Source: an uncultured bacterium (lineage in GTDB: Bacteria; Patescibacteriota; Minisyncoccia; Phycocordibacterales; Phycocordibacteraceae). From it: a stretch of 64,000 nt of DNA. Numbering within the stretch: the first letter of the stretch is position 1; each line of letters opens with the position of its first letter. The position numbers were made by a program, and so were the translations under genes. Under the pieces are notes generated by a model that was not told the origin of the DNA, ran no database searches, and was given only the letters and a program-made list of their open reading frames with translations. The stretch spans positions 216 to 64,215 of the forward strand of contig CAIJZI010000009.1 in assembly GCA_903825105.1 (NCBI GenBank), written 5' to 3'. Positions 1 through 64,000 of the stretch are shown piece after piece.

Positions 1-246
1 ATTGACTGGCTCCTAGGCGGGAGTATTCTTGACACTCTTTTATATACGCGCGAGAGAAAAAATATGGATAAGCATTTTTCTGCACACGAATTAACCAACG
101 CCCTTTCTAAAAAAATCACACATCCCTTCTCTCGCAGTCAGCTCGATCACATTCTCGTTCCCTGTTCTTTTTCTATAAAAAACACTGGCGTTATTTCTGA
201 CCGACACGGCTCTGACCACTGCCCGGTGTGGATAGAAATCGGATAA
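1..246 (+). CDS. Partial CDS (5' end outside window): C-terminus of an exonuclease/endonuclease/phosphatase (EEP) family nuclease, ExoIII-like
   Basis: Open frame runs from nt 1; C-terminal motif SDHCPVWIEI matches the EEP-family catalytic SDHxPV motif. Confidence 0.5.
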   Translation: MDWLLGGSILDTLLYTRERKNMDKHFSAHELTNALSKKITHPFSRSQLDHILVPCSFSIKNTGVISDRHGSDHCPVWIEIG

Positions 247-285
247 CTGAACTTGACTATATATAGGTATCCGCGTTATGAGTGA

Positions 286-2715
286 ATGGATAACCTGCAA
301 ATGAAAAAACTTTTAATCGTCGAGTCGCCAACTAAGGCGCGCACTATAGGGAACTACTTAGGTAAGGACTACACCGTTCTCGCTTCGGTTGGTCATGTGC
401 GCGATCTGCCAAAGTCGAATAAAGATGCGGTGGATATCGAAGGCGGATTTATCCCGCGCTATGTTGTTTCTCCCGACAAGCATGAAGTGATAGAAAAAAT
501 AAAAAACGCAGTGGCGAAGGCTGATGAAGTGTATCTCGCGACCGACCCCGACCGCGAGGGCGAAGCGATCGCTTGGCATATTAAAGAGGTCGCACATTTA
601 AAGAATCCAAAGCGTGTCGCCTTTCACGAGATTACCAAGGATGCGATTGAAGAGGCGCTCGCTCACCCGAGACCAATCGACGAACATCTGCGCGCCGCGC
701 AGGAGGCGCGGCGCGTCTTGGATCGCATTGTCGGCTATGATCTCTCCGGGCTCATCTGGAAAAAGGTTCGCTACGGACTCTCAGCTGGGCGCGTACAGTC
801 GCCAGCGCTCCGCATCCTCGCCGAGCGCGAACGCGAGATAAAGGCTTTTATTCCTGAAATATATTTCGTACTCTCCGCACTCTTTAAATCTAAAGGTGGC
901 GAGATCTCTACCACCTGTTCAGAAAAGCCAAAGACAAAAGAAGAAGCCGATCGCATCGTGCGCGAAGGCCGTGGAGCAGTGTGGAGCGTCGCGAATGTGA
1001 CAGAAAAAGCAGAGGATCGTAATCCACGCCCTCCGTTTACCACCTCGACTCTCCAACAAGCGGCTTCGACTCGGCTCGGCTTCGCGCCCTCGCGCGCGAT
1101 GCGCGCTGCACAGAAGCTCTATGAAGCCGGGCACATTACCTATATGCGTACTGATTCGGTTAATCTCTCAAAAGAGGCTGTGGCGAAGATCGCGAGCGCA
1201 GTAGAAAAAGAGTTTGGAAAAGAATATCTCCAGGTACGCGCGTATAAAACAACAAGTAAGAATGCACAGGAGGCGCACGAAGCGATTCGTATCACCGATC
1301 CAAACAAGACCAGCGCGGGCGCAACACCCGATGAAGAAAGTCTGTATGAATTAATTCGTACTCGCACACTCGCTTCACAAATGGCAGCGGCGAAGATTAT
1401 GCGCACAGCGATCTCTGTAGAAGCAGACCCGCCTTCGCATGGCTCCGGCGAGGCAAGGGCAAATATTCCATTATTTACTGCGAATGGCTCGCGCACCCTA
1501 TTCCCCGGATGGCTCGCCCTCGATACAAAAGCTGCGGGCGAAGATGTTGAATTGCCAAAAGTTTTAATCGGCGAGAAACTCTCGCTCATCTCTCTTGGTG
1601 CAGAAGAGAAGCAGACGGAGCCGCCGAATCGCTATACTGAAGCGGGGCTTATTAAAGAATTGGAAAAGAGAGGCATCGGCAGACCATCGACCTATGCATC
1701 GATAATGAAGACGATTCAAGATCGTGGTTATGTTGAAAAACTCGCGCGTGCTTTGAAACCAACAGCGACCGGTATGGTCGTCTCGGGCTGGCTCGAAGAG
1801 CACTTCCCGAAGTATGTGAGCGACACATTCACCGCAGAGATGGAGAACGAGCTCGACGAGATCGCGCTCGGTGAACGCGGCTATACTGAAACACTTTCTG
1901 CATTTTATAAACCATTTGAAAAAGAAATACGCGCGAAAGATTCATTACCAAAAGCGACTTCGCTTGGTGCCGTGCCAAAAGAATTCACCTGTCCTCTGTG
2001 TGGCGGAGAAATGGAGTTTAAGCTCGGACGCGGCGGGATCTTTATGAGTTGTAAAAAATATCCTGACTGTACCGGCGCACGAACCGAAGAAGGCGCGGAA
2101 TTAAAAAATGATGAGCCGATTGGTATTCACCCAGAAACGGGCGCGCCGATTTTTATAAAAACGGGACGATTCGGGCCATATGTGGAGATGCCGACGAGCG
2201 AAGGCGAGGAGGTGCCGAGGTCAGCAGACCGAGGCGCTGAAGAAAAACCAAAGAAAAAAGCTACTCGAGGCAGACCAAAAGTCGCGGCTAAGAGAGCGAG
2301 CATTCCTGTTGGCACTGACCTTTCACAAGTGACGCTCGCTGACGCGGTGAAGTATCTCTCGCTCCCGCGCGAGTTGGGTATGCACCCATCAACCGGTAAA
2401 GCAGTGTTCGCTTCAACCGGTCGCTTCGGGCCATATGTCGGCAGCGATGGCGAATTCAGATCAATAAAGAAAAGTGATCCGTATAAAATTACACTCGATG
2501 AAGCGCTTGCCCTTCTCGCCGAGCCGAAGAAGCAATCGAGAGGCGTTGAGCTGGTAAAAGAAATCGGCGCTCACCCGCGCACCGGTAAAATGCTCTCGCT
2601 CTATAAATCGAAGCAAGGAATGTTTTTGAAAAAAGGATTGCGCCGCATTTATCTCCCCTCCTCCGTCTCTGCCGACACCATTTCTCCCGTCGAAGCCGCT
2701 GAGTATTTGAAGTGA
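286..2715 (+). CDS. topA: DNA topoisomerase I
   Basis: TOPRIM N-terminus LLIVESPTKARTIGNYLG; 809 aa with a C-terminal Zn-ribbon (CPLCGG...C) and repeated GRFGPYV modules. Confidence 0.95.
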   Translation: MDNLQMKKLLIVESPTKARTIGNYLGKDYTVLASVGHVRDLPKSNKDAVDIEGGFIPRYVVSPDKHEVIEKIKNAVAKADEVYLATDPDREGEAIAWHIKEVAHLKNPKRVAFHEITKDAIEEALAHPRPIDEHLRAAQEARRVLDRIVGYDLSGLIWKKVRYGLSAGRVQSPALRILAEREREIKAFIPEIYFVLSALFKSKGGEISTTCSEKPKTKEEADRIVREGRGAVWSVANVTEKAEDRNPRPPFTTSTLQQAASTRLGFAPSRAMRAAQKLYEAGHITYMRTDSVNLSKEAVAKIASAVEKEFGKEYLQVRAYKTTSKNAQEAHEAIRITDPNKTSAGATPDEESLYELIRTRTLASQMAAAKIMRTAISVEADPPSHGSGEARANIPLFTANGSRTLFPGWLALDTKAAGEDVELPKVLIGEKLSLISLGAEEKQTEPPNRYTEAGLIKELEKRGIGRPSTYASIMKTIQDRGYVEKLARALKPTATGMVVSGWLEEHFPKYVSDTFTAEMENELDEIALGERGYTETLSAFYKPFEKEIRAKDSLPKATSLGAVPKEFTCPLCGGEMEFKLGRGGIFMSCKKYPDCTGARTEEGAELKNDEPIGIHPETGAPIFIKTGRFGPYVEMPTSEGEEVPRSADRGAEEKPKKKATRGRPKVAAKRASIPVGTDLSQVTLADAVKYLSLPRELGMHPSTGKAVFASTGRFGPYVGSDGEFRSIKKSDPYKITLDEALALLAEPKKQSRGVELVKEIGAHPRTGKMLSLYKSKQGMFLKKGLRRIYLPSSVSADTISPVEAAEYLK

Positions 2716-2747
2716 ACAATTCCCGACTAGTGGTATAGTATGCTCCT

Positions 2748-4364
2748 ATGGCAACGGCAATCGTGACCACCAAGGAGATTATCGCCTCGATGGATCGTTC
2801 GTCCACTGAAGACGCGGCTTTTGTCGAGAAGGCATACGAATTCTCGAAGAAAGCGCACGAGGGCACGCTTCGCTATTCTGGCGATCCTTATTTCATTCAC
2901 CCAGCCGCGACGGCGAAGACACTCGCAGAATACGGCATGGACGCCGTCACAATAGCGGCAGGGCTCTTACACGACACCGTCGAAGATGGCTGCACCACGC
3001 GCGAAGAAGTTGAAAAAGAATTTGGCACTGAAACCCTTTTCCTCGTCGATGGAGTGACGAAGCTTGGTGAACACAAATATCGTGGCGCCGAACGACATGC
3101 AGAATCACTCCGCCGACTTCTTGTTGCGACTGCGAGCGACATTCGTGCACTGGTTGTGAAGCTCGCGGACAGAAAGCATAATCTCCAAACACTCGGGCAT
3201 GTGCCTGAAGAAAAGCGTCGCCGTATTGCACTCGAGACGCTCGAGATCTACGCGCCGATCGCCGATCGCCTTGGTATGGGGAAAATGAAAAGTCAGCTCG
3301 AGGATCTCGCCTTCCCCTTTGTTGATCCAGACTCTGCTGTACACACACAGGAGATGCGGAAGTTAAAGACACAAGAGTCTGAGGCGGGGCTCGCACAAGT
3401 TCAGAAAAAATTGGGGAAAGAGCTCGCGAGCAAAGGGTTAAAAAAATTCAAAACCGATATCAGAATGAAAGGCTTGTGGAGCCTGCACCAGAAATTAAAA
3501 AGAAAGCATGATGACATAAATCTCATTCACGATATCGCTGCGCTCCGTATTGTCGTTTCGACGGTTGAAGACTGCTACACCACGCTTGGCATCGTGCATT
3601 CGCTCTATAAGCCACTGCCGGGAGAGTTTAAAGACTATATCGCCTTCCCGAAGCCAAACGGTTATCAGTCGCTCCACACAACCGTTGTGACGCCAGAGGC
3701 TGGCATCGTAGAGATACAGATTCGCACCGAAGAGATGCATCTGCACGCACAGTTCGGTATCGCGTCGCATATGTCCTATAAACAACTGGGGAAAGATGTG
3801 AATAAATTGAGCTCCGATGCACAAAAAAGTAAATTCTCTTCGCTCTCCTTTTCATGGATTCGCTCTCTCGTGCCGTCGCTTATGAGAATGTCTAAAAAAG
3901 AAAATCACGATGAAAAAGCGCCCGCCAAAATACCGCCCTGGCTCGCTGAGCTCGCAGACGCGCACGCGGCGGTTACCGGTTCAAAAGAATTCGTCGATGG
4001 ATTAAAAGAGGATTTCTTTTCACACCGCGTTTTCGTCTTCACGCCCAATGGTGATGCGGTCGACCTCCCAACAGCATCAACGCCGATTGATTTTGCCTAT
4101 GCGATACACAGTGACCTCGGCAACCACCTCCAAGGCGTTAAAGTAAATGGGAAGCTCGTTTCTTTTGACACACCCCTTGATAACGGCGATGTGGTTGAAA
4201 TAATTCGTCGCGAGAATGCGCGCCCGTCACAAAAGTGGCTCGATATAGCGAAAACCTCGCTCGCTCGTCGGCACATCCGGGCGACCCTTGGTATGACCGA
4301 ACAGTCAAAAAAGCCTATTAAAATAGCGCGAAAAAGAAAAACGAAAAAGAAAGAAGAAAATTAA
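2748..4364 (+). CDS. relA/spoT: Bifunctional (p)ppGpp synthetase/hydrolase, short RelA/SpoT homolog with HD, synthetase and TGS domains and no ACT domain
   Basis: HD motif (IHPAATA...LLHDTVED), RelA/SpoT synthetase core and a TGS-like C-terminus; only 538 aa. Confidence 0.85.
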   Translation: MATAIVTTKEIIASMDRSSTEDAAFVEKAYEFSKKAHEGTLRYSGDPYFIHPAATAKTLAEYGMDAVTIAAGLLHDTVEDGCTTREEVEKEFGTETLFLVDGVTKLGEHKYRGAERHAESLRRLLVATASDIRALVVKLADRKHNLQTLGHVPEEKRRRIALETLEIYAPIADRLGMGKMKSQLEDLAFPFVDPDSAVHTQEMRKLKTQESEAGLAQVQKKLGKELASKGLKKFKTDIRMKGLWSLHQKLKRKHDDINLIHDIAALRIVVSTVEDCYTTLGIVHSLYKPLPGEFKDYIAFPKPNGYQSLHTTVVTPEAGIVEIQIRTEEMHLHAQFGIASHMSYKQLGKDVNKLSSDAQKSKFSSLSFSWIRSLVPSLMRMSKKENHDEKAPAKIPPWLAELADAHAAVTGSKEFVDGLKEDFFSHRVFVFTPNGDAVDLPTASTPIDFAYAIHSDLGNHLQGVKVNGKLVSFDTPLDNGDVVEIIRRENARPSQKWLDIAKTSLARRHIRATLGMTEQSKKPIKIARKRKTKKKEEN

Positions 4365-5356
4365 ACCGTAAAGTTAGTCACTGAATACATCTCGTCATCA
4401 AAAGGCTCGTCGGGAGCCGCGGGAATAATGGGATCAATTTCAGCTTCTGCCCCCTGTGTGTCAGAAGCTTCTTCTGGGGTGTGCTGTTCTTGTGCTGAAG
4501 CATTTTGTGCATTCGCTGTGCGAGCCGCGAGTGCATCGGCGAGCACGGACAGATCTTCTGGCGAGAAGAAGTCGATAAGGAGACGGCCGCCTTCGGCATT
4601 CGTCTCGATAATCACGCGTGTACCAAGTGTCTCGGTAAGCGACTTTTCAATCTCAACCATCTCCGGTGTCTTTCGGTGATACGAGCGCACGCGCTCCTGC
4701 GAGATCGAGCGTGCGATGCGCTCGACGGCGCGCACCGGCAATTTTTTCAAAACAATTTCTTTAAAAAGAGTTTCTAATTCTTCTGGCTTATCATTGAGCG
4801 CGAGCAGAGCGCGCGCGTGACCCTCGCTGATCTCTTTATTCACGACCGCATTCTGCATATGTTCAGGGAGAGAAAGTAGGCGCAATGAATTCGAAACATA
4901 CTCTCGGCTCTTCCCTATTTTTGCCGCGCATTCGGCGTGTGAGATACCAAATTCCTCAATCAGTTTTTTCAGTGCTTTGGCGCGATCGATCGCGTTTAAA
5001 TCTTCGCGCTGGAGATTCTCGATAATCGCGAGCTCAAGCTTCGTGAGGTTACTATCGCCGTGGCGAATCACCACGGGCACCTGCTTCAGCCCCGCGAGCT
5101 TCGACGCGCGAAGACGGCGCTCTCCGGCGATAAGCTCATACAGGCTCTCGAGACCTCCTTCTGGCTTTTCAACATCGGTACGACTCACCACGAGTGGTTG
5201 GAGCACGCCATATTGCCGGATGCTCTCGGCGAGCGAGGTGAGGCCCTCTTCGCTAAATTCGCGCCGCGGCTGATACGGGTTCGGCTGGATCCGCTCTACA
5301 TCAATCCAAAAAACGGAATCATATTTGGTCGGGACATACTTTGCATCTTCGTTCAT
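4361..5356 (-). CDS. parB: Chromosome partitioning protein ParB/Spo0J
   Basis: ParB box LQPLVV...YELIAGERRLRASKLAGL; start moved to internal Met (MNEDAKYVP) because the longer ORF runs into tRNA-Leu. Confidence 0.85.
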   Translation of the reverse strand: MNEDAKYVPTKYDSVFWIDVERIQPNPYQPRREFSEEGLTSLAESIRQYGVLQPLVVSRTDVEKPEGGLESLYELIAGERRLRASKLAGLKQVPVVIRHGDSNLTKLELAIIENLQREDLNAIDRAKALKKLIEEFGISHAECAAKIGKSREYVSNSLRLLSLPEHMQNAVVNKEISEGHARALLALNDKPEELETLFKEIVLKKLPVRAVERIARSISQERVRSYHRKTPEMVEIEKSLTETLGTRVIIETNAEGGRLLIDFFSPEDLSVLADALAARTANAQNASAQEQHTPEEASDTQGAEAEIDPIIPAAPDEPFDDEMYSVTNFTV

Positions 5357-5426
5357 GTAAAATATTTTAACATATGTTACTCTGCAATAGGCGACGCACG
5401 CTTTCGCTGAGGCTTCAGCGGGCAAG

Positions 5427-5508
5427 GCCGGGATGGCGGAATTGGTAGACGCGATGGATTCAAAACCCATTGTCGCAAGGCATGAGAGTTCGAGTCTCTC
5501 TCCCGGCA
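5427..5508 (+). tRNA. tRNA-Leu(CAA), type II with long variable arm
   Basis: Cloverleaf read by hand: acceptor GCCGGGA/TCCCGGC, anticodon loop TTCAAAA, T-arm GAGAG-TTCGAGT-CTCTC. Confidence 0.8.
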
Positions 5509-5515
5509 CAAAAAA

Positions 5516-6289
5516 TTATTCGATACTGACAAGCTTTTCTTTACCGAGCCCGTGCATTTTGGGAATGTTTATTCCTAACTCTGATTGCCAGAAGTTCTCG
5601 CTCGAGAGCAGTTCTATAATCCACGGCAGATGCCCATCTTGTGAAAAGAGCGCCCCGCCTTTTACCAAAGCGGGATAGAGATATACCAAACAAGTTTTTG
5701 TCGACGAGGCGAGGTCCACATCAATATACCCGACAATCACTGGCGTTTTGAATCCTGGCATCGTCTGATCAAAAAATCCTTTGATAAATTCGCAGTTTTT
5801 TATGCAACCATATTTCTCTACATTTTTCTTAACCTCTTCTAAAGAGCCACAATAACTCCCTTCGGGGAAATACGCGTCGCCTCCGAAGATATTCTTCCCA
5901 TGCGCCTCTTGATGATCGGGTATCCCTTCAAAAGAATCAAAGACGAGAAATTTTCTCCCCGCGATTTCAGCAGCCAAGCTTATTTTAGAAGTGCTCCCGC
6001 CCTTAAAAGAACCCGCTTCTACGATGACGCCATTCTTTTCATGCGGAATGGAAAAAATCTTATGCACGACCTCGAGCATTTCGCCTTCTCGATGCGGACA
6101 ATTTATGAAATATGATATTTTATAAAACCGTAAGATTAAAAATAATTTTTGGCGCAGGCTTATTCGCGTCTCTGGCTTTAATGCGATGAAGGTGATAATT
6201 CTCGGGAAATCATACGGGAGTGCGTTCAGCTTCCGATACAGATACAGCGCCGGCCACGGCATTTTCTTTCTTAAAAAATCTTTCATCAT
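5516..6289 (-). CDS. Class I SAM-dependent O-methyltransferase, TylF/MycF-like
   Basis: FDSFEG motif and overall TylF/MycF-like layout. Confidence 0.55.
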   Translation of the reverse strand: MMKDFLRKKMPWPALYLYRKLNALPYDFPRIITFIALKPETRISLRQKLFLILRFYKISYFINCPHREGEMLEVVHKIFSIPHEKNGVIVEAGSFKGGSTSKISLAAEIAGRKFLVFDSFEGIPDHQEAHGKNIFGGDAYFPEGSYCGSLEEVKKNVEKYGCIKNCEFIKGFFDQTMPGFKTPVIVGYIDVDLASSTKTCLVYLYPALVKGGALFSQDGHLPWIIELLSSENFWQSELGINIPKMHGLGKEKLVSIE

Positions 6290-6957
6290 TTTCGACGGAC
6301 AAGGATAAAAGGCGTCATCTCGTCGTCTTGACCCATCGGATTGTCGAGAAGCACGAGCCGAGCCGTCTTTTTATCAACGGGAGTGCCTTTACTCATCGCT
6401 ATTATTTTTATATTGATATTATTCCCGTCGATAATCACCGCGGGGACACCGAAAGTTTCTTCTATTTTAGAACAGACGACCTCCGGATCTTTGGGGGGCA
6501 AGATGGCGTATTCGGTATACGGGTACATCGCGTCGGGATTAAATCCGTCAATTTCTGAAACGCGATTCCCTGCCACGCGCCAGAAGATGCCTCTGATACC
6601 AATCAATTTTCCCAAAGTGCCCAAGAGTATAGCCGCCACGATTCTCGGAGTACCTGCCATATCGACAGCGACTTGCATCTTTTCTGCGAGTGAAAAGCCG
6701 ATATCGTCGGGATATTTTTTAACAAATTTAACAATGAGTTTCGCCAAAAAGCCCGCTTTAACCGTCGATATGTGGCGCGCATTATTTTGACAAACGGAAA
6801 CCACTTTTTCAGAAATCGCCAGCCAATCACCTTTTTGTATCTGCGGCGCGACCGAGTCGCGTATCGCTTCTAATAAATCATCATTAAAATGGAGCAAACT
6901 GGTCTTAACCGCTTGTCGTTCATAGGTAATGCCGTCGACTTCTTTAAAAGGATTCAT
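6286..6957 (-). CDS. CofE-like (F420-0:gamma-glutamyl ligase family) protein
   Basis: N-terminal GDWLAISEKVVS resembles the CofE GD.VV.SK.VS motif; size and glycine-rich core fit; 4-nt overlap with upstream gene. Confidence 0.4.
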   Translation of the reverse strand: MNPFKEVDGITYERQAVKTSLLHFNDDLLEAIRDSVAPQIQKGDWLAISEKVVSVCQNNARHISTVKAGFLAKLIVKFVKKYPDDIGFSLAEKMQVAVDMAGTPRIVAAILLGTLGKLIGIRGIFWRVAGNRVSEIDGFNPDAMYPYTEYAILPPKDPEVVCSKIEETFGVPAVIIDGNNINIKIIAMSKGTPVDKKTARLVLLDNPMGQDDEMTPFILVRRK

Positions 6958-6995
6958 ATATGAAGCAAATTATTCATCTATGATACCATCGCCTT

Positions 6996-7925
6996 ATGGC
7001 AACACAAATTCTCTGTATAGCCGGTCCCACTGCCTCGGGCAAGTCAGCTCGGGCGGTCGAAGAAGCGCTCATCCGAAGTGGTGAGATTATTTCTGTTGAC
7101 TCGCGACAGGTGTACCGCGGACTCGATATTGGGACAGAAAAAATAACAGCCGAAGAAATGCGTGGGGTGCCGCATCACCTTATCAATATCCGTGAGGTGG
7201 ATGAAAATTATTCTGCTGGCGATTTTGTTAAAGATGCTTCGCGACTGATTGAAGAAATTTATAGTCGCGGTAAATTGCCGATTCTGGTCGGCGGGACACA
7301 TTTTTATTTTGACGCACTCCTTAACGGTTTACCTGACGGCGTCGACGCAAATCCAGAACTCCGCGAAAAATTAGAAAAGGTAACGACAGAAGAATTGTAT
7401 GCGCAGGTCGTCGAACGCGATCCGCGCCGAGCAGAAGAATTGGATCCAAATAATCGCCGTCGACTTATCCGCGCGCTCGAGATTATCGAATCTTTTGGAC
7501 ATGTCCCACCACGTAGCTTACCTACGCCACCGTTTGATCCAAGGTTCAACCTTGGTAAATATAAGCGCTCTTTTAATCCAAGGTTCGACCTTGGAAAATA
7601 TGAGGTGGAATGGACCGTGATTGATCCGCCGAAAGAAGAATTAAGAAAAAGAATTGATGCGCGCCTCGCGGGCGCACTCGATCGCGGACTTATTGAAGAA
7701 GTAAAAAATGTGCGAGAAAAATTTGGCGACGCGCGACTAAACGAGCTCGGTCTCGAATATAAAATCGTCGGCGAATATCTATCCTGCTCCGCCAAGGCTA
7801 CGCAGGACGCAGAAAGTTTTCGGAATGAACTCCTCCGAAAACTTTCTGCGAAGCTCTGGCACTACGCCCGCCGTCAAAAGGCGTGGCTACGCAAATTATC
7901 ACTGAACGCCACGACACCTAAGTAA
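6996..7925 (+). CDS. miaA: tRNA dimethylallyltransferase
   Basis: P-loop ILCIAGPTASGKS and DSRQVYRGLDIGT; carries an internal tandem 13-aa repeat from a palindromic DNA insertion. Confidence 0.9.
   Translation: MATQILCIAGPTASGKSARAVEEALIRSGEIISVDSRQVYRGLDIGTEKITAEEMRGVPHHLINIREVDENYSAGDFVKDASRLIEEIYSRGKLPILVGGTHFYFDALLNGLPDGVDANPELREKLEKVTTEELYAQVVERDPRRAEELDPNNRRRLIRALEIIESFGHVPPRSLPTPPFDPRFNLGKYKRSFNPRFDLGKYEVEWTVIDPPKEELRKRIDARLAGALDRGLIEEVKNVREKFGDARLNELGLEYKIVGEYLSCSAKATQDAESFRNELLRKLSAKLWHYARRQKAWLRKLSLNATTPK
7536..7601. repeat. Tandem 39-nt palindromic repeat (2 copies, CCAAGGTTCRACCTTGG core) inserted in-frame within miaA
   Basis: Seen directly: ccaaggttcaaccttgg (7539-7555) and ccaaggttcgaccttgg (7578-7594); encodes DPRFNLGKYKRSF/NPRFDLGKYEVEW. 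Confidence 0.8.
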
Positions 7926-7928
7926 AAA

Positions 7929-8966
7929 TTAATTTCCGTATTTACCTTGGCAGATTGGCAGATAACGGTCTGTAGCATAAGCAGAAGAAAAACTTTGATG
8001 GCTTAATACACACACCGCGGCGGCGGCACTACAATGCACATCACCTGCAGCTTTTACGCATTTATTGAGAATTGTTGCATCACCACCAGCAGTAAATCCA
8101 CTTCCGTTTGGATTGAATCCTTTTTTACAATTCAGTGCAACACCTGGCGTTCCAACTGCTTCTTCGCATACAGGGATGTTATAGCAGTCGCTGTTACTCT
8201 GTAATAAAACCTGGTAGGCTCCTGCTGCGGTCGAAGCTTTTCCTGCATACTTACCACCAAGATCTTTATTCCAGAACTCATTTTCATTGTAATTGTCCTT
8301 ATTCGTTTTCCCGCAATCGCTCTCTCCTTTTGCTATACAGGCGAGCAAATTCGCAGTTTTTATCGAGACACCGGGCACAGCGTCGACAATAGTTTGAGGA
8401 TTACAAGCGTTGCCAGAAACATTGTTCACAGAAAAATCGAGCGTCTGCCCTGTCGCTGTAATACCCGTGATATCCGCCTCATTTAATTTATCTGTCGGTA
8501 AAGATCCTGCCTGCTTAAGACATAATTTGCCTTCGCCTTTTATAAGTGACGACCATGCGTCCCACCCTGGTACATCTGGGTGATATAAGGTCACCATCAC
8601 CGCATCGACAATAAGCCACGCTGAAACCGCGACGACGAGACCGATAACCGTATCCAAAATCGCTTTACCCTCTTTTGTTCTCACCGCTGGCGCGTCGGGA
8701 TGTGTGACGATATTAAAACCCGCGAAAGCGATGCGTATTGGCACGAGTAAAACAATGCCGAGAGTGAGGAGGAGTTGTATGACATTATTAACAACAGTAA
8801 TCAACATCGCCCAATTACCTGGACACAAATCAGAATCTGCAATACCCGAAGCACTCTCTGGAGGAATAATAGGCCCCCAGAACGGGATAGCAGCGTGTGC
8901 AGCTGCCGGCAATATGAGCGCGGTGGATATTAATAGAAAAAATAAAAGAAATGTGCGAGAACGCAT
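7929..8966 (-). CDS. Secreted/membrane protein with a VirB2/TrbC-like N-terminal module and a Cys-rich C-terminal domain, possibly lysozyme/transglycosylase-like
   Basis: Signal peptide, TM-KEGK-TM module like the 44.9-47.6 kb array, then many Cys and an ES...AYQ motif. Confidence 0.4.
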   Translation of the reverse strand: MRSRTFLLFFLLISTALILPAAAHAAIPFWGPIIPPESASGIADSDLCPGNWAMLITVVNNVIQLLLTLGIVLLVPIRIAFAGFNIVTHPDAPAVRTKEGKAILDTVIGLVVAVSAWLIVDAVMVTLYHPDVPGWDAWSSLIKGEGKLCLKQAGSLPTDKLNEADITGITATGQTLDFSVNNVSGNACNPQTIVDAVPGVSIKTANLLACIAKGESDCGKTNKDNYNENEFWNKDLGGKYAGKASTAAGAYQVLLQSNSDCYNIPVCEEAVGTPGVALNCKKGFNPNGSGFTAGGDATILNKCVKAAGDVHCSAAAAVCVLSHQSFSSAYATDRYLPICQGKYGN

Positions 8967-9041
8967 ATTTGTAGTATACCGCCTGAGGCTACATAGGCGA
9001 CGCCTTTTCCACTCTTTTTTATCGTGTTATCGTTACGCGAA

Positions 9042-9116
9042 GGGTCTATAGTTTCAATGGTAAAATGTCGGTCTCCAAAACCGAAGTTGCTGGTTCGAAT
9101 CCAGCTGGACCCGCCA
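9042..9116 (+). tRNA. tRNA-Trp(CCA), CCA encoded
   Basis: Acceptor GGGTCTA/TGGACCC, anticodon loop CTCCAAA, T-arm GCTGG-TTCGAAT-CCAGC. Confidence 0.85.
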
Positions 9117-9134
9117 AACGAAATAACCGCAGAA

Positions 9135-9683
9135 TTACTGAAACACGCAGAGGCTCGTGACGATCGGCTGCATAATCGCATAAATCCACCCGACGCAGAT
9201 GCCAGCGATAAGAAGATAGGCAGTACTGATAAAAATCTTTTGCACCACTCCCTTTCCTTTCCCAATTGCGACTAAACGCTCTTTCAGTGATTCGTAGAGA
9301 GCGCCAAAAAAGGTGAAAGCGATATAACAGAAGCTCACGAAGAGAAGACTGCGGAGCGCGCTGTCGCTCGAGAATGTCCGCCCTACAGAACTACAATATG
9401 ATTGTGAGAGAAATACGATAAGAGAAAGTTCTGCACTCACGAGGAAAAAAGCTTTAATAACAGTGAAGCCAACGCGAACCATTAAGATAACGAGCAGTGC
9501 GCCAACGGCGAGTAAAACGAGCGGCCACATCCCGTTGACGAACCACGCACGCAAATAACTCGAAGTAGCAATGATAATAGCACCAACAATAATCACCAGA
9601 CTGATCGGCACCACGCGCTCGATCTGATGGAGCGTCTCTCCGCCAAGTGAAATCGAATGATCTTTTTTCTGTTCTTCGTTCAT
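9135..9683 (-). CDS. Hypothetical multi-pass membrane protein
   Basis: Hydrophobic helices; start trimmed to an internal Met to avoid overlap with the ABC-F gene. Confidence 0.4.
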   Translation of the reverse strand: MNEEQKKDHSISLGGETLHQIERVVPISLVIIVGAIIIATSSYLRAWFVNGMWPLVLLAVGALLVILMVRVGFTVIKAFFLVSAELSLIVFLSQSYCSSVGRTFSSDSALRSLLFVSFCYIAFTFFGALYESLKERLVAIGKGKGVVQKIFISTAYLLIAGICVGWIYAIMQPIVTSLCVFQ

Positions 9684-9699
9684 TATTTTATTATCTCGC

Positions 9700-11160
9700 T
9701 TAGACGCCCAAATCCAAAATGTCATCGATGCGAATCTGCTCAACAAATTCTGGCACATGCGAGACGAGAATCATCGCACCGGTATATTGATCAAGCGCTT
9801 TGGCTATAATCGGCAAGTGACGGAAGTTGATATGGTTTGTCGGTTCGTCGAGAATAAGAAGCCCGGGTCGCTCGAGTACGAGCGAAGCGAAGGCGACAAG
9901 CCCTTTCTGCCCTTCTGATAAATTGCCTATTTTTGTCTGCATCACATTCGCCATCAGTAAGAAGCCAGCGGCGGTGGCACGCAATTTTTGTTCATCGGGC
10001 TGACCCATCGCTTTCATCAGTGCATCAAAAACGGTTTGATCGAAATCAAGTGTAGAAAAATCTTGGCGGTAATAACCAACCTTCACGCCCTCAGCTATCC
10101 CCGCGCCTTCGGCTGTGCCACGCGCGATGTGTTCAAGCAGGGTACTTTTCCCGATACCGTTTGGCCCGCGCAGGAGAAGATGATTATTTTTACGCAGAGA
10201 GATATTCACTTTTTTCTTCACCGGTTTTTTACCATTAAAAATACTGCAGGAAGTGAGAGCGAGCACTTCGCCACTTAACTTTTCTTGAGCAGGGATCGTG
10301 AACGGCCGAATCGGTGCATCTTCCTTTCGCACATCAACCTTCGATTCTTCCATTTCTTCAACCTCCGTACGCATCTTCTTCGCGACGAGACGCATCTTAC
10401 CGCCCTTCTGCGCGAAGAAGTTCGCTTTATCTTTATTCTCTTGAATTTTTTTCTCGAGCTGTGCGTTCTTCTTATTTTCTCGATCGATACGCGCGACAAT
10501 ATCGCGCTGTACATCGTTATAGTTCCCCGCATACTGCTCGATCTTGTGCGTGAAGACATCGAGATACAAAACACCCGTCGTAAATTTATTTAAGAAGTGT
10601 GCGTCGTGCGAGATCACGATGCAGGAATGTTGGTAATCGACGAGAAATTTTGTTAAATGCTCGATACCGGCGGTGTCGAGATTGTTCGTCGGTTCATCGA
10701 GAAGAAGAAGATCCGGGTCTTGAATCAGCGCTGAAGCGAGGAGAAGTCGCGCCTGTTGGCCACCAGAGAAGGTGCTCATCAATCGATCGTGCAGCTTCTC
10801 GTGATGTTTTAAATTCACTACTTCGAGCACCGCGTCGATTCTTGGGTCGATGTCATAAACCGGCTTATCAAAACATTTTAAGAAAAATTCGCGAACAGTG
10901 AGCGCGAGATCCGCGCGCGGGATAACCTGTGGAGCTGTCGCCACTCTCACACCACGCGACTGATGTATCTCTCCCGATTCTGGCTTTAAGACTCCTGCCA
11001 TCAAGTTGAAAAGCGTCGACTTCCCGGCACCGTTCTGACCCATTACCGCGAGCTTCATCCCGCTACGCACAGGGAAATCTACTTCGTCGAGTATTGGTTT
11101 ATTGTGCCCGTATCCAAACGAGACCCCTTCAAATCGTAAAATACTTTCTTCTCGACCCAT
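9700..11160 (-). CDS. ABC-F family ATPase (two tandem ABC domains, no TMD)
   Basis: Two Walker A sites (GQNGAGKST, GPNGIGKST), two signature motifs and a charged linker. Confidence 0.8.
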   Translation of the reverse strand: MGREESILRFEGVSFGYGHNKPILDEVDFPVRSGMKLAVMGQNGAGKSTLFNLMAGVLKPESGEIHQSRGVRVATAPQVIPRADLALTVREFFLKCFDKPVYDIDPRIDAVLEVVNLKHHEKLHDRLMSTFSGGQQARLLLASALIQDPDLLLLDEPTNNLDTAGIEHLTKFLVDYQHSCIVISHDAHFLNKFTTGVLYLDVFTHKIEQYAGNYNDVQRDIVARIDRENKKNAQLEKKIQENKDKANFFAQKGGKMRLVAKKMRTEVEEMEESKVDVRKEDAPIRPFTIPAQEKLSGEVLALTSCSIFNGKKPVKKKVNISLRKNNHLLLRGPNGIGKSTLLEHIARGTAEGAGIAEGVKVGYYRQDFSTLDFDQTVFDALMKAMGQPDEQKLRATAAGFLLMANVMQTKIGNLSEGQKGLVAFASLVLERPGLLILDEPTNHINFRHLPIIAKALDQYTGAMILVSHVPEFVEQIRIDDILDLGV

Positions 11161-11314
11161 AATTCTGTTTTATTAAATTTTAAAATAACATATTTTTCCA
11201 AAAAGCGCAACTCTGCCGCATATTCTAGCTGCGACGCCGCCGTAGTTGACAAATACAAGCGACTGTGCTTTTTTAGACTGATCTGAGAAGATCAGCAGAA
11301 AGAGAGTCCAGAAG

Positions 11315-11746
11315 ATGGCTGACACGATCTTTGACTTGGAGAAGTTTATCCTCGGTTCAGGAGAACTGGATCGGATGAAAAAATCAATCAACCTTGCTCT
11401 TGCGCATTTCTATGGATATTTCCGTCAGGTGTATGAGGCAGTTATGTCTGAGAAAGATCCTGGAGTGGAGTCATGTATCATTGTCAATCTCCGCATTCAG
11501 TACCATAAGACAATTGATTTTGTTGCCAAGAATCAGACATACAATATAATAGTTGGCGATAAGGTCATATCCACAGGGACACATGCCCTAGCGGAACACC
11601 TTTCGCCTGAAATTACGCTCCAGTGCTATCTTCGCTTTGGCGATTTCATGGAGAAGATGTTTCAAATCTATCCGCCGCACCAAGAACTTCTCGATCGTCT
11701 GGAGACCTTCTACGCCGCCGCGGAGCGCGCGAAGAAGCAGTCCTGA
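11315..11746 (+). CDS. Hypothetical protein
   Basis: ORF followed by an intrinsic terminator. Confidence 0.4.
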   Translation: MADTIFDLEKFILGSGELDRMKKSINLALAHFYGYFRQVYEAVMSEKDPGVESCIIVNLRIQYHKTIDFVAKNQTYNIIVGDKVISTGTHALAEHLSPEITLQCYLRFGDFMEKMFQIYPPHQELLDRLETFYAAAERAKKQS

Positions 11747-11763
11747 ACCAGCCAATTGTTCCC

Positions 11764-11796
11764 GAGGCCAAGCCCAGCGCTTGGCCTCATTTTTTA
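11764..11796 (+). terminator. Rho-independent terminator
   Basis: gaggccaagc-ccagc-gcttggcctc followed by TTTTTT. Confidence 0.7.
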
Positions 11797-11840
11797 TAAC
11801 AAGTTGAATAAATGTCGATTTTGAAGTATCGTTTGTAGAT

Positions 11841-11911
11841 TGCCAGATCGTCTAACGGTAGGACCTCAGACTCTGAATCTGAGTATCTTGGTTCGAATCC
11901 AAGTCTGGCAG
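11841..11911 (+). tRNA. tRNA-Gln(CTG)
   Basis: U1:A72 acceptor TGCCAGA/TCTGGCA, anticodon loop CTCTGAA, T-arm CTTGG-TTCGAAT-CCAAG. Confidence 0.7.
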
Positions 11912-11958
11912 CCGATTTTTAAGCGTAAAAATCGCGTCGAAATCAGCAGATTTCGACG

Positions 11959-12252
11959 ATGGTTATACTTCTTAAATTTATGTATTTCGTCTACATCCTC
12001 GAATGCGCCGACCAGACGCTTTATGTCGGCTGTACAAACAATTTAGAAAAGCGCTTAAAACAACACAACGATTCAAAATCGGGCGCACATTATACAAAGA
12101 TTCGTCGACCTGTTATTTTAAAATATAGCGAATCATTCCCCACCCTCCTCGAAGCCCGCGGCCGCGAAGCCCTCATAAAACGCTGGCAGCGAGAAAAGAA
12201 ATTGGATTTGATATACAATAAAATTTATGGAAAAGAAAACGATAAAATTTAA
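11959..12252 (+). CDS. GIY-YIG nuclease domain protein (UPF0213-like)
   Basis: FVYILECADQTLYVGCTNNLEKRLKQHN matches the GIY-YIG signature. Confidence 0.8.
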   Translation: MVILLKFMYFVYILECADQTLYVGCTNNLEKRLKQHNDSKSGAHYTKIRRPVILKYSESFPTLLEARGREALIKRWQREKKLDLIYNKIYGKENDKI

Positions 12253-12556
12253 AGACGAACTCGCGAAGCTTATTCTCGCTGGAGAAAAGACTCTTACTTG
12301 GCGACTGTTTGACGATAAAAATTTGTCTCAAGGCGATGATGTTGGTTTTATCAATTCAAATACTAAAGAAAAATTCGGCGAAGCGATTCTGACAAAAGTT
12401 TATGAAAAGAAATTATCTGAAGTTGAAGGCGAAGATTTTGATGGACATGAGAGATATTCAAGTGGAGAAGAAATGTACCAGACTTATCGAACTTATTATG
12501 GCGACAAAGTCGGTCCTGACACCATTGTAAAAATCATTCGTTTCGAGTTGAAATAA
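12227..12556 (+). CDS. ASCH domain protein
   Basis: N-terminal LILAGEKTLTWRL is the ASCH beta-barrel signature. Confidence 0.55.
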   Translation: MEKKTIKFKDELAKLILAGEKTLTWRLFDDKNLSQGDDVGFINSNTKEKFGEAILTKVYEKKLSEVEGEDFDGHERYSSGEEMYQTYRTYYGDKVGPDTIVKIIRFELK

Positions 12557-12574
12557 CCCCGCTAACCAATCAGG

Positions 12575-12976
12575 GTGTATACTTCCCTCATGTCTAAACA
12601 CGAAGGATTTCCAAGTCATTCAGAATCAGAAAAAGAACCGACACGAGGAGAAAAAATAATTGCATTAGCAAAAGAACTTTTTGAAAGCAATGAGACTTTC
12701 GCTTTTTTTGGTATTGACCTAGAGTCATATTTAAAAATGAAAGCGGGCGAAGCAGAAGATCCGGGCTACACGACTCCTATCGATGAGAATATCGAGAGAT
12801 TTGAAAATGAAGGAATGAAAGTCGTTCAAGGGAAAAATCCTCAAAGCGGGAATGTATATATTCTGCCAGCAGGAAGTACTGATATTGAAATGGATAGTAT
12901 TTCTCCCAGACAACTTAAGGTCAAGGAAGGAATGGATCCGAGACTTAAGGAATTAATTTTGCTTAGTAGAGGATAA
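12575..12976 (+). CDS. Hypothetical protein
   Basis: ORF in an AT-rich accessory stretch. Confidence 0.35.
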   Translation: MYTSLMSKHEGFPSHSESEKEPTRGEKIIALAKELFESNETFAFFGIDLESYLKMKAGEAEDPGYTTPIDENIERFENEGMKVVQGKNPQSGNVYILPAGSTDIEMDSISPRQLKVKEGMDPRLKELILLSRG

Positions 12977-13003
12977 AAAACATTTACCTATTCGGCAAAA
13001 AAG

Positions 13004-13207
13004 ATGTATCATACCATCATGAACCTATTCAAACCAACCACCTTTACTTGGAAAGAAATCGCGCTGTTAAAATGGAGCGTGTTACTTATCGGTATCGCGA
13101 TTGGCGCGGAGTGGGCGAACATTTTTTCGAATTATTTTCTCGTGCTCATTATTATTGGCCTTATTCTCTGCATCCCGCCCACCATCGCGTGGATTAAGGG
13201 GCATTAA
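13004..13207 (+). CDS. Small two-TM membrane protein
   Basis: 67 aa and hydrophobic; a second ~53-aa hydrophobic ORF follows at about 13216-13377. Confidence 0.3.
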   Translation: MYHTIMNLFKPTTFTWKEIALLKWSVLLIGIAIGAEWANIFSNYFLVLIIIGLILCIPPTIAWIKGH

Positions 13208-13397
13208 AAAATAATATGATAATAAAAGGAAACTTTATCGGTGCGGCGATTGTAGCGATAATTTATACAATCTACATTTTGTGGCATCCATTTCCGATGA
13301 AATGGCAGATGGCGTCAGCACTCGTGATTCTAAACGCTCTCACGATTATACTTTTATCTTTTGCTTTTAAGATATAAGACTCCAACGGTTTTCTATC

Positions 13398-14882
13398 TTA
13401 CTCAACATGCACCTGAATATCCGTGCGTTCATTTTTTAATTTCAAAAAGAGAATCGTGAACGCGCCAACAAAGACAATAATCGACGAAATTAAGAAAACG
13501 AATGCATACGCATCCACCTGCGCCTTAAGCGTAATGAGACTGACATAGGTTTGGATGTCAGAAGGAATATGGCTTGAGAGTTTACTGAAGCTGTTGATCG
13601 TGAGCACATTCGTCGTGATGCGATTGTTGAGAATCGTCGCGAAGATGGCGATACCGAACGCGCCGGCGATGTTGCGCACGAGCGCGAGAATCGACGAAGC
13701 GATACCGATCTCACTCTCCGGTACGACCGAGGCAACGATGTTGGTGCGTTGTGCCATACCGAGGCCCAGCCCAAACGCCATCACCGAAAGCGGGATAACG
13801 ATATCGAGGGCCGTCGAGCGCGGATCGAGCCCGGTAAAAAGATAAATGCCGACTGAAGCGATGATCGTGCTCCAGAATATGACATATTTTGATTTTACTT
13901 TTCCTGTCAATCTGCCACCGATCGGCGCGCCCACCATCATCATCACTGCCATTGGGATAAAGAGGTAGCCCGATTCAGTCGCGCTGTAGCCGAGAAAGGT
14001 TTGTGCGAAAACGGGAGTGAGAAAAACGCCGCCCATCATCCCCATAAAGACCACGAAGTTGTTCACGAGCGCATTCACGAATGCAGGAATCTTGAAGAAT
14101 TTTAAATCGACAATCGGCTCCGGCGCTTTGTGTTCAATTTTAATAAAGAGACCTAAGAAAATGACAATGGCGAAATAGCAGATAATGCTCGCGACTGACA
14201 ACCAACCCCAATCTGATCCGCGGTCGAGAACGAGTACAAGCGCCGAGAGCATACTGCCGAGCGTAAGTGCGCCCCACCAATCAAAAAATTTCGTTTCTAT
14301 TTTTGAACGCGACTCGTTGATGAATCGCAGTGCCATATAGACACCCAAAAGGCCTATCGGTAAATTAATAAGAAAGACTGATCGCCAACCGAAGTTGTCG
14401 ATGAGTGGTCCACCAAGCAAGGGGCCAAAGACTACTGCGGCGGCAAATGAAGAAGACCAGATACCGAGCGCCTGCGCGCGCTCTTTCCCCTGTTTAAAAG
14501 TAACGGCGATAATCGCCATCGCGGTTGGATAATCGGCAGAACCGGCGATCGCCTGAATAATGCGAAAAACAATCATCGACGAGAGATTCCACGAGAGTCC
14601 TGCGAGAACTGAACCAACGATAAAAATACTAAAACCAAGAATGTACACCTTCTTTCTGCCGATCGTGTCTCCCAATTTCCCCCAAATTGGCACAAAAACG
14701 GCATTTGCGAGAATATACGCCGTCGCGATCCATCCGGCAGCAGAGACCGTGATGCCGAAGTCGTTGATAATCTTCGGCAAAGCGAGATTAACGATCGTCT
14801 GGTCGAGACGGCCAAGGAATGTGCCGATAATAACGGTGAAGAGAATCCACCAGCGCAGATTATTTTTTGGCTCTGGTGACAT
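13398..14882 (-). CDS. emrB-like: MFS transporter, DHA2 (EmrB/QacA) family, 14 TMS
   Basis: N-terminal WILFTVIIGTFLGRLDQTIVNLALP and length are typical of DHA2. Confidence 0.85.
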   Translation of the reverse strand: MSPEPKNNLRWWILFTVIIGTFLGRLDQTIVNLALPKIINDFGITVSAAGWIATAYILANAVFVPIWGKLGDTIGRKKVYILGFSIFIVGSVLAGLSWNLSSMIVFRIIQAIAGSADYPTAMAIIAVTFKQGKERAQALGIWSSSFAAAVVFGPLLGGPLIDNFGWRSVFLINLPIGLLGVYMALRFINESRSKIETKFFDWWGALTLGSMLSALVLVLDRGSDWGWLSVASIICYFAIVIFLGLFIKIEHKAPEPIVDLKFFKIPAFVNALVNNFVVFMGMMGGVFLTPVFAQTFLGYSATESGYLFIPMAVMMMVGAPIGGRLTGKVKSKYVIFWSTIIASVGIYLFTGLDPRSTALDIVIPLSVMAFGLGLGMAQRTNIVASVVPESEIGIASSILALVRNIAGAFGIAIFATILNNRITTNVLTINSFSKLSSHIPSDIQTYVSLITLKAQVDAYAFVFLISSIIVFVGAFTILFLKLKNERTDIQVHVE

Positions 14883-14887
14883 ATTAA

Positions 14888-15529
14888 TTAATTCACATAC
14901 ACCGTGATTTTTGCAGACATACCATTCTTTAATTCTGGATATTTCGTCACATCAAATTTTATTTTCACATCAAATTTTTTCGTCGGTCGTTTATCAGAAA
15001 TAGAGAAGACAACACCTGTGTCGTCTGAAGTTTCGCTGACGCTCTCGACGGTGCCAACATAAGTCTTACTTCCAAATGCATCAACGGTAAAGGTCGCATT
15101 CTGCCCTGCCTTAATCTGATCGAGCCCTTTCGTCTCATCGATCGTTCCGACAACACGCATATCTTCAGGATGAATCATTGATACTACCGCCTGTCCGGGG
15201 GCAAAGAACGCGCCAATGCTATTTTCGATATGCGTAATCACTCCATTCTGTTTCGAAGTGACGGTGTTGGTGCCGACTAACGCAACCGGAGTGTCCGCAG
15301 CAATAACTTCATCTTCAGAAACATAGAGCGCGTTCAGTGTACCGGCAGTGTTTCCAGATAAATTTATAATGGGCGCATTCACATAGGAATTTTCTATAAA
15401 TATCGTACCGTTACTCGATTGCCAGAAGAGAAATCCGCCGAGTGCCAAGATAATAATCGCGATGCCGATACCGCTCTGCACCATCGTGTTTTTAAATATT
15501 TCTTTTTTATTGTTTTTTTCTTCGTTCAT
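14888..15529 (-). CDS. HlyD-family periplasmic adaptor (short: TM, lipoyl and beta-barrel)
   Basis: N-terminal TM, biotin/lipoyl-like and beta-barrel segments. Confidence 0.55.
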   Translation of the reverse strand: MNEEKNNKKEIFKNTMVQSGIGIAIIILALGGFLFWQSSNGTIFIENSYVNAPIINLSGNTAGTLNALYVSEDEVIAADTPVALVGTNTVTSKQNGVITHIENSIGAFFAPGQAVVSMIHPEDMRVVGTIDETKGLDQIKAGQNATFTVDAFGSKTYVGTVESVSETSDDTGVVFSISDKRPTKKFDVKIKFDVTKYPELKNGMSAKITVYVN

Positions 15530-15540
15530 ATGGATTTACA

Positions 15541-16665
15541 TTATTTTGATGACATCTCGATTGCTGTGGTATTCGCCGAGGCGATTTGTCCCGCAGTGAT
15601 AACAACAGAGAGTATTGTGCCGTTTACCGGTGCTGTGATAATCGTATTGTCATACGCGGCTTGTGCAATTTGTAGAGCCCCTTGAGTACTCTCAACTTGT
15701 GCCTTCGCGATGGCGAGATCCTCTGCGCGTGCAGGTGCCTGTTTTAATGCGAGAGCGGCATTTGCCTGATCAAGCGCCGCTTGTGCACTATTTACCATTT
15801 GTACATCGTTGGTAATTGTCGTGTACGCAGCATCAACGGCGGTCTTCGCGCTGATAACAGAATTTTGATACGCCGTTACCGTCGACTGATTTCCACTCGC
15901 AGAGATTTGTGTGTAGGAGGTTAATACACTCAAAATAGACGACAGATACGCTCTGGAGGTCACGATGTAGGAGGTTGTATTTTTTACTGTTTTAATAACC
16001 GTTCCTTGGTCAAGATCCGAGGTTTCGTCGCTCCACATCCTCAAAGCAGTATTCACTTCGACACGCTGATTATTAATATCAGAAACTAATTGCTGACTGG
16101 TTTGCATCGTTCCGGCGATATAAAATTGGGGTGATGCTGTTTCTGGATTTGAGAACATACCGTTCGTATTTGATAAAACGGCGGTATTGACATTGTTATA
16201 GGCGAGCGTGAGATCGCGAAGAAGATTCTGCTTCGCATTCGCGAGCGCGGTTGTCGCACTCGCGACCGCCGCTTGGCTTACCTCTTTATCTGGCGTTGAA
16301 GCGCCATTCACCAGTTTGTCATAGTTCGTTTGTGCGACCGTATACGCAGCTTCCGCTTGGTTGATTGAGCCAAGTGAGCTCCCTGCGTCAAGGCTCGCGA
16401 GAACCTGACCAGCGACTACTTGATCACCAATTTTAACCGAGACATTTTTAATACGCCCTCCGACAGGAAAAGCGAGTGTTAAATATTTTGACGATACCTC
16501 GCCGTTTACAGTGGTTGTCGCGACCGGCAACTGCTGTTGAAAAATATTTTTCAAAGTCTCTGTGTGTATCAAAGTGCTTACTCCGCCAATAGCGAGCGCA
16601 ATGATGCCCACAGCGGTAATTACCAGCTTTGGTTGTGAAAATATTTTTTTAAAAAAGTCAGCCAT
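15541..16665 (-). CDS. emrA-like: HlyD-family membrane-fusion protein with long coiled-coil
   Basis: TM anchor, lipoyl half-motifs (ITAPVNGTI) and an Ala/Gln-rich coiled-coil. Confidence 0.65.
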   Translation of the reverse strand: MADFFKKIFSQPKLVITAVGIIALAIGGVSTLIHTETLKNIFQQQLPVATTTVNGEVSSKYLTLAFPVGGRIKNVSVKIGDQVVAGQVLASLDAGSSLGSINQAEAAYTVAQTNYDKLVNGASTPDKEVSQAAVASATTALANAKQNLLRDLTLAYNNVNTAVLSNTNGMFSNPETASPQFYIAGTMQTSQQLVSDINNQRVEVNTALRMWSDETSDLDQGTVIKTVKNTTSYIVTSRAYLSSILSVLTSYTQISASGNQSTVTAYQNSVISAKTAVDAAYTTITNDVQMVNSAQAALDQANAALALKQAPARAEDLAIAKAQVESTQGALQIAQAAYDNTIITAPVNGTILSVVITAGQIASANTTAIEMSSK

Positions 16666-16666
16666 A

Positions 16667-17107
16667 TTATTCTTTGGTTACTATCGTGAGTATCTTGATA
16701 AGCTGTTTCCGTTCGGTCGCACGCAATTTTGAAAACATCTTTGTGAGAAGCGCGAACTTGCGCTCGTGAAAAGATTTAAGAAGTTTTAATGCGATTGGCG
16801 TGAGCGCGACGCGTATCGTTCTGCGATCGGCAGCATTCCCGGTGCGAGTGATTAGTTTTTTCTTCTGCATCGATTCGATAAGCACGGTCACTGACGGTGG
16901 AGTGATCTTGAGGTGAAGAGCAATATCTTTCATCGACGGATTTCCTTTTTCAGCGATGAATGACAATGCATCAATTTGAGACAGGGGGCAGCGCAGGCTC
17001 GCGGCCTCTTGACGCATCACTTCAACAAATTTCCTGCGAAAGGCAAAGAGCACTTCTTCAAGTGAATGGATATCTTTCTTCTGCGCGGAGGGGCAAGACA
17101 TGTTCAA
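16667..17107 (-). CDS. MarR-family transcriptional regulator
   Basis: Winged-HTH region LSQIDALSFIAEKGNPSMKDIALHL...DRRTIRVALT. Confidence 0.8.
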   Translation of the reverse strand: MNMSCPSAQKKDIHSLEEVLFAFRRKFVEVMRQEAASLRCPLSQIDALSFIAEKGNPSMKDIALHLKITPPSVTVLIESMQKKKLITRTGNAADRRTIRVALTPIALKLLKSFHERKFALLTKMFSKLRATERKQLIKILTIVTKE

Positions 17108-17212
17108 TTATCTAATAGTTAGATAGTCTAATGATATCACTCTATCAAATTTCGCGCAAGTATTTCCCCTTGGCACGCTTCTAGATAGCGAGTATCGCGC
17201 TATACTCATTAT

Positions 17213-17962
17213 ATGATTCGTAGCGTTGCTCGACCACAGGACACTGCTTGGCACCGTTCGCACCTCGCGCGACGCAGACGCACTTGGGTCATTATGACGG
17301 GCGTGATACTCGCCGCAGTGGTGCTCGCGCTCTTTGGCTATTTCGGCTCCGTCGGTTGGGGCGCGCTCGCTGAAGCGATTCTTCGCACCACCTATCGTCT
17401 CGCCTTCGCTTATTTCATCGCGCTCGTTATCGGTGTAATGGTCGCGCTTATCGTCGGTTGGCTCTCGCTCACCGACACACTTTTCCCTGTCTTCGATGTG
17501 CTCCAAAACATTCCTTCATTCGCCCTCATTCCCTTCTTTATTTATTTTCTCGGCTACACCGACCTGATGATTATTTTATTCTCGGTTACTTCTATTGTTT
17601 GGCCGATTCTCTTCGCCGTCCTCACCGCGATTAAGAGCGCACACCGCGATTTAAGCGACGCTGCCACCATTTTCGGCGCGCGAGGATTCCGCAGAGTTCC
17701 ATACTACCTCGCGCCTCTCTCTTACCCTTCAATAATTACGGGTTCTATTGTCGGTATCGCTATCGGCTGGGAGTCGATTATTGGTGCGGAGATTATCGCG
17801 AACACTTCTGGCTTCGGCGCATTTATAAAGACCGCGAGCGTCTCTGGGATAAATCAGGCAGCGATCGCGGGGATGTTCGTGATTCTTATTCTCGTCTTCG
17901 TGATTAATCGCCTTATCTGGGCTCCGCTTCTCGCGGAGAGCAGTCGTCGCTATGCAGAATAA
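17213..17962 (+). CDS. ABC transporter permease (binding-protein-dependent, TauC/SsuC-like)
   Basis: Six-TM permease with an EAA-like loop; start may be the internal Met near 17294. Confidence 0.7.
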   Translation: MIRSVARPQDTAWHRSHLARRRRTWVIMTGVILAAVVLALFGYFGSVGWGALAEAILRTTYRLAFAYFIALVIGVMVALIVGWLSLTDTLFPVFDVLQNIPSFALIPFFIYFLGYTDLMIILFSVTSIVWPILFAVLTAIKSAHRDLSDAATIFGARGFRRVPYYLAPLSYPSIITGSIVGIAIGWESIIGAEIIANTSGFGAFIKTASVSGINQAAIAGMFVILILVFVINRLIWAPLLAESSRRYAE

Positions 17963-18701
17963 CTCTACAAAAATCGCACTCGCCCTCTCGCGCGTTTCTG
18001 CGCGTTTTGAGGATGATAAAATGCGCGAAGTCCCGGTATTAAAAGAAATTTCTTTTTCTATCCCGACAGGAGGATTCGCCTCGATTATCGGCCCGTCGGG
18101 CGCGGGCAAATCGACTTTGATGCGCGTGGTCCTCGGCCTGATGAAAATAGAAAGTGGAACTATCGTTAGAAACTTCTCAAAGCCAGCAATGGTCTTCCAG
18201 AATTATGCGCTCTTCCCGTGGCTTTCTGCACTCGATAATGTCGCCTTTGGTCTTCGTATGAGTGGTGTGCCAAAAAAAGAGCGTGAAAAAATAGCGCGGG
18301 AAAAATTAAAAGAAGTTGGGCTCGAACATTTAGAGAAGCACTACCCAGCGGCGCTCTCGGGCGGTCAGCGTCAGCGCGTCGGGCTCGCACGCGCCCTCGC
18401 GATCTCGCCCGATCTCCTCATTATGGATGAACCATTTTCAAATCTCGACACTATCACCGCCGAAGCACTTAAAAAAGATTTATTAAAAATCTGGCGCGCC
18501 TATGGGATGACGATTTTAATGATTAATCACCTTATTCCCGACGCGATCGAACTCTCTGATCAGATTATAATAATGGGCGCTCGCCCTGGGAGCGTAAGAG
18601 AAATTATTTCTATAGACCTCCCGCGCCCGCGCGACACGCGCAGCGAGCGATTCTTTAAAGAAGTCGATTACTTAACGGGCGTCATCCGCGAGGTTTCCTG
18701 A
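17952..18701 (+). CDS. ABC transporter ATP-binding protein
   Basis: Walker A GPSGAGKST, signature LSGGQRQR, Walker B LLIMDEP. Confidence 0.85.
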   Translation: MQNNSTKIALALSRVSARFEDDKMREVPVLKEISFSIPTGGFASIIGPSGAGKSTLMRVVLGLMKIESGTIVRNFSKPAMVFQNYALFPWLSALDNVAFGLRMSGVPKKEREKIAREKLKEVGLEHLEKHYPAALSGGQRQRVGLARALAISPDLLIMDEPFSNLDTITAEALKKDLLKIWRAYGMTILMINHLIPDAIELSDQIIIMGARPGSVREIISIDLPRPRDTRSERFFKEVDYLTGVIREVS

Positions 18702-18762
18702 AAACAAAACAAGGTTAAACCTTAAATCCGAATTCCCCCAAGGTTTAACCTTGTTTTGTTTT
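18701..18762. terminator. Long inverted repeat between convergent genes, built from two AAGGTTWAACCTT palindromes; bidirectional terminator or REP-like element
   Basis: aaaacaaaacaaggttaaacctt ... aaggtttaaccttgttttgtttt: perfect 23-nt arms. Confidence 0.6.
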
Positions 18763-19542
18763 TTAAATTTCTATTTTAGAAAAGAAGTATGATCCGAGAC
18801 CTAGGAAGATCGCGGAGACCGCTAGGAGCACACCGATATCGAGCGCGAGAGGAAAGGCACTAACGCCAATGAGGAAATAACGCAGTGCGTCGATGCCGTA
18901 TGAAAGCGGGTCAAATCGCGCGACAAGCACCAACGCCGCTGGCGCGCTGTTGAGTGGGAAGAATGCTCCCGAGAGAAAGACGAGCGGCATAATAAGGAAG
19001 TTCATAATGAGCTGGAAGCCCTGCATATCCTTCAAAAGCGAGGCGACCATAATCCCAAGCGAGCTGAAGAGGAGTGCGACAAGAAGCATAATAATAATCG
19101 CCGGCGCGATACCCGCGAGAGAAAGGGGGCGGAATCCGGCGAGCGTCGCGATAAGAAGAACGAGAATACCTTGAGCGCTCGCGACCGTCGCTCCACCAAG
19201 CGTTCGACCAAACATAATCGAGAGGCGCGAAACTGGCACGACCATCGTCTCTTTTAAAAATCCAAATTGGCGATCCCAGATCACCTGCATCCCGTTAAAG
19301 ATGGCACTAAAGATAATCGACATACCGATAATCCCCGGCGCGATAAATTCTAGATAATTCCCCTGCCCCGCCTTCGCGAATACAGGTCCGAGCCCGTAGC
19401 CAAGCGCGACGAGAAAGAGAATCGGTTGGCCCAAAGAGCCGATGATACGACTCTTCGATCTGATAAATCGTTTTACTTCGCGCAGCCACATTTGATAGAT
19501 AACATTCATATATAAAAAAATTAATGACCTCTGCCGCGCCAC
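18763..19542 (-). CDS. ABC-2 family transporter permease
   Basis: Six-TM ABC-2 permease topology, overlapping the upstream ATPase gene. Confidence 0.7.
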   Translation of the reverse strand: MARQRSLIFLYMNVIYQMWLREVKRFIRSKSRIIGSLGQPILFLVALGYGLGPVFAKAGQGNYLEFIAPGIIGMSIIFSAIFNGMQVIWDRQFGFLKETMVVPVSRLSIMFGRTLGGATVASAQGILVLLIATLAGFRPLSLAGIAPAIIIMLLVALLFSSLGIMVASLLKDMQGFQLIMNFLIMPLVFLSGAFFPLNSAPAALVLVARFDPLSYGIDALRYFLIGVSAFPLALDIGVLLAVSAIFLGLGSYFFSKIEI

Positions 19543-20324
19543 ATGCCGCCATTTTGGCGCATACGGTCGACCGAGCTACTCGCCTCTTCACGAATAGTGC
19601 TCCCAGTTAATTTCAAAAACGCTTTTTCGAGTGTGTCGGTTCCTGTTTTCTCCTTCAATTCTTCACTTGTGCCTTCTGCAATAATCACGCCATGGTCGAT
19701 AATCGCGATACGCTTGGCAGTATTCTCCGCCTCCTCCATATAATGCGTCGTGAAGAAAACGGTCACGCCTTCTTCAGCATTTAACTTCTTTACATAATTC
19801 CAGAGGTGATTACGCGTCTGCGGGTCGAGACCGATCGTCGGCTCATCGAGGAAAATAATCTTTGGGTGATGCAATAATCCACGCGCGATTTCGAGGCGGC
19901 GCTTCATCCCGCCAGAAAAGTCGCGAACGAAATCATTTTTCCTATCCGCGAGCTCTACGAGCGCGAGGAGCTCATCGATGCGTGCATCGAGAATATTCTT
20001 CTCCACGCCATAGAGCGCACCGTGAAGTTTTAAATTCTCGAGAGCGGTCAAGTCTTCGTCGAGCGACGGATCTTGGAAGACGATGCCGAAGGAGTGTCGC
20101 GCGCCGTCAGAATTGGTCACCGGATTAAATCCGTTTATAAGAATAGTACCCGCAGTCGGGTGCGAGAGGGTGGTGAGCATCTTAATTGTCGTCGACTTCC
20201 CTGCGCCATTTGGCCCCAGGAATGCGAAAATCTCTCCTGCTTCAACAGAAAAAGAAATATCGTTCACGGCGACAAACTCGCCGAACTTCTTGGTGAGGTT
20301 CTTTACTTCAATAATATTCTGCAT
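19521..20324 (-). CDS. ABC transporter ATP-binding protein (ABC-2/DrrA-like)
   Basis: Walker A GPNGAGKST, signature SGGMKRR, Walker B IFLDEPT. Confidence 0.85.
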   Translation of the reverse strand: MQNIIEVKNLTKKFGEFVAVNDISFSVEAGEIFAFLGPNGAGKSTTIKMLTTLSHPTAGTILINGFNPVTNSDGARHSFGIVFQDPSLDEDLTALENLKLHGALYGVEKNILDARIDELLALVELADRKNDFVRDFSGGMKRRLEIARGLLHHPKIIFLDEPTIGLDPQTRNHLWNYVKKLNAEEGVTVFFTTHYMEEAENTAKRIAIIDHGVIIAEGTSEELKEKTGTDTLEKAFLKLTGSTIREEASSSVDRMRQNGGMWRGRGH

Positions 20325-20410
20325 GATTCACTCTTTAATACGCCCAGTATACCATTTTGTTTTGTGGACTAATAATTTACTGAGATAATCTAATGCTAAA
20401 ATAAGTGAAC

Positions 20411-20477
20411 GCCATCGGCTGGTGCGGAAATGGATTTGTCAACCTATTTTCTGAGGGTTCGATTCCCTCCGGTGGCT
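20411..20477 (+). other. tRNA-like minihelix (acceptor stem plus T-arm, no anticodon arm)
   Basis: gccatcg...gaggg-ttcgatt-ccctc-cggtggc: 7-bp acceptor with one GU and a canonical T-arm, but no anticodon stem and no CCA. Confidence 0.3.
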
Positions 20478-20510
20478 TGAAATGGTTATCCACAGCGTCG
20501 TTATAGATAC

Positions 20511-20538
20511 TTGACACGAATATGTGGTTCGATATACT
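20511..20538 (+). promoter_or_regulatory. Sigma70-like promoter (TTGACA-16-TATACT)
   Basis: Consensus hexamers seen directly. Confidence 0.55.
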
Positions 20539-20544
20539 TTCCAT

Positions 20545-20623
20545 ACGGGTTGACAAGTCCGTTTCCGAAGGTCGAACCTTCATACGCAAACCGCCGCTCG
20601 CAAGAGCGGCGGGTTGCTTTTTG
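20545..20623 (+). ncRNA. Candidate ~80-nt small RNA (promoter, three hairpins, intrinsic terminator)
   Basis: Promoter at 20511; ends in ccgccgctc-gcaa-gagcggcgg plus U-run; no ORF. Confidence 0.4.
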
Positions 20624-20689
20624 CGTGCCCCAAAACACGGCGTACCTATACCCTCTTTTAGGACAAGGTTAAACCTTGTTTAGGCTAAT

Positions 20690-22375
20690 TTATTTCTTCT
20701 TTCTAGTAATCGCTGCTTTGAGGAATTCGGTAAAGAGCGGGTGCGGAGCGAGCGGGCGAGCTTGAAGCTCGGGGTGGAATTGTGTCCCGAGCATAAAAGG
20801 GTGCACCGACTTCGGCAATTCAGCGATCTCCATAAGAATCGAGTCGGGCGAGGTGCCCGAGAAGACGAGCCCAGCGTCTTCGAGCTGTTTAATATATTTT
20901 GGATTTATCTCGTAGCGATGACGATGACGCTCTTCTACCAACTCTTTTTTATACGCCGCGCGCGCGGTCGTTCCCTTTTTTAAATAACACGGATACACGC
21001 CGAGGCGCATCGTGCCGCCATATTTATTATCAGCAATATGCTTTTTCTGTTCGAGCATCACATCAACGACCGGGTCAGCTGCAGTTTTTTTAATTTCTGT
21101 CGTGTGGGCATCTTTAATCCCGAGGACATTGCGCGCGTACTCGACGACCATCAGCTGCATGCCGTAGCAGAGGCCGAAATAGGGGATCTTCTTTTCGCGG
21201 GCTAACTGAATCGCCTTTATTTTCCCTTCGATACCCGTCTCGCCGAAGCCACCAGGGACGATGATGCCGTCGAATTTCGCGAGCGCCGCTGCGGCGCTCG
21301 CGCCTCCCTTTCTTCCGCCAGAGGCGGATCCGCCTTCGGCGGACAAATCCTTCGCATTCACCCACGAGATTTTTGGCTTACGATTTAACTTCGCGGCAGA
21401 GAATTTAATCGCTTCAATCACCGAGAGATAAGCGTCCGAGAGCACGAAGTCGCCGGTGTCAAAATATTTCCCTACGATGGCGATATGTACTTCTTTTGCT
21501 TTTACATTTGTCGCTGCGGTGACAAACTTCTTCCACGCTGCGAGCGTGCTCTTATTCTTTTCTGGCAAGCGAAGCGCGTCGAGCAGAAGCTTGTCGAGGT
21601 GTTCGCGTTCGAAGTTGAGCGGCACTTCATAAATACTCTTGATGTCTGGGGCGGCGATAATTCTGTCTGGACGAACGCTACAGGATATCGCCAATTTTTC
21701 TTTCCGCTTCTCATCAATCTCGTGCGTCGAGCGCGCGACGATAAAGTCTGGCTGAACGCCATACGAATTAAGCGCGCGCACCGCCGACTGTGTCGGTTTC
21801 GTCTTCATCTCGCCAAGCGTCCCTGGCACAGGCAGATATGAGACCATCACGAAGAGGACATCGTCTGGCCTTTGCATCTTCAGCACACGCGCCGCTTCGA
21901 TAAAAAGGGCGTTTTGGAAATCGCCCACCGTACCGCCGATTTCAATAATAGAGACTCGGCTGTCGTTACCGACAGCCGAGGCCTCAATTCTATTTAAAAT
22001 TTCGTCGCGCACATGCGGAATCGTCTCAACGCATTTCCCGCCGTAGCCGAGCGCGCGCTCACGCTCGATCACCGAGCGATACACCATTCCGCTCGTCATA
22101 TAATCCTGATTGCTCAAATCGCGATTCAAAAATCGTTCATAATTCCCCATATCCTGATCGGTCTCGAGCCCACTGCGCAGGACGAAAGTCTCGCCGTGCT
22201 CGGTCGGGTTCATCGTCCCCGCGTCGACATTTAAATACGGATCTATTTTTACCAAGTTTACCGGATACCCTTTTTGTTGAAGCAGGAGCCCGATCGAACT
22301 CGCGACAACACCCTTACCAACGCCACTCATCACGCCTCCAAGGACGAATATATATTTATGATCTTCTCTACCCAT
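20690..22375 (-). CDS. pyrG: CTP synthase
   Basis: N-terminal synthetase motif IFVLGGVMSGVGKG and a C-terminal glutamine amidotransferase domain with catalytic Cys (GLCYGMQ). Confidence 0.95.
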   Translation of the reverse strand: MGREDHKYIFVLGGVMSGVGKGVVASSIGLLLQQKGYPVNLVKIDPYLNVDAGTMNPTEHGETFVLRSGLETDQDMGNYERFLNRDLSNQDYMTSGMVYRSVIERERALGYGGKCVETIPHVRDEILNRIEASAVGNDSRVSIIEIGGTVGDFQNALFIEAARVLKMQRPDDVLFVMVSYLPVPGTLGEMKTKPTQSAVRALNSYGVQPDFIVARSTHEIDEKRKEKLAISCSVRPDRIIAAPDIKSIYEVPLNFEREHLDKLLLDALRLPEKNKSTLAAWKKFVTAATNVKAKEVHIAIVGKYFDTGDFVLSDAYLSVIEAIKFSAAKLNRKPKISWVNAKDLSAEGGSASGGRKGGASAAAALAKFDGIIVPGGFGETGIEGKIKAIQLAREKKIPYFGLCYGMQLMVVEYARNVLGIKDAHTTEIKKTAADPVVDVMLEQKKHIADNKYGGTMRLGVYPCYLKKGTTARAAYKKELVEERHRHRYEINPKYIKQLEDAGLVFSGTSPDSILMEIAELPKSVHPFMLGTQFHPELQARPLAPHPLFTEFLKAAITRKKK

Positions 22376-22376
22376 A

Positions 22377-23306
22377 TCAAATCGTTAAATATTTTCTAAT
22401 CGCTAACAATGACGCCGCCCCGCCGAGCACAATTCCCGAGACAAGCAGAATGATGAATATGAGGAAGAAGTGATCGGTATAATAGTTCGAGACATTAAAG
22501 CCGCCGAGCCAGCCCGATGTTTTCATTCCAGCATACCAGGTCGCTGGCCAGAGGATAAATAAAACAAGAATCGTCGCAATGATGCCATTAATAATACCCG
22601 CGACGATAAACGGCCCGCGGATGTAGGAGTTACTCGCGCCAACGAGCCGCATCACCGCGATTTCATCTTTCGCCGTATAGATAGCGAGGCGAATCGTCGC
22701 GAATGCGATAAGAATCGAAGCGAGTGCGAAGAGGACAACAATCGCGAAGCCAATTTCTTTTGTCGCTTGCATCGCGAGCGAGAGACGATCGATCACTTCT
22801 TTATTTTGTTGATAATTAATACGGTCAATGAGAGAAGAACCGCCTGCTGATAAGGCTGGTGAGGCCTCGAGGAAGCTCACGATACTGTCATATTCTGACG
22901 GATCTTTTGCACGCACTTCAAGAGAAGCATCAAGAGGGTTCCCACCGAGTTCATCGAGCGCCTGAAGCGTTAATTGGTCAGTCGCGTGACGAGCGCGAAA
23001 TGCTGTAAGAGCCTCGTCAGCAGAGGTGTACGAAACATTCTCGACTTGAGGTAATTTCTCGAGTTGGCTCTTTACAGAGAGAATGCCGCTCTCGCTCGCT
23101 GTTGTGACGAAATAAACGGAGACATCAACCTTATCCTTAATCGCATCGAGCGTGAATGACAATAATGCCGAGAGGAAAATGAGCGAACCGATAATCGCGA
23201 GCGTCACCGTCATAATAATGACCGTTGCAGCAGAAACAGCTCCGCCACGAATAAAATTTTTCCCTCCGCTCACGAGCACTCTTTTTATCGCCATCCAGTT
23301 GTTCAT
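22377..23306 (-). CDS. ftsX: Cell division ABC transporter permease FtsX
   Basis: FtsX topology; immediately downstream of ftsE. Confidence 0.8.
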   Translation of the reverse strand: MNNWMAIKRVLVSGGKNFIRGGAVSAATVIIMTVTLAIIGSLIFLSALLSFTLDAIKDKVDVSVYFVTTASESGILSVKSQLEKLPQVENVSYTSADEALTAFRARHATDQLTLQALDELGGNPLDASLEVRAKDPSEYDSIVSFLEASPALSAGGSSLIDRINYQQNKEVIDRLSLAMQATKEIGFAIVVLFALASILIAFATIRLAIYTAKDEIAVMRLVGASNSYIRGPFIVAGIINGIIATILVLFILWPATWYAGMKTSGWLGGFNVSNYYTDHFFLIFIILLVSGIVLGGAASLLAIRKYLTI

Positions 23307-23330
23307 AAGTTTATTGTATCAGACGCCATT

Positions 23331-24008
23331 TCATAAGATATATTTCCCGTCTGCGTCATCACGCACGAGGCGGCCGCGGTCCATCGTGACCACGCGTCTG
23401 CCGATCGCGTCAACGACGCCCTTGTTGTGCGTCGTGATAAGTACCGTCGTGCCGAGCTCGTTAATCTTTTTCAAAATTTCGACGATTTCATAGGTATTGA
23501 TAGGGTCGAGATTGCCAGTTGGCTCGTCGGCGATGATGAGCTCGGGCTGATTAATAATCGCTCTGCCAATCGCCACACGCTGTTTCTCGCCGCCAGAGAG
23601 CTGATCGGGGAAATGCGAGGCTTTATCTGAAAGATTCACGAGTTCGAGGATGTAGGGCACATCGCTCGCGATCTCTGAATCGGTTCTGCCAGCCGCTTCC
23701 ATCGCGAAGGCGATATTCTCATATGCGGTCTTATTTGGAATGAGGCGAAAATCTTGGAAGACCATCCCGATCTTTCGGCGATAGTGGTGAAGCGCCGAAC
23801 TCGGCAAGTCATTAACATTCACGGATTGAAAAAATACTGAGCCTTCAGTTGGGGACTCTTCGGCGAGAAGCAATTTAAGAAGCGTCGTCTTCCCTGCGCC
23901 CGAGTGTCCGACAATCGAGACGAATTCTTTTGGGGCGATAGATAGAGTAACCTCTTCAAGCGCGGCGGCATTCCCATATTTCTTCGTCACCTTGTCGAAG
24001 TAAATCAT
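23331..24008 (-). CDS. ftsE: Cell division ATP-binding protein FtsE
   Basis: GHSGAGKTTLLK and LSGGEKQRVAIGRA. Confidence 0.9.
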   Translation of the reverse strand: MIYFDKVTKKYGNAAALEEVTLSIAPKEFVSIVGHSGAGKTTLLKLLLAEESPTEGSVFFQSVNVNDLPSSALHHYRRKIGMVFQDFRLIPNKTAYENIAFAMEAAGRTDSEIASDVPYILELVNLSDKASHFPDQLSGGEKQRVAIGRAIINQPELIIADEPTGNLDPINTYEIVEILKKINELGTTVLITTHNKGVVDAIGRRVVTMDRGRLVRDDADGKYIL

Positions 24009-24017
24009 TGTCGCCTT

Positions 24018-24914
24018 TTATTGTACCTCATCCGCGCGCGTTCCGTCGAGTGTGGACGCAGCGTCGATAAATTCGTCGAGATCGCCCTCGAGAACTTTGT
24101 CCGGATTACCCGATTCGTGACCGGTACGGTGGTCCTTCACCATTTTATAGGGGTGGAGAACATAGGAACGGATCTGACTGCCCCACTCGTTCGCTGTTGT
24201 CGCCGCGATACTTCTCCCCTTCGCCTCTGCGTCGCGTTCTGCTTCTTCTTTTTTAAATATTTTTGCTTTTAAGAGTTCAAGTGCTTTTTCTTTATTTGCT
24301 AATTGGCTGCGTTCGCTCGAAATATGCACAGAGATATTGGTCGGCTTATGGAGAATGCGTACCGCCGTCTCGCGTTTATTCACATTCTGTCCTCCTGCGC
24401 CGCCACTGCGTGCGAATTGGATTTCTAAATCGTCTGGCTTCAATTCAATTTTGTCAGTCGCGACAAGCGTCGGCAGAACTTCAACCAGTGCAAAAGAAGT
24501 TTGGCGCTTCGCGTTGGCATTAAAGGGCGATTGACGCACGAGCCTGTGCACGCCCGATTCGTGCTTGAGCCGACCATAAACGCCAGCACCCGAAATTTCT
24601 AATAAAAAGTTTCTATACCCACCGTGATCATTCTCGTTCGCGTGGAGCTCGTGTACACGCCAACCTTTTTTACTCGCATAGCCTTCATACATTCTGCGCA
24701 GCATCCGCGCGAAGTCTTCAGCGTCGTCGCCGCCAGCGCCAGCGAGAATCGCGAGGGTCGCATTACCAGAATCGTGCCCGTCGCCAGAATTATTCTCTTT
24801 TAACGACTGGTATTCCTGCACGAGCGCCTGTGCCTTCTCTTTATCCAACCAGAAGTCGGGCGATGACATCATCGCTTCAAGTTCTCGCATTCGTTCTTCT
24901 CTTTCTTTCTCCAT
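24018..24914 (-). CDS. prfB: Peptide chain release factor 2 (short, no programmed frameshift detected)
   Basis: GGQ motif ([13 protein letters not shown]) and SPF tripeptide (RQSPFNA); no CTT TGA C site upstream. Confidence 0.9.
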
Positions 24915-24945
24915 AAGCTTTAGTATATCAAATTTTCAAGGGTAC

Positions 24946-24973
24946 TTGACAGGATAGCCAAGAGGTGTATAAT
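24946..24973 (+). promoter_or_regulatory. Sigma70 consensus promoter (TTGACA-16-TATAAT)
   Basis: Perfect hexamers, then GAAGGAGGT RBS and ATG at 24995. Confidence 0.7.
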
Positions 24974-24994
24974 AGAGGGCAGAAGGAGGTGCTT

Positions 24995-25432
24995 ATGAGC
25001 ACCCAAGGAGTTCTTGTTGACCTGGGGGCGGTAATGACTTATATCGTGTCCCCGACGCGGACTGTTCTCGTAAAGGACATGTCCAAAAAAAATCCGCTGT
25101 TCAAACTCCCAGGCGGAGGAATCGAGGAGGGAGAAGATGTCGTAGCGACCGCCATCCGCGAAGTCGCTGAGGAAACAGGGATCAAACTCTCGCCCTCTGA
25201 AATCGAGTGGTGGTATCCGGAAGAGCGGGAAAACGGTCGCTATCTTCCCCACTTCTGCGTGGCGAGAATCTCGGAAGAGAAACTCGACACCTACACAAAA
25301 ATCGGTGACGAGGATGGGGTGCCGATAAAGGTGGAAGTCTTCGACCGCGCCGAAGTATCCGAGCTCGGAAATGACTCGGTGCTCTCGAAACACCTGCGTC
25401 TCATTCTAGACGCAGAAAGCAAGATTAACTAA
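24995..25432 (+). CDS. NUDIX hydrolase
   Basis: Nudix box GGIEEGEDVVATAIREVAEETGI; start set at the Met with a strong GGAGG RBS. Confidence 0.8.
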   Translation: MSTQGVLVDLGAVMTYIVSPTRTVLVKDMSKKNPLFKLPGGGIEEGEDVVATAIREVAEETGIKLSPSEIEWWYPEERENGRYLPHFCVARISEEKLDTYTKIGDEDGVPIKVEVFDRAEVSELGNDSVLSKHLRLILDAESKIN

Positions 25433-25434
25433 CA

Positions 25435-25485
25435 CAGGCTCGGAATCACCTTAAGTTTAGGTGGCTCCGAGCCTGTTTTCTTTTT
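25435..25485 (+). terminator. Rho-independent terminator
   Basis: 10-bp stem caggctcgga/tccgagcctg followed by TTTTCTTTTT. Confidence 0.75.
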
Positions 25486-25510
25486 CTATTTTTTCTTTTT
25501 CTATTTTCTG

Positions 25511-25583
25511 AGCCACCCCGGAGAATCGGACTCCGGACCTTCGCGTTACGAATGCGATGCTCTACCAACTGAGCTAGGGTGGC
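25511..25583 (-). tRNA. tRNA-Thr(CGT), atypical T-loop TCCGATT
   Basis: Acceptor GCCACCC/GGGTGGC, D-arm GCTCAGTTGGTAGAGC, anticodon loop TTCGTAA; A31:C39 mismatch and C at position 55. Confidence 0.7.
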
Positions 25584-25629
25584 ACAAGAAGAGAATAACA
25601 CACGCTTTCACGAACGAGAATCTTTTTTG

Positions 25630-25882
25630 AGCCGAGAGTCGGGATTGAACCGACGACCTCATCCTTCGCTTATACCTCATCTTCTAAGCCACATAATGAG
25701 GGCTAGACTGTATCTTTTCGCTTTTGAGCGAACCCTTGTCAGTCGTTCGGGCGCTTGGGCGCCACGGTCTTGGCTTGTGGAGCTATTAACCGTTATTCGG
25801 GATTCACGATCCTCTCTCGAGAACCGTGGGCAGGATTTTGCGACCCACCATGGATGTGCTCTACCAACTGAGCTATCTCGGC
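25630..25882 (-). tRNA. tRNA-Thr(GGT) interrupted by a ~180-nt intron in the anticodon loop
   Basis: 5' half GCCGAGA-TA-GCTCAGTTGGTAGAGC-A-CATCC-ATGGT and 3' half AA-GGATG-AGGTC-GTCGG-TTCAATC-CCGAC-TCTCGGC are 180 nt apart; spliced loop is ATGGTAA. Confidence 0.6.
25667..25846 (-). ncRNA. Group I-like self-splicing intron (candidate) inside tRNA-Thr(GGT)
   Basis: 5' exon ends in U and intron ends in G; AAGATACAGTCT resembles the group I S element (AAGATATAGTCC), pairing with an upstream GACTG (R/P7-like). Confidence 0.5.
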
Positions 25883-26063
25883 GAAGTGAGGAAGAAAGCG
25901 TGTATGTCTGCATATACACTTTCTTTCCGAACGAGCCGAGGAAAACTTTTTCGAGTCTTCGAGAAACAAGTTTATCGCGGCAATCATCCTCCTATCGCAC
26001 CATTTGAGTCTACGCTATTTCTCTTCCCTTTTCAAAGCCGACGCTTCGGTCGGCTCTCCGCCT

Positions 26064-26303
26064 TCATACGGCGGAGTACACTAATATACCAATCACTAAT
26101 ATCAAATCGAAGATCACGACGAGGGTGTTGGCGAAGAATAGTTGTTTATCTTTATGAATCGCGCCATAGATCATCCACAAAATGTTGAAGAAGGTAATGA
26201 GCACCCAAGTCATCAGCGAGACGCCAGCAGTGTTTTTTGTAATATAAATATCTCTAATCTGCGGGAAGAGCGACACCGGCCCGATAAAGCCAGCGACATA
26301 CAT
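26064..26303 (-). CDS. SemiSWEET / PQ-loop family small sugar transporter (3 TM)
   Basis: PQ motif (SLFPQIRDI) in TM1 and ~80 aa; start trimmed to the internal Met. Confidence 0.5.
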   Translation of the reverse strand: MYVAGFIGPVSLFPQIRDIYITKNTAGVSLMTWVLITFFNILWMIYGAIHKDKQLFFANTLVVIFDLILVIGILVYSAV

Positions 26304-26410
26304 CAGGTAGTCAAAGTATCTCTCGAGCGTCTTTTCTGATGGAAATGGTTTTAGATTATTTCGCATGCGCGCGCGGATATGGTGGAAACCAGTCATGCTA
26401 TAGTTATAGC

Positions 26411-26764
26411 ATGGAAGGACTCACTAATTATGAAAAAACAGAGCGCCCGTGGGGAAACTTCGAGCGCTTCACGCTCAATGAATCGTCAACGGTAAAAATA
26501 ATTTCTGTAAAAGGTGGCGAGGAGTTAAGCCTGCAAATGCATTTTCACCGCGACGAGTTTGGAAAAATATTAAAAGGTAATGGCACTCTGCAAGTTGGAG
26601 AAAGTGAACGAGAAGTAAAAGAGGGCGACTCATTTTTTATCCCGCGAGAAACAAAGCACCGGGTGACCGCGGGCGCGAGCGGTATCGATTATCTCGAAAT
26701 CGCCTTTGGCGAATTCGATGAGGAGGACGAGACGCGCATCGAAGACGATTACGGGAGGATTTAG
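26411..26764 (+). CDS. Cupin-domain protein (mannose-6-phosphate isomerase type II C-terminal-like)
   Basis: ERPWG...H.H...E cupin metal-site pattern; start at internal Met. Confidence 0.5.
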   Translation: MEGLTNYEKTERPWGNFERFTLNESSTVKIISVKGGEELSLQMHFHRDEFGKILKGNGTLQVGESEREVKEGDSFFIPRETKHRVTAGASGIDYLEIAFGEFDEEDETRIEDDYGRI

Positions 26765-26825
26765 ACAAAAAGAACCCCGCACACCTCTCGCTTAAAAAGC
26801 GATTGATATGCGGGATCCGTGCCCA

Positions 26826-27299
26826 CTAGTTAAGCTGCTGGAATCCCATCAGAGAATAAACCCGTTGATGGACCCCGTTGTATACAACCGGACACAACCT
26901 CGTGCCTTTTGTCGGACAATTCAAGAGACACACTCGTGCATCCCACCCATTGGCAATTACTCTCGAACCGAGCGCTATGACGGCAGCCCTCCCATCCTCC
27001 GAAGGAAAAACGTCCTTATGGAAAGAGAAGGCGAGATGCCAAGCGGTCGGAAGATTCCAACCAGCAGACACGATGGCGTCCTGCTCTTCTTCCCAATCGG
27101 GAGAGAACAGGTGGCCATTTGTCTTATGAAAGAGGATCCCTTCGAACTTGAAGGTTTTTCTAATTCCGCAATCAGTCTTGACCTGGTCAGCGATGTCATC
27201 GCAGACACCCAAAGGGCGGCCAGTTTTCTTCTCGATAAGCGACCGAAACTTTGAGTGATATGTACCTTCGAAACGGAAAGGCTTTCCTTTTGTGAACAT
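26826..27299 (-). CDS. Hypothetical protein
   Basis: Minus ORF with a GGGGAG RBS before Met 27299; a competing plus-strand ORF exists. Confidence 0.3.
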   Translation of the reverse strand: MFTKGKPFRFEGTYHSKFRSLIEKKTGRPLGVCDDIADQVKTDCGIRKTFKFEGILFHKTNGHLFSPDWEEEQDAIVSAGWNLPTAWHLAFSFHKDVFPSEDGRAAVIALGSRVIANGWDARVCLLNCPTKGTRLCPVVYNGVHQRVYSLMGFQQLN

Positions 27300-27387
27300 T
27301 GTTCTCCCCGATTTACAAGATTTTGAAAAAGAGCAGATACGCTCCACGGGCAGTATATACCGCCTTGATTTATTAGCAATGCTTCGC

Positions 27388-27420
27388 ATAAAAACGGGCG
27401 CCCACTGAGGTGAGCGCCCG
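27388..27420 (-). terminator. Rho-independent terminator
   Basis: cgggcgc...gcgcccg hairpin followed on the minus strand by UUUUU. Confidence 0.65.
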
Positions 27421-27429
27421 ATCAAACGA

Positions 27430-27654
27430 TCAACCTGCTTCATCAAAACCGATTTTGAGCTGACCGTACAATTCAAGCTGTTTGTGTTTCGGGATTTCTC
27501 CGATCAAGAGCTCCAAGGAGGTGAGAAAATCCTCAATGTCACTCTTGAGATCTTGGCTCGTTGAACATTTTGTCCTGAACAAGGCGACGAGAAGTTTCAT
27601 TCTCGTTGAAAGACTTTTGTCGAGAGTCAGTGCCTCTTGCGCTGCGATCGTCAT
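27430..27654 (-). CDS. Small acidic protein (74 aa) co-transcribed downstream of the radical SAM gene
   Basis: Start at internal Met MTIAAQEAL with a GAGG RBS; the longer annotated ORF overlaps the rSAM gene. Confidence 0.4.
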   Translation of the reverse strand: MTIAAQEALTLDKSLSTRMKLLVALFRTKCSTSQDLKSDIEDFLTSLELLIGEIPKHKQLELYGQLKIGFDEAG

Positions 27655-27761
27655 TTTAATACCTCGCTCGAATCCGTTTGAACTGTACTCCTCAACAAAA
27701 TAGAAAGCAATATTTAGAAAAACCCGCCGGCGGAGCCGGCGGGGATCGATTAGAGAAAGAA

Positions 27762-28634
27762 CTATTTCATACAGAGTGCACCTTCTTTGATCCACGAATA
27801 CGCGACCGTCCCGTTCTGAAAGACGACGAGCTGACGCACGAAGTCTTTGTGCGGGTCGTGCTTCGTCACATAGTCGGTGAGACGCAGGATCGCGCCGTTG
27901 TAGTCGTAGACGCCGCCACCCCACACATGTCCGTGGCAGAGCTTCGTATTCTTGCGAAGCCACCAGCGAATAGAGAGAATGCCGAGCCGCGATGGGGTGA
28001 ATTCACTGCGCGATCCGTCCGGATTCCCGACCGGCCACGAAGTGATGTTATCGACGCCGTAGTCGTTGATGAGTCTGCTCACCGCTGATTCGTATGATTC
28101 TGCGTTATCGACGCCGCCACGCCGCAGAAGGAGCGTGCCGCGCACACCGACACCAAACTTCCTGATGTCCTCGAATATTTTTCGAAACTCAGGATATCTG
28201 GGAAGTCGGTATGCAGCAGCCTGTTCGGCCTGATCAACTGAATGAATTGAGATGGCGATGTTCGTGAGTCCAAGTTCCCTCCAGCGAGGCAGCCACCGTT
28301 CGCAGAATGATTCATTCGCGAAGAGTATGCCGTTTGTAAAGAGATTCACATTTGGGAAGTACGCGCCCTGATCCGCACATTTTTTGTACACTTCGAGCGC
28401 TTTGGTCACCGCAGACGGGCTACAGGTTGGCTCGCCGCTGCTCGTTAAAGAGAGCGACCAGCCGCCATAGCGAGCACAAAGCTTAATCGCCGCCTCATAA
28501 TTCTTCCAATAAAGCGGGTTGTCTATCTCCGCATCCGGGCGAAGATATTTGCCAGCGCAGAATGCACAATTGCCATTACACGCGCCACTCCCGACAAGCG
28601 CCGAAACGCTGTAGATTTTTTCAATGCACGCCAT
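27762..28634 (-). CDS. Radical SAM enzyme (activase-like, single 4Fe-4S cluster; family unresolved)
   Basis: CNGNCAFC (CX3CX2C) at residues 19-26, glycine-rich SAM motif LTSSGEP, TNG and AISxxS motifs; no SPASM or second cluster. Confidence 0.75.
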   Translation of the reverse strand: MACIEKIYSVSALVGSGACNGNCAFCAGKYLRPDAEIDNPLYWKNYEAAIKLCARYGGWSLSLTSSGEPTCSPSAVTKALEVYKKCADQGAYFPNVNLFTNGILFANESFCERWLPRWRELGLTNIAISIHSVDQAEQAAAYRLPRYPEFRKIFEDIRKFGVGVRGTLLLRRGGVDNAESYESAVSRLINDYGVDNITSWPVGNPDGSRSEFTPSRLGILSIRWWLRKNTKLCHGHVWGGGVYDYNGAILRLTDYVTKHDPHKDFVRQLVVFQNGTVAYSWIKEGALCMK

Positions 28635-28701
28635 AGTTCCTCCTTATCAAAAAACCGCTCTCCGTTTATGAGTATGCGGGTGATAGAAAAGATTAAAATG
28701 G

Positions 28702-28756
28702 CTATATGTTGTGCTTTTTTAATATAAATATGCTTGCTTATGACTATATATTGTCG
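28702..28756. promoter_or_regulatory. Divergent promoter region with NrdR-box-like AT palindromes
   Basis: gACTATATATTGTc (28742-28755) is one mismatch from the NrdR box core ACTATATATAGT; a weaker copy gCTATATGTTGTG lies at 28701-28713. Confidence 0.35.
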
Positions 28757-28768
28757 TATGATGTGCTT

Positions 28769-29224
28769 ATGAAATGCATTTACTGTCAGCAGAGCGGGAC
28801 CGAGGTGGCGAACTCGCGTTCGGTAGCGCGCGATACGAGCATCTGGCGACGCAGGCACTGTTCTTCTTGTGGAAAGACATTTACCACACGCGAAACATCG
28901 GTTGGCGATAATTTATTTGTGATAAAAAGAAATGGATCACGACAACGATTTGTATATGAAAAGTTTTTTGCTTCGATTTATTTCGTCTTACATACCGGCA
29001 AAAAGAGCGACAGCGGCGATTCTGCAAAGATGGCAAAAGAGGTCACCCTCGCGGTACTCGAACAAGTGTTTTTGAATAATAAAGGAAAGGAGGTGCGGAC
29101 AAGTAAGCTTATAGAGCTCACTTATAAAGAATTACGAAAGATTAATCGTTCGGTCGCCTTCGCCTACGGCACCTATTCTGAATATCGCTCTAAAAAGCTC
29201 ATACAAATGGGCTTTATGGTGTAG
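28769..29224 (+). CDS. nrdR: Transcriptional repressor NrdR
   Basis: MKCIYCQ...CSSCGKTFTTRE zinc ribbon and an ATP-cone. Confidence 0.9.
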   Translation: MKCIYCQQSGTEVANSRSVARDTSIWRRRHCSSCGKTFTTRETSVGDNLFVIKRNGSRQRFVYEKFFASIYFVLHTGKKSDSGDSAKMAKEVTLAVLEQVFLNNKGKEVRTSKLIELTYKELRKINRSVAFAYGTYSEYRSKKLIQMGFMV

Positions 29225-29292
29225 AATCGCCAGTACTTGCATTTATTATTATATGGGTTAGGATACTCGCACGGGAAATTGGAGCCCGTAAG

Positions 29293-29640
29293 ATGAAGAG
29301 ACTGCTCTTTCTGCTCAGTTTTGCGGCCATTTTGGCCACTATTACCGCCCTGCCGGCCAACGCAGCCATCCCGGCCAATACCGTCACTTCCACCATCTCG
29401 ACCTCGACGACCACCGCCTTTGTCCCGACCCCGCCGCCGGCAACGGCACGGCCCAGCGATGCGCTGATGCTGCCAGGATTGACGGCCACGGACAAGCCGC
29501 AGCCAGCGCAGCGACTCACGGCATTCTTGCCGATGCCGCCGCCTCCTCCTCCGGACCTTCCGCCGCCACCGCCGGACCCGAACGCGCCTCCTCCGAGGTG
29601 TGAGTATCTCATCGACCTTCTGAACCCTGCGTGCTGGTAG
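29293..29640 (+). CDS. Secreted proline-rich protein
   Basis: Signal peptide, PPPPPPDLPPPPPDPNAPPP, C-terminal Cys pair. Confidence 0.5.
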   Translation: MKRLLFLLSFAAILATITALPANAAIPANTVTSTISTSTTTAFVPTPPPATARPSDALMLPGLTATDKPQPAQRLTAFLPMPPPPPPDLPPPPPDPNAPPPRCEYLIDLLNPACW

Positions 29641-29646
29641 CACCGC

Positions 29647-29685
29647 CCCCGAAGCGAGTTTCTCGCTTCGGGGATTCTTTTTTTA
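29647..29685 (+). terminator. Rho-independent terminator
   Basis: ccccgaagcgag-ttt-ctcgcttcgggg followed by T8. Confidence 0.8.
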
Positions 29686-29710
29686 TAAACAATCGTCTGT
29701 TCCCCACGCG

Positions 29711-29750
29711 CAAAACAAAAAACGCCTTTGGGAGGGCGTTTTTTGTTTTG
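29711..29750. terminator. Bidirectional terminator (A-run, hairpin, T-run) serving tRNA-Asp
   Basis: aaaacaaaaaacgcc-tttgggag-ggcgttttttgtttt. Confidence 0.7.
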
Positions 29751-29824
29751 CGCGGTCGACCGGACTTGAACCGGCAACCTTCCGCGTGACAGGCGGATGC
29801 TCTAACCAGTTGAGCTACGACCGC
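29751..29824 (-). tRNA. tRNA-Asp(GTC)
   Basis: Acceptor GCGGTCG/CGACCGC, anticodon loop CTGTCAC, T-arm GCCGG-TTCAAGT-CCGGT. Confidence 0.85.
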
Positions 29825-30106
29825 AAATGAGAAGCAATATGACTGTCCTTAGTTATATTCTTCGAATTTGCGAGGCGTATGAGTTTTGCTCATACGACCG
29901 CAGAGCGAAGAACCAAAGTGAAAATGAATTTTCACTTTTTCTGAGCGATGCGGTCGAAAGCCCGTAGGGCTTACAACCGCATTTCCATACTACCAAATTT
30001 CTTAAAATTTTGTTAGTGTTGAGATACAGCTGGTGTATGATTACATACATTCAGCTCGTTCGGAGAACACAAATGTTCGAAGACGCACATTTGTGTTTCT
30101 TCACTC

Positions 30107-30180
30107 GCTGGTGTAGCTCAGGTAGTTAGAGCATGGCACTCATAAAGCCAAGGTCGAAGGTGCAAGTCCTTCCACCAGCA
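30107..30180 (+). tRNA. tRNA-Met(CAT) (could be Ile-lysidine), atypical D- and T-loops
   Basis: Acceptor GCTGGTG/CACCAGC, anticodon loop CTCATAA; D-loop AGGTAGTTAG lacks GG and T-loop is TGCAAGT (G55). Confidence 0.65.
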
Positions 30181-30185
30181 CAAAA

Positions 30186-31979
30186 TTAGTCGTTTGATAT
30201 AAACCCTCCCGCCTGAATCTCCCAGAGTTTTTTATAGAGATTACTTTCTTTCGCGAGGAGCTCGCTGTGCGTACCCGAGACCGCGACTTTCCCCTCTTCC
30301 ATAATAATCAGGCGATCCATATGCATCACCGTCGAGAGGCGGTGCGCGATCACGATAACCGTCTTCCCTTCCATCAAGACTTTCAGCGAATCTTGAATAA
30401 ACTTTTCTGATTCAGAATCGAGACTTGAGGTCGCTTCGTCGAGGACAAGTATCGGCGCATCTTTTAAAATCGCGCGCGCAATCGCGACGCGCTGACGCTC
30501 GCCGCCCGAGAGCTTCACGCCGCGCTCGCCAACCATCGTATTAAACTTTTCTGGATAGCGATCGATAAATTCGTAGCAGTGTGCCTCCTTCGCTGCTTCA
30601 ATCACCTCTTCGTCGGTCGCGCTTTGGCGGCCATAACGAATATTCTCCATAAGCGAGCGGTGAAAGAGTATCGGCTCCTGCGAGACGAAGGCGATCGAGG
30701 TGCGTAAGCTCTCTTGTGTCACTTTTGAAATATCCTGGCTGTCTATCTCTATCGCGCCACTATTTATATTGTACAAACGAAGAAGGAGTTTAACGAGTGT
30801 CGACTTCCCTGCGCCTGAAGAGCCAACAATCGCGACCTTTTCGCGCGGCGCGATATCGAGAGAGAAATGTTCAAGCACTTCGCGATTTTTTTCATCATAA
30901 TGAAAGTTCACTTCGCTAAATGAAATCGCGCCTTCGGTAACCTGAAGAGGCGGAGCATTTGGAACATCCTGAATCCCGTGTGGCAGCTCCATAATGTCGA
31001 ACATCTCGGTTGCATCGGCGAATGCACTGTAGAGCTGATTCATACTTCTCCCAATACCCCAGACGCGATCGATAATGCCAAGAATATAGACCTGAATAAG
31101 CACAATGTCTCCCACTGTCACGACTCCCTTTCCCCACAAGACTACTGCGCCACCAAGAAGGGCTAATTCTATAAAAATAGCCATCAGTCCTTGTATGCTC
31201 GTAATACGCATACTTGCATTCCACGCGCGTCTCGTCGCCACATACCACTGATTAATCAATTTCCCAAACTGCGAACTTTCATACTGAGCTGAAGCAAATG
31301 CGGTTATGGTGGTGTGATTACTTATCGAATCTGAAATGTGCCCAGTGAGCGCGCTGTCTTCTGCTGTCCGAGCTGCGCGCAATACCTGGAACGAGCGCAT
31401 CATGCGAAACTGAATATAGATAAAAACAACTGCCCAGATAAAAAGACCGGCACCAAGCCACACGCTACGAAGCGAAAGTATCCAGACAACACCAACCACA
31501 AAGAGGAGTGTCGGCAGGAAATTGTAAGTAGCAATATCAAACACTTGTTCAAAAGAAGTCGAGTAGCGTGTCGCCCGGCGCGTTAAGGTGCCGGTAAAAT
31601 TGGAGATGAAAAATTCGTGCGCGTGACCAAGCAGCTTATCGTACGCATTTTTATAGAGATCGGTCATTACTTTTGATTCGACCTGTTGACTTGCCAGCGT
31701 ACCCACTCTATCGCCAATCCAGCTCACGAGATTCATCACACCAAACAAAATAAGCGCTACGAAAATTGCTGTCACGACAGTAGCAGAAGGTGTACCTGTC
31801 GAGAGGAGGTTCACGAATTGGCGGAGATAAAGTGGAGCGAATATTCCGGCCACTTGCGCGATTATTATTCCAACAACAGTGGCGGTTAATGCCCACGGGT
31901 AGACAAAAGTCGCTTTGCCATAAGCACGAAGCACGGGCCAAACACGCGCTGGTTTTTTATCTTTTGGAGCTGATTCCAT
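30186..31979 (-). CDS. ABC exporter, fused permease-ATPase (MsbA-like)
   Basis: Six-TM N-terminal domain then a C-terminal NBD (GSSGAGKST, LSGGERQR, LVLDEATS). Confidence 0.9.
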   Translation of the reverse strand: MESAPKDKKPARVWPVLRAYGKATFVYPWALTATVVGIIIAQVAGIFAPLYLRQFVNLLSTGTPSATVVTAIFVALILFGVMNLVSWIGDRVGTLASQQVESKVMTDLYKNAYDKLLGHAHEFFISNFTGTLTRRATRYSTSFEQVFDIATYNFLPTLLFVVGVVWILSLRSVWLGAGLFIWAVVFIYIQFRMMRSFQVLRAARTAEDSALTGHISDSISNHTTITAFASAQYESSQFGKLINQWYVATRRAWNASMRITSIQGLMAIFIELALLGGAVVLWGKGVVTVGDIVLIQVYILGIIDRVWGIGRSMNQLYSAFADATEMFDIMELPHGIQDVPNAPPLQVTEGAISFSEVNFHYDEKNREVLEHFSLDIAPREKVAIVGSSGAGKSTLVKLLLRLYNINSGAIEIDSQDISKVTQESLRTSIAFVSQEPILFHRSLMENIRYGRQSATDEEVIEAAKEAHCYEFIDRYPEKFNTMVGERGVKLSGGERQRVAIARAILKDAPILVLDEATSSLDSESEKFIQDSLKVLMEGKTVIVIAHRLSTVMHMDRLIIMEEGKVAVSGTHSELLAKESNLYKKLWEIQAGGFISND

Positions 31980-32014
31980 AAAATTATTCTAACATTTTTT
32001 GTTATACTGGCTCT

Positions 32015-33313
32015 ATGAATAGAACGATACAGAACTTTGAGGAGTTGGCTAAAAATGATTTGCGAAATGACGCGCTTTTAATCGCTGAAGCTGGATATGA
32101 AGCGATACAGGTCGGCAATGCATTAAAAAATAAATTACATATTGAAAACGGCGAGCTGACGGTCGGCGACAAAAAATATGCGCTTCTGAACCGGCGCATA
32201 TTTTTTGTCGGTGTTGGTAAGTGTGCGTTTGTCGCCGCTCACGCGGCGGAGGAATTATTTGAAGATTTTCTTACCAGCGGCATCGCACTCGATGTTTCAG
32301 ATGATGAAAAAAATTCTCTGAAAAAAATAGAAAAAAGTGTCGGCACCCACCCCCTCCCTAGCGAAGAAAATGTACAAGCAACAAGGAAAATTCTTGAACT
32401 TCTTTCGAATCTCACCCCTGATGATCTGGTTATTATGATCATTTCTGGCGGTGGTTCTACCCTCCTCTGCCAGCCGCCCGAAAAAATGACTTATGAAGAC
32501 GAGATCGCGATTTTTAAAGCACTCACCGCGCAGGGCGCGCCGATTCAAGAATTAAATGTCGTGCGTAAGCATTTGTCGCTCGCGCGCGGCGGCAATCTAG
32601 CAAAAGCTGCGTATCCGGCTGAAGTGCTTTCGCTCGTCGTCTCTGATGTGCCGGGAAATGATATTGAGTTTATTTCTTCAGGGCCGACCGTACTCGACTC
32701 GTCGACCATAGACGATGCAAAAAAGATTTTAGAAAAATATGCGGTCAATTCTGAAAAAATAGTTCTCCTCGAAACGCCCAAAGAAGAAAAGTATTTTGAA
32801 CGCGTATCGACACTTTTATTTTTATCGAGTCGCGACGCGCTTCTCTCGATGCTCCGGGAAGCGATTAAGCGAGGCTACGCTGCGCAGATAATTGATGAGA
32901 AATTTAAAGGTGAGGCGCGCGAGATTGGTAGATTGGTAACAGAAAAACTTCACGAGGCGACGCCTCGTGGTGTGATGCTTTACGCAGGCGAGAGCACCGT
33001 CACTTTTACTGAGGTTCAACCTCCGGAAAGTAAAGGTGGCAGAAATCAAGAAATAGCACTTTCTGCACTCGAGCATATAAAAGAAGACGAGATCGTCATC
33101 CCCTTTGCATCAGACGGGCACGACAACACCGACCACGCGGGCGCGATCGCAGATTCTACGACGCTTTTACATGCACAAGAAAAAAATCTTTCTCTTTCTG
33201 ACTATCTCGAGGCACACAATTCATATGAATTCTTTTCCACAACGAATGATGCGCTTATTACAGGCTATACTGGAAGCAATGTGGCAGATCTTATTATCGC
33301 GATTAAAAAATAA
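32015..33313 (+). CDS. Glycerate 2-kinase, MOFRL family (TtuD-like)
   Basis: DUF4147 plus MOFRL architecture (FVGVGKCA...ISGGGSTLL...ASDGHDNTDHAGA). Confidence 0.75.
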   Translation: MNRTIQNFEELAKNDLRNDALLIAEAGYEAIQVGNALKNKLHIENGELTVGDKKYALLNRRIFFVGVGKCAFVAAHAAEELFEDFLTSGIALDVSDDEKNSLKKIEKSVGTHPLPSEENVQATRKILELLSNLTPDDLVIMIISGGGSTLLCQPPEKMTYEDEIAIFKALTAQGAPIQELNVVRKHLSLARGGNLAKAAYPAEVLSLVVSDVPGNDIEFISSGPTVLDSSTIDDAKKILEKYAVNSEKIVLLETPKEEKYFERVSTLLFLSSRDALLSMLREAIKRGYAAQIIDEKFKGEAREIGRLVTEKLHEATPRGVMLYAGESTVTFTEVQPPESKGGRNQEIALSALEHIKEDEIVIPFASDGHDNTDHAGAIADSTTLLHAQEKNLSLSDYLEAHNSYEFFSTTNDALITGYTGSNVADLIIAIKK

Positions 33314-33325
33314 TTAAAAAATAAT

Positions 33326-35746
33326 ATGGCAAAACCATTTATTCTTTGGTTCGAAGAAATCAGTATGAAGGATGTCGGCCAAGTCGGCGGGAAGAACGCT
33401 TCGCTTGGCGAGATGGTACGCGACCTCGAGCCAAAGGGCGTGAAGATTCCGCACGGCTTCGCGATTACTGCTGAAGCCTATTATTACTTTTTAAAACAAA
33501 CCGGTCTCGATGATTTTATAGAGAAGACGCTGAATAAATTGAATACAAAAAATCTAAAAGAGCTCTCGCGCTGTGCGAAGCTAGTGCGCGATGCGATTCG
33601 CTCGACGCCACTCCCCGAGGGTCTCGCCAAAGAAATTAAAGAAGCGTACGCAAAGATGGAAAAAGAATACGGCAGAAATGTCGATGTCGCTGTGCGTTCA
33701 AGCGCGACTGCTGAAGACTTGCCTGGCGCGTCGTTCGCGGGCGAACAAGAGACCTATCTGAACATTCGTGGCGGCGACGCAGTCGTGCACGCTGCTATTT
33801 GGACGATGGCGTCCCTCTTCACCGACCGCGCGATCTCCTATCGCGCCGACAAAGGATTCGATCATATGAAGGTCGCTCTCTCGGTTGGAGTACAGAAGAT
33901 GGTGCGGAGCGACAAGGGCGCGTCAGGCGTTATGTTCACCGTCGATACTGAAAGTGGTTTTAAAGATCTGGTGCTTATTAACGCAGTTTGGGGCTTGGGC
34001 GAGATGATTGTGCAGGGGCATGTCACGCCAGATGAGTATTTGGTGATGAAATCGAAAATTGGAAAAGTAAAAAACCCTATCATTGCGAAAAAGCTCGGGG
34101 TGAAAAACTTGAAGATGCTCTACGCGCTCGGTAAGACAGGGATTAAACAAACAAAAGTGGTAAAAACTTCTCCTACGGAGCAATCGCATTTCGTTTTAGA
34201 AGAACGCGAGGTGCAGAAGCTCGCCGTATGGGCAGCGCTTATCGAAGAACATTATTCGACACGAGCAAAGGTCTGGACACCGATGGATATGGAATGGGCG
34301 AAGGATGGTGCGAGTGGCGAACTCTTTATCGTGCAGGCGCGCCCAGAAACGGTGCAGGCAGAACGCGACTTCTCAAAAATTGTTGAATACAAAGTCTCTG
34401 GTCAAGGTAAGGTGCTCGCTGAAGGAATCTCAGTTGGTTCGAAGGTCGCTTCGGGCGCTGTGCATGTGATTATGAGCACGAAACAGATTAAAGAATTTAA
34501 GAAGGGTGAAATACTCGTGACAACTATGACCGACCCCGACTGGGAGCCGATTATGAAAATGGCATCGGCGATTATTACTGACAAGGGTGGGCGCACGAGT
34601 CACGCCGCAATTGTCTCACGAGAGCTCGGGCTACCGGCGATCGTTGGCGCAGGGAACGCCACAAAAGTTTTGAAAACGGGAACGCTCGTGACCGTTGATG
34701 CGTCGGGAAGCGTCGGGATGATTACTGCGGGCAAAGCGAAGATCACGATGCGCGAGCATATCTTAAAGTCATTGCCAAAAACGAAGACAAAAATAATGGT
34801 GAATATCGCATCGCCAGATATTGCATTTGAAAATTCGTTTTTGCCGGTCTCGGGCGTCGGACTCGCGCGAGAAGAATTTATTATCGCGTCGAACATCGGC
34901 GTACACCCGCTCGCGATTCTTAATTATAAAAGGCTCACACCAAAATTGCGCAAAGCAATTTCTAAAAAGATGGCTGGCTGGAAAGATCCGGTTGATTATT
35001 ATGTCGACAATCTCGCCTACGGCATCGCTAAAATCGCCGCAGCCTTTTCTCCACGACCAGTCGTTGTTCGATTCTCTGACTTCAAGACCAATGAATACGC
35101 GACGCTGCTCGGCGGAGAAGCCTATGAACCAAAAGAAGAAAACCCGATGCTCGGTTGGCGCGGTGCTTCTCGCTACTACGATCCAAAGTTTAAAAATGCG
35201 TTCGCACTCGAATGCCGCGCCTTCGTCAAAGCGCGCGAAGAAATGGGGCTCGACAACATTATCCCGATGATTCCCTTCTGTCGTACTATTGGCGAAGCAG
35301 AACAAGTCTTAAAAGTGATGGCAGAGAACGGCCTCGTCGCGAATTCGCTCGCGAAGAATGGGCGAAAAGGCGTACCGGTGTATGTGATGTGCGAGATCCC
35401 ATCGAACATTCTTCTCGCCGAAGAATTCTTGGATCTCTTTGACGGTATGTCGATTGGCTCAAACGATTTGACTCAACTCACCCTCGGCCTCGACCGCGAT
35501 TCTGGAATCGTGACGCATATCAGTAATGAAAATGATGAAGCGGTGCGCGCGCTTATTAGTACGATTATTCGAAAGTGTAAAGCGCGCGGGAAATATCTCG
35601 GCATCTGCGGTCAAGGGCCTTCTGACCTTCCCGACTTCGCCGAGTTCTTGGTCAAAGAAGGCATCCCGAGCATGTCGCTCAACCCTGACTCCGTTATCAA
35701 AACGCTCGAGAATATTGCTGAGATTGAGGAAAAACACGAGCGTTGA
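33326..35746 (+). CDS. ppsA: Phosphoenolpyruvate synthase (pyruvate, water dikinase)
   Basis: N-terminal ATP-grasp (VGGKNASLGEM), phosphohistidine domain (GGRTSHAAIVSRELG) and a PEP-utilising TIM barrel. Confidence 0.9.
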   Translation: MAKPFILWFEEISMKDVGQVGGKNASLGEMVRDLEPKGVKIPHGFAITAEAYYYFLKQTGLDDFIEKTLNKLNTKNLKELSRCAKLVRDAIRSTPLPEGLAKEIKEAYAKMEKEYGRNVDVAVRSSATAEDLPGASFAGEQETYLNIRGGDAVVHAAIWTMASLFTDRAISYRADKGFDHMKVALSVGVQKMVRSDKGASGVMFTVDTESGFKDLVLINAVWGLGEMIVQGHVTPDEYLVMKSKIGKVKNPIIAKKLGVKNLKMLYALGKTGIKQTKVVKTSPTEQSHFVLEEREVQKLAVWAALIEEHYSTRAKVWTPMDMEWAKDGASGELFIVQARPETVQAERDFSKIVEYKVSGQGKVLAEGISVGSKVASGAVHVIMSTKQIKEFKKGEILVTTMTDPDWEPIMKMASAIITDKGGRTSHAAIVSRELGLPAIVGAGNATKVLKTGTLVTVDASGSVGMITAGKAKITMREHILKSLPKTKTKIMVNIASPDIAFENSFLPVSGVGLAREEFIIASNIGVHPLAILNYKRLTPKLRKAISKKMAGWKDPVDYYVDNLAYGIAKIAAAFSPRPVVVRFSDFKTNEYATLLGGEAYEPKEENPMLGWRGASRYYDPKFKNAFALECRAFVKAREEMGLDNIIPMIPFCRTIGEAEQVLKVMAENGLVANSLAKNGRKGVPVYVMCEIPSNILLAEEFLDLFDGMSIGSNDLTQLTLGLDRDSGIVTHISNENDEAVRALISTIIRKCKARGKYLGICGQGPSDLPDFAEFLVKEGIPSMSLNPDSVIKTLENIAEIEEKHER

Positions 35747-36132
35747 TTATGAATAAGGATTTCGACAAGTGGAACGAGATCAAAAAGAAGACAGAGACTG
35801 AAAGACCTCGTTTTTACACTGTGCGCGAAATCTGGTGGTGTCGAATTGGAGTAAATGTTGGCACGGAACAAGATGGCAATTCAGAAAATTTCGTCCGCCC
35901 AGCCCTTATTATTCTTGGGCTTGGAAGAAATGCGTGTGTCATTGTTCCACTTACCACTTCGAAACGAGAACACCCGCTCCGCATACCAGTCGGCATAATT
36001 GAAGGCCGCGAGGCGCGAGCAAATATCTCGCAATTGCGCGTTATCGATACGCGTCGACTAGGAGAAAAAATCTGTTTCCTCGATAAGGAGCATTTTACCA
36101 ATATACGAAAAGCCGTCAGGGATATGTTCTGA
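35743..36132 (+). CDS. mazF-like: MazF/PemK-family endoribonuclease toxin (no cognate antitoxin seen)
   Basis: REIWWCRIGVNVGTEQDG...RPALII...VIVPLTTS...QLRVIDTRR is the PemK/MazF fold signature; ATG overlaps the ppsA stop (ATGA). Confidence 0.7.
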   Translation: MIMNKDFDKWNEIKKKTETERPRFYTVREIWWCRIGVNVGTEQDGNSENFVRPALIILGLGRNACVIVPLTTSKREHPLRIPVGIIEGREARANISQLRVIDTRRLGEKICFLDKEHFTNIRKAVRDMF

Positions 36133-36141
36133 CGGCTTTTC
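36112..36141 (+). terminator. Rho-independent terminator overlapping the mazF stop
   Basis: gccgtcag-ggatatgtt-ctgacggc followed by TTTT. Confidence 0.65.
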
Positions 36142-36451
36142 GAACTTATTTCCCTCTCGCGAGGGTGAGGCCGAAGCCAACTGTTCTAACAGTGTATATC
36201 CGACGAGATCTGTGTCAATAGCTAATAGTGGATAACGCATTATTCCTTCGCGCGCCAGTTTATTTCGAAAGAAATTGAATATTTGCCTGCAATCTTCCAT
36301 TTAGAAAATCTGAGGAAAAATAACTGAAATTTGTTTTCAGAAATCTTCCCGAATCCAAACCTGTTAAGTGTTAATTCTATGTCTATGACCATATCTGAGA
36401 TTATACACCCCTAAAATTTCTGTTGTATACTTAAATTTAAGTAATCTAATT

Positions 36452-37654
36452 ATGCGCATTGATCACCTTGAAGCCAGAGCGATTCTTGATACACGCAAGA
36501 AGCCGACCTTAGAGACGACGATTTCTGCGAACACTTTTACCGCCACAGCGTCGGTGCCATCGGGGAAAAGCACCGGCAGTCATGAAGCATGTGAACTGCG
36601 CGATAGTGACGGGAGCGTCGCGAGTGCGATTAAAAATGTAAATGAAGAAATCGCAGAAGCGATTATCGGCAAGCGTTTTGAATCGCTCGACGAGCTCGAT
36701 TCATTTCTTATCGAACTCGACGGCACGCCGAACAAGTCGCGCCTCGGCGCGAATGCGATTCTTTCTGTTTCTATTGCCGCAATGCGCCTCTCGGCGATGT
36801 TAAAAGATGTGCCACTCTGGAAAGCTATTTCAGAGCGAGCCGGAACGAAACCTCAGGCCCCGCGATTGTTTGTAAATGTAATGAATGGTGGAGTCCACGC
36901 AGATTTTAAATTGCCTTTCCAAGAATATATGCTCGTCGTTGAAGGAAAGACGAGCGAAGCACTGCCTATTGTCCAAGAAATTTTCGCGAAACTCGGCGAA
37001 CGACTTGGCGATGTGCCAATGGGCGACGAAGGCGGCTACGCGCCGACATTCGACACGATAGAAAAGCCATTTGAAATTCTCACTGATCTTATAAAAGAGT
37101 ATCCGAGCGTATCGATCGCGATCGACGCCGCCGCGAGTGAATTATTTCACAACGGTTCGTACGAATTGCTTAATAAAACATATGCGCCAGAAGAACTCAC
37201 TTCCATATATGGAAGTATCGTAAGTCAGTTCCCTATCCACTCGATCGAAGATCCTTTTTCTGAAAACTCTGGCGAAGATTTTGCGAAGTTAATGGCACAA
37301 TTAAACAGCCCCTCGACCAGACTCGGGGCGACCACGATTCTCGTGGTCGGCGACGATCTCACTGTGACAAATCCTGCCCGTATTAAAACAGCGACAGAAA
37401 ATAAAGAACTAAATGCAGTTTTAATTAAGCCGAATCAAATCGGCACGGTGAAAGAAGCGATTGAAGCTGTCCAGGCGACATATGCCGCAGGGTTCCAAGC
37501 TATCGCGTCGCATCGCTCGGGCGAAACGATGGACACTTTCATAGCTGACTTCGCCTACGGCGTCGGCGCGCACGGCATCAAAGCCGGTGGCTTGGGCCAA
37601 AAGGAGCGTCTCGAGAAATATAAACGCCTGCTCGAAATAGAGAAAGAAGCATAA
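36452..37654 (+). CDS. eno: Enolase
   Basis: Enolase N- and C-domains (SVPSGKSTGSHEA...; catalytic loop residues conserved). Confidence 0.95.
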   Translation: MRIDHLEARAILDTRKKPTLETTISANTFTATASVPSGKSTGSHEACELRDSDGSVASAIKNVNEEIAEAIIGKRFESLDELDSFLIELDGTPNKSRLGANAILSVSIAAMRLSAMLKDVPLWKAISERAGTKPQAPRLFVNVMNGGVHADFKLPFQEYMLVVEGKTSEALPIVQEIFAKLGERLGDVPMGDEGGYAPTFDTIEKPFEILTDLIKEYPSVSIAIDAAASELFHNGSYELLNKTYAPEELTSIYGSIVSQFPIHSIEDPFSENSGEDFAKLMAQLNSPSTRLGATTILVVGDDLTVTNPARIKTATENKELNAVLIKPNQIGTVKEAIEAVQATYAAGFQAIASHRSGETMDTFIADFAYGVGAHGIKAGGLGQKERLEKYKRLLEIEKEA

Positions 37655-37672
37655 ACAATGTAAAATAAACAC

Positions 37673-38677
37673 ATGAAAATTCATTACTTTTCGAGCGAGG
37701 GGTGGGAGGAGGACTTTATAAAAAATAAATTACCAAATGATGAAATTATTTTTCATCTTGGCTCTATTGCTGATTTCCAAGATGTGAGCGACTCTGAAGC
37801 AGAAGCCATTTGTACTTTTGTGGAAACAAAAATTGGCGAGATAGAAATGTCACGCTTCCCTGCTCTGAAACTTATCGCGACGCGTTCGACCGGCTTCGAT
37901 CACATTGATCTCGCTGCAGCGAAAGCGCGCGGAATCGCCGTCGTGAATGTTCCTTTTTATGGCGAGAACACCGTCGCAGAATTCGCCTTCGCGCTTCTGC
38001 TCGCATTGTCGCGTCGAATCGTTGAGGCGGACGAGCGCGTTAAAGAAACGGGAACATTTTCTACAAAAGATCTTCGCGGTTTTGACTTGGCTGGGAAAAC
38101 ACTCGGTGTCATCGGCACCGGCCACATCGGCGCGCACATTATTGCGATGGCGAACGGATTCGGCATGAAGGTGGTCGGCTTCGACGCGTACCCTAATAGC
38201 GAGCTCGCCGAGAAACTTGATTTCAACTATATCTCACTAGAAGAATTGCTCGCCACTTCAGACATCATCACGATTCACACGCCGTATAATCCACAAACGC
38301 ATCATCTGATTAATAAAGAAAATATAAATAAAATTAAAAAAGGTGCGTACCTGATCAACACCGCGCGTGGCGCTATCGTTGAAACCGAGGCGCTCGTCGA
38401 AGCATTAAAAAATGGCACTCTCACGGGCGCCGGCCTCGATGTTCTCGAAGAAGAGGGCGATATGAATGACGAGCTCGCACTTCTCACTGCCTCACATCCA
38501 AAAGAAGATGAATTAAAAATCGCGCTCGAGAACCATTACCTCATTAATCACCCGCGAGTCATCGTCACGCCGCACAATGCCTTCAATACGAGCGAAGCGG
38601 TCGAGCGAATCCTCACTACAACCATCGAAAATATAAAAGCATTTTCTGCTGGCTCTGCGACAAATGTCGTTTCTTAA
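37673..38677 (+). CDS. D-isomer-specific 2-hydroxyacid dehydrogenase (D-lactate/glycerate DH-like)
   Basis: NAD-binding GVIGTGHIGAHIIAMANGFGMKVVGFD and the catalytic R/E/H triad region. Confidence 0.85.
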   Translation: MKIHYFSSEGWEEDFIKNKLPNDEIIFHLGSIADFQDVSDSEAEAICTFVETKIGEIEMSRFPALKLIATRSTGFDHIDLAAAKARGIAVVNVPFYGENTVAEFAFALLLALSRRIVEADERVKETGTFSTKDLRGFDLAGKTLGVIGTGHIGAHIIAMANGFGMKVVGFDAYPNSELAEKLDFNYISLEELLATSDIITIHTPYNPQTHHLINKENINKIKKGAYLINTARGAIVETEALVEALKNGTLTGAGLDVLEEEGDMNDELALLTASHPKEDELKIALENHYLINHPRVIVTPHNAFNTSEAVERILTTTIENIKAFSAGSATNVVS

Positions 38678-38764
38678 CACAAAATAGCTATCCACAGAAC
38701 TCAAAACTACTTATTGACTTATCAGTCTTCCTGGCATAAGATATGACTGTATTTCTATGGAGGG

Positions 38765-38806
38765 GCACTGCTTAGGGTTTCGTCCTTAAGCGGTGCTTTT
38801 CTTTTT
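38765..38806 (+). terminator. Rho-independent terminator (overlaps the 3' end of the convergent NYN gene)
   Basis: gcactgcttagg-gtttcgt-ccttaagcggtgc followed by TTTTCTTTTT. Confidence 0.6.
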
Positions 38807-39289
38807 ATATGCTAACTTATCTTGGAGTTCGTTCATAAACCATATCTTTTCTTTAGAGGTTTGTCTGAGCAGACTTGAACAATTTTCAATATCCGGACTT
38901 AATACTATCTTTAGTTTGTTATTTTCGTATAGATACTGTACAAGCGAATAAAAATCGCCATCGCTCGAAACAATAACTGCCTTATCGTACTCGCTTAATT
39001 CAAGCGCGGCTTTTAATACAAGATCCGCATCAATGTTTCCTTTAATTTTGCCGTCAGCATCTGGTATTGTTGGCTTGAATTTCAAAATAAAACCTGATTC
39101 TTGAAGATTGTCGTAGAGCGACTGGTTGAGCGCTACAAAACCAATAAACAAATATGCTTTTTTGACTCCGTATTTTTCTGCGAGATACACTCTGAATTTT
39201 TTATAATCCAACTTCCAGCCCAATTTCTGGATTCCCAGATTCAGATTTTGACTATCAATAAAAGCATAATTATTTTCTTTCTTCTTCAT
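38786..39289 (-). CDS. NYN-domain (LabA/PIN-like) predicted RNase
   Basis: AFIDSQNL, acidic D...D and VIVSSDGDF motifs typical of NYN/LabA; lies in an AT-rich island. Confidence 0.65.
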   Translation of the reverse strand: MKKKENNYAFIDSQNLNLGIQKLGWKLDYKKFRVYLAEKYGVKKAYLFIGFVALNQSLYDNLQESGFILKFKPTIPDADGKIKGNIDADLVLKAALELSEYDKAVIVSSDGDFYSLVQYLYENNKLKIVLSPDIENCSSLLRQTSKEKIWFMNELQDKLAYKKKSTA

Positions 39290-39392
39290 ACCTTTTGCAG
39301 GTATATCTTACACCATATTCAACACCAAAAATATCCGACGATTTTTCATCGATTCACCGAAAAATATTATTCCTCGAAATTTTTATCAGCTA

Positions 39393-40232
39393 CTATCCGT
39401 TTAGAACACTTACGAGTAATCTGTCTGAAAAATTAGAAGTGATTATTGTCAGTTCTTTATCCTCCTTCTTTGCAAAAAGACCAAAGAAAAGATCGCCGGT
39501 CACTTCAAAACCCAATTCTCCGTAATACGAGACGATGATTGCTTCTAATTCTTCATTACTCACACGCTCTTTTCCACGCATATCAATAGAGAAATCCTCT
39601 AAATTACCAGAGTTAAATGTTGCTAGTGTAGCCAACATCTGTGCTTCAGGAGATTGTAGTGCTGTGTCGAAACTATAAGGATATGTGGCTTCTAGACCCA
39701 ATTTCTCGCATACACACTGCTCTAGAGTTTTGCCAACTGGCTTTTCAATTTTAGCTTCAAGGAAATCCTCTATATCTTTCTTTTGACTATCATCTAATTT
39801 TTGGAAGAGTGTTGCTGCCTTCATAGTTTCATTGAGATAGACGGACATATCGGGCATATCAAGTTTTATCCTTTCGCCGAGTTTGTGCGTCAATGTTAGT
39901 ACTTCTGACATATAAGCATCGCTCTCGAGTTCACTACTTAATTTCAATAGAGCTTTTAGAGTTCTCGCCACTCTTTGCTGTAGTTCTGGCTGAAAAGAAA
40001 GGTCGCTTTCAATATGTTTTTTGATATATCCAACAGTACCTCCTTCTCTCTCGCCCACAACCAATCCGGCTTCCATTGCTTTTTGCAGGTGCTCATATTG
40101 TTCAGAGGTAATTTTGAGTTCTCCATAAACTACCTCTGCCCCTCCTTCTACGAGTTCTTTATCACTTACTTTTCTTTGTTCCTGCATATCGACTATTTCC
40201 TCTGGCGAATATCTATCTGGTGATTTTGGCAT
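39393..40232 (-). CDS. Hypothetical 279-aa protein (AT-rich island, partner of the NYN gene)
   Basis: No recognisable motif; composition differs from neighbours. Confidence 0.4.
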   Translation of the reverse strand: MPKSPDRYSPEEIVDMQEQRKVSDKELVEGGAEVVYGELKITSEQYEHLQKAMEAGLVVGEREGGTVGYIKKHIESDLSFQPELQQRVARTLKALLKLSSELESDAYMSEVLTLTHKLGERIKLDMPDMSVYLNETMKAATLFQKLDDSQKKDIEDFLEAKIEKPVGKTLEQCVCEKLGLEATYPYSFDTALQSPEAQMLATLATFNSGNLEDFSIDMRGKERVSNEELEAIIVSYYGELGFEVTGDLFFGLFAKKEDKELTIITSNFSDRLLVSVLNG

Positions 40233-40283
40233 AATTTTATGGTTAATTTATTTACTCTTAAATAATAACAAACCTGCTTATGA

Positions 40284-40312
40284 TTGCAATTTCTCGGTTT
40301 TTGTGATGAAAT
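40284..40312 (+). promoter_or_regulatory. Putative promoter (TTGCAA-17-TGAAAT) giving a near-leaderless infB mRNA
   Basis: Hexamers read directly; ATG is 9 nt after the -10. Confidence 0.35.
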
Positions 40313-40320
40313 AGAGATAT

Positions 40321-41790
40321 ATGGCAAAGGGAGCACGACCGCCCATCATCGCGGTGATGGGTCACATAGACCACGGAAAGTCGTCACTATTGGATTATAT
40401 CCGCAAGGCGAATGTGGTCGCTGGCGAAGCAGGTGGCATCACCCAGCATGTTTCTGCATACATCGCTCTCCACAATGACCGCGCGATCACCTTCCTCGAT
40501 ACACCTGGTCACGAAGCGTTTAAAGCGCTCCGCACACGCGGCGCTGCTGCTGCTGACATCGCTATTCTTGTTGTCGCTGCCGACGAAGGCGTGATGCCAC
40601 AGACGCTCGATGCACTTAACGCGATTAAAGAGGCGAGCATTCCTTTTATTGTCGCCATCACGAAGATTGATAAAAATAATGCCGACATCGAACGCACGAA
40701 GATATCACTTCTCGAACACGGTATTTTCCTCGAGGGCATGGGCGGAGAAATCGCCTTTATGCCTATTTCTTCAAAATCGGGTAGCGGCATTCCGGAACTG
40801 CTCGATCTTGTTGTGCTCGCTACAGATCTTTCAGAAATTACTGCCGACCCAGACGCTCCTGCAGAAGGATTCGTCCTCGAATCGACTCAAGACCCGAAGC
40901 GCGGCGCTTCTGCGACGCTGATTATTAAAAATGGCTCACTCGAGACCGGTTGCTTCGTCGTCGCTGGAGACGCCTACGCGCCTGTTCGTTTTATCGAAGA
41001 CTTCAGAGGTTCTCGTATAGAGAAGGCATTACCTTCAGAGCCAGTGCGTATCTCTGGATTTAATTCCCTTCCACCTTCTGGAGCACTTTTTAGTGTTGTG
41101 GGGAGTAAAAAGGAGGCAGAAAAACTCACTAAAGAAAACGCTGCAAAATCTGTAATCCCTTCTTCTCAATCTGTCTCGACAGAAGGAATTACCGAGCTCC
41201 CACTCGTGATAAAAGCAGATGTCGCCGGTTCTCTCGATGCGATTATCCACGAATTGTCGAAGATAACGCACGAGCGCGGGTGTCTGCGCATTATTTCAAC
41301 TGGCGTCGGTACCGTCTCAGAAAACGATGTGAAGACGGCGATTGCTTCAGGCGGGATTATTGTCTCATTTAATGTGGGCACCGACGGCGTCGCTTCAGAA
41401 CTCGCCGACCGTAACAATATTTCTATTCTTAATTTCTCAATTATTTACGAACTTTCTGAAAAGATTACCGAGCGCCTCACCTCTCATGTCCCCGTGGTCA
41501 CAGTCGAAAAAGAGACGGGCAAAGCGCTCGTTTTAAAGTCGTTTTCTTCAAGTGGTAAGAAACAGGTACTCGGCGCGCGATTTATCTCAGGAACTTTTTC
41601 TGTCGGGAATAAAATAAAAATAATACGAGGCACAGAAGAGATCTCCCGTGGAAAGATAATCAATCTCCAACAAGCGCGCGCTGACATAAAAGAGATAAAA
41701 ACAGAAGGAGACTTCGGTATCGAGATAGAAGCGAAGACTCCGCTTATTTATGGCGACACTCTTATTGAATTTACTACGACCGAATCATGA
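40321..41790 (+). CDS. infB: Translation initiation factor IF-2 (short form, no N-terminal extension)
   Basis: G-domain AVMGHIDHGKSSLLD, DTPGHEAF, domain II and the C-terminal beta-barrels. Confidence 0.9.
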   Translation: MAKGARPPIIAVMGHIDHGKSSLLDYIRKANVVAGEAGGITQHVSAYIALHNDRAITFLDTPGHEAFKALRTRGAAAADIAILVVAADEGVMPQTLDALNAIKEASIPFIVAITKIDKNNADIERTKISLLEHGIFLEGMGGEIAFMPISSKSGSGIPELLDLVVLATDLSEITADPDAPAEGFVLESTQDPKRGASATLIIKNGSLETGCFVVAGDAYAPVRFIEDFRGSRIEKALPSEPVRISGFNSLPPSGALFSVVGSKKEAEKLTKENAAKSVIPSSQSVSTEGITELPLVIKADVAGSLDAIIHELSKITHERGCLRIISTGVGTVSENDVKTAIASGGIIVSFNVGTDGVASELADRNNISILNFSIIYELSEKITERLTSHVPVVTVEKETGKALVLKSFSSSGKKQVLGARFISGTFSVGNKIKIIRGTEEISRGKIINLQQARADIKEIKTEGDFGIEIEAKTPLIYGDTLIEFTTTES

Positions 41791-42098
41791 AAACCGAAAA
41801 AAGACCTGATGCAAAAAGGCACGGCGATCGTGTGATCGAACTCATCGCGCACGAAGCCGCGAACTTTATCGGGCGCGAAGCGAGTACAGAATCATTTATC
41901 ACCGTCATTCGCGCTGTGCCACTCTCGCACGGCGAACGGGTCGCTGTTTTTGTGAGCATCTTCCCTGAAGAGAAGATCCGTCCTGCACTCGCCTTTCTCG
42001 AGCGACAGCGTGAGGCCTTTTCAGATTATTTAAAAAAGAAAACGCGGCTCTCGCCGCTCCCGAGAATCGACTTTCTTCTCGATAACGGAGAAGCTTGA
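41787..42098 (+). CDS. rbfA: Ribosome-binding factor A
   Basis: KH-like RbfA pattern (RVIELIAHEAANFI...ITVIRAV); canonical position after infB with a 4-nt overlap. Confidence 0.65.
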   Translation: MKTEKRPDAKRHGDRVIELIAHEAANFIGREASTESFITVIRAVPLSHGERVAVFVSIFPEEKIRPALAFLERQREAFSDYLKKKTRLSPLPRIDFLLDNGEA

Positions 42099-42163
42099 CA
42101 GAAATCGCGTTTCGTGTATACTTATATTTATCCAAGGGCGTAAAGCCTTTGAGGGGAGGATTC

Positions 42164-42364
42164 GTGAGAAACTCGATTGCACTTTTTTTCGTTCTTTCGG
42201 CTTCGGTGGCATTCGCGCAGCCCGCCGCCGTGAAGCCGGTACTTCCGCCGGTGCAGACGGTGACGCCGCCGATAATCAACAGCACGGTCAAACCGGCACT
42301 TCCGCCGGTGCAGACAGCGACCTTGTCAAAGGCCGCTGGGGCCGTCAAGCCGGCGCTGAAGTAG
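42164..42364 (+). CDS. Small secreted repeat protein (KPxLPPVQT repeats)
   Basis: GTG start with a GGGGAGG RBS, signal peptide, two VKPxLPPVQTxT repeats. Confidence 0.4.
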   Translation: MRNSIALFFVLSASVAFAQPAAVKPVLPPVQTVTPPIINSTVKPALPPVQTATLSKAAGAVKPALK

Positions 42365-42404
42365 CGCCATAAACAAAATCAAAAGGAGCCCTAACCGGCT
42401 CCTT

Positions 42405-42476
42405 TAACCTTTTGAGGCCAGGGCGGGAATTGAACCCGCGCATGTCGCTTTTGCAGAGCGATGTGTTACCACTTCA
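42405..42476 (-). tRNA. tRNA-Cys(GCA)
   Basis: Acceptor GGCCAGG/CCTGGCC, anticodon loop CTGCAAA, T-arm GCGGG-TTCAATT-CCCGC. Confidence 0.85.
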
Positions 42477-42535
42477 CCACCTGGCCGTTTATTAAGAATA
42501 GCAGAAGTGATAGGATAATACAGTGCTTTGTTATA

Positions 42536-42624
42536 GCCGAGGTGGCGGAATGGTAGACGCACAGGGCTTAAAACCCTGAGAGGTCCTAAAAATCCTCGTG
42601 TGGGTTCGAGTCCCACCCTCGGTA
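42536..42624 (+). tRNA. tRNA-Leu(TAA), type II
   Basis: Anticodon arm CAGGG-CTTAAAA-CCCTG, long variable arm, T-arm GTGGG-TTCGAGT-CCCAC. Confidence 0.85.
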
Positions 42625-42666
42625 CAAGGAAAACAGATATGCCGCGGGCCTGGAGGCTCGCGGCGT

Positions 42667-42849
42667 TTATTTGTATTTGAGTAAGTTCTTTAAAAAATCT
42701 GGAATGTAAATAAACCAGAAAATTATTGTGGGAACACCGAGAAGAATTATAGTTTCCCAATTTTTCTTTTTTGGGAAGAAAATAAAACCTGCTAGCACGG
42801 CGGACAAGATAATGCCGGCGCAGCCGAATAGAATCATTCTTAACGGCAT
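42667..42849 (-). CDS. Small membrane protein (60 aa)
   Basis: Two hydrophobic helices. Confidence 0.3.
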   Translation of the reverse strand: MPLRMILFGCAGIILSAVLAGFIFFPKKKNWETIILLGVPTIIFWFIYIPDFLKNLLKYK

Positions 42850-42898
42850 ATCAGTCCTCCCTCTCTCACATCCAAAAGCAGAATACCAGATTCGGTGA

Positions 42899-43819
42899 TT
42901 ATTTCAAAACCGTTAGGAGACGCGTATATTTAGGATCTCTGCCGTGCAGAATCTCTTGATACTTTTTCTGAAGTGACTTTGTTATTTTACCTGTTTCGCC
43001 ATTTTTAATAATTCGTTTATCTATCTCTCGCACCGGCGTCGCGAGGGCTGAAGTGCCCGAGGCGAAGACTTCGTCAGCGATGTAGAGCTCGGTGAGATCA
43101 ACCTTCCGTTCAACAACAGGGATCTTCATACCGCGCGCGAGCTCGATAATCGTCCTGCGCGTTATCCCTTCGAGAATATCGCTCGCGGTGTCGGGAGTGA
43201 TAAGCACGCCATCGCGCACGAAGAAAATATTCGCCGCGCTGAGTTCACAGACATGTCCGTCAGCATCTAAAAAAATACAGTCATCGTAGCCGCTATCGAG
43301 AGCATCCTGCTTCGCGAGGACAGAATTCACATACGCGCCATTCACCTTCGCCCTCGAAGGTATCGCATAGTCGGGCACACGCCGCCACACACTCGTCTTC
43401 AAGCTCGCGCCGCCTTCGGGCAGGACTTTATAATCGCCATAGGCGAACATACTCACCGTCGTGTGGAGCCCGCGCGACCGCGTCCCTGGCAGGAGCTCGT
43501 CGACATGCACCGTCGCACGCACGAGCACATCTTCTTTTATCTTATTCGCTTTTATTAATTCTGTAATCGCTTTGGTAAATTTATTTTCATTCCATTCTTT
43601 TTCAAAAGTATCGATGCCGATAATTTTAGCTGAGTCGATTAACCTTTTAAAATGATCTTTTAATCTAAAAGCGACGATTCCCTTTTTTGTTATACATACC
43701 GGGAAGACCGTGTAGACGCTCAGGCCGTAGAGAACCGCCGAACTCGCGATACTTAAAGAAGCTTCTTTTACCGGTACTATTTTTGAACCAAAAAATGCTT
43801 TGTTATAAATGCGTGCCAT
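42899..43819 (-). CDS. ilvE-like: Branched-chain amino acid / class IV aminotransferase
   Basis: Fold-type IV PLP enzyme pattern (YGLSVYTVFPV...lysine region...EVFASGTSA); start trimmed to avoid tRNA-Lys. Confidence 0.8.
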   Translation of the reverse strand: MARIYNKAFFGSKIVPVKEASLSIASSAVLYGLSVYTVFPVCITKKGIVAFRLKDHFKRLIDSAKIIGIDTFEKEWNENKFTKAITELIKANKIKEDVLVRATVHVDELLPGTRSRGLHTTVSMFAYGDYKVLPEGGASLKTSVWRRVPDYAIPSRAKVNGAYVNSVLAKQDALDSGYDDCIFLDADGHVCELSAANIFFVRDGVLITPDTASDILEGITRRTIIELARGMKIPVVERKVDLTELYIADEVFASGTSALATPVREIDKRIIKNGETGKITKSLQKKYQEILHGRDPKYTRLLTVLK

Positions 43820-43821
43820 TG

Positions 43822-43894
43822 TGCGCCCACCAGGGCTCGAACCTGGGACCCACTGCTTAAGAGGCAGTTGCTCTACCAACTGAGCTATGGGCGC
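43822..43894 (-). tRNA. tRNA-Lys(CTT)
   Basis: Acceptor GCGCCCA/TGGGCGC, anticodon arm ACTGC-CTCTTAA-GCAGT, T-arm CCAGG-TTCGAGC-CCTGG. Confidence 0.85.
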
Positions 43895-44013
43895 TGAGTG
43901 AGGAAGAAACGAATGATTGTCCTCAATTATTCTTTCTCTCCGAACGAGCGTTCATATGCCTACATATGGGCGCTGAGTGAGGAAGAACCCAAAAAGATAT
44001 GGGCGCTTCACTT
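43862..44013. repeat. Three tandem copies of the tRNA-Lys 5' end plus leader (atatgggcgctgagtgaggaagaa / atatgggcgcttcac)
   Basis: Direct repeats at 43881-43914, 43962-43990 and 43998-44013. Confidence 0.6.
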
Positions 44014-44080
44014 TAGAATATAGCAGAATGTAGTATGATTTGGAAATCGCCCTACTTCGCGTAAAGCTACGAGGGGCAAA

Positions 44081-44166
44081 GCTGGGGTGGCGAAATTGGT
44101 AGACGCATTAGCCTTAGGAGCTAACGGAGCAATCCATTGGAGGTTCGAGTCCTCTCCCCAGCACCA
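44081..44166 (+). tRNA. tRNA-Leu(TAG), type II, CCA encoded
   Basis: Acceptor GCTGGGG/CCCCAGC, anticodon arm TTAGC-CTTAGGA-GCTAA, long variable arm. Confidence 0.85.
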
Positions 44167-44263
44167 CTTCACTAAAGCTACACAGTGCACAGAACTTGAC
44201 TTTATAGCCGTTTCGTGTATTATAGATAGCGGAGAGCCGATTCTTCGGCTTAAGGAGCTTGAA

Positions 44264-44893
44264 ATGGCATTTTGGAATTGGGTAAGAAATAACCAGAGAA
44301 CGGTTTGGAATATCGTCCTCGGGTTCGTGTGGATCGTTCTCCTCTTCAACGCCTGCTCCGCGGTTTCCGTCGTTAATGTCGGGCAAATCGGAAGTTGGAG
44401 TTGGGCGAACGCGATCCCGTTCGCGGCATTCTTCGTGATCGGGTTCATCCTGATCGCTGTGAACGCTAGAACCATCGGCGCGCCGACTGCGCGAGTCCTC
44501 CGTATCGCACTCGGGACGGTTATTGTCATCCTCTTTTTGGCAATGCCGTTCGAGGAGCGTGTCCGCGGGGTGTTTAACCCGCAGCAGTCTCACAACTCGC
44601 TGCAAGCGCCGGCGACATCACAGCCGGCACTTGCTATCGGGGTCTGCCCCGACGCGAGCAAGAACGAGACACGGCAGTGCCTCGTCGGGTCTGACTGGTC
44701 CAACTGGATCGGTCTGGCAGAAGGTACTGCTGACAACGGCCTCCACTTCTGCTCCAACGCTGGCGGAGAGCGCGAGCAGTCCCCAGACGAGAGCGAAACA
44801 ATGTTTCGCTTTAAGTCAAAAGACGGCGGGAATCTCGTAAAAAAGTACCGCCTCTTCGCGACTAGCGAAGAATGCGAGGAAGCAACTATCTGA
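44264..44893 (+). CDS. Hypothetical membrane protein with a Cys-containing extracytoplasmic tail
   Basis: Start set at internal Met (MAFWNW) downstream of tRNA-Leu; four TM helices. Confidence 0.4.
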   Translation: MAFWNWVRNNQRTVWNIVLGFVWIVLLFNACSAVSVVNVGQIGSWSWANAIPFAAFFVIGFILIAVNARTIGAPTARVLRIALGTVIVILFLAMPFEERVRGVFNPQQSHNSLQAPATSQPALAIGVCPDASKNETRQCLVGSDWSNWIGLAEGTADNGLHFCSNAGGEREQSPDESETMFRFKSKDGGNLVKKYRLFATSEECEEATI

Positions 44894-44946
44894 AGCTCTT
44901 TCAAAAAGGCCGCGCCAACAAGCGCGGCCTTTCATTTTTTTATTCT

Positions 44947-45237
44947 CTATTTAGAAGCAGGAACGAAAGTGTTGTTCACATAATTCCCCACCCCGGGGAA
45001 AATGCCAAGCACTGTATTCATAATCCCATACGCGCCGAAGATGACGACGAGCCCTACAATGCCCCACATAATCGCTTGCCTCCCTTCCTTTCTCTTCGTT
45101 TCATTACCCGCATTGCGCACAAACTCGAACACACCCCAGAGAAATACGACAAAGGCACAGGCAGAGAGCAGCAGAATAATCGGATTAACGATCTGCACGA
45201 GTACCTTGCCGAGGAATTGGTTTAGAACTTCGGTCAT
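44947..45237 (-). CDS. VirB2/TrbC-like small membrane protein (array member 6)
   Basis: TM1, ETKRKEGRQAIMWGIVGL, TM2; paralogous to neighbours. Confidence 0.5.
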   Translation of the reverse strand: MTEVLNQFLGKVLVQIVNPIILLLSACAFVVFLWGVFEFVRNAGNETKRKEGRQAIMWGIVGLVVIFGAYGIMNTVLGIFPGVGNYVNNTFVPASK

Positions 45238-45244
45238 CTAGCGA

Positions 45245-45622
45245 TTAATGAATCTGTAGTCCGGATGTTGGCGCACCGCCTGCTGGGCCAGAATTATTAC
45301 CGAAACTGAAGGTGCCGGTGAGAATATTCACGAGTCCCCAGACCGAGACCATCACGAAGAAGCCGACAAGCCCCCAGAGCATCAGGTTCTTACCCTTCTC
45401 TTTTACATCATCTCCACCGGACGCCCCGAGAATGAAGGTGTTAAAAGCGCCCCAAAGGAATACGATAAAGGCGATCGCGAAGATAATCGGAACGAGAATA
45501 TTATTAATCGTGCTGATGATAAACGAACCGACATCATTAAGATTGTTAATAGCAGCAGCTGATGAGACGAGCGGTAGCGCGAGCAGAGTGACAAGTGAGG
45601 AAATGGTAAGGGCTTTTTTCAT
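45245..45622 (-). CDS. VirB2/TrbC-like small membrane protein (array member 5)
   Basis: Signal peptide, ILVPIIFAIAFIVFLWGAF, DVKEKGKNLMLWGLVGF, then a Gly-rich tail. Confidence 0.5.
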   Translation of the reverse strand: MKKALTISSLVTLLALPLVSSAAAINNLNDVGSFIISTINNILVPIIFAIAFIVFLWGAFNTFILGASGGDDVKEKGKNLMLWGLVGFFVMVSVWGLVNILTGTFSFGNNSGPAGGAPTSGLQIH

Positions 45623-45704
45623 AAAATAAGTAATCTAATAACAGGTTAATTGTAGCTTTTATAAGAGACTGGTCAATGCGGTTTTTATCTATTTGTGGAT
45701 ATTA

Positions 45705-46253
45705 CTAGTTTGTACAACTGTCCGTACTTACACCGTCTGGACAAGTTCTACCATTGGGACAATAACAATCATTGTTCAGTATTATCCCGCGAGGAGTCTC
45801 AGTCACCGGCGGCTCAGCACAGGTATCTGTACTTGGATCACAGTATCCGCTACTGCACAAAATGTCATTGTAATTACACTTCACCCCATTCTGCAGATTG
45901 CCTGAAGCGCTCGAGGCAGGGCTGCCAGCAGCAGGAGTTTGGGTATTAGAATTTGTTGCCCCAGTATTAATAGTTGGGAACGCGGGGACATTGGTCGAGG
46001 TGAGCCCAAGCGTGCCCATAAATATCTGCACGATGCCCCAGACAGAGAAGAGAAGGACGAAGCCGACGATACCGTAAATGGCGAAGGTCTTCCCTTCTTT
46101 TTCTGCTTTATCTGAATCGTGAATAAAATACTTGTAAATCCCCCAGACGAATACTAAGAATGCGACCGAGATCAGAGCCGGTATTAAAATGCCGTTGATA
46201 ACCCCGACGACACTGCTCGCATATCCTTGAATATAAGTCGCATTTATTCCCAT
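45705..46253 (-). CDS. VirB2/TrbC-like membrane protein with Cys-rich C-terminal domain (array member 4)
   Basis: Conserved TM-KAEKEGK-TM core, then a Thr/Ser-rich linker and eight Cys. Confidence 0.5.
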   Translation of the reverse strand: MGINATYIQGYASSVVGVINGILIPALISVAFLVFVWGIYKYFIHDSDKAEKEGKTFAIYGIVGFVLLFSVWGIVQIFMGTLGLTSTNVPAFPTINTGATNSNTQTPAAGSPASSASGNLQNGVKCNYNDILCSSGYCDPSTDTCAEPPVTETPRGIILNNDCYCPNGRTCPDGVSTDSCTN

Positions 46254-46268
46254 AGAATGTTGTTATTT

Positions 46269-46619
46269 TTAAAATCTAAGCTGAATACTCGTGCCAGGTA
46301 TCGCGCTCGGCATCATCGGAGCTCCGTAGCCAGCGAGACCGAAGGTGTTCGCGACGACATTCACGAGCCCCCAAAGCGAGAGCATAATAGCGAAGCCAAC
46401 AATGCCCCAGAGCACGAGCTTATGGCCAGCTGCAACTGCTTTTTCATCGCCATTTGAATAAATGTATGCTTTATACACACCATAAATAAAAACGATAAAA
46501 GCGAGCGCGAAGATAACGGGAACTAAAATATAATTAATGACATATAAAATCTGATTGCCGAGATAACAGATATACCCGGTGCAGCCGTTCCCGATCGAGA
46601 CGCCAAAAGAAATGTTCAT
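46269..46619 (-). CDS. VirB2/TrbC-like small membrane protein (array member 3)
   Basis: ILVPVIFALAFIVFIYGVY...KLVLWGIVGF core. Confidence 0.5.
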   Translation of the reverse strand: MNISFGVSIGNGCTGYICYLGNQILYVINYILVPVIFALAFIVFIYGVYKAYIYSNGDEKAVAAGHKLVLWGIVGFAIMLSLWGLVNVVANTFGLAGYGAPMMPSAIPGTSIQLRF

Positions 46620-46638
46620 AAAATTAAGTATAGCCGAA

Positions 46639-46899
46639 TTAAGAGCCCGGGTTGATGCCGAGCGTGGATAACAAGAGATTCACGAAGCCCCAGACCGAGA
46701 AGAGTACGACCATGCCGAGAATGCCCCAGAAGGCGAAATCCTTCCCTTCTTTCATTTTTCCCTCATCGCCTTTATTGTTGAAGAAAAAATATTTTAAAAT
46801 CCCGTATAAGAACGAGAAGAATGCGAGTGTAGCGATAAAAGGTACGACAATCGTGTTCACGATCACGATGAGCTGATTAACGGTTTCAGCAAAGGTCAT
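46639..46899 (-). CDS. VirB2/TrbC-like small membrane protein (array member 2)
   Basis: Start at internal Met MTFAETV; core TIVVPFIATLAFF...KMKEGKDFAFWGILGM. Confidence 0.45.
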   Translation of the reverse strand: MTFAETVNQLIVIVNTIVVPFIATLAFFSFLYGILKYFFFNNKGDEGKMKEGKDFAFWGILGMVVLFSVWGFVNLLLSTLGINPGS

Positions 46900-46901
46900 A
46901 A

Positions 46902-47654
46902 TTATTGTTGTACCGTACTCGCGCCTGGGAAATAAGGGTTCGTGCCGCTTGGCACAGACGAGGTAGTGTCCCCGCCGGTCGAGAGCGAATTCACCGTCGC
47001 TTGGATCCCTATCGAGATCACCTGCGCGCCGAGGAGAATAAGCCCGCCGATGACGGTCCAGAGCAGAGCTTGACGAGCCTTTGTGATGTCTCCGGGAACA
47101 CCTTGTGCCTTCACGAACATCCACCCGACCCAGATCAACATAAAGACAACAACCATCGCGCCGATCTTCACGACGAATCCAAGAACTTCACTCACGAGTT
47201 TCGGGAGATCTGTTTTTGAACCAAGGGGATTGATGAGGGTGATTTTATCTCCAGACGGAACTGAAGCAGCATCAGTAGATTGATTGCCTTTAGTACCCAC
47301 AGCGTCGCTTGATTGATTGCCGCTCGTATTGGTAGCCCCAGATTTGACACAAACATTTTTGACGCAAGAAAGGCCGTTCGAGCAGGTGTCCTCGCACGCA
47401 TTTCCTTCATAAGCAGCTATACTACAAGCGCCTTTCACACACTGTGCACAACCAGAGATGCTTCCTTTGTTAGCAGAGGTGCACGCTATCCCGCAAGAAG
47501 AATTGTTTACACAAGTAAGGTCGTGGCCATTATACTGACCGGTACAAGGTTTACTCGCCGAACAGGCATCGCCTGGTTTTGAATCCGCAAATGCTATTGG
47601 CAGAAAAGAAAAGAATCCGACGATGATTACTAATGCGATAAAATATTTTTTCAT
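46902..47654 (-). CDS. Secreted Cys-rich protein with a C-terminal VirB2/TrbC-like TM module (array member 1)
   Basis: Signal peptide, ~20-Cys domain, Ser/Thr linker, then VVVFMLIWVGW...DITKARQALLWTVIGG and a Ser/Thr tail. Confidence 0.5.
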   Translation of the reverse strand: MKKYFIALVIIVGFFSFLPIAFADSKPGDACSASKPCTGQYNGHDLTCVNNSSCGIACTSANKGSISGCAQCVKGACSIAAYEGNACEDTCSNGLSCVKNVCVKSGATNTSGNQSSDAVGTKGNQSTDAASVPSGDKITLINPLGSKTDLPKLVSEVLGFVVKIGAMVVVFMLIWVGWMFVKAQGVPGDITKARQALLWTVIGGLILLGAQVISIGIQATVNSLSTGGDTTSSVPSGTNPYFPGASTVQQ

Positions 47655-48949
47655 TGTAAGAGGGCGCGAAGGGCGCTTTCGGCGCTCGAGAGCGCCATGG
47701 TTACCGAATATTTCCCGCTCACCACGCTGTTAATCATACTCGAGAAAACAGAATCAACATTTGTTCCTGATGGAGACAGCCAACCTTTGGTGTAGAGGGC
47801 TTCTGAATATGCCACTGCCAAGATAGGGTCAGAGGGCGTCTTCGCGAGCTGGCCTAGATTCGCGGGAGCGAGACCGGTCAGAGACGCTGAAGGGCCCTGC
47901 GCGTCGCTACTCGCGAAGAGCGTCGCGACTTGATATGCCCCAGAAGGGTTCTTCGCGCCGCGCGAAATCATAAATGAATAAAGTAGCCCATACGCGTTTT
48001 TAGTAGACCCCGTGAGCGGCTGCGGGAGTGGCGAGACCGCGAAGTCGAGATTTGGATTCGCTTTTTTAAAGTACACAGCTTCTGAAGCATATCCGATATA
48101 AAGCGCAAGATCGCCCGACAAAAACGATTGTTGCGAATCGGGGAGTGATGTATTCCAGGTGTAAGAAACCTTCGACGGGTCAGCGAATTGTGTGTAGAAA
48201 TTAAGCACTGCCTGCCCCGGCGGAGTTCCGCTCGAAGAATTCATACCGAGATCTGCGGTCATCAGTCCATTTGAAGCGTACGAAGAAATCGGCACGCCCG
48301 TTTGTAGAAATAACGACGAGACAATCGCGCGCGCGTTGCGCACATTGTCGTAGGCTCCAAGAGCGATAAGTCCGCGCGAGATCTGGCGAGAAGAAGTGAG
48401 AAGAGCGACATTCGGTACGAGGCCGGTTAGCGCTTCCCAAGAAGCGGGTGGTCGCGCGATACCATCTGATGAGAGGATTGCGCGATTCGAGAAGAGAACG
48501 AGTGGGTCAACGAGAAATGGCACACCATAATAACCGTCAGAAGCGGCAAGAAGACTTCCCTCATTCACAAAAGCGCTCGAGAAGGTTGACGCAGGGAGCG
48601 TCGCAGACGGTATTGGGGTAATAAACTTCGCGAGAGAAAATAAGTTTTCCTGCGAATCGAGAATGAGGTCTGGCGAATTCCCGGTCGCTATTGCTGATGC
48701 GAGCTCTGCGGGGAGTGTCGCTGGGTCTTTTTGTACATACGAAACATTCTTCAATTCTTTATTTGACTGCGTGGTAGTGGCGAGAACGGCGTCCATACTA
48801 CTACTCGGCAAGGTTCCCCAGATAACCACCGTCCCTATCGCATTACTGCTCGTACTTTTCCCCGAATAAGTAGCGAATACGAAGAGACCGATAAGTGCAC
48901 AGAGTCCGAACACACCGAGTAAAATACCTTGGAAGAGGGAAATTTTCAT
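47651..48949 (-). CDS. Extracellular solute-binding protein, family 1 (ABC-type sugar SBP-like)
   Basis: Signal anchor; VVIWGT and YYGVPF motifs resemble MalE-type SBPs; 4-nt overlap with the first array gene. Confidence 0.55.
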   Translation of the reverse strand: MKISLFQGILLGVFGLCALIGLFVFATYSGKSTSSNAIGTVVIWGTLPSSSMDAVLATTTQSNKELKNVSYVQKDPATLPAELASAIATGNSPDLILDSQENLFSLAKFITPIPSATLPASTFSSAFVNEGSLLAASDGYYGVPFLVDPLVLFSNRAILSSDGIARPPASWEALTGLVPNVALLTSSRQISRGLIALGAYDNVRNARAIVSSLFLQTGVPISSYASNGLMTADLGMNSSSGTPPGQAVLNFYTQFADPSKVSYTWNTSLPDSQQSFLSGDLALYIGYASEAVYFKKANPNLDFAVSPLPQPLTGSTKNAYGLLYSFMISRGAKNPSGAYQVATLFASSDAQGPSASLTGLAPANLGQLAKTPSDPILAVAYSEALYTKGWLSPSGTNVDSVFSSMINSVVSGKYSVTMALSSAESALRALLQ

Positions 48950-48953
48950 AAAA

Positions 48954-49490
48954 TCATGGTGCGTTAAATAATATACCGTAATGATGCGGGCCCGCGCGGA
49001 ATGACTTCACCTTATGAAATCCTCCATTTATAAAGAGCGCTTCTGCTTCGTGCTCGGTCACAACCTTTTTAGCATCAGGGCCCATACCGCTATAGCTCCC
49101 CGCCCAATCGATCATTATGAATTTTCCTTCGGGCTTTAACACGCGGCGAATCTCTGCGAGAAGTCCATAGCGATTCTCGATTTGGAAAAGAGTGTTGGAC
49201 AAGATAACTGCGTCGAGTGAGGCGTCGCGCAGGTGTGTCCCGCCAAGTTTCTCGATGTCACCCCAAACCGTGTCGATGGTGCTCTGATGCTTCGCGTGTG
49301 TATTTAATTTTAAATGTTTCAAGACATCTTCTTGAATATCGATCGCGTAGACCTTCCCCGTGTCGCCGACAATCGCTGCAGCCGCGCGCGCGTAGTGGCC
49401 ACTCCCGGTGCCGAAGTCGCCGACCTTCATCCCCTCGCGTAATCCTAAATGCAAGATGTTTTCTCGCGGCTCGCTAAATGTTCCTGCCAT
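48954..49490 (-). CDS. Class I SAM-dependent methyltransferase
   Basis: Motif I VGDFGTGSGHY and motif post-I AIDI; start chosen at the Met just after an upstream terminator. Confidence 0.7.
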   Translation of the reverse strand: MAGTFSEPRENILHLGLREGMKVGDFGTGSGHYARAAAAIVGDTGKVYAIDIQEDVLKHLKLNTHAKHQSTIDTVWGDIEKLGGTHLRDASLDAVILSNTLFQIENRYGLLAEIRRVLKPEGKFIMIDWAGSYSGMGPDAKKVVTEHEAEALFINGGFHKVKSFRAGPHHYGILFNAP

Positions 49491-49690
49491 ATATATAAAA
49501 ATAGCACGCCAAGAAGGCGTGCGGTGTGCAATCAACAGAAATTAGAGCCGTAGGGAGAGAATGATGGAATGACCAGCAATCTCTCCCTTTTTGCAGTCCT
49601 CGGCGCCAGGACTTACATACGGCACCCGCTTTCGGAAAATTGAGCAATTAGTGCCCAAGCGGTGATGCCCGATATGGGCTGGTACCCATG
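49491..49690 (-). promoter_or_regulatory. Structured ~200-nt 5' leader ending in an intrinsic terminator abutting the MTase start codon (riboswitch/attenuator-like)
   Basis: Putative promoter TTGCAT-16-TATTCT (49724-49697), several hairpins, terminator gcacgcc-ttctt-ggcgtgc plus U-run at 49493-49522. Confidence 0.35.
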
Positions 49691-49809
49691 ATGGGCAGAA
49701 TATCACACAACAAAAAATATGCAACCTTTAAACGAGGTTATAGTAAAAAGGTTTAACCTTACTTTTACTGAGGTTCAACCTTGTTAAAATTCCTTGTTAA
49801 CATGACTAA

Positions 49810-49918
49810 AAATAAAAACCGCGAGGGGTTGATTCCTCGCGGTGGCTCGTATTTCTCCACATGTCCCGTTCCCTCGCCTTTATCGCGTGAGAAAAGCAGA
49901 AGTCAGCCACTCTCCTGC
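49810..49918 (-). ncRNA. Candidate ~110-nt small RNA downstream of gyrA
   Basis: Own promoter TTGTACA-17-TATTATAAT (49957-49925); ends ccgcgagg-aatcaacc-cctcgcgg plus U11; no ORF. Confidence 0.45.
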
Positions 49919-49988
49919 TCGTTCATTATAATAACCACAGATCTGCCTAATGTACAAGATTAAACCTTTTTTAACAGCGGCGGGAAAT

Positions 49989-50040
49989 AAAAAATCGCGA
50001 GGAGAGAAGCGGGCCTCGGGGAGGGGCGGGGGCTTCTCTC
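49989..50040 (-). terminator. Rho-independent terminator of gyrA
   Basis: gagagaagc...gcttctctc stem with a GC-rich inner hairpin, followed by UUUUUU. Confidence 0.65.
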
Positions 50041-50161
50041 GCACGCGATCGGGGTCGGCTGTCGTCAATAGAGGGAGAACAGGCAAATGTTTCCTCGGTG
50101 ACGGATATCCAAACCCGTCTGAGTATCATAGCACAACCCCCTAAAAAATGCAAGCCCTAAA

Positions 50162-52630
50162 TTACAAAGCCACCATTGAGGCAATAGAGTCGCCCGGGTA
50201 GAGACGCATCACGCGGACGCCCTGCGTCGCGCGCGAGAGCGAAGGAATTTCTGCCACGCCAGTGCGAATCACCTGCCCTTTTTTAGAAATGACGACGAGC
50301 TCTTCTTCTTCGAGATTGCCCGCAACAATCTTCGCACCGATAATCTCACCCGTCTTCGGCGTCACTGCCGCTGTTTTAATCCCCGAGCCGCCGCGACCCT
50401 GCACTTTGTATTCAGAAATTTTTGTTCTCTTGCCGTATCCCTTACTCATCACGACAAGAAGCGACGCGTCTTTAGCGGCGGCAGAGATCACTTCTGCCGA
50501 GACAACCTTGTCGCCTTTTTTCACGCTCATACCGCGCACGCCGCCAGCGGTGCGACCCATCTCGCGTACATCCTCGGCGTCAAATCGAATCGACTGCCCT
50601 TTTGAAGTGACAATCGAGACGGTGTCGCCTTCTCCGGCGTGATTGGCAGAAACGAGTCGGTCTCCTGATTTCAAATTAATCGCGATGATGCCCGAGCGGC
50701 GCACATCGGAGAATGACTTCGCCGCAACACGCTTCACTACACCCTCTTCAGTAACAAATACGATTGACGAAGCGTCGAGGGCAGCACCCTTCGGCACCGG
50801 CAATATCGAAGTCACCTTTTCATCACCCGCGAGCGCGAGGAAGTTCATAATGCTCTTCCCCTTCGTCGCGCGCTTGCCTTCTGGGATTTCATACATCTTC
50901 AGTTGATATGCTTTGCCGAAGTCGGTGAAGAAGAGGAGGTCACTGTGTGCATTCGTCACGAGGAAATTTGTCACAATGTCTTCTTCTTTTGTCGCGATAT
51001 CAACAACGCCGACGCCGCCGCGCTTCTGCTTTTTATATTCAGTCGGATTTGTTCTCTTCACATACCCGCCTTGGGTCAAAACGAGCATCGACTCTTCGTC
51101 CGGTACCATATCTTCAACAGAAATATTCTGCACGCCGCCTCTCACGATACGCGTGCGACGATCATCGCCATACTTCTCTGCCAATTCTTCTAATTCCCTT
51201 TTCACAACAGCGAGAATCTTCTTCGGCGAGGAGAGAATATCTTTCAACTTCGCGATAATAGCCTGCACTTCAGCGAGTTCATCCTCAAGTTTCTTTCTTT
51301 CAAGCCCCGCGAGTTTCGAGAGGCGCATCTCGAGAATCGCCGTCGCTTGGAGAATTGAAAAGCCAAATTTCTTTTGAAGCGCAAGTGATGCAGAAGGAAT
51401 ATCCACCGCCTTTTTAATAATCGCGATAACTTCGTCGATGTGATCAAGCGCTTTACAGAGCCCGAAGAGAATGTGCTCACGCGCTTCTGCTTGGCGGAGA
51501 TCAAACTCCGTTCGACGCTTCACCACCTCCTGACGATGCGAAACAAAGTGCCCGAGCATCCCGACAAGCGAGAGCATTTCTGGCACACCATCGACGAGGG
51601 CGAGCATATTGTAGTGGAAGGTGCTCTCGAGCTCGGTGTGTTTATAGAGTGCATTCAAAACAGCCTGAGGATGTGCCGAACCTTTAAGCTCAACCACGAC
51701 ACGGATATCGGTCGTCGACTCATCGCGCAAGTCGCGAATGCCTTCGAGCTTTTTTTCTTGTACTAAATCGGCAATGCGAGAAATAAGTTCGCTCTTATTC
51801 ACACGATACGGAATCGAGGTGATAATAATGCTCGAATCTTTTTTCCCATCATCAACAATCTCGGCTTCGCCGCGCACCACGACCGGCCCTTTGCCCGAGC
51901 TGTACGCGTGTTTAATATCTGCCTGATTAAAGGCGACACCACCAAGTGGGAAATCTGGGCCTTTCACAAATTGGAGAAGGTCGTCGGTCGTCGCGTCAGG
52001 ATTTTCGATAAGATGCACAGCGGCGGTAACCACTTCGCGCAAGTTGTGTGGCGGGATATTCGTCGCCATACCGACCGCGATGCCGAGCGTTCCGTTTAAA
52101 AGAAGGTTCGGGAGAGCTGACGGAAGAACATGTGGCTCTTCGCGCGTCGCGTCATAGTTCGGATTCCATTTCACCGTCTCTTTTTCAAGATCATTTAACA
52201 GTGATTCGCCGATACGCGACATCTTCGCTTCGGTATAACGCATCGCGGCTGGAGAATCGCCGTCGATCGAACCGAAGTTACCTTGACCGATTACGAGCGG
52301 ATAGCGATAGGAGAACTCCTGCGCCATCTTCGCCATCGAGTCGTACACCGCGGTATCGCCGTGCGGATGATATTTACCGAGCACTTCGCCGACGACCGTT
52401 GCCGACTTTCGGAACTTCCCTCCCGGCACAAGCCCCATATCCTTCATCGCGTAGAGAATTCTGCGATGTACCGGCTTCAACCCGTCGCGCACATCAGGCA
52501 AAGCGCGTGCAGTAATAACGGTCATCGCGTAGTCGATATACGACTTCCGCATCTCAGCGACAATCGGCTGATTAATCACATTCGCCGCTATCGCAGTCAC
52601 TACTTCAGGATTTTTATCTTTCGAAGCCAT
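50162..52630 (-). CDS. gyrA: DNA gyrase subunit A
   Basis: Active-site region AMRYTEAKM (Tyr) and QRDR-like [13 protein letters not shown]; 822 aa with C-terminal beta-pinwheel repeats. Confidence 0.95.
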
Positions 52631-52645
52631 ATCAAATTATCAAAA

Positions 52646-52990
52646 CTAAAACGGAATGACGGTTGGCTCCGCCTTTTTCTTTGTGCTTGTTGCTGGCGAT
52701 GAGTCGATTATCTCGATATGTGCAGGAGCATTTTTATCTGATTCAAGCGCCGCTCCTGCTCCAGCAATACCGGTATTTGATGCTCCACCCGTCACAACTG
52801 AAGACTCTGCTCCGGTACTCTCAGCAAAGTTACTCCCCTGAATAGCGAAAGTCCCCGATGAAAGTGTCCCCGCAAACCAAATTAGAGCAACAACAGCGGT
52901 GAGACATCCGGCAGTCGCGAAGACAATTTTTTTACGGATATGATGCGGCTTTCCTTTTATATATTCGATATGATCAAAAATAGTTTTCAT
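52646..52990 (-). CDS. Membrane-anchored hypothetical protein (Gly/Ala/Ser-rich)
   Basis: N-terminal TM helix then a low-complexity tail. Confidence 0.35.
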   Translation of the reverse strand: MKTIFDHIEYIKGKPHHIRKKIVFATAGCLTAVVALIWFAGTLSSGTFAIQGSNFAESTGAESSVVTGGASNTGIAGAGAALESDKNAPAHIEIIDSSPATSTKKKAEPTVIPF

Positions 52991-52991
52991 A

Positions 52992-53627
52992 TTATTTACC
53001 AGCGGGCGTTATCACTAGTATACTCCCGTCGCGACCAATAAGATCCTTTTTCTTCAGAGTAAGTTTATCAACACTCTCGCTCCCATTGCCCGATTCTTTT
53101 AAGAAAAGCCCGAGCGACTTGTCGTCATAATGCATCGGGACAATAATCTTCGGCTCGAGCGAGACCGCGAGCTCGTGCGCTTTAGCTGGAGAGAGAACAC
53201 CGTCGCCACCAATCGGCACAAAGAGCACATCGATCTCTCCGATATTTTCTCTCGCGTCTTTTGAAAGTTCGGTATCAGAAAGTGCACCGAGATGCACAAG
53301 AATCATATCTTCTAATTGAACGGAGTAGATAGTATTAACTGCTTCTTCTTCACCTTTAACACCGTATTTACTCTTCGACAAAAATCCTTGAATCACGACG
53401 CCTTGTCGCTCGTATTCTCCCGGGCCCGTTATCGCGAATGGCTCCTTATCGCCATAAGTCACTTCTTCGACGCCGTTCATATCAGCGTGATCGCGCGAGA
53501 CGAGCGCGACATCAGCGCCGAAGCGTACAGCCGGTAGTGACGAGCCTTTTGAAATAGGGTCGAAGACGAGCGTGAGGTCGCCGAAAGTGACTTTAAAACA
53601 TTGCCCGCCGTGGTGAGTGATAACCAT
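52992..53627 (-). CDS. MBL-fold metallo-hydrolase (UPF0173-like)
   Basis: ITHHGGQCF...HADMNG...GDG pattern of the metallo-beta-lactamase fold. Confidence 0.7.
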   Translation of the reverse strand: MVITHHGGQCFKVTFGDLTLVFDPISKGSSLPAVRFGADVALVSRDHADMNGVEEVTYGDKEPFAITGPGEYERQGVVIQGFLSKSKYGVKGEEEAVNTIYSVQLEDMILVHLGALSDTELSKDARENIGEIDVLFVPIGGDGVLSPAKAHELAVSLEPKIIVPMHYDDKSLGLFLKESGNGSESVDKLTLKKKDLIGRDGSILVITPAGK

Positions 53628-53685
53628 ATTAAGTACTTATATTCTATCATAAAATCTGTCGCGGCGATAGCTGTTTATGAGCCAC

Positions 53686-53905
53686 TTGACAATAAAATAG
53701 GGCTGTGATAACTTACCAATAAGCCTGTTGTTTGGGCAAATTCAAACCGTCAGGAGAACATTTGAAAAAAATGAAATTTTCGGATAATTTGAACTAACCC
53801 GGCGGCGGCCAGCTCGAGGTGTTGCGACATTTCGAGCCCTGGTGCAAAGAAGCCGTTCGTCACCCATCAGCGGGTACGAGCGGCTTTTTCTTTTTCGCCC
53901 ATTTC
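53686..53905 (+). ncRNA. Noncoding module 1: promoter (TTGACA...TGTGATAAC), ~190-nt RNA, bipartite intrinsic terminator
   Basis: Only an 8-codon ORF (MKFSDNLN); terminator gccgttcg-tcACCCATCAGCGGGTAc-gagcggc plus T-run. Confidence 0.45.
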
Positions 53906-53978
53906 ATTTCGTGCCTTGATTTTATGGCTTATTTGCTTGATTTTTTGTACTTCACCACGCGCCATTTTGTAAAAGTGC

Positions 53979-54445
53979 TTGACAAATAAAATCGAGTGTG
54001 ATAGGTTTAAGTCAGATCAGCCTGTACATTTCCAACAAAGGTTGGCCCACCCTCGGCAACTTCGCCGGCGGCTAGCCCTTCGGCCTGGGCGTTGCGCGTC
54101 GGGCCCGGCGCGAGCGGCTGACCACTTTTTTGGTTAGCATCGCTCGCCGCCAATGGCCACGCGCACGAAGGGCGATTGCATCAAGTGATGCAGTCGCCCT
54201 GTATGGGGGACGGCAGCGAGCAACTCCGTGAGTTGCCGTCGCGCGGGACCTTCCCACCGTTCCCCAGTCAACGGGCGGGCGCGCTCTAGGCGCGCCCGGC
54301 CCAATCGGCCCACCTCCGAGTCAGGCGACTCGGCGCACCTCCTCAGTGGCATGGTGCCACAGGAGCTCTTAGATCTTTTTCAAAAAAAGGCCGCTTGCCT
54401 TCTCTACCCGTCAGCGGGTACTGAGGACAAGCGGCTTTTCTATTT
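53979..54445 (+). ncRNA. Noncoding module 2: paralogous promoter, ~125-nt module-1-like segment, ~300-nt GC-rich (~70% GC) structured core, homologous terminator
   Basis: Promoter identical over TTGACA.aTAAAAT.G.G.TGTGATA; shares CCGGCGGC..AGC and GTTGCG..CGAGCGGCT..TTTTT with module 1; terminator loop ACCCGTCAGCGGGTAC; no credible ORF. Confidence 0.45.
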
Positions 54446-54570
54446 CCCTTCTCATTTTTTATACCCTGTGATAGAATGCCCGAGTTGCGTGAGGAGAAGT
54501 ATAGATCAGCTAACCCTCGATGCCGAAAGGCATGAGTACTGATTTTGAAAATCTGCACGACTTTTAAAGT

Positions 54571-55641
54571 ATGAATGAAGAGAACCCGATGTTTTCTCTG
54601 CTTGAAACAATCCCGACACCGCCCGGAGCTGGCGACATTGTTGAAGGGACGATTATCGCCATCGAGAGAGGGCGTGTTTATATTGACCTCCCGCCATTTG
54701 GTACAGGGATTATTTATGGTCGCGAATACCTCAACGCCGCTGATGTATTGCGCAAGGCGAATAAAGGCGACATTATAAGTGCGAAGGTTGTCGACCCAGC
54801 TGGTCGCGATGGCTATATCGAACTCTCGCTTAAAGAAGCTCGACAAGCAGCGATCTGGGGCGAAGCCGAAGCGGCCATTCTCTCGGGAACGCCGTATTCA
54901 CTCAATGTTGAAGATGCGAACAAAGGCGGACTCATCCTCTCGTGGCAGGGTATCCCTGGCTTCTTGCCAGCGTCACAACTCTCGAAGGAGCATTATCCGC
55001 GCGTACCAGAGGGAGACAAAGATCGCATTCTTGGAGAACTGATGGCATTTGTCGGACACCCGATTTCTGTCCGCATCATTACTGCTGATGCAAAGGAAGG
55101 AAAATTAATTTTCTCTGAACGAACCGGCAATGAGGCTGAAGAGAAGGCGTCGCTTATCGATAAGTATCAGGTGGGTGATGTCGCAGAAGGCGAAGTGACG
55201 GGCATCGTCGACTTCGGTGTCTTCGTGAAGATTGAACAAGGGCTCGAAGGATTGGTGCATATCAGCGAGCTCGATTGGGGCCTCGTCGAAGATCCTCACA
55301 CACTCTTTAATGTTGGTGACCGTGTGAAAGTAAAGATTATCGAGATCAAAGATGGGAAGGTCTCCCTCTCGATTAAAGCGTTGAAAGAAAATCCTTGGCA
55401 CTCTGCCTCTGCGCGCTACACCAAGGGAATGGAAGTGCCGGGCGTTGTGATCAAATATAACAAGCACGGTGCGCTCGCTTCGATCGAAGAAGGCGTCGCG
55501 GGGCTTGTGCATGTGAGCGACTTCGCTTCGCCTCTCGAACTACGCGAGAAGCTCGAACTTGGGAAGACCTATCCGTTTACCATTTCTCTCTTTGAACCAA
55601 AGGACCAGCGAATGACGCTCGTCTTGGTTGGGAAGAAATAA
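54571..55641 (+). CDS. rpsA: 30S ribosomal protein S1 (short, four S1 domains)
   Basis: Repeated S1 OB-fold modules (GDIVEGTI..., VGDVAEGEVTGIVDFGVFVK..., GMEVPGVVIKYN...). Confidence 0.9.
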   Translation: MNEENPMFSLLETIPTPPGAGDIVEGTIIAIERGRVYIDLPPFGTGIIYGREYLNAADVLRKANKGDIISAKVVDPAGRDGYIELSLKEARQAAIWGEAEAAILSGTPYSLNVEDANKGGLILSWQGIPGFLPASQLSKEHYPRVPEGDKDRILGELMAFVGHPISVRIITADAKEGKLIFSERTGNEAEEKASLIDKYQVGDVAEGEVTGIVDFGVFVKIEQGLEGLVHISELDWGLVEDPHTLFNVGDRVKVKIIEIKDGKVSLSIKALKENPWHSASARYTKGMEVPGVVIKYNKHGALASIEEGVAGLVHVSDFASPLELREKLELGKTYPFTISLFEPKDQRMTLVLVGKK

Positions 55642-55670
55642 TCGGTAGAAATTCAAAAAACAAAACACCA

Positions 55671-55710
55671 AAAACACGCGGCGCCAAGGGCGCCGCGTGT
55701 TTTGTTTTTT
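55671..55710. terminator. Bidirectional Rho-independent terminator between rpsA and pth
   Basis: aaaacacgcggcgcc-aag-ggcgccgcgtgtttt flanked by A- and T-runs. Confidence 0.8.
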
Positions 55711-55745
55711 AGAATTCACCAATCCCCGGTTTCCATAAAAATAAA

Positions 55746-56348
55746 TTAGCGGGTGTTGGCGAACTGGGTCGCGACTTCGATTCCTTCAGCCGCGTAGAGG
55801 CGTACTGCCTCTGCAGCTTTTTTCAAAACTTTTTTTACCGCAATTTCTTCTGCTGGCTTCCACTTCCCTATGACTTGTTTAATTACTTTTTCTTCTCCAA
55901 CCACTTTCTTCGCTCTGTTTTTCTTACCAAGCGCGCTAATGCCGATGCGCAGTCGCGCGAAATCTTGTGTCTTCACGGCACGCATCACGCTCTCGACGCC
56001 TTTGTGTCCGCCGCTCCCGCGCGCGAAGACCATTTTCATCGTGCCGAGCGGCAGGTCGAGGTCGTCGTGAATCACGAGCAAGTTTTTTGCCGCTTTTACT
56101 GATTTTACGAGTTGGCAAACAGCCTTGCCAGAATTATTCATCATCGTTTCTGGCAAGACGAGTGTGACACCCTCCTTCCCTATCTCGCCTTTAGTGATAA
56201 GGGCATTTACTTTTTTATTAAAAATAAAATCTTCGAATTTTTCATTCTTTGCGACAAGCTCGACAGCATTTCTGCCAGCATTGTGACGCGTCTTTTCATA
56301 CTCCTTTCCCGGATTCCCGAGCCCAACAATTATGGTGGTCATATACAA
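55746..56348 (-). CDS. pth: Peptidyl-tRNA hydrolase
   Basis: IVGLGNPGKEY...RHNAG and the catalytic His region. Confidence 0.9.
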   Translation of the reverse strand: MYMTTIIVGLGNPGKEYEKTRHNAGRNAVELVAKNEKFEDFIFNKKVNALITKGEIGKEGVTLVLPETMMNNSGKAVCQLVKSVKAAKNLLVIHDDLDLPLGTMKMVFARGSGGHKGVESVMRAVKTQDFARLRIGISALGKKNRAKKVVGEEKVIKQVIGKWKPAEEIAVKKVLKKAAEAVRLYAAEGIEVATQFANTR

Positions 56349-56445
56349 ATAATATCACAACCGCATACCGCTCGAAGACTCGCGGTACCTTCGGCGATTA
56401 CGCCTACGGCTTGCATCGAAAAAAATAGGCGCGTACAATACTGTT

Positions 56446-57027
56446 ATGAATGAAACTTGGAAAGGTCTTCTGAAGGATCTTTTCACTCTTGCGCTCCTCA
56501 TTGTTGTTGTCGTTATTCCTATTCGCATCTTTGTCATCTCGCCGTTCATTGTTGATGGCGAATCGATGCATCCGACCTTCGAAAATCTCGATTATCTCGT
56601 TGTTGACGAGATTGTTTACGACTTCCACGCCCCAGCGCGTGGCGATGTTATCGTATTCCGCTATCCAAACGATCCTTCACTCTTTTATATCAAGCGTATT
56701 ATCGGTCTCCCGGGCGAAACAGTCTCTATAAATAAAGGAGTGGTCACCATTACGACGGTGGGTGGAAATAAAATAACCCTTTCAGAGCCATACACAGTAA
56801 ATGAAGATGCGACCTATACAAAAAATGTGACATTGAGCGCGAACGATTATTTCGTTATGGGTGACAATCGCCCAAACAGTTCTGATAGTCGCGTGTGGGG
56901 ACCATTACCAAAGAGCGATATTGTCGGTCGTGTTGACCTACGCCTATTGCCAGCCAGCGAAATGGGATTCTTCCCTGGCGGAGCCTCTTATTCGAAAAAA
57001 ACTTCTTCAACAACAGTAAATATATGA
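56446..57027 (+). CDS. lepB: Signal peptidase I
   Basis: GESMHPTF (Ser box), RGDVIVF, GLPGETV, VMGDNRPNSSDSR. Confidence 0.9.
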   Translation: MNETWKGLLKDLFTLALLIVVVVIPIRIFVISPFIVDGESMHPTFENLDYLVVDEIVYDFHAPARGDVIVFRYPNDPSLFYIKRIIGLPGETVSINKGVVTITTVGGNKITLSEPYTVNEDATYTKNVTLSANDYFVMGDNRPNSSDSRVWGPLPKSDIVGRVDLRLLPASEMGFFPGGASYSKKTSSTTVNI

Positions 57028-58184
57028 TTCGCGACAGGATAAAAGGGGAAGAAATTTTACAAAAAGCGTCGACAATTGGACAGTATTATGGATTTACTCC
57101 ACTCTCGCTCCTTACTGCCGCGCCACGCCTAGCGGGCGCGAAGTCTAAAGCGGAGCCACCGAAACTCGATTTTAAAAATGATCCAAACGCTGAGACGATC
57201 TTCGGTTTTTTAAAACAATTTAAAAGTACTGGCTTGCCGCCCTCTTCACGACAACCTATGTTTGTCTGGCATACCAACATCGCTCCGGGTCGCCCGTTAC
57301 AAAAAAAAGTTACGGTACAATTCCACGCGCTCGGCACCGATCGCGCGATCGCGGACACAATTGTTATACGCGCGCTCGTTGCACTCGCGCGCGACCTCTT
57401 CCACGAAGAACCGACCGTTCGCATCAATTCAATGGGGGATAAAGAAACCCGCGCGCGCTACGCGCGCGAGCTCGGCGTCTTCTTTAGAAAGCGCGCCTGC
57501 GCACTCTCTGAAGAATGTCTTAATTTCGCTAAAAGTGATGTATTCCTCGCGGCAGAACACGCCATCAACAACGGCTACGCCGAAGAACTCCCTTCGCCAA
57601 CAGAACATCTCTCTGATGCGAGCCGAAAGCGTTTTGAAGACTTGCTCGAATATCTCGAAATGACCGAGACGCCCTACGAGCTCGCCCGACACCTGATGAG
57701 CCGCGGTGGCGTCTGGAGCGATATTTGTTTTGAAATAGTCGTTGGCGACAAACGCGTCGCGTGGGGCTCGCGTTATACCGATCTGGTCAAAACTTTTTTT
57801 AACAGTGGATCATTCCCTGCGACCGGCGCCGTCTTCCAGATCTCTGGATTGTCGACAGAAGAGAATAAAGAGATCGTGGTGAAGAAAGTGCCCCAATCGC
57901 GCTTACGATTTTCGTTTGTACATATCGGCGACGAAGCGAAACGCCTCTCGATACAACTCGCCGAGAACTTTAGAAAAGAGCGTGTGCCTTTAATGCAACA
58001 TATCGGCATCGAGTCTCTCACCGAGCAGCTCCATCTCGCTGAAAAACAGAATAGCCCGTACCTTCTCATAATGGGGCGCAAGGAGGCGTTAGAAAAAACG
58101 GCGATCGTGCGCAACTGCCAAACGCGCGAAGAAACCGTCATTCCGCTCGAAGGCATCATCGAGCGCCTACGCGCGTTTGTGTAG
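57024..58184 (+). CDS. hisS-like: Histidine--tRNA ligase-like protein (class II aaRS fold, divergent motif 2)
   Basis: Layout matches HisRS/HisZ (motif 3 GSRYTDL, C-terminal anticodon-binding LLIMGRKE), but motif 2 reads QPMFVWHTN...QFHALG instead of GPMFRYERPQ...QFHQFG. Confidence 0.55.
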   Translation: MIRDRIKGEEILQKASTIGQYYGFTPLSLLTAAPRLAGAKSKAEPPKLDFKNDPNAETIFGFLKQFKSTGLPPSSRQPMFVWHTNIAPGRPLQKKVTVQFHALGTDRAIADTIVIRALVALARDLFHEEPTVRINSMGDKETRARYARELGVFFRKRACALSEECLNFAKSDVFLAAEHAINNGYAEELPSPTEHLSDASRKRFEDLLEYLEMTETPYELARHLMSRGGVWSDICFEIVVGDKRVAWGSRYTDLVKTFFNSGSFPATGAVFQISGLSTEENKEIVVKKVPQSRLRFSFVHIGDEAKRLSIQLAENFRKERVPLMQHIGIESLTEQLHLAEKQNSPYLLIMGRKEALEKTAIVRNCQTREETVIPLEGIIERLRAFV

Positions 58185-58220
58185 ACAACTAATGCCTCGG
58201 TGTGCTAGAGTGCTTTCATT

Positions 58221-58484
58221 ATGACAGCAGGAACAAGAATAGAAGTCGCGCGCGGAAAGAACGAGAGTTCGACTGCGCTTATTCGCCGATTTACCCGCCG
58301 TGCGCAGGGTCTCGGCCTCGTGCGCGAGATTCGTAACAATCGCTACTGGCAGCGCACCGTATCGAAGAATGTTGAGCACAAGCGCGCCCTTATCACCAAG
58401 TCCCGCCGCGAGAATTACAACGAGCTCGTCAAACTCGGTAAGATAGACCCCGCAGCCAAGAAGAATGCCCGCGGCAAAAAATAA
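58221..58484 (+). CDS. rpsU: 30S ribosomal protein S21
   Basis: ALIRRFTRRAQGLGLVREIRNNRYWQR matches the S21 ALRRFKR...G...E.RRR.YE.P pattern. Confidence 0.65.
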   Translation: MTAGTRIEVARGKNESSTALIRRFTRRAQGLGLVREIRNNRYWQRTVSKNVEHKRALITKSRRENYNELVKLGKIDPAAKKNARGKK

Positions 58485-58881
58485 AGAAGCGCGTCTTTCG
58501 ATTAAGAATCTCACTCGTCACGATGTGACGAGTTTGCCGTTTAAAAAAATCGCTCGCGATATCGCTCTGGGATGGGAAATTTCTCTTGTTTTTGTGGGGC
58601 CAAAAAAAGCGCGAGAATTAAATAAAAAGTTGCGCAATAAAGAGTACATTCCAAATGTGCTTTCTTATACTGTTGGTAAAAAGTCAGGCGAGATTTTCAT
58701 CTGCCCAAGTGAGGCAAAAAAGCAGGCTGCCAACTTTAACCTTACACCTTCCACCTTTACCCTTCTGCTATTTATTCACGGTGTATTACACATACAAGGA
58801 TGGGATCATGGTGTTAAAATGGAACAATGCGAGAAAAAAATTCTAAAACGCTATGTCGCGAAGGATAGCGACCGGCATTGA
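58465..58881 (+). CDS. ybeY: rRNA maturation endoribonuclease YbeY
   Basis: HGVLHIQGWDH zinc-binding H3xH5xH motif. Confidence 0.85.
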   Translation: MPAAKNKEARLSIKNLTRHDVTSLPFKKIARDIALGWEISLVFVGPKKARELNKKLRNKEYIPNVLSYTVGKKSGEIFICPSEAKKQAANFNLTPSTFTLLLFIHGVLHIQGWDHGVKMEQCEKKILKRYVAKDSDRH

Positions 58882-60013
58882 TATCGGCACCTACCAGATA
58901 AAGGTAGTCGTCGTCGAAGAAATTATAGATAAACCGAGTGGCGCTCGGCGGTTGCGTATTATTGGTACGGGCCTCGCCGAGTCAAAAGGCTTGCGCCACG
59001 GCTACATTGTTAATAAAGAAGAGGTCACTTCATGTATTCTTAAAGCGAAGCAGCAGGCAGAAACATCTGCACATATCCAGATCCGCACAGGATTCCTCGC
59101 TGTGGGAGGCATCTCTCTCGACGAGTCACGCGCGACCGGCTTCGCGATTATCTCTCGCGCTGATCAAGAAATAACCGCCATCGATCTAGAAAAAGCCGGT
59201 AAAACAGCGCGAGAAGCCGCAGCCCCTGGATTTATAAATCGCCATGTTCTGCACAGCATTCCGCTCGAATACCGCATCGACGGCACCAAGGTCTTGGGGT
59301 ATCCACTCGGTATGAAAGGTATTCGTCTTGAAGCTGATTACCTTTTTGTCACCTGTCTATCACAACACGAGGAGACGCTTCTTAAAGCAGTCGAGGACGC
59401 CGATATCGAGATTGTCGACCAGATGGCTTCCCCACTCGCCGGCTCCTATGTCCTCCTCGATGGCGACCAGAAGATGAAAGGCTGCGTGCTCGCCAACATT
59501 GGCGCGGAGACTATTTCTATAGTTGTCTATGATGAGGGCATTCCTGTTTCGGTAAAAGTATTCCCGATGGGTTCGAGCCATGTAACAGACGACATCGCGC
59601 TCGGCCTTCGTATTTCTCTTGAAGAAGCGGAGAGGATAAAAATCGGCAGACTATCGGGGCAGATGTATCCGCGTAAAAAAATCGACGACATTATCGGCAG
59701 CCGGTTGTCTCTTATGTTCGCTCTTATTGACAAACATTTGAAATCACTCGGACGACGCGGCCCATTGCCTGCAGGCATAATTATTTCTGGAGGCGGAGCT
59801 GGTATCGGGACGATTAGTGATGTGGCGAAGGGCTCACTTAAACTCCCTGCGCGACTCGCAGAGTCTAAGATCTCTACTGATACAAAAATCCGCGACGCCA
59901 CCTGGGCAGTCGCTTACGGTCTCGCTCTTTGGGGTCTCACCGGTGATACCACTATTCAGAAAAAAAGCATCACTTCTCAAATCGGAAAGTTTTTCCACCA
60001 GTTTTTACCGTAG
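58853..60013 (+). CDS. ftsA-like: Actin-like ATPase, FtsA-like cell division protein (PilM not excluded)
   Basis: N-terminal phosphate-1 motif GIDIGTYQIKVVVVE and ASKHA-fold layout; near ftsZ. Confidence 0.55.
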   Translation: MSRRIATGIDIGTYQIKVVVVEEIIDKPSGARRLRIIGTGLAESKGLRHGYIVNKEEVTSCILKAKQQAETSAHIQIRTGFLAVGGISLDESRATGFAIISRADQEITAIDLEKAGKTAREAAAPGFINRHVLHSIPLEYRIDGTKVLGYPLGMKGIRLEADYLFVTCLSQHEETLLKAVEDADIEIVDQMASPLAGSYVLLDGDQKMKGCVLANIGAETISIVVYDEGIPVSVKVFPMGSSHVTDDIALGLRISLEEAERIKIGRLSGQMYPRKKIDDIIGSRLSLMFALIDKHLKSLGRRGPLPAGIIISGGGAGIGTISDVAKGSLKLPARLAESKISTDTKIRDATWAVAYGLALWGLTGDTTIQKKSITSQIGKFFHQFLP

Positions 60014-60015
60014 GC

Positions 60016-60375
60016 ATGAGCTCAATCAAGCATATAGAATTTTGGGTTTCAAATTTAAAAATTTCTTTGGATTTTTATACAGAATTATTTTCAATAATCG
60101 GTTGGTCTCATGTGGATGAGAATGGTTTTTCTTGTGACGGTACAAAAATCTATTTTTATGAAAAACAAGAATTGGACATACATACAAAAGTTCCTGGCCC
60201 GCGACACATTTGTTTTCAAGTCGGCGGTAAAGATATTGTTGATTTAGTTTCAAATTCGCCAATTATAAAAAATGGAATTTTACACGGACCAGATGTACTT
60301 CACGAGAACGGTAGTTATATGCTTGTGTTTAAAGATCCTGATAATTATATTTTAGAGGTGGCATATAAATCTTAA
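60016..60375 (+). CDS. VOC-family (glyoxalase/bleomycin-resistance fold) protein
   Basis: IKHIEFWVSNLKISLDFY beta-alpha-beta-beta-beta module. Confidence 0.65.
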   Translation: MSSIKHIEFWVSNLKISLDFYTELFSIIGWSHVDENGFSCDGTKIYFYEKQELDIHTKVPGPRHICFQVGGKDIVDLVSNSPIIKNGILHGPDVLHENGSYMLVFKDPDNYILEVAYKS

Positions 60376-60409
60376 TTTAAGAAAGAAAATCGAGTAATCC
60401 ACAGCTCCA

Positions 60410-60437
60410 TTGAAAATTAATATTGATTTGATATAGT
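60410..60437 (+). promoter_or_regulatory. Sigma70-like promoter (TTGAAA-16-TATAGT) for the 60444 small RNA
   Basis: Hexamers and spacing read directly; the predicted TSS coincides with the first base of the RNA P1 helix. Confidence 0.6.
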
Positions 60438-60443
60438 GATCTT

Positions 60444-60535
60444 GTGCCTGCGGGCGCAAGCCCCTTATCGGCTAAGGATTACCTAAGCTGAAGGCAGGCA
60501 CATCAGAGGAACCGCCTTTATTGGCGGTTTTTCTG
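60444..60535 (+). ncRNA. Candidate 92-nt small RNA: three-way junction plus intrinsic terminator
   Basis: P1 GUGCCUGC/GCAGGCAC encloses GGGC-GCAA-GCCC and GCUAAGG-AUUA-CCUAAGC; terminator aaccgcc-tttatt-ggcggtt plus U5; no ORF; next gene is on the opposite strand. Confidence 0.5.
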
Positions 60536-60538
60536 ATT

Positions 60539-61021
60539 TTAATCTTCTGCCTCATTTCTATAAAGTTTCTGCTTCCCTATTTTCCCAATCGGCATAACAC
60601 TCCAAAAATGTAATTTTCCATCCCCGATTTTTCTTACAATTACTCGTACCAAAATCATTGACTCTTCACCGACAATGTCGTGGAAGCCCCAATACTCAAC
60701 TTGTTTGGTTTTACTAAATCCATCTTTCCCAGGCTCTCCCCATTTTTCGAGAGTATTTCTATATTCCTGAACCGTCCCAGCATTACGGAGAATATGCAGT
60801 GCTGGTTTTAACAATCTGAGTTTCAGTCGTTGTTCTTGAATATTTCTTGGTTGTCTGTTTGGTTTATTCAACAAATGATTAAAACCGTCAGAAGTAAGGG
60901 AGATATTTAATTTGAAATACGGACAGAAAATTTCTGGGGTCGATTCATACAACTCTCGCGATGTTTCTATAAGTTTATGATAGTCGCGAATAGTTCTTTC
61001 TATATCAATCTTCTGTTCCAT
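60539..61021 (-). CDS. Hypothetical protein (160 aa)
   Basis: ORF with AT-rich codon usage; no recognisable motif. Confidence 0.35.
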   Translation of the reverse strand: MEQKIDIERTIRDYHKLIETSRELYESTPEIFCPYFKLNISLTSDGFNHLLNKPNRQPRNIQEQRLKLRLLKPALHILRNAGTVQEYRNTLEKWGEPGKDGFSKTKQVEYWGFHDIVGEESMILVRVIVRKIGDGKLHFWSVMPIGKIGKQKLYRNEAED

Positions 61022-61113
61022 TCGTCAATTTTAGCATCTCATATCTCTCTATTGTCAATATTTGCATTCGTCACCGTTCTGCTATCATAACGGGAGCCAT
61101 TATTTATACATAT

Positions 61114-62370
61114 ATGTCAAAAAGAATTGAACCTGAAATTGAGACATTCGCGCGGATTCGTGTCGTCGGTGTTGGTGGTTCTGGGAAAAATGCGATTAAT
61201 CACATGATTAATTCGAAGGTGCGCGGTGTTGAATTCGTGGCAGTTAATTCTGACGCCCAAGATCTCCACCGTTCTCTCGCGAAGCGTAAGATTCATATTG
61301 GAAAAAATTTGACGCGCGGTCTCGGCACTGGGATGAACCCAGAGCTCGGTCGCAGAGCGGCTGAAGAGACGCGTCAAGAAATCCAAGAGGCTCTTTCAGG
61401 GAGCGATATGGTCTTTATCACCTGCGGACTTGGCGGAGGTACCGGTACAGGAGCGTCATCCGTTGTCGCTAAGATAGCCAAAGAAGTTGGGGCGCTCGTG
61501 ATCGCTGTCGTGACCAAGCCATTTTCATTTGAGGGAGCACAGCGACGCGATATTGCTGAACAAGGACTCGTCGAACTTAAAAAAGAAGTCGACGCTTTTA
61601 TTATCATTCCAAATGATAAACTGCTCGCGATAGTCGATACAAAGACTTCTGCGAAGAACGCATTCGCGATGTGCGACGAGATCCTGCGACAAGCGGTTGA
61701 GGGCGTCTCTGACATCATCACCACTCCGGGAGAAATCAACACCGACTTCAACGATATTAAAGCGATTATGGAAGGCGCGGGCCCTGCTCTTATGGGCATT
61801 GGTATCGCCGAGGGCGACGAGCGCGCGAAAGAGGCTGCACATCAGGCAGTCAATTCCCCTCTCCTCGATGTCTCGATTAGTGGTGCGAGAGGCATTCTCT
61901 TCGTTGTTGCTGGTAGCGAAGATTTGAGTCTTATCGAAGTTCAGGAAGCCGCGAAGGTTATCAACGAATCGGTTGATAAGAACGCGAAGGTTATCTTCGG
62001 TATTATGCGCGATGAGAAATTGAAGAAGGGTCAGGTACGCATTATCGTTATCGCGACCGGGTTCCCTGACGCATTAAATTCTGGACACTCTGGCTCGATA
62101 CTCGAGCGATCACTCTTCTCTATGCCAGCAGAAAAGCGTGTTGAAGAGCGTGGGCATATCTATCATGAAGTTTTAAAACGCGATGATAAAGTTGAAGAAA
62201 AAGTGAAAGCTACAGAGATAAAAGATGAGCCGATTATTACTCCAGTTGAGAAGGATGAACCAATCGTGACGGCGAAGCCGCACAAGCGCGAAGAGGCTCC
62301 AGCAGTCGTCCCAGAAGATGATGAATCGTGGGGCGCGATCCCGGCGTTTTTGCGTCGCCATAAGAAATGA
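61114..62370 (+). CDS. ftsZ: Cell division protein FtsZ
   Basis: Tubulin signature GGGTGTG (CGLGGGTGTGASSV) and a C-terminal variable tail. Confidence 0.95.
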   Translation: MSKRIEPEIETFARIRVVGVGGSGKNAINHMINSKVRGVEFVAVNSDAQDLHRSLAKRKIHIGKNLTRGLGTGMNPELGRRAAEETRQEIQEALSGSDMVFITCGLGGGTGTGASSVVAKIAKEVGALVIAVVTKPFSFEGAQRRDIAEQGLVELKKEVDAFIIIPNDKLLAIVDTKTSAKNAFAMCDEILRQAVEGVSDIITTPGEINTDFNDIKAIMEGAGPALMGIGIAEGDERAKEAAHQAVNSPLLDVSISGARGILFVVAGSEDLSLIEVQEAAKVINESVDKNAKVIFGIMRDEKLKKGQVRIIVIATGFPDALNSGHSGSILERSLFSMPAEKRVEERGHIYHEVLKRDDKVEEKVKATEIKDEPIITPVEKDEPIVTAKPHKREEAPAVVPEDDESWGAIPAFLRRHKK

Positions 62371-62480
62371 TTCTTCGAATCATTTCTTTCTCCCTGCACT
62401 CGTTCGAAAGAATAAAATAAGAATTTCATTCTTTACTCACTCGTTTGGTAGTAAGAAGTAGGTTGTAGAAAAACAGAAAA

Positions 62481-62509
62481 ACGCGGCGACCTTCGGTCAC
62501 CGCGTTTTG
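62481..62509 (+). terminator. Rho-independent terminator of ftsZ
   Basis: acgcggcgacc-ttcg-ggtcaccgcgt followed by TTTT. Confidence 0.7.
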
Positions 62510-62529
62510 ATTGATGAAGTAATGAACAA

Positions 62530-62763
62530 TTATTGCACAAGGGTTCTGATTTCTGATTTTTCTAACAATTTCGATGGACACATCGTGTATGCCAAATACT
62601 GGCGAGCTCCCGTGTACAAGCCTTTACAACTCGGGCATTTCGCAGGGCTGTATTTAATGGGAAATGAAACATTTGTGATGAACCTAATGAGTAGGACACC
62701 GCAATAAATACATTTACCATTTGGAGGAACGGCATTACCGTCGGTCTGGCTGAACACTGGCAT
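62530..62763 (-). CDS. Small zinc-ribbon-like protein (CxxC...CxxC, 77 aa)
   Basis: CIYCG ... CPSC pairs; strong GGGGAGG RBS 5 nt upstream of the ATG. Confidence 0.4.
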   Translation of the reverse strand: MPVFSQTDGNAVPPNGKCIYCGVLLIRFITNVSFPIKYSPAKCPSCKGLYTGARQYLAYTMCPSKLLEKSEIRTLVQ

Positions 62764-62856
62764 GAAGACCTCCCCGCATCCTTCTTAAGCATAATCTTAT
62801 CTGCACAATGGTCAACTGCAGATTTTACTGAAGTATTTTGTTATACTATTCGCACT

Positions 62857-63801
62857 ATGCACGACCTTATAATCATCGGTGGAGGGCCAGCGGGAGTGGC
62901 AGCAGGTATTTATGCCGCACGAAAGAAATTAAAAACGGTTTTAATCGCTGAAGAGATCGGTGGGCAATCTGTTGTTTCTGATGGTATTGAAAATTGGATC
63001 GGCACGCCCAAAATTAGTGGAGCCGACCTCGCGAAGTCGCTTCGCGCGCATCTTGATGCGGTCAAAAATGACATGGTCGAACTCGCCCTCGGCGAACGCG
63101 TCGTCTCGCTCGAAACCGCTAGCGGCGAAACACCTAAGCTGCTTAGGTATTTCGCCGCTAAGTTAGCATCAGGGAAGCTTTTTGAAGCGAAGGCGGTGCT
63201 TGTCGCCTCGGGCGCCGGCCGTAGAAAGCTCGCGATCCTTGGCGCAGAAAAATTCGAGAACAAAGGCATCAGCTACTGTGCTTCCTGCGACGGACTCCTC
63301 TTCGCGGGTCAAGATGTCGCTGTTATCGGCGGAGGAAATGCCGGTTTCGAGACAGCGCTCCAGCTCCTCGCCTACGCGAAGTCAGTCACGCTCATTCATC
63401 GTCACGCCGAATTTAAGGCTGACGCAACGACCGTAGAAAAGGCGCTCGCGCACCCAAATATGCGCGTGATAAAAAACGCCGAGCCAATTGAAATTGTTGG
63501 CGATAAGTTTGTGAGTGGATTGAAATATAAAGATAAAGATTCTGGCGAAGTAGCGGAAATCGCTGTAACGGGCATATTCGTCGAGGCAGGCGTTTTGCCG
63601 AACACTGATTTTATAGAAAAAATTGTCGCCTGCGACGAGACAAAGAGAGTTAAAATTAATCCTCACAATCAGCGCACGAGTGTTGACGGGATCTGGGCTG
63701 CAGGCGACTGTACCGACGAGCTCTACCACCAGAACAATATCGCCGCCGGCGACGCTGTCAAAGCGCTTGAGGATATTTATTTTTGGATTAAGAAACAGTA
63801 A
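62857..63801 (+). CDS. trxB: Thioredoxin reductase
   Basis: FAD motif IIIGGGPAGVAAGIYAARK, redox-active CASCDG, NADPH motif AVIGGGNAGFETA. Confidence 0.9.
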   Translation: MHDLIIIGGGPAGVAAGIYAARKKLKTVLIAEEIGGQSVVSDGIENWIGTPKISGADLAKSLRAHLDAVKNDMVELALGERVVSLETASGETPKLLRYFAAKLASGKLFEAKAVLVASGAGRRKLAILGAEKFENKGISYCASCDGLLFAGQDVAVIGGGNAGFETALQLLAYAKSVTLIHRHAEFKADATTVEKALAHPNMRVIKNAEPIEIVGDKFVSGLKYKDKDSGEVAEIAVTGIFVEAGVLPNTDFIEKIVACDETKRVKINPHNQRTSVDGIWAAGDCTDELYHQNNIAAGDAVKALEDIYFWIKKQ

Positions 63802-64000
63802 TTAACTGTCGCGAACATCGGTATATTCTTTGGTAAATGGCTTACCGCGCAGAAGCGTGTGGAAATGATTTATCATATAGCGCCAGCCTGTTTTTATCAC
63901 ACCTTCTTTTTTTAATCGTCTGCCCGAGGTGTACATCGGCAATTTAAAAGTCCACTTCACCCTCCCCACCTTACTAATCCGCTTCGCGATGTCGGTGTCT
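63802..64000 (-). CDS. Partial CDS (3' end only; gene continues beyond the window), unknown function
   Basis: Open frame on the minus strand from the window edge to a stop at 63802-63804. Confidence 0.3.
   Translation of the reverse strand, partial: DTDIAKRISKVGRVKWTFKLPMYTSGRRLKKEGVIKTGWRYMINHFHTLLRGKPFTKEYTDVRDS

Follow-up and report, generated by a model that had tools for sequence, protein, structure and literature searches.

Gene content and organization of the locus

The window, by which we mean the whole 64-kb stretch of DNA analyzed, comes from a Kaiserbacteria-like member of the class Paceibacteria and carries a minus-strand operon in the order SAM-methyltransferase, membrane-anchored solute-binding protein (SBP)-like protein, and six VirB2-like pilins (g1 to g6, in slots 1 to 6; Table 1). 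The six consecutive minus-strand genes of the original prediction were all found as ORFs (44947-47654). The methyltransferase gene lies 4 nt from the SBP start and probably begins at the ATG of position 49490, which gives 178 aa as in its orthologs. Overlaps of about 4 nt had been expected throughout the array. The SBP stop and g1 start do overlap by 4 nt (ATGA), but this is the sole overlapping junction, and the gaps from g1 to g6 measure 2, 19, 15, 82, and 7 nt. The g2 length of 86 aa is counted from its own ATG, the ORF list starting at an upstream GTG. A hairpin terminator marks the array end, with T/A runs flanking it on both strands.

Table 1. Features of the SBP-pilin locus and the unlinked paralog
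Feature	Coordinates	Strand	Evidence
Class I SAM-dependent methyltransferase	48954-49535	-	Methyltransf_11/25/31 E 1e-14 to 5e-18
SBP-like gene (432 aa)	47651-48949	-	SBP_bac_8 E 1.4e-21, SBP_bac_1 E 7.6e-16
Pilin slot 1 (g1, 250 aa)	46902-47654	-	PF18895 E 8.5e-5, 23.0 bits
Pilin slot 2 (g2, 86 aa)	46639-46899	-	PF18895 E 4.8e-8
Pilin slot 3 (g3, 116 aa)	46269-46619	-	PF18895 E 5.8e-6, 26.7 bits
Pilin slot 4 (g4, 182 aa)	45705-46253	-	PF18895 E 2.8e-8; NF045849 E 1e-6
Predicted internal promoter, slots 5-6	45649-45701	-	sigma-70-like site and phylogenetic footprint
Pilin slot 5 (g5, 125 aa)	45245-45622	-	PF18895 E 1.6e-9; NF045849 E 1.9e-9
Pilin slot 6 (g6, 96 aa)	44947-45237	-	PF18895 E 1.7e-9
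Hairpin terminator, GC-rich	44905-44932	.	11-bp stem, 8 GC pairs
Seventh paralog (345 aa), unlinked	7929-8966	-	PF18895 E 1e-5, 26.0 bits

The six proteins differ in what is attached to the pilin module. g1 consists of a signal peptide, an N-terminal domain with 12 Cys (not the roughly 20 originally counted), a Ser/Thr/Gly linker, and the two-helix module; across loci, this N-terminal extension is 41-242 aa long and contains 0-12 Cys. g3 has a conserved N-terminal Cys pair. In g4, the module is followed by a variable C-terminal tail of 96 aa that includes 8 Cys; across loci, this tail spans 10-359 aa and has up to 26 Cys. g2 and g6 are bare modules, and g5 has a cleavable signal peptide and no decoration. 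Variation in the array is located in the Cys-rich or low-complexity decorations of slots 1, 3, and 4. Signal peptides were found only in g1, g5, and the seventh paralog. The latter, predicted to be Cys-rich and possibly lysozyme-like, indeed has a signal peptide, a pilin module, and then a 12-Cys lysozyme/SLT-like C-terminal domain. Elsewhere, PF18895-type modules are fused to PKD and small Cys-rich EB/DUF7107 modules. Single chains with 2-17 fused pilin modules also occur in the family, which is odd for a polymerising pilin.

A conserved internal promoter is predicted before slot 5. It combines a TATCCACA box (45701-45694) with -35 TTGACC and -10 TACAAT elements (within 45676-45649) and is the top sigma-70-like site of the region, with a score of 10/12. 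The pattern TTGACS-N16-18-TAYAAT occurs once in the window versus 0.08 expected, and the phylogenetic footprint at this position covers 22 loci. The gap before slot 5 is also the largest in most six-slot arrays (55-157 nt).

Family membership and comparison with known pilins

Judged by sequence, the six array genes are members of the Patescibacterial VirB2-like pilin family PF18895. This Pfam family ("T4SS_pilin") matched all six proteins with E 8.5e-5 to 1.6e-9; its gathering score is 26.6 bits, with g1 (23.0) and the 345-aa paralog (26.0) slightly lower. Alignments bear out the common TM core proposed earlier, namely a helix, a charged D/E-K-G-K loop, and a second helix with LWGIVGF..S.WGLVN, at 16-44% core identity among the six paralogs. 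The motif set N-x-I-x-V-P, F-x-V-F-x-W-G, L-W-G-I-V-G, and S-x-W-G-x-V-N is common to the array proteins, being present less fully in g1 and the seventh paralog. A profile built from the window proteins retrieved 29,475 representative proteins at E ≤ 1e-3. A search with g5 returned 1,220 homologs at E ≤ 0.001, of which the best 120 were 67-100% identical. The AF2 model of g5 is a helical hairpin (H28-69/H71-104, core pLDDT 80-90), in line with the proposed topology; this fold is generic.

The proposed assignment to VirB2/TrbC-type pilins stood in part. It is supported by PF18895 and by weak links to TrbC and ICE pilins, but direct comparisons with classical or solved pilins gave no support. 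TrbC/VirB2 (PF04956) matched 13 of 65 relatives, weakly but recurrently (best E 1.1e-5), and DUF2976 matched 11 of 65, whereas the window proteins' own TrbC scores of 14.3 and 12.5 bits fall far short of the Pfam threshold of 27.9. The Mycoplasma ICE pilin-like model NF045849 matched g5 with 37 bits against a curated cut-off of 40. Comparison of the family profile with PDB sequences gave chance TM hairpins only, Foldseek with the g5 model gave E of at least 2.2, and in hhalign, single VirB2 or TraA sequences reached probabilities below 1%. No plasmid match was found.

Likeness to TrbC/VirB2 (A. tumefaciens VirB2, RP4 TrbC) and F-type TraA lies in the small protein size, two hydrophobic helices, a short charged loop, and the outside location of both ends; such pilins often have a leader peptide, their system also encodes a lytic transglycosylase (VirB1), and a VirB4-containing machine assembles them. 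Unlike these pilins, the window proteins reach no PF04956-threshold score and have no detectable sequence similarity to VirB2, TraA, or solved pilins; their host has no outer membrane, and a genome holds many of these paralogs, of which some bear large additional domains. Outside the CPR, the best sequence match is the Mbov_0395 family of the Mycoplasma ICE (NF045849), whose full 80-residue profile is covered by g5. This family belongs to a conjugation system of the monoderm MPF-FATA type, the class to which the Patescibacterial VirB4 is related, but is a mobile-element component, in contrast to the chromosomal multi-paralog array of the window.

The closest published counterpart is SEML1_0014-0019 of Ca. 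Southlakia epibionticum ML1 (Wang et al. 2023, PMC10633639), also six PF18895 pilins, which belong to a T4SS cluster and are themselves essential in Tn-seq. That array sits inside the T4SS cluster without an SBP gene, whereas the window array stands apart from T4SS core genes, lies behind gyrA and the methyltransferase, and is SBP-led. Published Patescibacterial arrays consist of tandem divergent two-helix proteins with an average identity of 25%, comparable to the 16-44% found here; as in the window, signal peptides occur in part of the members and the CPR host is monoderm.

Conserved synteny and slot orthology

The SBP-like protein has an N-terminal TM anchor, and its closest solved relative is the sugar-type SBP 4r9f (E 3e-7). 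No ABC permease or ATPase adjoins its gene in any Pfam-annotated context. An SBP_bac_1/8-type gene lies directly upstream of the pilin array in 36 of 36 informative species-level GTDB loci and in 8 further contigs. The single-strand block gyrA-MTase-SBP-pilin, with 4-7 pilin copies per array, was found in these 36 loci and in L003, L005, L052, and L054. Its first gene is the methyltransferase, located directly upstream of SBP in most related loci and in the same four contigs; L050, L051, and L053 have the order NTP_transferase-SBP-pilins. The SBP-pilin synteny is kept across classes, and this deep linkage agrees with the earlier view that the SBP gene and the array form one operon. Tandem PF18895 arrays are already known: Quinonero-Coronel et al. 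2025 (PMC12102498) list 441 of them in 383 genomes. The constant SBP lead gene is new here: neither its pairing with the array nor the fixed-slot orthology and internal promoter was found in the accessible parts of the literature searched.

Each slot finds its best match in other genomes in the same slot, and same-slot orthologs exist for every one of g1 to g6 in dozens of genomes. Their identities are 63% in the core for slot 1, 50-53% for slot 2, 53-67% for slot 3, and 73-74% for slot 6. At a GyrA identity of 82-91% between genomes, slots 5 and 6 together reach 65-75%, compared with 59-70% for SBP and 69-79% for the methyltransferase. Order and number are constant in the six-slot loci that are the window's closest relatives (L008-L021), and no repeats or cassettes pointing to recombination were seen at the array. 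These comparisons show that the array consists of six orthologous, position-specific slots kept by purifying selection, with slot 5 as the most conserved member and a candidate major subunit.

Probable link to type IV secretion

Neither VirB4 nor VirD4 is present in the window, as had been reported: none of its ORFs of at least 480 aa is a T4SS ATPase. These encode TopA, RelA/SpoT, MFS, CTP synthase, ABC exporter, PPDK, IF2, GyrA, and an ABC-F type protein, the last two named from translations and syntenic orthologs rather than by Pfam scan. Similarly, no T4SS ATPase or channel gene was found in the Pfam-annotated flanks (±8-10 kb) of Paceibacteria-type loci; the screen of the remaining loci covered ORFs of at least 450 aa only. 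Because the window has no such gene, T4SS dependence in this organism is inferred from other lineages. Two Berkelbacteria-like loci, L044 and L049, have the order PrgI-(TraC-like)-VirB4-type ATPase-X-SBP-4 pilins-hydrolase-pilin. An SBP-pilin block inside a PrgI-VirB4 operon ties the detached module of the window to a T4SS and narrows the assembly route, which had been left open. In PMC12102498, VirB4 is given for 2,417 of 3,035 Patescibacteria assemblies, Kaiserbacteria included, and PF18895 genes near virB4 for 1,135. No report of an imaged T4SS pilus in Patescibacteria was found in the literature searched; a 2025 review names it as a possibility.

Proposed function and alternative explanations

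On balance, the operon probably encodes VirB2-like pilins that are used, with an SBP-like partner, by a T4SS encoded elsewhere. A distinctly less probable explanation is a T4SS-independent membrane complex for uptake or surface display, built from six two-helix proteins (12 TM helices) and an orphan SBP, with the "pilin" module doing no more than anchoring extracellular domains in the membrane or oligomerising them. It would accommodate the position of the module away from T4SS genes, seen in the window and all Paceibacteria-type loci, the SBP without a nearby ABC permease, the missing significant match to solved pilins, the fusions to SLT/lysozyme-like (seventh paralog), PKD, and Cys-rich EB/DUF7107 domains, and the chains with 2-17 module copies. 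However, the PrgI-VirB4 operons of L044 and L049, the PF18895 genes near virB4 in 1,135 assemblies (PMC12102498), and the sequence links to TrbC and ICE pilin-like families argue against it, and with 4-7 copies per array, a 12-TM stoichiometry is not conserved.

The original prediction had read the array as a diversified host-interaction repertoire; the paralogs would then be interchangeable surface subunits diversifying fast to match hosts. Such antigenic variation, an idea raised for Patescibacteria in PMC12102498, could draw on the mere 16-44% identity of the paralogs and on the slot 1, 3, and 4 decorations, which differ strongly in length and Cys content between related genomes. We consider it improbable, since each slot has its own ortholog and slots 5 and 6 equal the neighboring housekeeping-type genes in conservation; the constant order and number in L008-L021, the 67-100% identity of the best 120 of 1,220 g5 homologs, and the missing recombination-type repeats or cassettes also speak against it. 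Tandem divergent virB2 paralogs of host-cell-dependent Bartonella and Anaplasma (cited in PMC12102498) resemble the array, but are read as antigenic or host-range variation, in contrast to the conserved orthologous slots found here. Chance or compositional likeness of unrelated small hydrophobic proteins, with no real family behind it, has a negligible probability. Although the hairpin fold is generic and many weak off-target Pfam matches hit TM families (UPF0114, Ceramidase, bacteriorhodopsin), coincidental similarity is refuted by the specific motif set of the six proteins, PF18895 E-values reaching 1e-9, the 29,475 profile matches, and the synteny across classes.

The combination of a sugar-type SBP that has no adjacent permease with genes for several small pilin-like membrane proteins is reminiscent of the archaeal bindosome (Sulfolobus Bas system), a surface assembly of sugar-binding proteins and small pilin-like proteins. 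The Bas pilin-like proteins belong to the type IV pilins, which carry a class III signal peptide and use PilB/PilC-type assembly; they are not VirB2-like hairpins, and no sequence relationship to the window proteins is known.

Under the favored T4SS-linked interpretation, each subunit would form a helical hairpin in the cytoplasmic membrane, exposing its two termini on the outside and its charged loop to the cytoplasm; this topology agrees with the presence of signal peptides and of disulfide-type Cys-rich domains at N or C termini. The subunits would be used by a monoderm-type (MPF-FATA-like) T4SS encoded elsewhere in the genome. In the seventh paralog, the pilin-type module may anchor the lysozyme/SLT-like domain for VirB1-like wall opening. 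The SBP-like protein, whose gene is coupled in translation to slot 1 and lacks a partner ABC permease, is most likely a companion of the pilin assembly rather than part of an ABC importer; it could be a ligand or host-glycan receptor or an extracytoplasmic assembly factor. Slot 5, being undecorated, most conserved, and under its own predicted promoter, would together with slot 6 be the likely bulk subunit, and slots 1, 3, and 4, with their decorations, would supply minor subunits that present variable surface domains. The assembled product may be a heteromeric pilus or an envelope-spanning conduit.

Organization of the Array

The six minus-strand pilin-like genes g1 to g6, whose positions here and in related loci we call slots 1 to 6, lie directly behind a solute-binding-protein-like (SBP) gene, itself preceded by a methyltransferase gene. 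The ORFs compiled in the table bear out, with minor corrections, the original prediction of a six-gene tandem array with a common two-helix core. The overlaps of ~4 nt that had been described between the genes hold for the SBP/g1 junction, where an ATGA joins the SBP stop and the g1 start; the other five junctions are gaps of 2, 19, 15, 82, and 7 nt. Together with the seventh paralog (345 aa, minus strand, 7929–8966, unlinked to the array), g1–g6 can be aligned across ~80 residues with core identities of 16–44%. The common core consists of helix 1 (..VN.I.VP....AF.VF.WG..), a charged Gly/Lys/Asp/Glu loop, and helix 2 (LWGIVG.VV..S.WG.VN). Signal-peptide-like N-termini were found in g1, g5, and the seventh paralog only.

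Features of the SBP–pilin region. Identities are amino-acid identities to the window gene in the 14 closest GTDB loci (GyrA 82–91% where gyrA is on the contig); L019, a locus whose contig ends within the array, is excluded from the g5 and g6 ranges.
Feature	Position	Strand	Basis or remark	Identity
SAM-dependent methyltransferase	48954–49535, likely start 49490	minus	ORF listing and direct reading	69–79%
SBP-like gene, 432 aa, N-terminal membrane anchor	47651–48949	minus	ORF listing and direct reading	59–70%
g1, 250 aa	46902–47654	minus	signal peptide and 12-Cys N-terminal domain	37–58% (best local alignment)
g2, 86 aa	46639–46899	minus	ORF listing and direct reading	41–62%
g3, 116 aa	46269–46619	minus	ORF listing and direct reading	53–70%
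g4, 182 aa	45705–46253	minus	8-Cys tail	37–69%
g5, 125 aa	45245–45622	minus	undecorated, signal peptide	67–75%
g6, 96 aa	44947–45237	minus	ORF listing and direct reading	65–72%
GC-rich hairpin ending the gene run	44905–44932		closes the array	

GC content is even throughout the window, and housekeeping genes surround the array (gyrA, IF2, topA, relA/spoT, parB, ftsA/Z, enolase, PPDK, and CTP synthase), which places the region in the core chromosome. A convergent plus-strand ORF at 44087–44893, for a multi-TM protein whose C-terminal domain contains Cys, uses the same bidirectional terminator as the array. Its start as listed overlaps tRNA-Leu (44081–44166), translation probably begins far downstream of that GTG, and no equivalent occupies the same position in the homologous loci L003 or L005. 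Ten tRNA genes are dispersed over the 64 kb, among them tRNA-Leu and tRNA-Lys shortly past the 3' end of the array. An Rfam scan of the whole window returned tRNAs and no other RNA family.

Family Assignment

Profile searches placed the array proteins in PF18895 (T4SS_pilin), the family of Patescibacterial VirB2-like pilins. Scores of 33.4 (g2), 26.7 (g3), 34.1 (g4), 38.1 (g5), and 38.0 bits (g6) exceed the gathering threshold of 26.6 bits, and g1 (23.0 bits) and the seventh paralog (26.0 bits) fall slightly under it. Orthologs of these last two carry the PF18895 annotation (g1 of L005; proteins P0276–P0279). By sequence, all six array proteins are thus assigned as PF18895 members. The alignments and the AF2 models show a helical hairpin of two long hydrophobic helices with a short charged loop between them; in the models, the helices span residues 28–69 and 71–104 of g5 and residues 52–88 and 93–128 of the seventh paralog.

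The proposed kinship with VirB2/TrbC pilins (PF04956) stood in part: the PF18895 matches and hairpin models favor it, and the PF04956 threshold of 27.9 bits was not reached by the window proteins (g5, 14.3 bits, E 0.05; g6, 12.5 bits, E 0.18). Among 65 diverse family relatives, 13 matched PF04956 at E ≤ 1, the best with E 1.1e-5. As an independent link, the NCBIfam model NF045849 (Mbov_0395 family pilin-like conjugal transfer protein, from Mycoplasma ICEs) matched g5 over its full profile length (37.0 bits, E 1.9e-9), g4 with 28.3 bits, and the seventh paralog with 16.9 bits, all below the curated cutoff of 40 bits; the near-miss of g5 indicates relatedness, not membership. A window-derived profile retrieved 29,475 representative proteins at E ≤ 1e-3 from a library of 1.84 billion, placing the array in a huge family.

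Comparisons with characterized pilins were negative or uninformative. A profile of the seven cores found no pilin among all PDB sequences and matched chance TM hairpins only (LMBD1, cytochrome oxidase II; E ≥ 0.02). Foldseek with the g5 model gave nothing under E 2.2 in the PDB, the hairpin fold being too generic to discriminate. In hhalign, a low-power test here, the 65-sequence family profile scored a probability of <1% against the single sequences of VirB2 (pTiC58) and TraA (F). A tblastn search of 72,556 plasmids with g5 gave zero matches. Because of these outcomes, we file the proteins under PF18895 and not PF04956; they appear VirB2-like in architecture, with remote sequence support, and are not counted as demonstrated PF04956 members. 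Chance similarity among unrelated proteins was excluded.

Arrays of this type have already been published, since both Wang et al. 2023 (PMC10633639) and Quinonero-Coronel et al. 2025 (PMC12102498) describe them. In the Ca. Southlakia epibionticum T4SS cluster, the former reported a set of genes predicted to encode pilins, and its tables list SEML1_0014–0019 as six PF18895 proteins, each essential in Tn-seq. The latter screened 3,035 Patescibacteria genomes with PF04956, PF18895, and CONJScan profiles and found VirB4 in 2,417 assemblies, pilins near virB4 in 1,135, and 441 arrays of 2–11 pilin genes with identity of ~25%. The six divergent paralogs of the window fit this tandem-array pattern. 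The window array thus adds nothing new in kind; it is its comparative anatomy that gives testable leads.

Conservation of the Slots

The window SBP and g5 are both present on ENA metagenome contigs, and the closest locus in a genome belongs to a Candidatus Kaiserbacteria MAG, whose GyrA is 91% identical; this puts the organism in the class Paceibacteria. Homologs of g5 numbered 1,220 at E ≤ 0.001, the best 120 of the 1,220 being 67–100% identical. When the arrays of the window and two related contigs were compared by all-vs-all BLAST, the best foreign match of each slot was the same slot. We used amino-acid identity relative to flanking genes in place of dN/dS because dS would saturate at the divergence of the nearest genomes (75% aa identity for g5). 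On this scale, slots 5 and 6 are 65–75% identical, versus 59–70% for the SBP and 82–91% for GyrA. Lengths are near-constant in slots 2, 5, and 6, with occasional outliers in slot 2. The slot-1 N-terminal extension varies among loci from 41 to 242 aa with 0–12 Cys, and the slot-4 C-terminal tail from 10 to 359 aa with up to 26 Cys. The slot-by-slot identities thus mark the array as an ancient, fixed complement of six distinct subunits maintained by purifying selection.

A Predicted Promoter before Slot 5

Within the 82-nt gap before g5 lies the region's best sigma-70-like site (TTGACC-N16-TACAAT, 45676–45649), a pattern unique in the window (0.08 expected). Alignment of the 110 nt upstream of slot 5 from 22 loci gave a footprint of a TATCC(A/C)CA box, ~14 nt, ATTGAC(C/G), 17 nt, TACAAT or a variant, and then ~35 nt to the slot-5 ATG. 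In most six-slot arrays, no other gap is as large as the one before slot 5. A conserved promoter specific to slots 5–6 is therefore predicted from the site and the footprint. Such a promoter fits the reading of slot 5, the most conserved slot, with a signal peptide and no decoration, as the abundant subunit.

The box, TATCCACA at 45694–45701 (minus), lies ~14 nt 5' of the −35 element and is conserved in the 22 loci. Other sites in the window are at 227–234, 11568–11575, 20487–20494, and 38689–38696; the five TATCCMCA occurrences, mostly intergenic, compare with 1.65 expected, and 0 of 100 shuffles reached five. The box resembles a DnaA box, agreeing with 8 of 9 nt of the classical one. The looser consensus TTWTNCACA shows no enrichment across the window (6 vs 3.75 expected), and the DnaA-like reading is for this reason kept as a lead only. 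An oriC near the array was considered and dropped on the same count.

An SBP-Like Gene Leads the Pilin Module

The SBP scored 77.9 bits with SBP_bac_8 and 59.4 bits with SBP_bac_1, above the gathering thresholds, and is distantly similar to sugar-type SBP structures. Scanning one genome per GTDB species with it yielded 37 loci, with SBP identity from 70% down to 22% and titles naming Kaiserbacteria, Paceibacterota, Nomurabacteria, Parcubacteria, and Moraniibacteriota. With a local pilin-core HMM, each of the 36 loci reaching beyond the SBP gene showed two to seven pilin modules directly 3' of it in the same orientation; almost all loci whose contig continues beyond the array have four to seven. 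The distance from the SBP stop to the first pilin start is mostly −4 to +6 nt. A methyltransferase lies upstream in most SBP loci, as does gyrA in most of those with a long enough flank. Next to the SBP, neither the window nor any of ten homologous contexts with Pfam annotation has a BPD_transp or ABC_tran gene; a transporter may be encoded at a distance.

The Pfam-annotated loci show three settings. The order gyrA, methyltransferase, SBP, pilins occurs in L003, L005, L052, and L054. In the Doudnabacteria locus L050, the complete Berkelbacteria genome CP011213 (L051), and L053, an NTP_transferase gene precedes the SBP and pilins. In L044 and the Berkelbacteria locus L049, the order is PrgI, (TraC-like), VirB4-type ATPase, an unknown gene, SBP, four pilins, unknowns/cell-wall hydrolase, and a further pilin, with all genes on one strand, overlapping or closely spaced; the ATPase matches P-loop_TraG/AAA_10/DUF87. 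Our main new result is that an orphan SBP-like gene constantly heads the pilin module and in some lineages belongs to a virB4 operon. In the literature searched, PMC12102498 included, we found no mention of an SBP–pilin association or of an SBP–T4SS link in CPR, and the Ca. Southlakia epibionticum T4SS cluster has no SBP gene.

Pfam searches of all large window ORFs found no T4SS gene, confirming that VirB4 and VirD4 are missing there, and the screened flanks of Paceibacteria-type loci showed none; among the large flank ORFs of the 37 loci, L044 was the sole positive. VirB4 is reported in most Paceibacteria assemblies (PMC12102498). The PrgI–VirB4 operons of L044 and L049 are a direct link between the detached module of the window and a type IV secretion machine.

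Several further observations concern the neighbors of the module. The SBP N-terminal anchor (MK.S.FQ.IL.G.FG..AL.GLFVFAT.) is unusually conserved for a signal anchor in orthologs L008–L036, and may make a specific intramembrane contact; the most distant homologs (L040–L044) have a lipoprotein signal (LSGCG) in its place. The methyltransferase is of the cytoplasmic class I SAM type (UbiE/Methyltransf_11-like) and is the constant upstream neighbor of the SBP–pilin block in Paceibacteria; loci of the Doudnabacteria and Berkelbacteria types have the NTP_transferase gene in its place. In L044 (8393–9781) and L049 (8425–10011), a protein of 460–530 aa with faint PEGA/beta-propeller matches only is encoded between the VirB4-type ATPase and the SBP. 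The S. epibionticum T4SS locus also has a PEGA-domain exported protein (SEML1_0005).

Seventh Paralog and Fused-Module Relatives

The seventh paralog contains 12 Cys and adjoins miaA-parB-relA-topA. It showed no match to the SLT families PF01464 and PF18896 at E ≤ 1. Its positional ortholog P0318 in another contig carries PF01464 (SLT) after the same pilin module, and P0311 carries PF18896. A lysozyme-like fold with a catalytic Glu-Ser motif was found for the seventh paralog. The earlier reading of its domain as possibly lysozyme-like has gained moderate support through the SLT of the positional ortholog. This suggests a VirB1-like wall-opening role, anchored via the pilin module. A 207-aa multi-pass membrane protein without a Pfam match is encoded nearby at 9135–9758 (minus), overlapping the 3' end of an ABC-F ORF, and a tRNA-Trp lies between it and the seventh paralog.

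Many relatives are single chains of 2–17 tandem two-helix modules with no stops between them (P0121, P0134, P0123, P0130; L045 9925–12387), such as 8 copies in 820 aa and 17 copies in 1,775 aa. One 8-copy protein has as neighbors a PKD-repeat protein and two additional pilin genes, of which one is a PKD fusion. We found no mention of these fused "poly-pilins" in the searched text of the 2025 survey (PMC12102498).

Proposed Model and Significance

We consider it probable that the hairpin subunits serve a distal VirB4-type machine as a heteromeric pilus or conduit, with slots 5/6 as bulk and slots 1/3/4 as minor subunits and the SBP acting with the assembly. Each subunit would be inserted as a hairpin with both termini outside, an orientation that fits the signal peptides and the extracytoplasmic-type Cys-rich domains at either end. 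The distal machine would then take up the subunits into the pilus or conduit, the decorated slots 1, 3, and 4 contributing minor components, and the SBP-like protein would join as a receptor or assembly factor.

A membrane or surface-display complex independent of type IV secretion is a rather unlikely alternative, for which speak the detachment of the module from T4SS genes, the many domain fusions (SLT, PKD, EB-like), and the single chains with 2–17 fused modules; the shared operons of L044 and L049 tie the same module to a secretion machine. More improbable is an antigenic-variation repertoire, close to the diversified surface repertoire first envisaged. In VirB2 arrays of the antigenic-variation type (Bartonella, Anaplasma), paralogs would be expected to change quickly and differ among close relatives; the same-slot orthology and slot-5/6 identity of the window array are at odds with such a repertoire and leave room for diversification in the appended domains only. 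Six fixed, non-redundant subunits argue for a heteromeric structure instead. The array observation is accordingly confirmed and its interpretation partly supported: the pilin family and SBP operon stood, the diversified repertoire did not for the cores, and the route of assembly, initially left open, is narrowed by the PrgI–VirB4 operons.

Within the pilus or conduit model, slot 5, undecorated and with its own predicted promoter, is the candidate major pilin. The operon methyltransferase and the TATCCACA site could add pilin modification and cell-cycle control. In the single species tested, epibiotic growth required the Patescibacterial T4SS, whose function has been called "completely unknown" (PMC11665869); a conduit for uptake from the host is offered as speculation in a 2025 review, and no imaging of a Patescibacteria pilus was found in the literature searched. 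Encoded by the first gene across several classes and translationally coupled to the first, decorated pilin, the SBP_bac_1/8-type protein is tentatively proposed as a conserved but unrecognized part of the type IV secretion pilin module in Patescibacteria. Such an invariable partner suggests that binding of a ligand or glycan is among the tasks of the machine. If the SBP binds host sugars or glycans at the pilus or conduit, this would give genetic support for the CPR T4SS as an attachment or nutrient-capture device and not a DNA exporter.

Follow-up and report, generated by a model that had tools for sequence, protein, structure and literature searches.

Does the DNA between gyrA and a gene for a SAM-dependent methyltransferase hold a riboswitch? 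The initial annotation of this locus described an independent small RNA after gyrA, followed by a transcription-attenuating riboswitch leader for the methyltransferase. The organism is a Kaiserbacteria-like member of the Paceibacterota (CPR), represented here by a 64-kb window (64,000 nt, the whole stretch of DNA that was analyzed). To our knowledge, almost no regulatory RNAs have been described in its phylum. The stretch in question makes up most of a 671-nt spacer and would comprise separate transcription units, not a single regulatory leader. Taken jointly, the likely explanation is a small RNA (RNA B) belonging to an RNA family, here called K, a lineage-specific leader (leader C), and a module before the methyltransferase in which a terminator is combined with a leaderless promoter, with no riboswitch among them.

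Synteny analysis reveals that the order gyrA, methyltransferase, SBP is kept in 160 loci from Kaiserbacteria and Paceibacterota MAGs. The spacer between the first two genes ranges from 49 to 3784 nt (65 loci with both genes, among the first 80 loci) and measures merely 49 to 114 nt in nine related loci. The spacer of the window is ORF-free and lineage-specific: none of its ORFs of at least 20 aa is gene-like or has a homolog in relatives, and its interior has no homologs in the 160 related loci by blastn, nhmmer, tblastx or tblastn. The nearest relatives from genome and metagenome scans share at most 81% identity in the methyltransferase, and an exact-protein look-up for closer ones returned a single 1.6-kb ENA contig. 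The spacer is an insertion hot spot. The methyltransferase matches Pfam Methyltransf_11 (3.8e-18) and no specific NCBIfam family above cutoff, and its homologs align from residue 1. At gathering thresholds, a search of the whole window against Rfam returned tRNAs only. The three units recognized in the spacer, A, B and leader C (Table 1), all fold far better than shuffled controls (z=-4.8, z=-3.2 and z=-5.4, respectively); their expression is predicted from sequence.

Table 1. Annotated and predicted features of the gyrA-methyltransferase spacer and its borders, in window coordinates.
Feature	Position	Strand	Description
gyrA stop codon	50164-50162	-	
Unit A	49985..50153	-	predicted promoter TTGCAT-17-TGcTATGAT (50153-50125), directly after the gyrA stop
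Degenerate third palindrome copy	49956..49971	.	AAGATTAAACCTTTTT; overlaps promoter B -35
Promoter B (predicted)	49925..49957	-	-35 TTGTACA (49957-49951), 17 nt, TATTATAAT (49933-49925)
Small RNA B (predicted)	49808..49921	-	~114 nt; short diverged member of RNA family K
RNA B P1/P2 hairpin	49920-49912 with 49902-49894	-	loop AGUGGCUGA, 9 nt
RNA B P3 hairpin	49892-49885 with 49877-49870	-	loop GAUAAAG
RNA B pseudoknot	UGGCU (49909-49905) with AGCCA (49847-49843)	-	5 Watson-Crick pairs
RNA B closing helix/terminator	CCGCGAGG (49842-49835) with CCUCGCGG (49826-49819)	-	followed by U5AU5 (49818-49808)
Two palindromes, IS200/IS605-end type or REP-like	49745..49786	.	AAGGTTTAACCTT (49748-49760), AGGTTCAACCTT (49771-49782)
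Promoter C (predicted)	49697..49724	-	-35 TTGCAT (49724-49719), 16-nt spacer, extended -10 TGaTATTCT (49705-49697)
Leader C	49497..49690	-	~190-nt structured transcript candidate; three hairpin domains; ends at conserved hairpin
Terminator-promoter module (predicted)	49488..49537	-	TGTTGATTG (49537-49529), hairpin, extended -10, 7 nt, ATG
Module hairpin	49522-49504	-	GCACGCC-TTCTT-GGCGTGC, then TATTTTTATATAT, ATG at 49490
Module extended -10	49506-49498	-	TGcTATTTT; 7 nt to ATG (49490-49488)
Methyltransferase	48954..49490	-	class I SAM-dependent, 178 aa, ATG at 49490

The conserved part of the spacer is its last ~48 nt only, a module found in 130 of the 160 loci. Its consensus consists of TGTTGATTG, a covarying GC hairpin, TGnTATTTT and a gap of 6-7 nt to the ATG, and its core measures exactly 41 nt in 115 of the 130 loci. 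The first downstream ATG follows the -10 hexamer at 6 nt in 77 loci; 17 loci have a gap of 7 nt, and 6 loci one of 8 nt. The hairpin is better paired than its shuffles (78.8% of cells vs 69.8%) and scores higher for covariation (0.297 vs 0.176; 0/500 shuffles), with 9 of 11 pairs changing on both sides. Its mismatches comprise 102 G.T against 14 A.C, or 48 against 14 without U12.G36, which is perhaps not a real pair, and the sense strand folds more stably in 47 sequences, the antisense strand in 12. Stem sequences differ freely among loci without loss of pairing, and only the sense strand tolerates G.U; the hairpin therefore carries the signature of an RNA rather than that of a protein-binding site or a cruciform. 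The comparison thus shows a GC-rich hairpin selected at the RNA level, on the sense strand, which would stop or insulate transcription arriving from gyrA, the small RNAs or inserted genes.

The scan tool classed the hairpin as terminator-like both in the window and in L068, a locus whose whole spacer is 49 nt; in spacers of 49-55 nt, no other hairpin follows gyrA. Like intrinsic (Rho-independent) terminators, the module has a GC-rich stem, a U-rich tail and RNA-level selection. Unlike them, its consensus has 3-4 non-U bases (RUGS) between stem and U-run, a spacing suboptimal for an intrinsic terminator, and its flanks show much stronger conservation than would be required of a simple terminator. 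In several relatives (L018, L056, L079) the hairpin has decayed and the 41-nt length and both flanks are kept, which hints at a spacing constraint at the DNA level that the preferred reading does not account for. Terminator-promoter overlaps in compact genomes are among the nearest known systems.

The element TGTTGATTG is invariant and lies 26-27 bp 5' of the -10, which is too far for a sigma-70 -35 box; TTGATT was rejected as a -35 box on this spacing, which reaches 57 bp in L037. A flank pairing of UGUUGAU with AUUUUAUA is possible, in columns that are invariant. A sigma-54 reading of TGG-N10-GC was discarded by inspection because those positions vary. The module was also considered as a coding N-terminal extension, given a TTG within TGTTGATTG in frame with the consensus ATG. 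This was rejected on the -10-to-ATG spacing, which varies between 6, 7 and 8 nt, and on the implied amino acids, which are not conserved; what is conserved instead is the pairing of the hairpin.

Since only these last ~48 nt are conserved, with TGnTATTTT placed 6-7 nt from the ATG, the 'U-tract' of the initial annotation is better read as an extended -10 box. Its description of a final hairpin whose T-tract runs into the ATG, with no Shine-Dalgarno (SD) sequence, is accurate as to the letters, and no SD-like motif was found in the start region of the methyltransferase in the window; the attenuator that it deduced from this geometry gives way to the conserved extended -10 of a predicted leaderless mRNA. 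As the T-tract and ATG form this conserved signature, the methyltransferase would be expressed from its own promoter 3' of the hairpin. RNA polymerase would start 6-7 nt past the -10, at the A of the ATG, and the resulting leaderless mRNA would not need an SD. In most relatives the module stands before the methyltransferase, regardless of the DNA on its 5' side. Both the start at the ATG and termination at the hairpin are predictions.

The genome-wide pattern is consistent with this geometry. TAnnnT lies 5-8 nt 5' of the start in 16 of 51 ATG-start ORFs (31%) vs 4.5% of internal ATGs, and the extended form TGnTAnnnT in 7/51 vs 0.26% of internal ATGs; an SD-like motif precedes one of the 51. 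Leaderless mRNA is therefore predicted to be common in this genome. Transcripts that read through the hairpin could still be translated, given that SD sequences are all but unused in this genome. Leaderless mRNAs are well described in Actinobacteria, in Deinococcus and in archaea. In Mycobacterium tuberculosis (Actinobacteria), leaderless mRNAs have their start codon at the transcription start site, directly 3' of the -10 (Cortes et al. 2013, as cited in PMC12641261). A literature search for leaderless use or RNA motifs in Kaiserbacteria or Patescibacteria found nothing. The methyltransferase resembles the leaderless mRNAs of Actinobacteria, Deinococcus and archaea in the -10 placed 6-7 nt before the ATG, the missing SD and the genome-wide pattern. 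It differs in that the promoter is an extended -10 fused to a covarying hairpin whose tail is the -10 box, in the invariant TGTTGATTG 27 bp upstream, and in a start that is predicted here from sequence.

Upstream of the module, promoter C would start a structured RNA of ~190 nt that exists in the window's lineage only and ends at the conserved ~48-nt module. The initial annotation gave this promoter as TTGCAT-16-TATTCT, and it is present as listed, with a TGa just before the -10 that makes this box an extended one. The ~200-nt leader proved as highly structured as claimed, and its hairpins CCCAUCAUGGG, GCCCAUAUCGGGC and GGGAGAGA...UCUCUCCC all occur in the minus-strand sequence; in the energy-minimal fold, the first two are merged into one longer hairpin. 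The riboswitch itself was not supported. An Infernal search (cmscan, E<=10) of region 48900-50700 against Rfam, which includes the SAH (RF01057) and SAM classes named in the annotation, found no riboswitch and gave three noise matches (mir-9186, L20_leader and Thermales-rpoB). The segment GCGCCGAGGACUGCAA, said to resemble the SAH core, is in the sequence, and it gives no RF01057 match at this threshold. The putative ~150-nt aptamer (49545-49700) has no counterpart in the 160 syntenic loci by blastn, nhmmer or tblastx, and the nine spacers of 49-114 nt leave no room for a leader. Leader C is, by sequence comparison, specific to the window's lineage, and it has no match to the K model. Its terminator stem is paired with a probability close to 1.0, and the most favorable alternative costs 12.4 kcal/mol; when the terminator is blocked in silico, its 5' arm pairs elsewhere upstream, so that an antiterminator may exist in the modeled leader. 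What leader C shares with the SAH and SAM riboswitches is a structured region before a SAM-dependent methyltransferase with a terminator-like hairpin at its end. It departs from them in having neither a CM match nor conservation in relatives, and in that the methyltransferase has a predicted promoter of its own inside the 'terminator'. There is a slight chance that leader C is a ligand-sensing leader specific to this lineage.

The other half of the initial annotation, an independent ORF-less small RNA of ~110 nt after gyrA, was supported: RNA B, which lacks an RBS, carries a predicted promoter and terminator of its own, and it has homologs, members of a conserved structured RNA family, at this spacer in relatives. 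It lies ~240 nt beyond gyrA, behind another terminator. Its full -35/-10 promoter, TTGTACA-17-TATTATAAT, is found in the minus-strand sequence as annotated (the scan tool lists it as TGTACA-17-TATTAT), with a predicted start near 49921-49918, and its -10 box falls on the one that the K-family model conserves at positions 1-7. The annotated terminator stem ACCGCGAGG/CCTCGCGGT is also present (49843-49818, then TTTTTATTTTT) and was flagged by the scan tool; the tract given as U11 is actually U5-A-U5.

RNA B (49934-49833, minus strand) is the best match in the window to CM R1, the K-family model, at 15.9 bits and E ~0.018. This match spans the full model length and comes from a search of both strands (128 kb) with filters off; the calibration was shortened, so the E-values are rough. 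With the search restricted to the spacer, E=1.9e-4. The model skipped P3 of RNA B by a local end, the P3-like loop being only GAUAAAG vs GAAAUUCUAGAUAAAGUA in the family. RNA B shares with K the sequence of the closing helix and the position of the -10, and its pseudoknot UGGCU:AGCCA, which adjoins CCGCGAGG, is maintained by compensatory changes. Membership of RNA B in the K family is supported by these sequence features, at a modest score.

Family K was first seen in the spacers by nhmmer. CM R1 finds 19 copies at E<1e-3 in 18 related loci, all in the spacer and all on the gyrA strand, with sizes of 130-270 nt. K starts at CAGAG; in locus L045 it spans positions 3784-3945. The layout begins with its own -10 box (TATATT, TAATAT, TGATAA and similar, conserved at model positions 1-7), continues with a P1/P2 hairpin whose loop pairs with 5 nt just 5' of the conserved helix CCGCGAGG/CCUCGCGG, and includes a P3 hairpin with the conserved loop ...UCUAGAUAAAG... 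(in full, GAAAUUCUAGAUAAAGUA), a variable insert within the conserved helix, and a U-tract. The nested helices are 76.3% paired vs 66.1% in shuffles, with a score of 0.418 vs 0.251 (0/500 shuffles). P3 is 88% paired, and 5/5 of its pairs change on both sides. The pseudoknot also covaries (UGACC with GGUUG, GGUCA or GGUUA; UGGCC with GGCUG; GGGCU with GGCCC; permutation test, 0/2000). With two covarying helices and this pseudoknot, K is clearly under structural selection, as judged from the aligned sequences. The closing helix doubles as a terminator in most copies, not all.

Ten of the 19 copies have their start no more than 20 nt from the gyrA stop codon, on the strand of gyrA; the remaining ones follow PaaX-like or Y1_Tnp genes or stand just 5' of the methyltransferase. 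In 8 of the 18 K-bearing loci, a gene for a PaaX/Cas2-like protein adjoins K. Because the next gene differs between loci, K is regarded as a stand-alone RNA and not as the leader of one gene class, and we infer that it acts in trans or binds a protein. K has no match in Rfam 15, in which searches with 16 + 8 related loci returned tRNAs and noise only; identities as SRP RNA, RNase P RNA, 6S RNA, tmRNA or T-box were rejected for want of a conserved signature by eye and of an Rfam match. In viral contigs, 25 exact matches to a 17-mer of K were dismissed as chance, none of them matching the K model. K is an RNA family of Kaiserbacteria that is absent from Rfam 15 and so far undescribed. Comparative genomics has yielded orphan structured bacterial RNA motifs, namely the Weinberg/Breaker motif sets, pseudoknotted candidates included. 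K resembles these in its covarying helices, pseudoknot, own promoter, terminator and restriction to one lineage. It differs from them in its absence from Rfam 15, its confinement to one hypervariable spacer with a varying next gene, and a sequence-conserved closing helix that is the terminator in most copies, not in all.

Between the gyrA stop and RNA B lies a third unit that the initial annotation did not describe. The 'gyrA terminator' that it mentions exists, and it is the end of this unit A, a structured RNA of ~134 nt that terminates near 49985. The terminators of unit A (...CUCUCCUCGCGA-U6AUUU) and of RNA B are paralogs, with 83% identity across 18 nt. Promoter A (50161-50143) and the -35 region of promoter C share 79% identity across 19 nt. 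The K model does not match unit A, whose K-like layout is apparent by eye only. RNAs A and C were accordingly rejected as K members by the model; unit A may be a degenerate K paralog.

The spacer also bears traces of mobile DNA. A pair of palindromes lies between the RNA B terminator and promoter C, and the third, degenerate copy forms an inverted pair with 49745-49760. The two arms, 16 nt long and 94% complementary, stand 195 nt apart on either side of the RNA B unit. In relatives, the perfect palindrome ACAAGGTTnAACCTTGT flanks Y1_Tnp genes, with 14 of 15 copies within 400 nt of such a gene.

These traces bear on how the spacer is to be explained. The riboswitch hypothesis holds that the promoter C leader has an aptamer for a metabolite such as SAH or SAM that switches the final hairpin from terminator to antiterminator and back, with the methyltransferase under its control. 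Strong structure, a hairpin and U-tract directly 5' of a SAM-dependent methyltransferase, and a terminator 5' arm able to pair upstream once the terminator is blocked in silico all speak for it. We nevertheless consider it highly improbable, given the Rfam result, an aptamer part missing in all 160 relatives (those with 49-114 nt spacers included), a terminator stem paired at ~1.0 with the 12.4 kcal/mol cost of its best alternative, and a hairpin and T-tract that are conserved independently of any leader and read as a leaderless promoter; the operator-like or IS-end palindromes 5' of promoter C point to a history of mobile DNA. Alternatively, the TGTTGATTG-hairpin module might be mainly a DNA-level site, either a target or attachment site for IS200/IS605-type Y1 transposases and MITEs or an operator, its terminator-like and promoter-like looks being secondary. 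The adjoining spacer is indeed hypervariable and holds Y1_Tnp genes and end palindromes; seven loci carry extra copies of TGTTGATTG plus hairpin with foreign DNA right after the hairpin (L003, L013, L103, L004, L057, L063, L156); and in four other loci (L094, L053, L157, L104) the -10 and the ATG are separated exactly by insertions of ~125-186 nt that have inverted ends. Loci with a decayed hairpin still retain the 41-nt length, and ISDra2, of the IS200/IS605 family, targets TTGAT. A DNA-level site is still distinctly unlikely as the main role: the stem changes freely in sequence but not in pairing, with G.U confined to the sense strand; the constant gap of 6-7 nt between -10 and ATG, like the TGn, fits the genome-wide leaderless pattern; and the module is intact in loci without any insertion.

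The small RNAs invite comparable doubts. RNAs A, B and C could be remnants of decayed gene cassettes or mobile elements, the resemblance of B to K being terminator and promoter debris. This is unlikely, though it accounts for a spacer interior unique to the window's lineage, for the similarity of promoter A to promoter C and of terminator A to terminator B, which suggests duplication and rearrangement, for the IS-end palindromes that bracket unit B, and for a B score of only 15.9 bits with no K match for A and C. K itself is under clear structural selection, however, and in B a double compensatory change has preserved the K-specific pseudoknot, while P1/P2 with its 9-nt loop, the GAUAAAG loop and the -10 position are retained as well, all of which go beyond a terminator; moreover, A, B and C fold far better than shuffled controls. 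Quite improbable is the proposal that the K elements (RNA B, perhaps A) are cis-acting structures of the gyrA 3'-UTR that stabilize the mRNA or are the source of a processed sRNA. It draws on the ten same-strand copies that start 20 nt or less from the gyrA stop, in whose loci K ends in the first terminator after gyrA. Against it stand the conserved -10-like box of the model, the copies that follow a PaaX-like or Y1_Tnp gene or immediately precede the methyltransferase, and RNA B itself, with its full promoter and its place behind another terminator.

The combination of K-type RNA, lineage-specific leader and terminator-promoter module, preferred here, bears on genome annotation. Where a hairpin and T-tract abut an ATG in CPR genomes that rarely use SD sequences, an attenuator is a less likely explanation than a terminator joined to a leaderless extended -10 promoter, which affects gene-start and regulatory annotation of thousands of Patescibacteria MAGs. 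In K there is now a candidate RNA family that covaries well, contains a pseudoknot and can be put to the test. The locus also illustrates clearly how a conserved module bordering a hypervariable insertion hot spot may serve as both terminator and promoter. Current ideas are not overturned; unless a new function emerges for K, the advance is an incremental one.

As a bolder reading of the whole, and something of a long shot, the gyrA-methyltransferase junction of Kaiserbacteria might be specialized as a 'landing pad'. Three roles would then fall to the TGTTGATTG-hairpin module: to terminate upstream transcription, to give whatever gene lies downstream a leaderless promoter and to present a recognition hairpin to IS200-type or MITE insertions. 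K would be a new class of pseudoknotted regulatory RNA that travels with the insertions and binds a ligand or a protein, for example the adjacent PaaX/Cas2-like protein, and A and B, perhaps C too, would be diverged derivatives of K arranged in tandem in the window. The likeness to IS200/IS605 elements and to REP + RAYT systems lies in the perfect palindromes ACAAGGTTnAACCTTGT that flank Y1_Tnp genes in relatives. The window differs in that its palindromes are orphans, known here from their sequence, and no transposase gene was found within the 64 kb. Orphan copies are scattered through the window, three of them in the gyrA-methyltransferase spacer.

The initial annotation of the spacer between gyrA and the methyltransferase gene described two promoters, several hairpins and two terminator-like hairpins, all of which are present; its T-tract abutting the methyltransferase ATG and the absence of a Shine-Dalgarno-like (SD) motif are confirmed in the minus-strand sequence. 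An ORF check found no credible ORF in this spacer, which also holds a promoter-to-terminator unit missing from that annotation (unit A, giving RNA A). Searching the whole window with Rfam 15 at gathering thresholds returned ten tRNAs and nothing else.

Features of the window and of related loci (L-numbers); folding z-scores are relative to shuffled controls, which all three units far surpass
Feature	Position	Strand	Details
gyrA	52630-50162	minus	
gyrA-methyltransferase spacer		minus-strand reading	671 nt, between the two genes
Unit A (RNA A, ~134 nt)	49985-50153		starts 8 nt past gyrA stop codon; folding z=-4.8
RNA B (small RNA)	49808-49921	minus	folding z=-3.2
Best match to model R1	49934-49833	minus	RNA B
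Leader C (structured transcript candidate)	49497-49690	minus	folding z=-5.4
Class I SAM-dependent methyltransferase	ATG at 49490	minus	178 aa; Pfam Methyltransf_11
Solute-binding protein gene		minus	next 3' of methyltransferase
AAGGTTnAACCTT copies	7541, 18711, 18740, 20665, 49748		core also at 33012, 49771
Palindromes around RNA B unit	49748-49760, 49771-49782, 49956-49971		last copy degenerate
Hairpin of two palindromes	18702-18762		between convergent genes 17952-18701 (+) and 18763-19542 (-)
21-nt identity	49761-49781 = 33002-33022		in spacer; inside ORF 32015-33313
Tandem small ORFs	45245-47654	minus	four or five
tRNA genes in relatives' spacers	L071 3651-3723, L037 3273-3373	minus	
Block J	L037 3055-3180		also L071, L055, L058
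Extra TGTTGATTG + hairpin	L003 3691, L013 2798, L103 998, L004 1228, L057 2861, L063 1848, L156 60		
Inverted-repeat insertions	L094 2509-2695, L053 128-314, L157 181-367, L104 2834-3001		

With the methyltransferase as query, 80 genome and 80 metagenome loci (70-81% identity) were recovered from Kaiserbacteria, Paceibacterota or related MAGs; genome and metagenome scans and a protein look-up found no closer relative. The gene order gyrA, methyltransferase, solute-binding protein is kept across these loci. The gyrA-methyltransferase spacer is not conserved, ranging from 49 to 3784 nt in the 65 first-batch loci holding both genes, and blastn, nhmmer and tblastx found nothing like the interior of the window's spacer in any of the 160 loci.

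Alignment of the 100 nt upstream of the methyltransferase reveals a single conserved block, in which TGTTGATTG is followed by a GC-rich hairpin, (C)RTGSTATTTTATAGGY and the ATG. The block was found in 130 of the 160 loci, with a core of exactly 41 nt in 115 of these, and makes up essentially the entire spacer in nine loci where the latter measures 49-114 nt. TGTTGATTG is invariant, the distance from the end of TATTTT to the first ATG is 6 nt in 77 loci, 7 nt in 17 and 8 nt in 6, and the 41-nt length is kept in a few loci despite a decayed hairpin. Across 81 distinct sequences, 78.8% of hairpin cells are paired (69.8% in shuffles), and the covariation score of 0.297, against 0.176 in shuffles, was reached by 0 of 500; 9 of 11 pairs vary on both sides, and a second register, two columns off, is also in use. 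G.T mismatches outnumber A.C by 102 to 14 (G.T falls to 48 when the doubtful U12.G36 pair is left out), and the fold is better as sense-strand RNA in 47 sequences and as antisense in 12. Together, covariation, G.T excess and sense-strand preference argue for an RNA hairpin on the gyrA strand. The hairpin is under selection, and we read it as a putative terminator or insulator against upstream transcription; both in L068 and in the window, a terminator scan calls it terminator-like. The idea that the block is coding was rejected, as the -10-to-ATG spacing varies and hairpin pairing is conserved instead of amino acids. The two flanks of the block could also pair; their columns do not vary, so they give no covariation signal either way.

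Downstream of the hairpin, TGSTATTTT is a predicted extended -10 box that would place the ATG at the expected transcription start. The extended -10 (TGnTAnnnT) is also the usual promoter form in the window; TGTTGATTG was rejected as a -35 box, lying 26-27 bp upstream of the -10, which is too far. Among 51 ATG-start ORFs, TAnnnT occurs 5-8 nt before the ATG in 16 (31%, versus 4.5% of internal control ATGs) and TGnTAnnnT in 7 (14% versus 0.26%), while an SD-like motif precedes only one (2%). With about one-third of starts carrying a -10 box at this distance and almost no SD motifs, this pattern suggests widespread leaderless mRNAs across the window. In the proposed mechanism, the hairpin would halt transcription arriving from upstream, and its T-rich tail would double as the extended -10 box from which the methyltransferase is transcribed as a leaderless mRNA. 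Underlying this scheme are the observed conservation, covariation, strand asymmetry and genome-wide pattern; in vivo, transcripts would end at the hairpin and start anew at the ATG.

Such a leaderless layout accounts for the absent SD motif and the T-tract abutting the ATG without the attenuating riboswitch that the initial annotation had proposed for leader C. In silico, the terminator stem of the leader has a pairing probability near 1.0, and blocking it costs 12.4 kcal/mol, with the freed 5' arm able to pair elsewhere. The riboswitch interpretation is not supported: the suggested likeness to the SAH riboswitch found no counterpart in Rfam 15, which at E<=10 gave three noise matches in the region and no SAH, SAM or other riboswitch family, and the ~150 nt of the presumed aptamer exist in this lineage only. 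Moreover, the methyltransferase has its own predicted promoter 3' of the hairpin, conserved whatever DNA lies upstream. A private, lineage-specific riboswitch, which nothing in this analysis supports, is highly improbable.

Directly 3' of gyrA, a non-coding block of ~170 nt is conserved in several relatives and defines a new RNA family, K. A covariance model, R1, was built from 13 copies and at E<1e-3 detects 19 copies spread over 18 loci; each lies within the gyrA-methyltransferase spacer on the gyrA strand, and 10 begin at the gyrA stop codon. K comprises a -10-like box (model positions 1-7), the hairpins P1/P2 and P3, the latter with GAAAUUCUAGAUAAAGUA as its conserved loop, a GGCGGAC segment, the sequence-conserved helix CCGCGAGG/CCUCGCGG enclosing an insert of 3 to about 150 nt, and a 3'-terminal U-tract; the P2 loop forms a pseudoknot with the 5 nt just upstream of that helix. 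In three members a separate terminator downstream replaces the U-tract, and the helix therefore belongs to the RNA proper. The nested helices are 76.3% paired (66.1% in shuffles), with a covariation score of 0.418 versus 0.251 (0/500 shuffles; slid controls far lower), and P3 is 88% paired, all five pairs varying on both sides. The pseudoknot partners co-vary (permutation test, 0/2000), UGACC pairing with GGUUG, GGUCA or GGUUA, UGGCC with GGCUG, and GGGCU with GGCCC. The related loci carrying K gave no Rfam match to it, and K was not found in viral contigs. Since the next gene differs between loci (methyltransferase, PaaX-like gene on either strand, or Y1 transposase), K appears to be a stand-alone RNA, presumably functional, rather than the leader of one gene class.

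The independent small RNA that the initial annotation placed after gyrA gains support from this family. RNA B is the top R1 match in the 64-kb window (both strands, filters off), spanning the full model length at a modest 15.9 bits (E about 0.018 for the window, 1.9e-4 for the spacer only). Independent features are in line with this match: RNA B and K align at the -10 box and share the closing helix and U-tract, and the P3-like hairpin of RNA B retains GAUAAAG. The 9-nt loop of P1/P2 contains UGGCU, the complement of AGCCA immediately 5' of CCGCGAGG, so that the K pseudoknot is retained by compensatory change. RNA B is probably a member of K. Unit A is K-like in layout by eye only and was not detected by R1, which found no likeness of leader C to K either; terminators A and B share 83% identity over 18 nt, and promoter A resembles promoter C, both being paralogous pairs. 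All three RNAs are presumably expressed.

The gyrA-methyltransferase spacer is a mobile-DNA hot spot. In relatives it contains inserted PaaX_M/Cas2-like regulator genes (193 aa), IS200-like Y1 transposase genes (219-230 aa), a SAM decarboxylase gene and other inserted genes, and the tRNA genes found there are a further sign that it accepts varied inserts. In some relatives, TGTTGATTG and the hairpin recur several hundred nt ahead of the methyltransferase, with unrelated DNA starting directly past the extra hairpin, which suggests insertions targeting it. Insertions of ~125-186 nt with terminal inverted repeats, e.g. CCCGGTAGGACAACTTGGCAT...ATGCCAAGTAGTCCTCACCGGG, fall exactly between the -10 and the methyltransferase ATG, duplicating the ATG and giving the gene a long 5' UTR with a hairpin fold. 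The window contains five copies of AAGGTTnAACCTT, a perfect 13-bp palindrome, versus about 0.004 expected by chance; copies in the spacer, one of them degenerate, bracket the RNA B unit. In relatives this palindrome flanks IS200-like Y1_Tnp genes: of 15 copies, all located in the spacer, 14 do so. The window was found to lack both Y1 transposase and PaaX-like genes; with no transposase gene to flank, its own copies are orphan, REP-like or MITE-like. Given these signs of mobile DNA, leader C is best regarded as a further lineage-specific part of a mosaic, perhaps a functional sRNA, perhaps a remnant.

Several further elements were observed. Block J (GCGAGCGCACCAAAAGTC...GAGCTTTTTGAGGCGCTCG), a conserved non-coding stretch in the first ~125 nt after gyrA, is 81-87% identical between loci; it differs from K, and Rfam returned no match to it at gathering thresholds. 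Just upstream of the PaaX_M/Cas2-like gene in L059, L047, L148 and L081 stands an inverted repeat, TTCTTATC-N16-GATAAGAA, which is likely an operator; in K, the conserved P3 loop (UUCUAGAUAAAG) looks like this repeat in compressed form, which may be coincidence. A larger hairpin (AAAACAAAACAAGGTTAAACCTT...AAGGTTTAACCTTGTTTTGTTTT) has one AAGGTTnAACCTT copy as each arm and looks like a bidirectional terminator, and a 21-nt exact identity between the spacer and the inside of an ORF, ACTTTTACTGAGGTTCAACCT, includes a palindrome half-site. Finally, a hydrophobic motif (...LWGLVGF..M.S.WGLVN.L...) recurs at the C-terminus of the tandem small ORFs, whose products resemble paralogous small proteins of a membrane or pilin-like type.

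Follow-up and report, generated by a model that had tools for sequence, protein, structure and literature searches.

The 944-nt gap that separates the gene for an MBL-fold hydrolase (minus strand) from rpsA (plus strand) in the window, the 64,000-nt stretch of DNA analysed here, is a fast-changing gene slot upstream of rpsA in the genome of a member of Candidatus Kaiserbacteria (CPR). It contained two promoters, two strong intrinsic terminators and a hairpin chain of ~290 nt with 70% GC, and we consider with moderate confidence that these are the signals of young, lineage-restricted small RNA genes, lying in a hypervariable MBL-rpsA slot and outside any described or conserved family. The gap would be this species' filling of the cassette slot, in which a pair of small, autonomous transcription units points to rpsA and is followed by the promoter and leader of rpsA. 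Module 1 would give an RNA of ~175 nt, in which the SD is occluded, the sORF has at most 11 codons and a 3′ hairpin-plus-terminator domain is common to one sister species; module 2 would give an ORF-less RNA of ~430 nt, whose original interior would have given way to six local hairpins in a chain with 70% GC, peculiar to this species. Both units are predicted to be transcribed and terminated as their signals indicate, and the hairpin chain would make module 2 a nuclease-resistant, stable RNA. With no relatives in any of the collections searched, module 2 is an orphan of this species, cannot be shown to represent a new RNA class, and may be functional or transcribed debris. To our knowledge, regulatory RNAs in CPR bacteria are essentially unexplored, and we know of no experimentally defined sRNAs; the modules are two well-delimited candidate small RNA genes in such a bacterium.

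A preliminary description of this DNA had taken 53640-54560 as noncoding and holding two modules. The signals were found where it had placed them, except that the final ~120 nt of the gap (54449-54570) are the promoter and conserved leader belonging to rpsA and lie outside both modules.

Promoters and terminators of the two modules

Promoter P1 of module 1 (53686..53714, plus strand) consists of TTGACA at 53686-53691, a 17-nt spacer and TG-A-TAACTT at 53706-53714, and promoter P2 of module 2 (53979..54007, plus strand) of TTGACA at 53979-53984, a 17-nt spacer and TG-A-TAGGTT at 53999-54007. Both fit the sigma-70 extended -10 pattern (TTGACA-like -35, 17-nt spacer, TGnTAnnnT) and look like sigma-70-type promoters, as predicted by motif. 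A homologous promoter occupied the same position as P1 in the related loci L087, L089 and L084; P2 shared an identical TGATAGGTT -10 and CAGAT start region with L084 and had a related promoter in L089 and L047. The two had been described as near-identical copies of a 28-nt promoter: two promoters are indeed present, but they are not near-identical, with 73% ungapped identity over 26 nt (~21/26 with one indel). A motif scan of the entire 64-kb window gave 14 strict extended -10 promoters, among which P1, P2 and one other were the sole ones not located directly before a gene. Two more ORF-less promoter-hairpin-terminator units were found in the window, and thus the genome has such units elsewhere too.

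Terminator T1 (53852..53896, plus strand) is formed by a hairpin at 53852-53884 with a 13-bp composite stem and the tip ACCCAUCAGCGGGU, followed by UUUUUCUUUUU, with the U-tract extending to 53896. Terminator T2 (54386..54446, plus strand) has a hairpin at 54386-54439 with 22 pairs and the tip UACCCGUCAGCGGGUA, followed by UUUUCUAUUU, with the U-tract extending to ~54446, and was also called on the minus strand (bidirectional in the terminator scan). In each, a stable GC-rich hairpin (-21.8 kcal/mol, z -5.1 for T1; -33.2 kcal/mol, z -6.4 for T2) is directly followed by a U-tract, as in intrinsic terminators. The T1 stem AAGCCGTTCGT/ACGA(G/A)CGGCTT was common to L087. A 16-nt hairpin tip, ACCCRTCAGCGGGTAC, was common to T1 and T2 and present in exactly these two copies in the window, in agreement with the terminators with conserved loops noted earlier; allowing up to 3 mismatches, 4 matches were found in the window vs 0.37 expected. 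As a conserved motif, the tip was rejected, since the third near-match (20146) is inside an ABC-ATPase gene and the tip of the L087 ortholog differs. The internal blocks reported to be shared by the modules are only 9-15 nt long and not significant by themselves. The modules look like autonomous promoter-to-terminator units, and the nearest relatives keep promoters and terminators at the same positions.

The predicted transcript of module 1 (53721..53896, plus strand) is ~175 nt long rather than 190 nt as first proposed, while the ~430 nt proposed for module 2 agreed with our prediction. Module 1 is made up of a 5′ part with the SD-like AGGAGA, a hairpin at 53809-53843 and T1, and could encode at most an 11-codon sORF (TTG 53762 to TAA 53797). 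Its fold (MFE -68.2, z -4.4) included 12 G-U pairs and was better on the plus than on the minus strand (-68.2 vs -55.6). The 3′ domain was orthologous to positions 1989-2103 of L087 (nhmmer E 1.7e-4), the sole ortholog found, and the pair had a consensus fold with 2 compensatory pairs; a covariance model of this domain (R1) matched only generic terminators beyond its two training sequences and revealed no further relatives. A tRNA-like piece in module 1 was dismissed, as its 14-nt identity to tRNA-Lys was about at chance level and ARAGORN was negative. Regarding type I toxin-antitoxin systems, no small hydrophobic toxin ORF was found in the window; the sORFs of sister species are hydrophilic and unrelated.

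Both modules resemble lineage-specific bacterial sRNA genes in having their own sigma-70 promoter and rho-independent terminator, a length of 100-450 nt, no ORF or a micro-ORF, 5′ and 3′ stem-loops, fast turnover and a narrow range. They differ in that module 2 is extreme in length and GC content and in that these candidate units belong to a CPR bacterium with a streamlined genome.

The GC-rich core of module 2

The predicted ORF-less transcript of module 2 (54014..54446, plus strand, ~430 nt) was analysed by MFE, ORF, Pfam/protein and Rfam searches. The segment 54008-54442 folded with an MFE of -238.5 kcal/mol (z -11.1), although the first 122 nt of the module folded no better than shuffles (z -0.5). 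Its GC-rich core (54090..54366, plus strand) consists of six consecutive local hairpins (54090-54167, 54169-54200, 54204-54266, 54273-54301, 54316-54333 and 54339-54365), with a GC content of 0.65-0.73 in 100-nt windows, 22 points above the genome (window mean, 0.48). Folded alone (54090-54380), the core had a z-score of -7.8 as RNA and -9.3 as single-stranded DNA. A GC-rich insert of ~300 nt devoid of an ORF, as described earlier, was confirmed: the core is ~290 nt with 70% GC, and all reading frames either contain stops or lack an SD-preceded start, with no Pfam match; a search of 5.8 billion clustered proteins gave no relative for any frame. A candidate internal terminator at 54131 was rejected, since its hairpin does not adjoin the T-run and the segment folds like shuffles.

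The fold of module 2 resembles beads on a string, with no long-range helices or multiway junctions. Only 8 of its 150 pairs are G-U, so that pairing is nearly all Watson-Crick; folding of the opposite strand is almost as stable (-230 vs -238 kcal/mol), and the hairpin loops (UUUUUU, AAGU, CGU, CCU, CUA, AGGC and UGG) have no common motif. With local hairpins of nearly pure Watson-Crick pairing and a nearly equal fold on the opposite strand, structure alone is no proof of function at the RNA level; the palindromes could operate in DNA or be of recent making, and need not reflect selection in RNA, which weighs against the small RNA gene interpretation.

If module 2 is active at all, it would base-pair with targets in trans, and the likeliest sites for this are two anti-Shine-Dalgarno-like CACCUCC motifs in the core (54310-54316 and 54335-54341), which are partly single-stranded in the predicted fold and could mask GGAGG ribosome-binding sites. 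A point against this idea is that it depends on a locally duplicated 13-mer; the core has the direct repeat TCGGCNCACCTCC in two copies, and its hairpin stem GTGGCA/TGCCAC is common to module 2 of L089. Like module 2, the CsrB/RsmZ sponge RNAs are chains of local hairpins (350-450 nt) between their own promoter and terminator; however, theirs is a repeated GGA loop motif, whereas neither GGA nor any other repeated motif was found in the loops of module 2. A more far-reaching proposal, which we put forward as speculative and rather unlikely, is that the MBL-rpsA gap of Kaiserbacteria is a birthplace of small genes, in which ready-made promoters, often controlled by DnaA boxes, and strong terminators enclose freely exchanged interiors, and in which module 2 would be a newborn regulatory RNA of ~430 nt assembled from recycled terminator-like hairpins, its CACCUCC motifs damping translation initiation in trans.

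A search against Rfam gave no gathering-score match in the window, and with Rfam 15 (including OLE, GOLLD, ROOL, HEARO and raiA) the best matches in the interval were terminator look-alikes (E 0.36-4.5), far below gathering scores. RNase P RNA (RF00010/RF00011) had neither a gathering-score match in the window nor, within 53600-54600, one with E<=10; P4, CR-I and CR-V sequences and the long-range P1/P4 pairing were absent from the interval, which folded into local hairpins only. ARAGORN detected 10 tRNAs and zero tmRNA in the window, and tmRNA had no Rfam match; 6S and SRP RNA were likewise without Rfam match, and neither module folded as a single rod. Thus, the comparison with known families suggested in the preliminary description (RNase P, tmRNA, 6S, SRP, OLE, HEARO, ROOL and GOLLD) matched none of them. 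That the core is a highly divergent member of such a family (RNase P RNA, tmRNA, 6S or SRP), or else a frameshifted or mis-assembled protein gene, is already largely refuted and most improbable. From its first helix to its last, module 2 measures ~365 nt, an RNase-P-like size, and real small protein genes underlie other GC-rich spots of the window, yet permissive filters and a limit of E<=10 still gave no Rfam match, the RNase P signature sequences and long-range helices are missing, and the frames lack an SD-start and any protein relative. Two other independent assemblies, identical to this one apart from a single SNP in a hairpin loop (54288 A>C), argue against mis-assembly, and the location of the SNP in a loop is in line with small RNA genes.

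The search for homologs of the core in related genomes, also suggested earlier, was negative for 94 related loci, and extending it to plasmids, phages, IMG/VR, JGI metagenomes and the 5.8 billion clustered proteins gave none either; plasmids and phages were searched by BLAST, and IMG/VR and JGI metagenomes were scanned by degenerate words rather than by nucleotide similarity. When the core's longest frame without a stop was back-translated and searched, it had no match in IMG/VR, nor in JGI metagenomes among the candidate stretches listed (up to 600). Because the core has no homolog, a covariation test is impossible and a conserved RNA class cannot be shown; one sequence from one species does not permit generalising. 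The proposal of an undescribed RNA class, or of a highly divergent known one, was therefore not upheld: a class needs members, whereas the core has neither homologs nor an Rfam match and the sister cassettes differ inside. Module 2 shares with OLE, GOLLD, ROOL, HEARO and raiA a long ORF-less intergenic region with GC far above the genome and high predicted structure, but differs from them in having no Rfam match, homologs, covariation, multistem junctions or long-range pairing.

The high GC content and the single-stranded DNA fold of the core also fit a DNA-level or foreign element, namely a palindromic insert (MITE/PATE/REP-like, or the remnant of an IS200/IS605-type end) that would be mobile or gained by horizontal transfer and would have entered an older small cassette. 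This is consistent with an AGATC direct repeat at 54014 and 54372, flanking 54019-54371, with the nearest relatives, which have both cassette flanks and no core, and with a Y1 transposase gene adjoining rpsA in one relative. We consider such an origin improbable: the core has no terminal inverted repeats and no second copy in the 64-kb window, it matched nothing in any collection searched (plasmids, phages, IMG/VR, JGI metagenomes and related loci), and GC contents of 0.70-0.76 also occur in other, non-mobile slots of higher-GC relatives.

The MBL-rpsA slot in Candidatus Kaiserbacteria

The gap between the MBL and S1 genes was compared in 84 Kaiserbacteria loci, among which it ranged from 178 to 2337 nt. 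In 54 slots, strict extended -10 promoters numbered 58 on the rpsA strand vs 4 on the other, and slot terminators numbered 79 on the rpsA strand vs 36 on the other. Promoter-to-terminator cassettes (40, with a median of 292 nt) contained small secreted proteins, tiny sORFs or ORF-less RNAs, 10 of the 40 being without an SD-ORF of >=15 codons; their contents were almost never common to two species, and ~24 species had a slot without any cassette. The slot resembles hypervariable islets between core genes in its conserved flanks, variable length and rarely shared contents. It differs in the small size of its cassettes (median ~290 nt), in their common orientation with rpsA and in the extended -10 promoter and terminator that every one of them carries, often together with a DnaA box. 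The 20 largest slots had no match in Rfam, and neither the window nor any other locus contained a relative of the small proteins of the L047 slot. In a sliding z-score survey of nine slots, windows with z below -4 were common, largely at terminators. No integrase or recombination site was seen in the slots. Judged from these comparisons of sequence, the locus is one of fast turnover and not a conserved RNA gene; it offers a natural system for the study of small-gene gain and loss in reduced genomes.

In the nearest relatives (L084/85, L087/88, L089-91 and L094), the same order of promoter, 5′ hairpin, interior, terminator and rpsA promoter was observed, and module 2 shared only the flanks with their cassettes: ~20 nt at the 5′ end, the promoter, the last hairpin and the terminator position were orthologous to the sORF cassettes of sister species. 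Two further stretches of the gap are conserved. One (53641..53660, minus strand; reverse complement TGATAGAAT) contains a putative extended -10 promoter for the divergent MBL-fold gene, which starts at 53627; its columns were invariant in a four-species alignment, with 95% identity of 53640-53659 to L084/L085. The other (53910..53985, plus strand) is the spacer upstream of P2, including the -35 of P2 and a degenerate DnaA-box position, TACTTCACC. This spacer was 79% identical over 77 nt (E 3e-9) to the L047 slot, in which the match lies just 5′ of the cassette promoter, and aligned with the spacers of L084 and L089, which bear DnaA boxes; an exact-pattern scan of JGI metagenomes for it gave 15 hits, all chance. 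The cassettes of the relatives often have a DnaA box (TTATCCACA) 6-20 nt 5′ of the -35, and the boxes before the cassette promoters in this window are degenerate, which could reflect relaxed selection on modules 1 and 2. The gap was also considered as a replication origin in view of the diverging gene orientation and the nearby gyrA, and rejected, as it had no DnaA box, no GC-skew switch and no dnaA near.

Degenerate boxes of this kind would also fit with module 2, and perhaps module 1, being transcribed debris, namely a decaying cassette that has lost its small ORF, retains its promoter and terminator and owes its non-functional hairpins to local inverted duplications and relic terminator stems. 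The orthologous cassettes of L084, L089 and L047 have SD-preceded ORFs where this species has the core, slot contents turn over completely between species, and the fold of module 2 lacks strand asymmetry, all in line with decay. In addition, in hairpin 54090-54167 what looks like a T1-type 3′ arm (CGAGCGGCT...TTTTTT) precedes an inverted copy of itself, and hairpin 54273-54301 is like the GGGCGCGCC-type terminator stems of L047, except that it has no U-tract; these likenesses are short and none is individually significant. However, neutral decay should erode rather than create the ~100 nearly perfect base pairs observed (z -7.8 to -11), P2 and T2 are fully intact, and the genome is otherwise compact. 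We regard debris as a doubtful explanation, although one with an appreciable chance of being correct, and favour young small RNA genes.

The promoter and leader of rpsA

The rpsA promoter P3 (54449..54477, plus strand), identified by the promoter scan, comprises TTCTCA, a 17-nt spacer and TG-A-TAGAAT. Its -35 region adjoins or overlaps the T2 U-tract, and its -10 region was conserved among the four close species as well as in relatives that have no module. The overlap, together with the orientation of every unit towards rpsA, raises the possibility that the tandem promoters and terminators tune S1 in cis, either by regulated read-through, with attenuation sensed via a small ORF or via a protein that binds a hairpin, or by occlusion of the rpsA promoter. 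The sister modules, with a strong SD, a tiny ORF, hairpins and a terminator, resemble leader-peptide attenuators, and the hairpin tip common to T1 and T2 might be a protein site. Nevertheless, such control appears improbable. Whether or not modules are present in a species, rpsA comes with a conserved promoter and a conserved, covarying leader of its own; ~24 species have no cassette at all; the cassettes of many species encode ordinary small secreted proteins; the L087 ortholog lacks the common tip; and no convincing antiterminator alternative was found. A leader-peptide attenuator was likewise not recognised in the modules, module 1 having a TTG ORF of at most 11 codons and module 2 none, and the rpsA promoter and leader lie behind T2.

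The rpsA 5′ leader (54500..54573, plus strand) is a structured RNA that is conserved and covaries strongly. It has two helices, a GNRA-type loop, a UAACCCU/AGUAC junction and the tail UYGAAAAUCYGCAC, and extends to the start codon. It had no match among Rfam families, from which it is thus missing, and it is a candidate for S1 autoregulation. The leader, though not the modules, is like the autoregulatory mRNA leaders of ribosomal proteins in its place within an r-protein 5′ UTR, in its family-wide occurrence and in its two covarying helices; it differs from them in having no Rfam match, and S1 would be its candidate ligand. At E<1e-3, a covariance model of the leader (R2) matched 57 sources, and every match lay immediately 5′ of rpsA. 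Compensatory changes were found in 13 of the 14 pairs, and 85.3% of the leader cells were paired vs 64.5% in shuffled and 33-48% in slid alignments, the observed values being reached in 0 of 500 shuffles.

Two promoter-to-terminator modules upstream of rpsA

The closest matches of the S1, gyrase A and MBL-fold proteins of the window (48% GC) were found in metagenome-assembled genomes labelled Candidatus Kaiserbacteria or Paceibacterota (CPR or Patescibacteria). Among 5.8 billion clustered proteins there was no relative between 91% and 100% identity for S1, nor, in the case of the MBL protein, between 88% and 100%. The MBL-fold hydrolase gene (52992-53627, minus strand) and the divergently oriented rpsA (54571-55641, plus strand) are separated by a 944-nt gap, inside which the two modules are located. 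A search of the 64 kb for a strict promoter motif (TTGNNN-N13-16-TGnTAnnnT) revealed only 14 sites, 11 of them just upstream of gene starts; the others were P1 (TTGACA at 53686, 17-nt spacer, TG-A-TAACTT) and P2 (TTGACA at 53979, 17-nt spacer, TG-A-TAGGTT), both on the plus strand, and one at 60410. The terminators on the same strand, T1 (53852-53896, z -5.1) and T2 (54386-54446, z -6.4), each consist of a strong hairpin and a U-tract, and their common hairpin tip, ACCCRTCAGCGGGTAC, has exactly two copies in the window. Between P2 and T2 the GC content reaches 0.65-0.73, each of the six frames is broken or lacks a start, and the predicted fold (54008-54442) has a z of -11.1.

All sequence elements listed in the preliminary description, i.e. 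promoters, terminators and a GC-rich insert without an ORF, are present in the window. Several details needed minor revision: the "near-identical" promoters are alike (about 80%, with one indel) and not nearly identical; the internal shared blocks do match over 9-15 nt, none being significant individually; module 1 spans about 175 nt instead of about 190 nt; and the interval ends with ~120 nt that are the promoter and leader of rpsA itself.

As it had been considered that a divergent known RNA might be present, Rfam 15 was searched with the whole window, yielding ten tRNAs and nothing else at the gathering score, and with 53600-54600 at E<=10, yielding terminator look-alikes only; neither module matched a known family. 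ARAGORN found no tmRNA, the RNase P core motifs looked for were absent from the sequence, and the predicted fold had no long-range helices. Therefore, the region is not a divergent RNase P RNA, tmRNA, 6S, SRP, OLE, GOLLD, ROOL or HEARO, all of which were rejected. Searches of the core frames against proteins and Pfam, and degenerate searches of IMG/VR and JGI metagenomes with the longest stop-free frame, returned nothing. The readings of module 2 as a known RNA in divergent form or as a disrupted protein gene can essentially be discarded.

The modules are not unique in this genome, since the window contains two more ORF-less, well-folded units on the plus strand. One (20486-20626) has a perfect DnaA box followed after 16 nt by TTGACA-16-TATACT and a predicted RNA of about 86 nt with three hairpins and an intrinsic terminator at the end (z -4.3); no Rfam family was matched. 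The other (60395-60540), between ftsA and ftsZ, has TAATCCACA followed after 6 nt by an extended -10 promoter (TTGAAA...TGATATAGT) and a predicted RNA of about 97 nt composed of a branched hairpin plus a terminator (z -7.9); its best Rfam match, RNAI, was far below threshold (23.9 bits vs 47). High GC taken alone does not indicate RNA in the window: the other GC-rich peaks hold small plus-strand genes (29293-29640 and 42164-42364) for signal-peptide-bearing, Pro/Ala-rich low-complexity proteins.

A hypervariable slot filled with cassettes

In 84 loci the slot was defined by its flanking MBL and S1 genes. From one gene start to the other it measured 178 to 2337 nt, which in most relatives takes in about 45 nt coding for an N-terminal stretch of S1 that the window's clade lacks; about 24 species were at the bare minimum and the others had extra DNA. 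Within the 54 slots that were occupied, the strict motif was counted 58 times on the rpsA strand vs 4 on the other, and terminators 79 vs 36 times. Pairing each promoter with the next terminator gave 40 cassettes (median 292 nt), 28 with an SD-preceded ORF of at least 30 codons and 10 with fewer than 15 codons of ORF. Many of the products had signal peptides and low-complexity Ala/Gly/Pro-rich sequence, the same kind as those of 29293-29640 and 42164-42364. All-against-all comparisons revealed only three linked pairs among 290 slot ORFs (blastp) and 23 short blocks among the slots (blastn), and the 20 largest slots had nothing in Rfam. Each species thus has slot contents that are essentially its own. 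A rare exception is a cassette of three species, in slots L040 (238-372), L045 (779-909) and L059 (162-336; slot coordinates), with a common promoter, 5' UTR and small-ORF start (M..HPPGH.G..).

The rpsA strand of the slots has 11 perfect DnaA boxes, TTATCCACA, vs 0.23 expected, and the other strand has none; the boxes typically lie 6-20 nt upstream of the cassette -35. Slots with boxes include L016, L018, L030, L040, L052, L056, L064, L084, L089 and L094, among others; in the window, the corresponding sites ahead of P1 and P2 are degenerate.

Comparison of both modules with 94 related loci by blastn and nhmmer revealed only three types of match: the rpsA leader, an ortholog of module 1 in L087 (promoter, and 3' hairpin with terminator), and one spacer block common to L047. 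The nearest relatives, with S1 85-89% identical (L084, L087, L089 and L094), each have one or two cassettes at positions matching those of the window, with promoters homologous to P1 or P2, several having a DnaA box 17-18 nt upstream. In these cassettes the SD is strong and the 5' hairpin is conserved; the ORF, of 10-46 codons, is not. GC-rich hairpins are also present, and the terminator abuts the rpsA promoter. Module 1 (53721-53896) and the L087 cassette are orthologs; the 3' domain retains a consensus fold, two changes being compensatory and several compatible, and a covariance model of this domain found no further relatives. Module 2 (54014-54446) has in common with L084 and L089 the -10 (TGATAGGTT), the start region (CAGAT...GTACAT), an AGTGGCA-NNN-TGCCACA hairpin just before the terminator and the terminator position, and its upstream spacer with L047 (79% over 77 nt), where the promoter behind it drives two small protein genes.

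These facts fit free-standing small transcription units of a fast-turnover cassette array, and both modules are accordingly filed as lineage-restricted small RNA genes, an assignment that we regard as evenly balanced. Of the preliminary interpretation, autonomous, non-coding, structured units distinct from known RNAs are supported, whereas a new RNA class, with just one sequence behind it, is not.

The GC-rich core of module 2

Six consecutive local hairpins were predicted on the plus strand of the core (54090-54167, 54169-54200, 54204-54266, 54273-54301, 54316-54333 and 54339-54365), with no common motif among their loops. Of 150 predicted pairs across 54008-54442, 104 were G-C and only 8 G-U; the complementary strand of module 2 folded nearly equally well (-230.4 vs -238.5 kcal/mol), and the core modelled as single-stranded DNA had a z of -9.3. 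The structure signal of the core is real, but without strand information. Module 1, unlike module 2, folded better on the plus strand (-68.2 vs -55.6 kcal/mol), with 12 G-U pairs. The sole difference over 3.7 kb between the window and two independent assemblies of its locus (L081 and L082) was an A>C change at 54288, which falls within the loop (3 nt) of hairpin 54277-54297.

No homologs of the core were found in the 94 loci, in answer to the suggestion that related genomes might hold them, and none in PLSDB plasmids or GenBank phages; that the core is a mobile or foreign palindromic insert appears improbable. Module 2 differs from its relatives in the interior only, with a hairpin chain of about 290 nt vs an SD and small ORF. 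The main rival to a small RNA gene is that module 2 is transcribed debris of a cassette after ORF loss, which we consider rather unlikely. The first core hairpin looks like the 3' arm of a T1-type terminator, T-run included, and then its inverse, and the fourth is similar to the L047 terminator stems of the GGGCGCGCC type, but has no U-tract; such likeness to terminator pieces is suggestive only. As a small RNA gene, module 2 might give a functional RNA of recent origin. Through a 13-nt direct repeat, each of the last two hairpins is immediately preceded on its 5' side by a CACCUCC motif with the sequence of the anti-SD core, and these anti-SD-like motifs would be the only mechanistic lead.

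The conserved leader of rpsA

The slot and the rpsA leader are results of wider reuse than the modules. The promoter scan placed rpsA's own promoter at 54449-54477 (rpsA strand). The conserved structured 5' leader (54500-54573, plus strand) has two helices, a GNRA-type loop, the junction UAACCCU/AGUAC and a single-stranded tail, UYGAAAAUCYGCAC, before the start codon. A covariance model made from ten sequences matched 57 sources (Kaiserbacteria loci), directly upstream of rpsA. Compensatory changes occurred at 13 of the 14 base pairs, and 85.3% of the cells were paired, vs 64.5% in shuffles (0/500 reaching the observed value) and 33-48% in the slid-partner control. The leader, without a match in Rfam, is the one conserved RNA of the interval and makes a good candidate for S1 autoregulation. 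Cis-control of rpsA by the modules is quite improbable, because its own promoter and conserved leader are kept with or without cassettes.

S1 in the window's small clade has 356-357 aa (start at 54571 in the window); most Kaiserbacteria S1 proteins (at least 372 aa, from the rpsA start in L001-L080) have about 15 additional N-terminal residues (MSEEKKAAVP...TIHL). In the closest relative (L092, S1 91% identical), the leader is interrupted by an insertion of about 80 nt (19-95) that separates the conserved GGAGAAGTA from the structured motif; the L092 contig stops at that point. In L093, another related locus, a Y1 (IS200/IS605-type) transposase gene (786-1493) lies directly downstream of rpsA, indicating that elements of this type are active around the locus in the clade.
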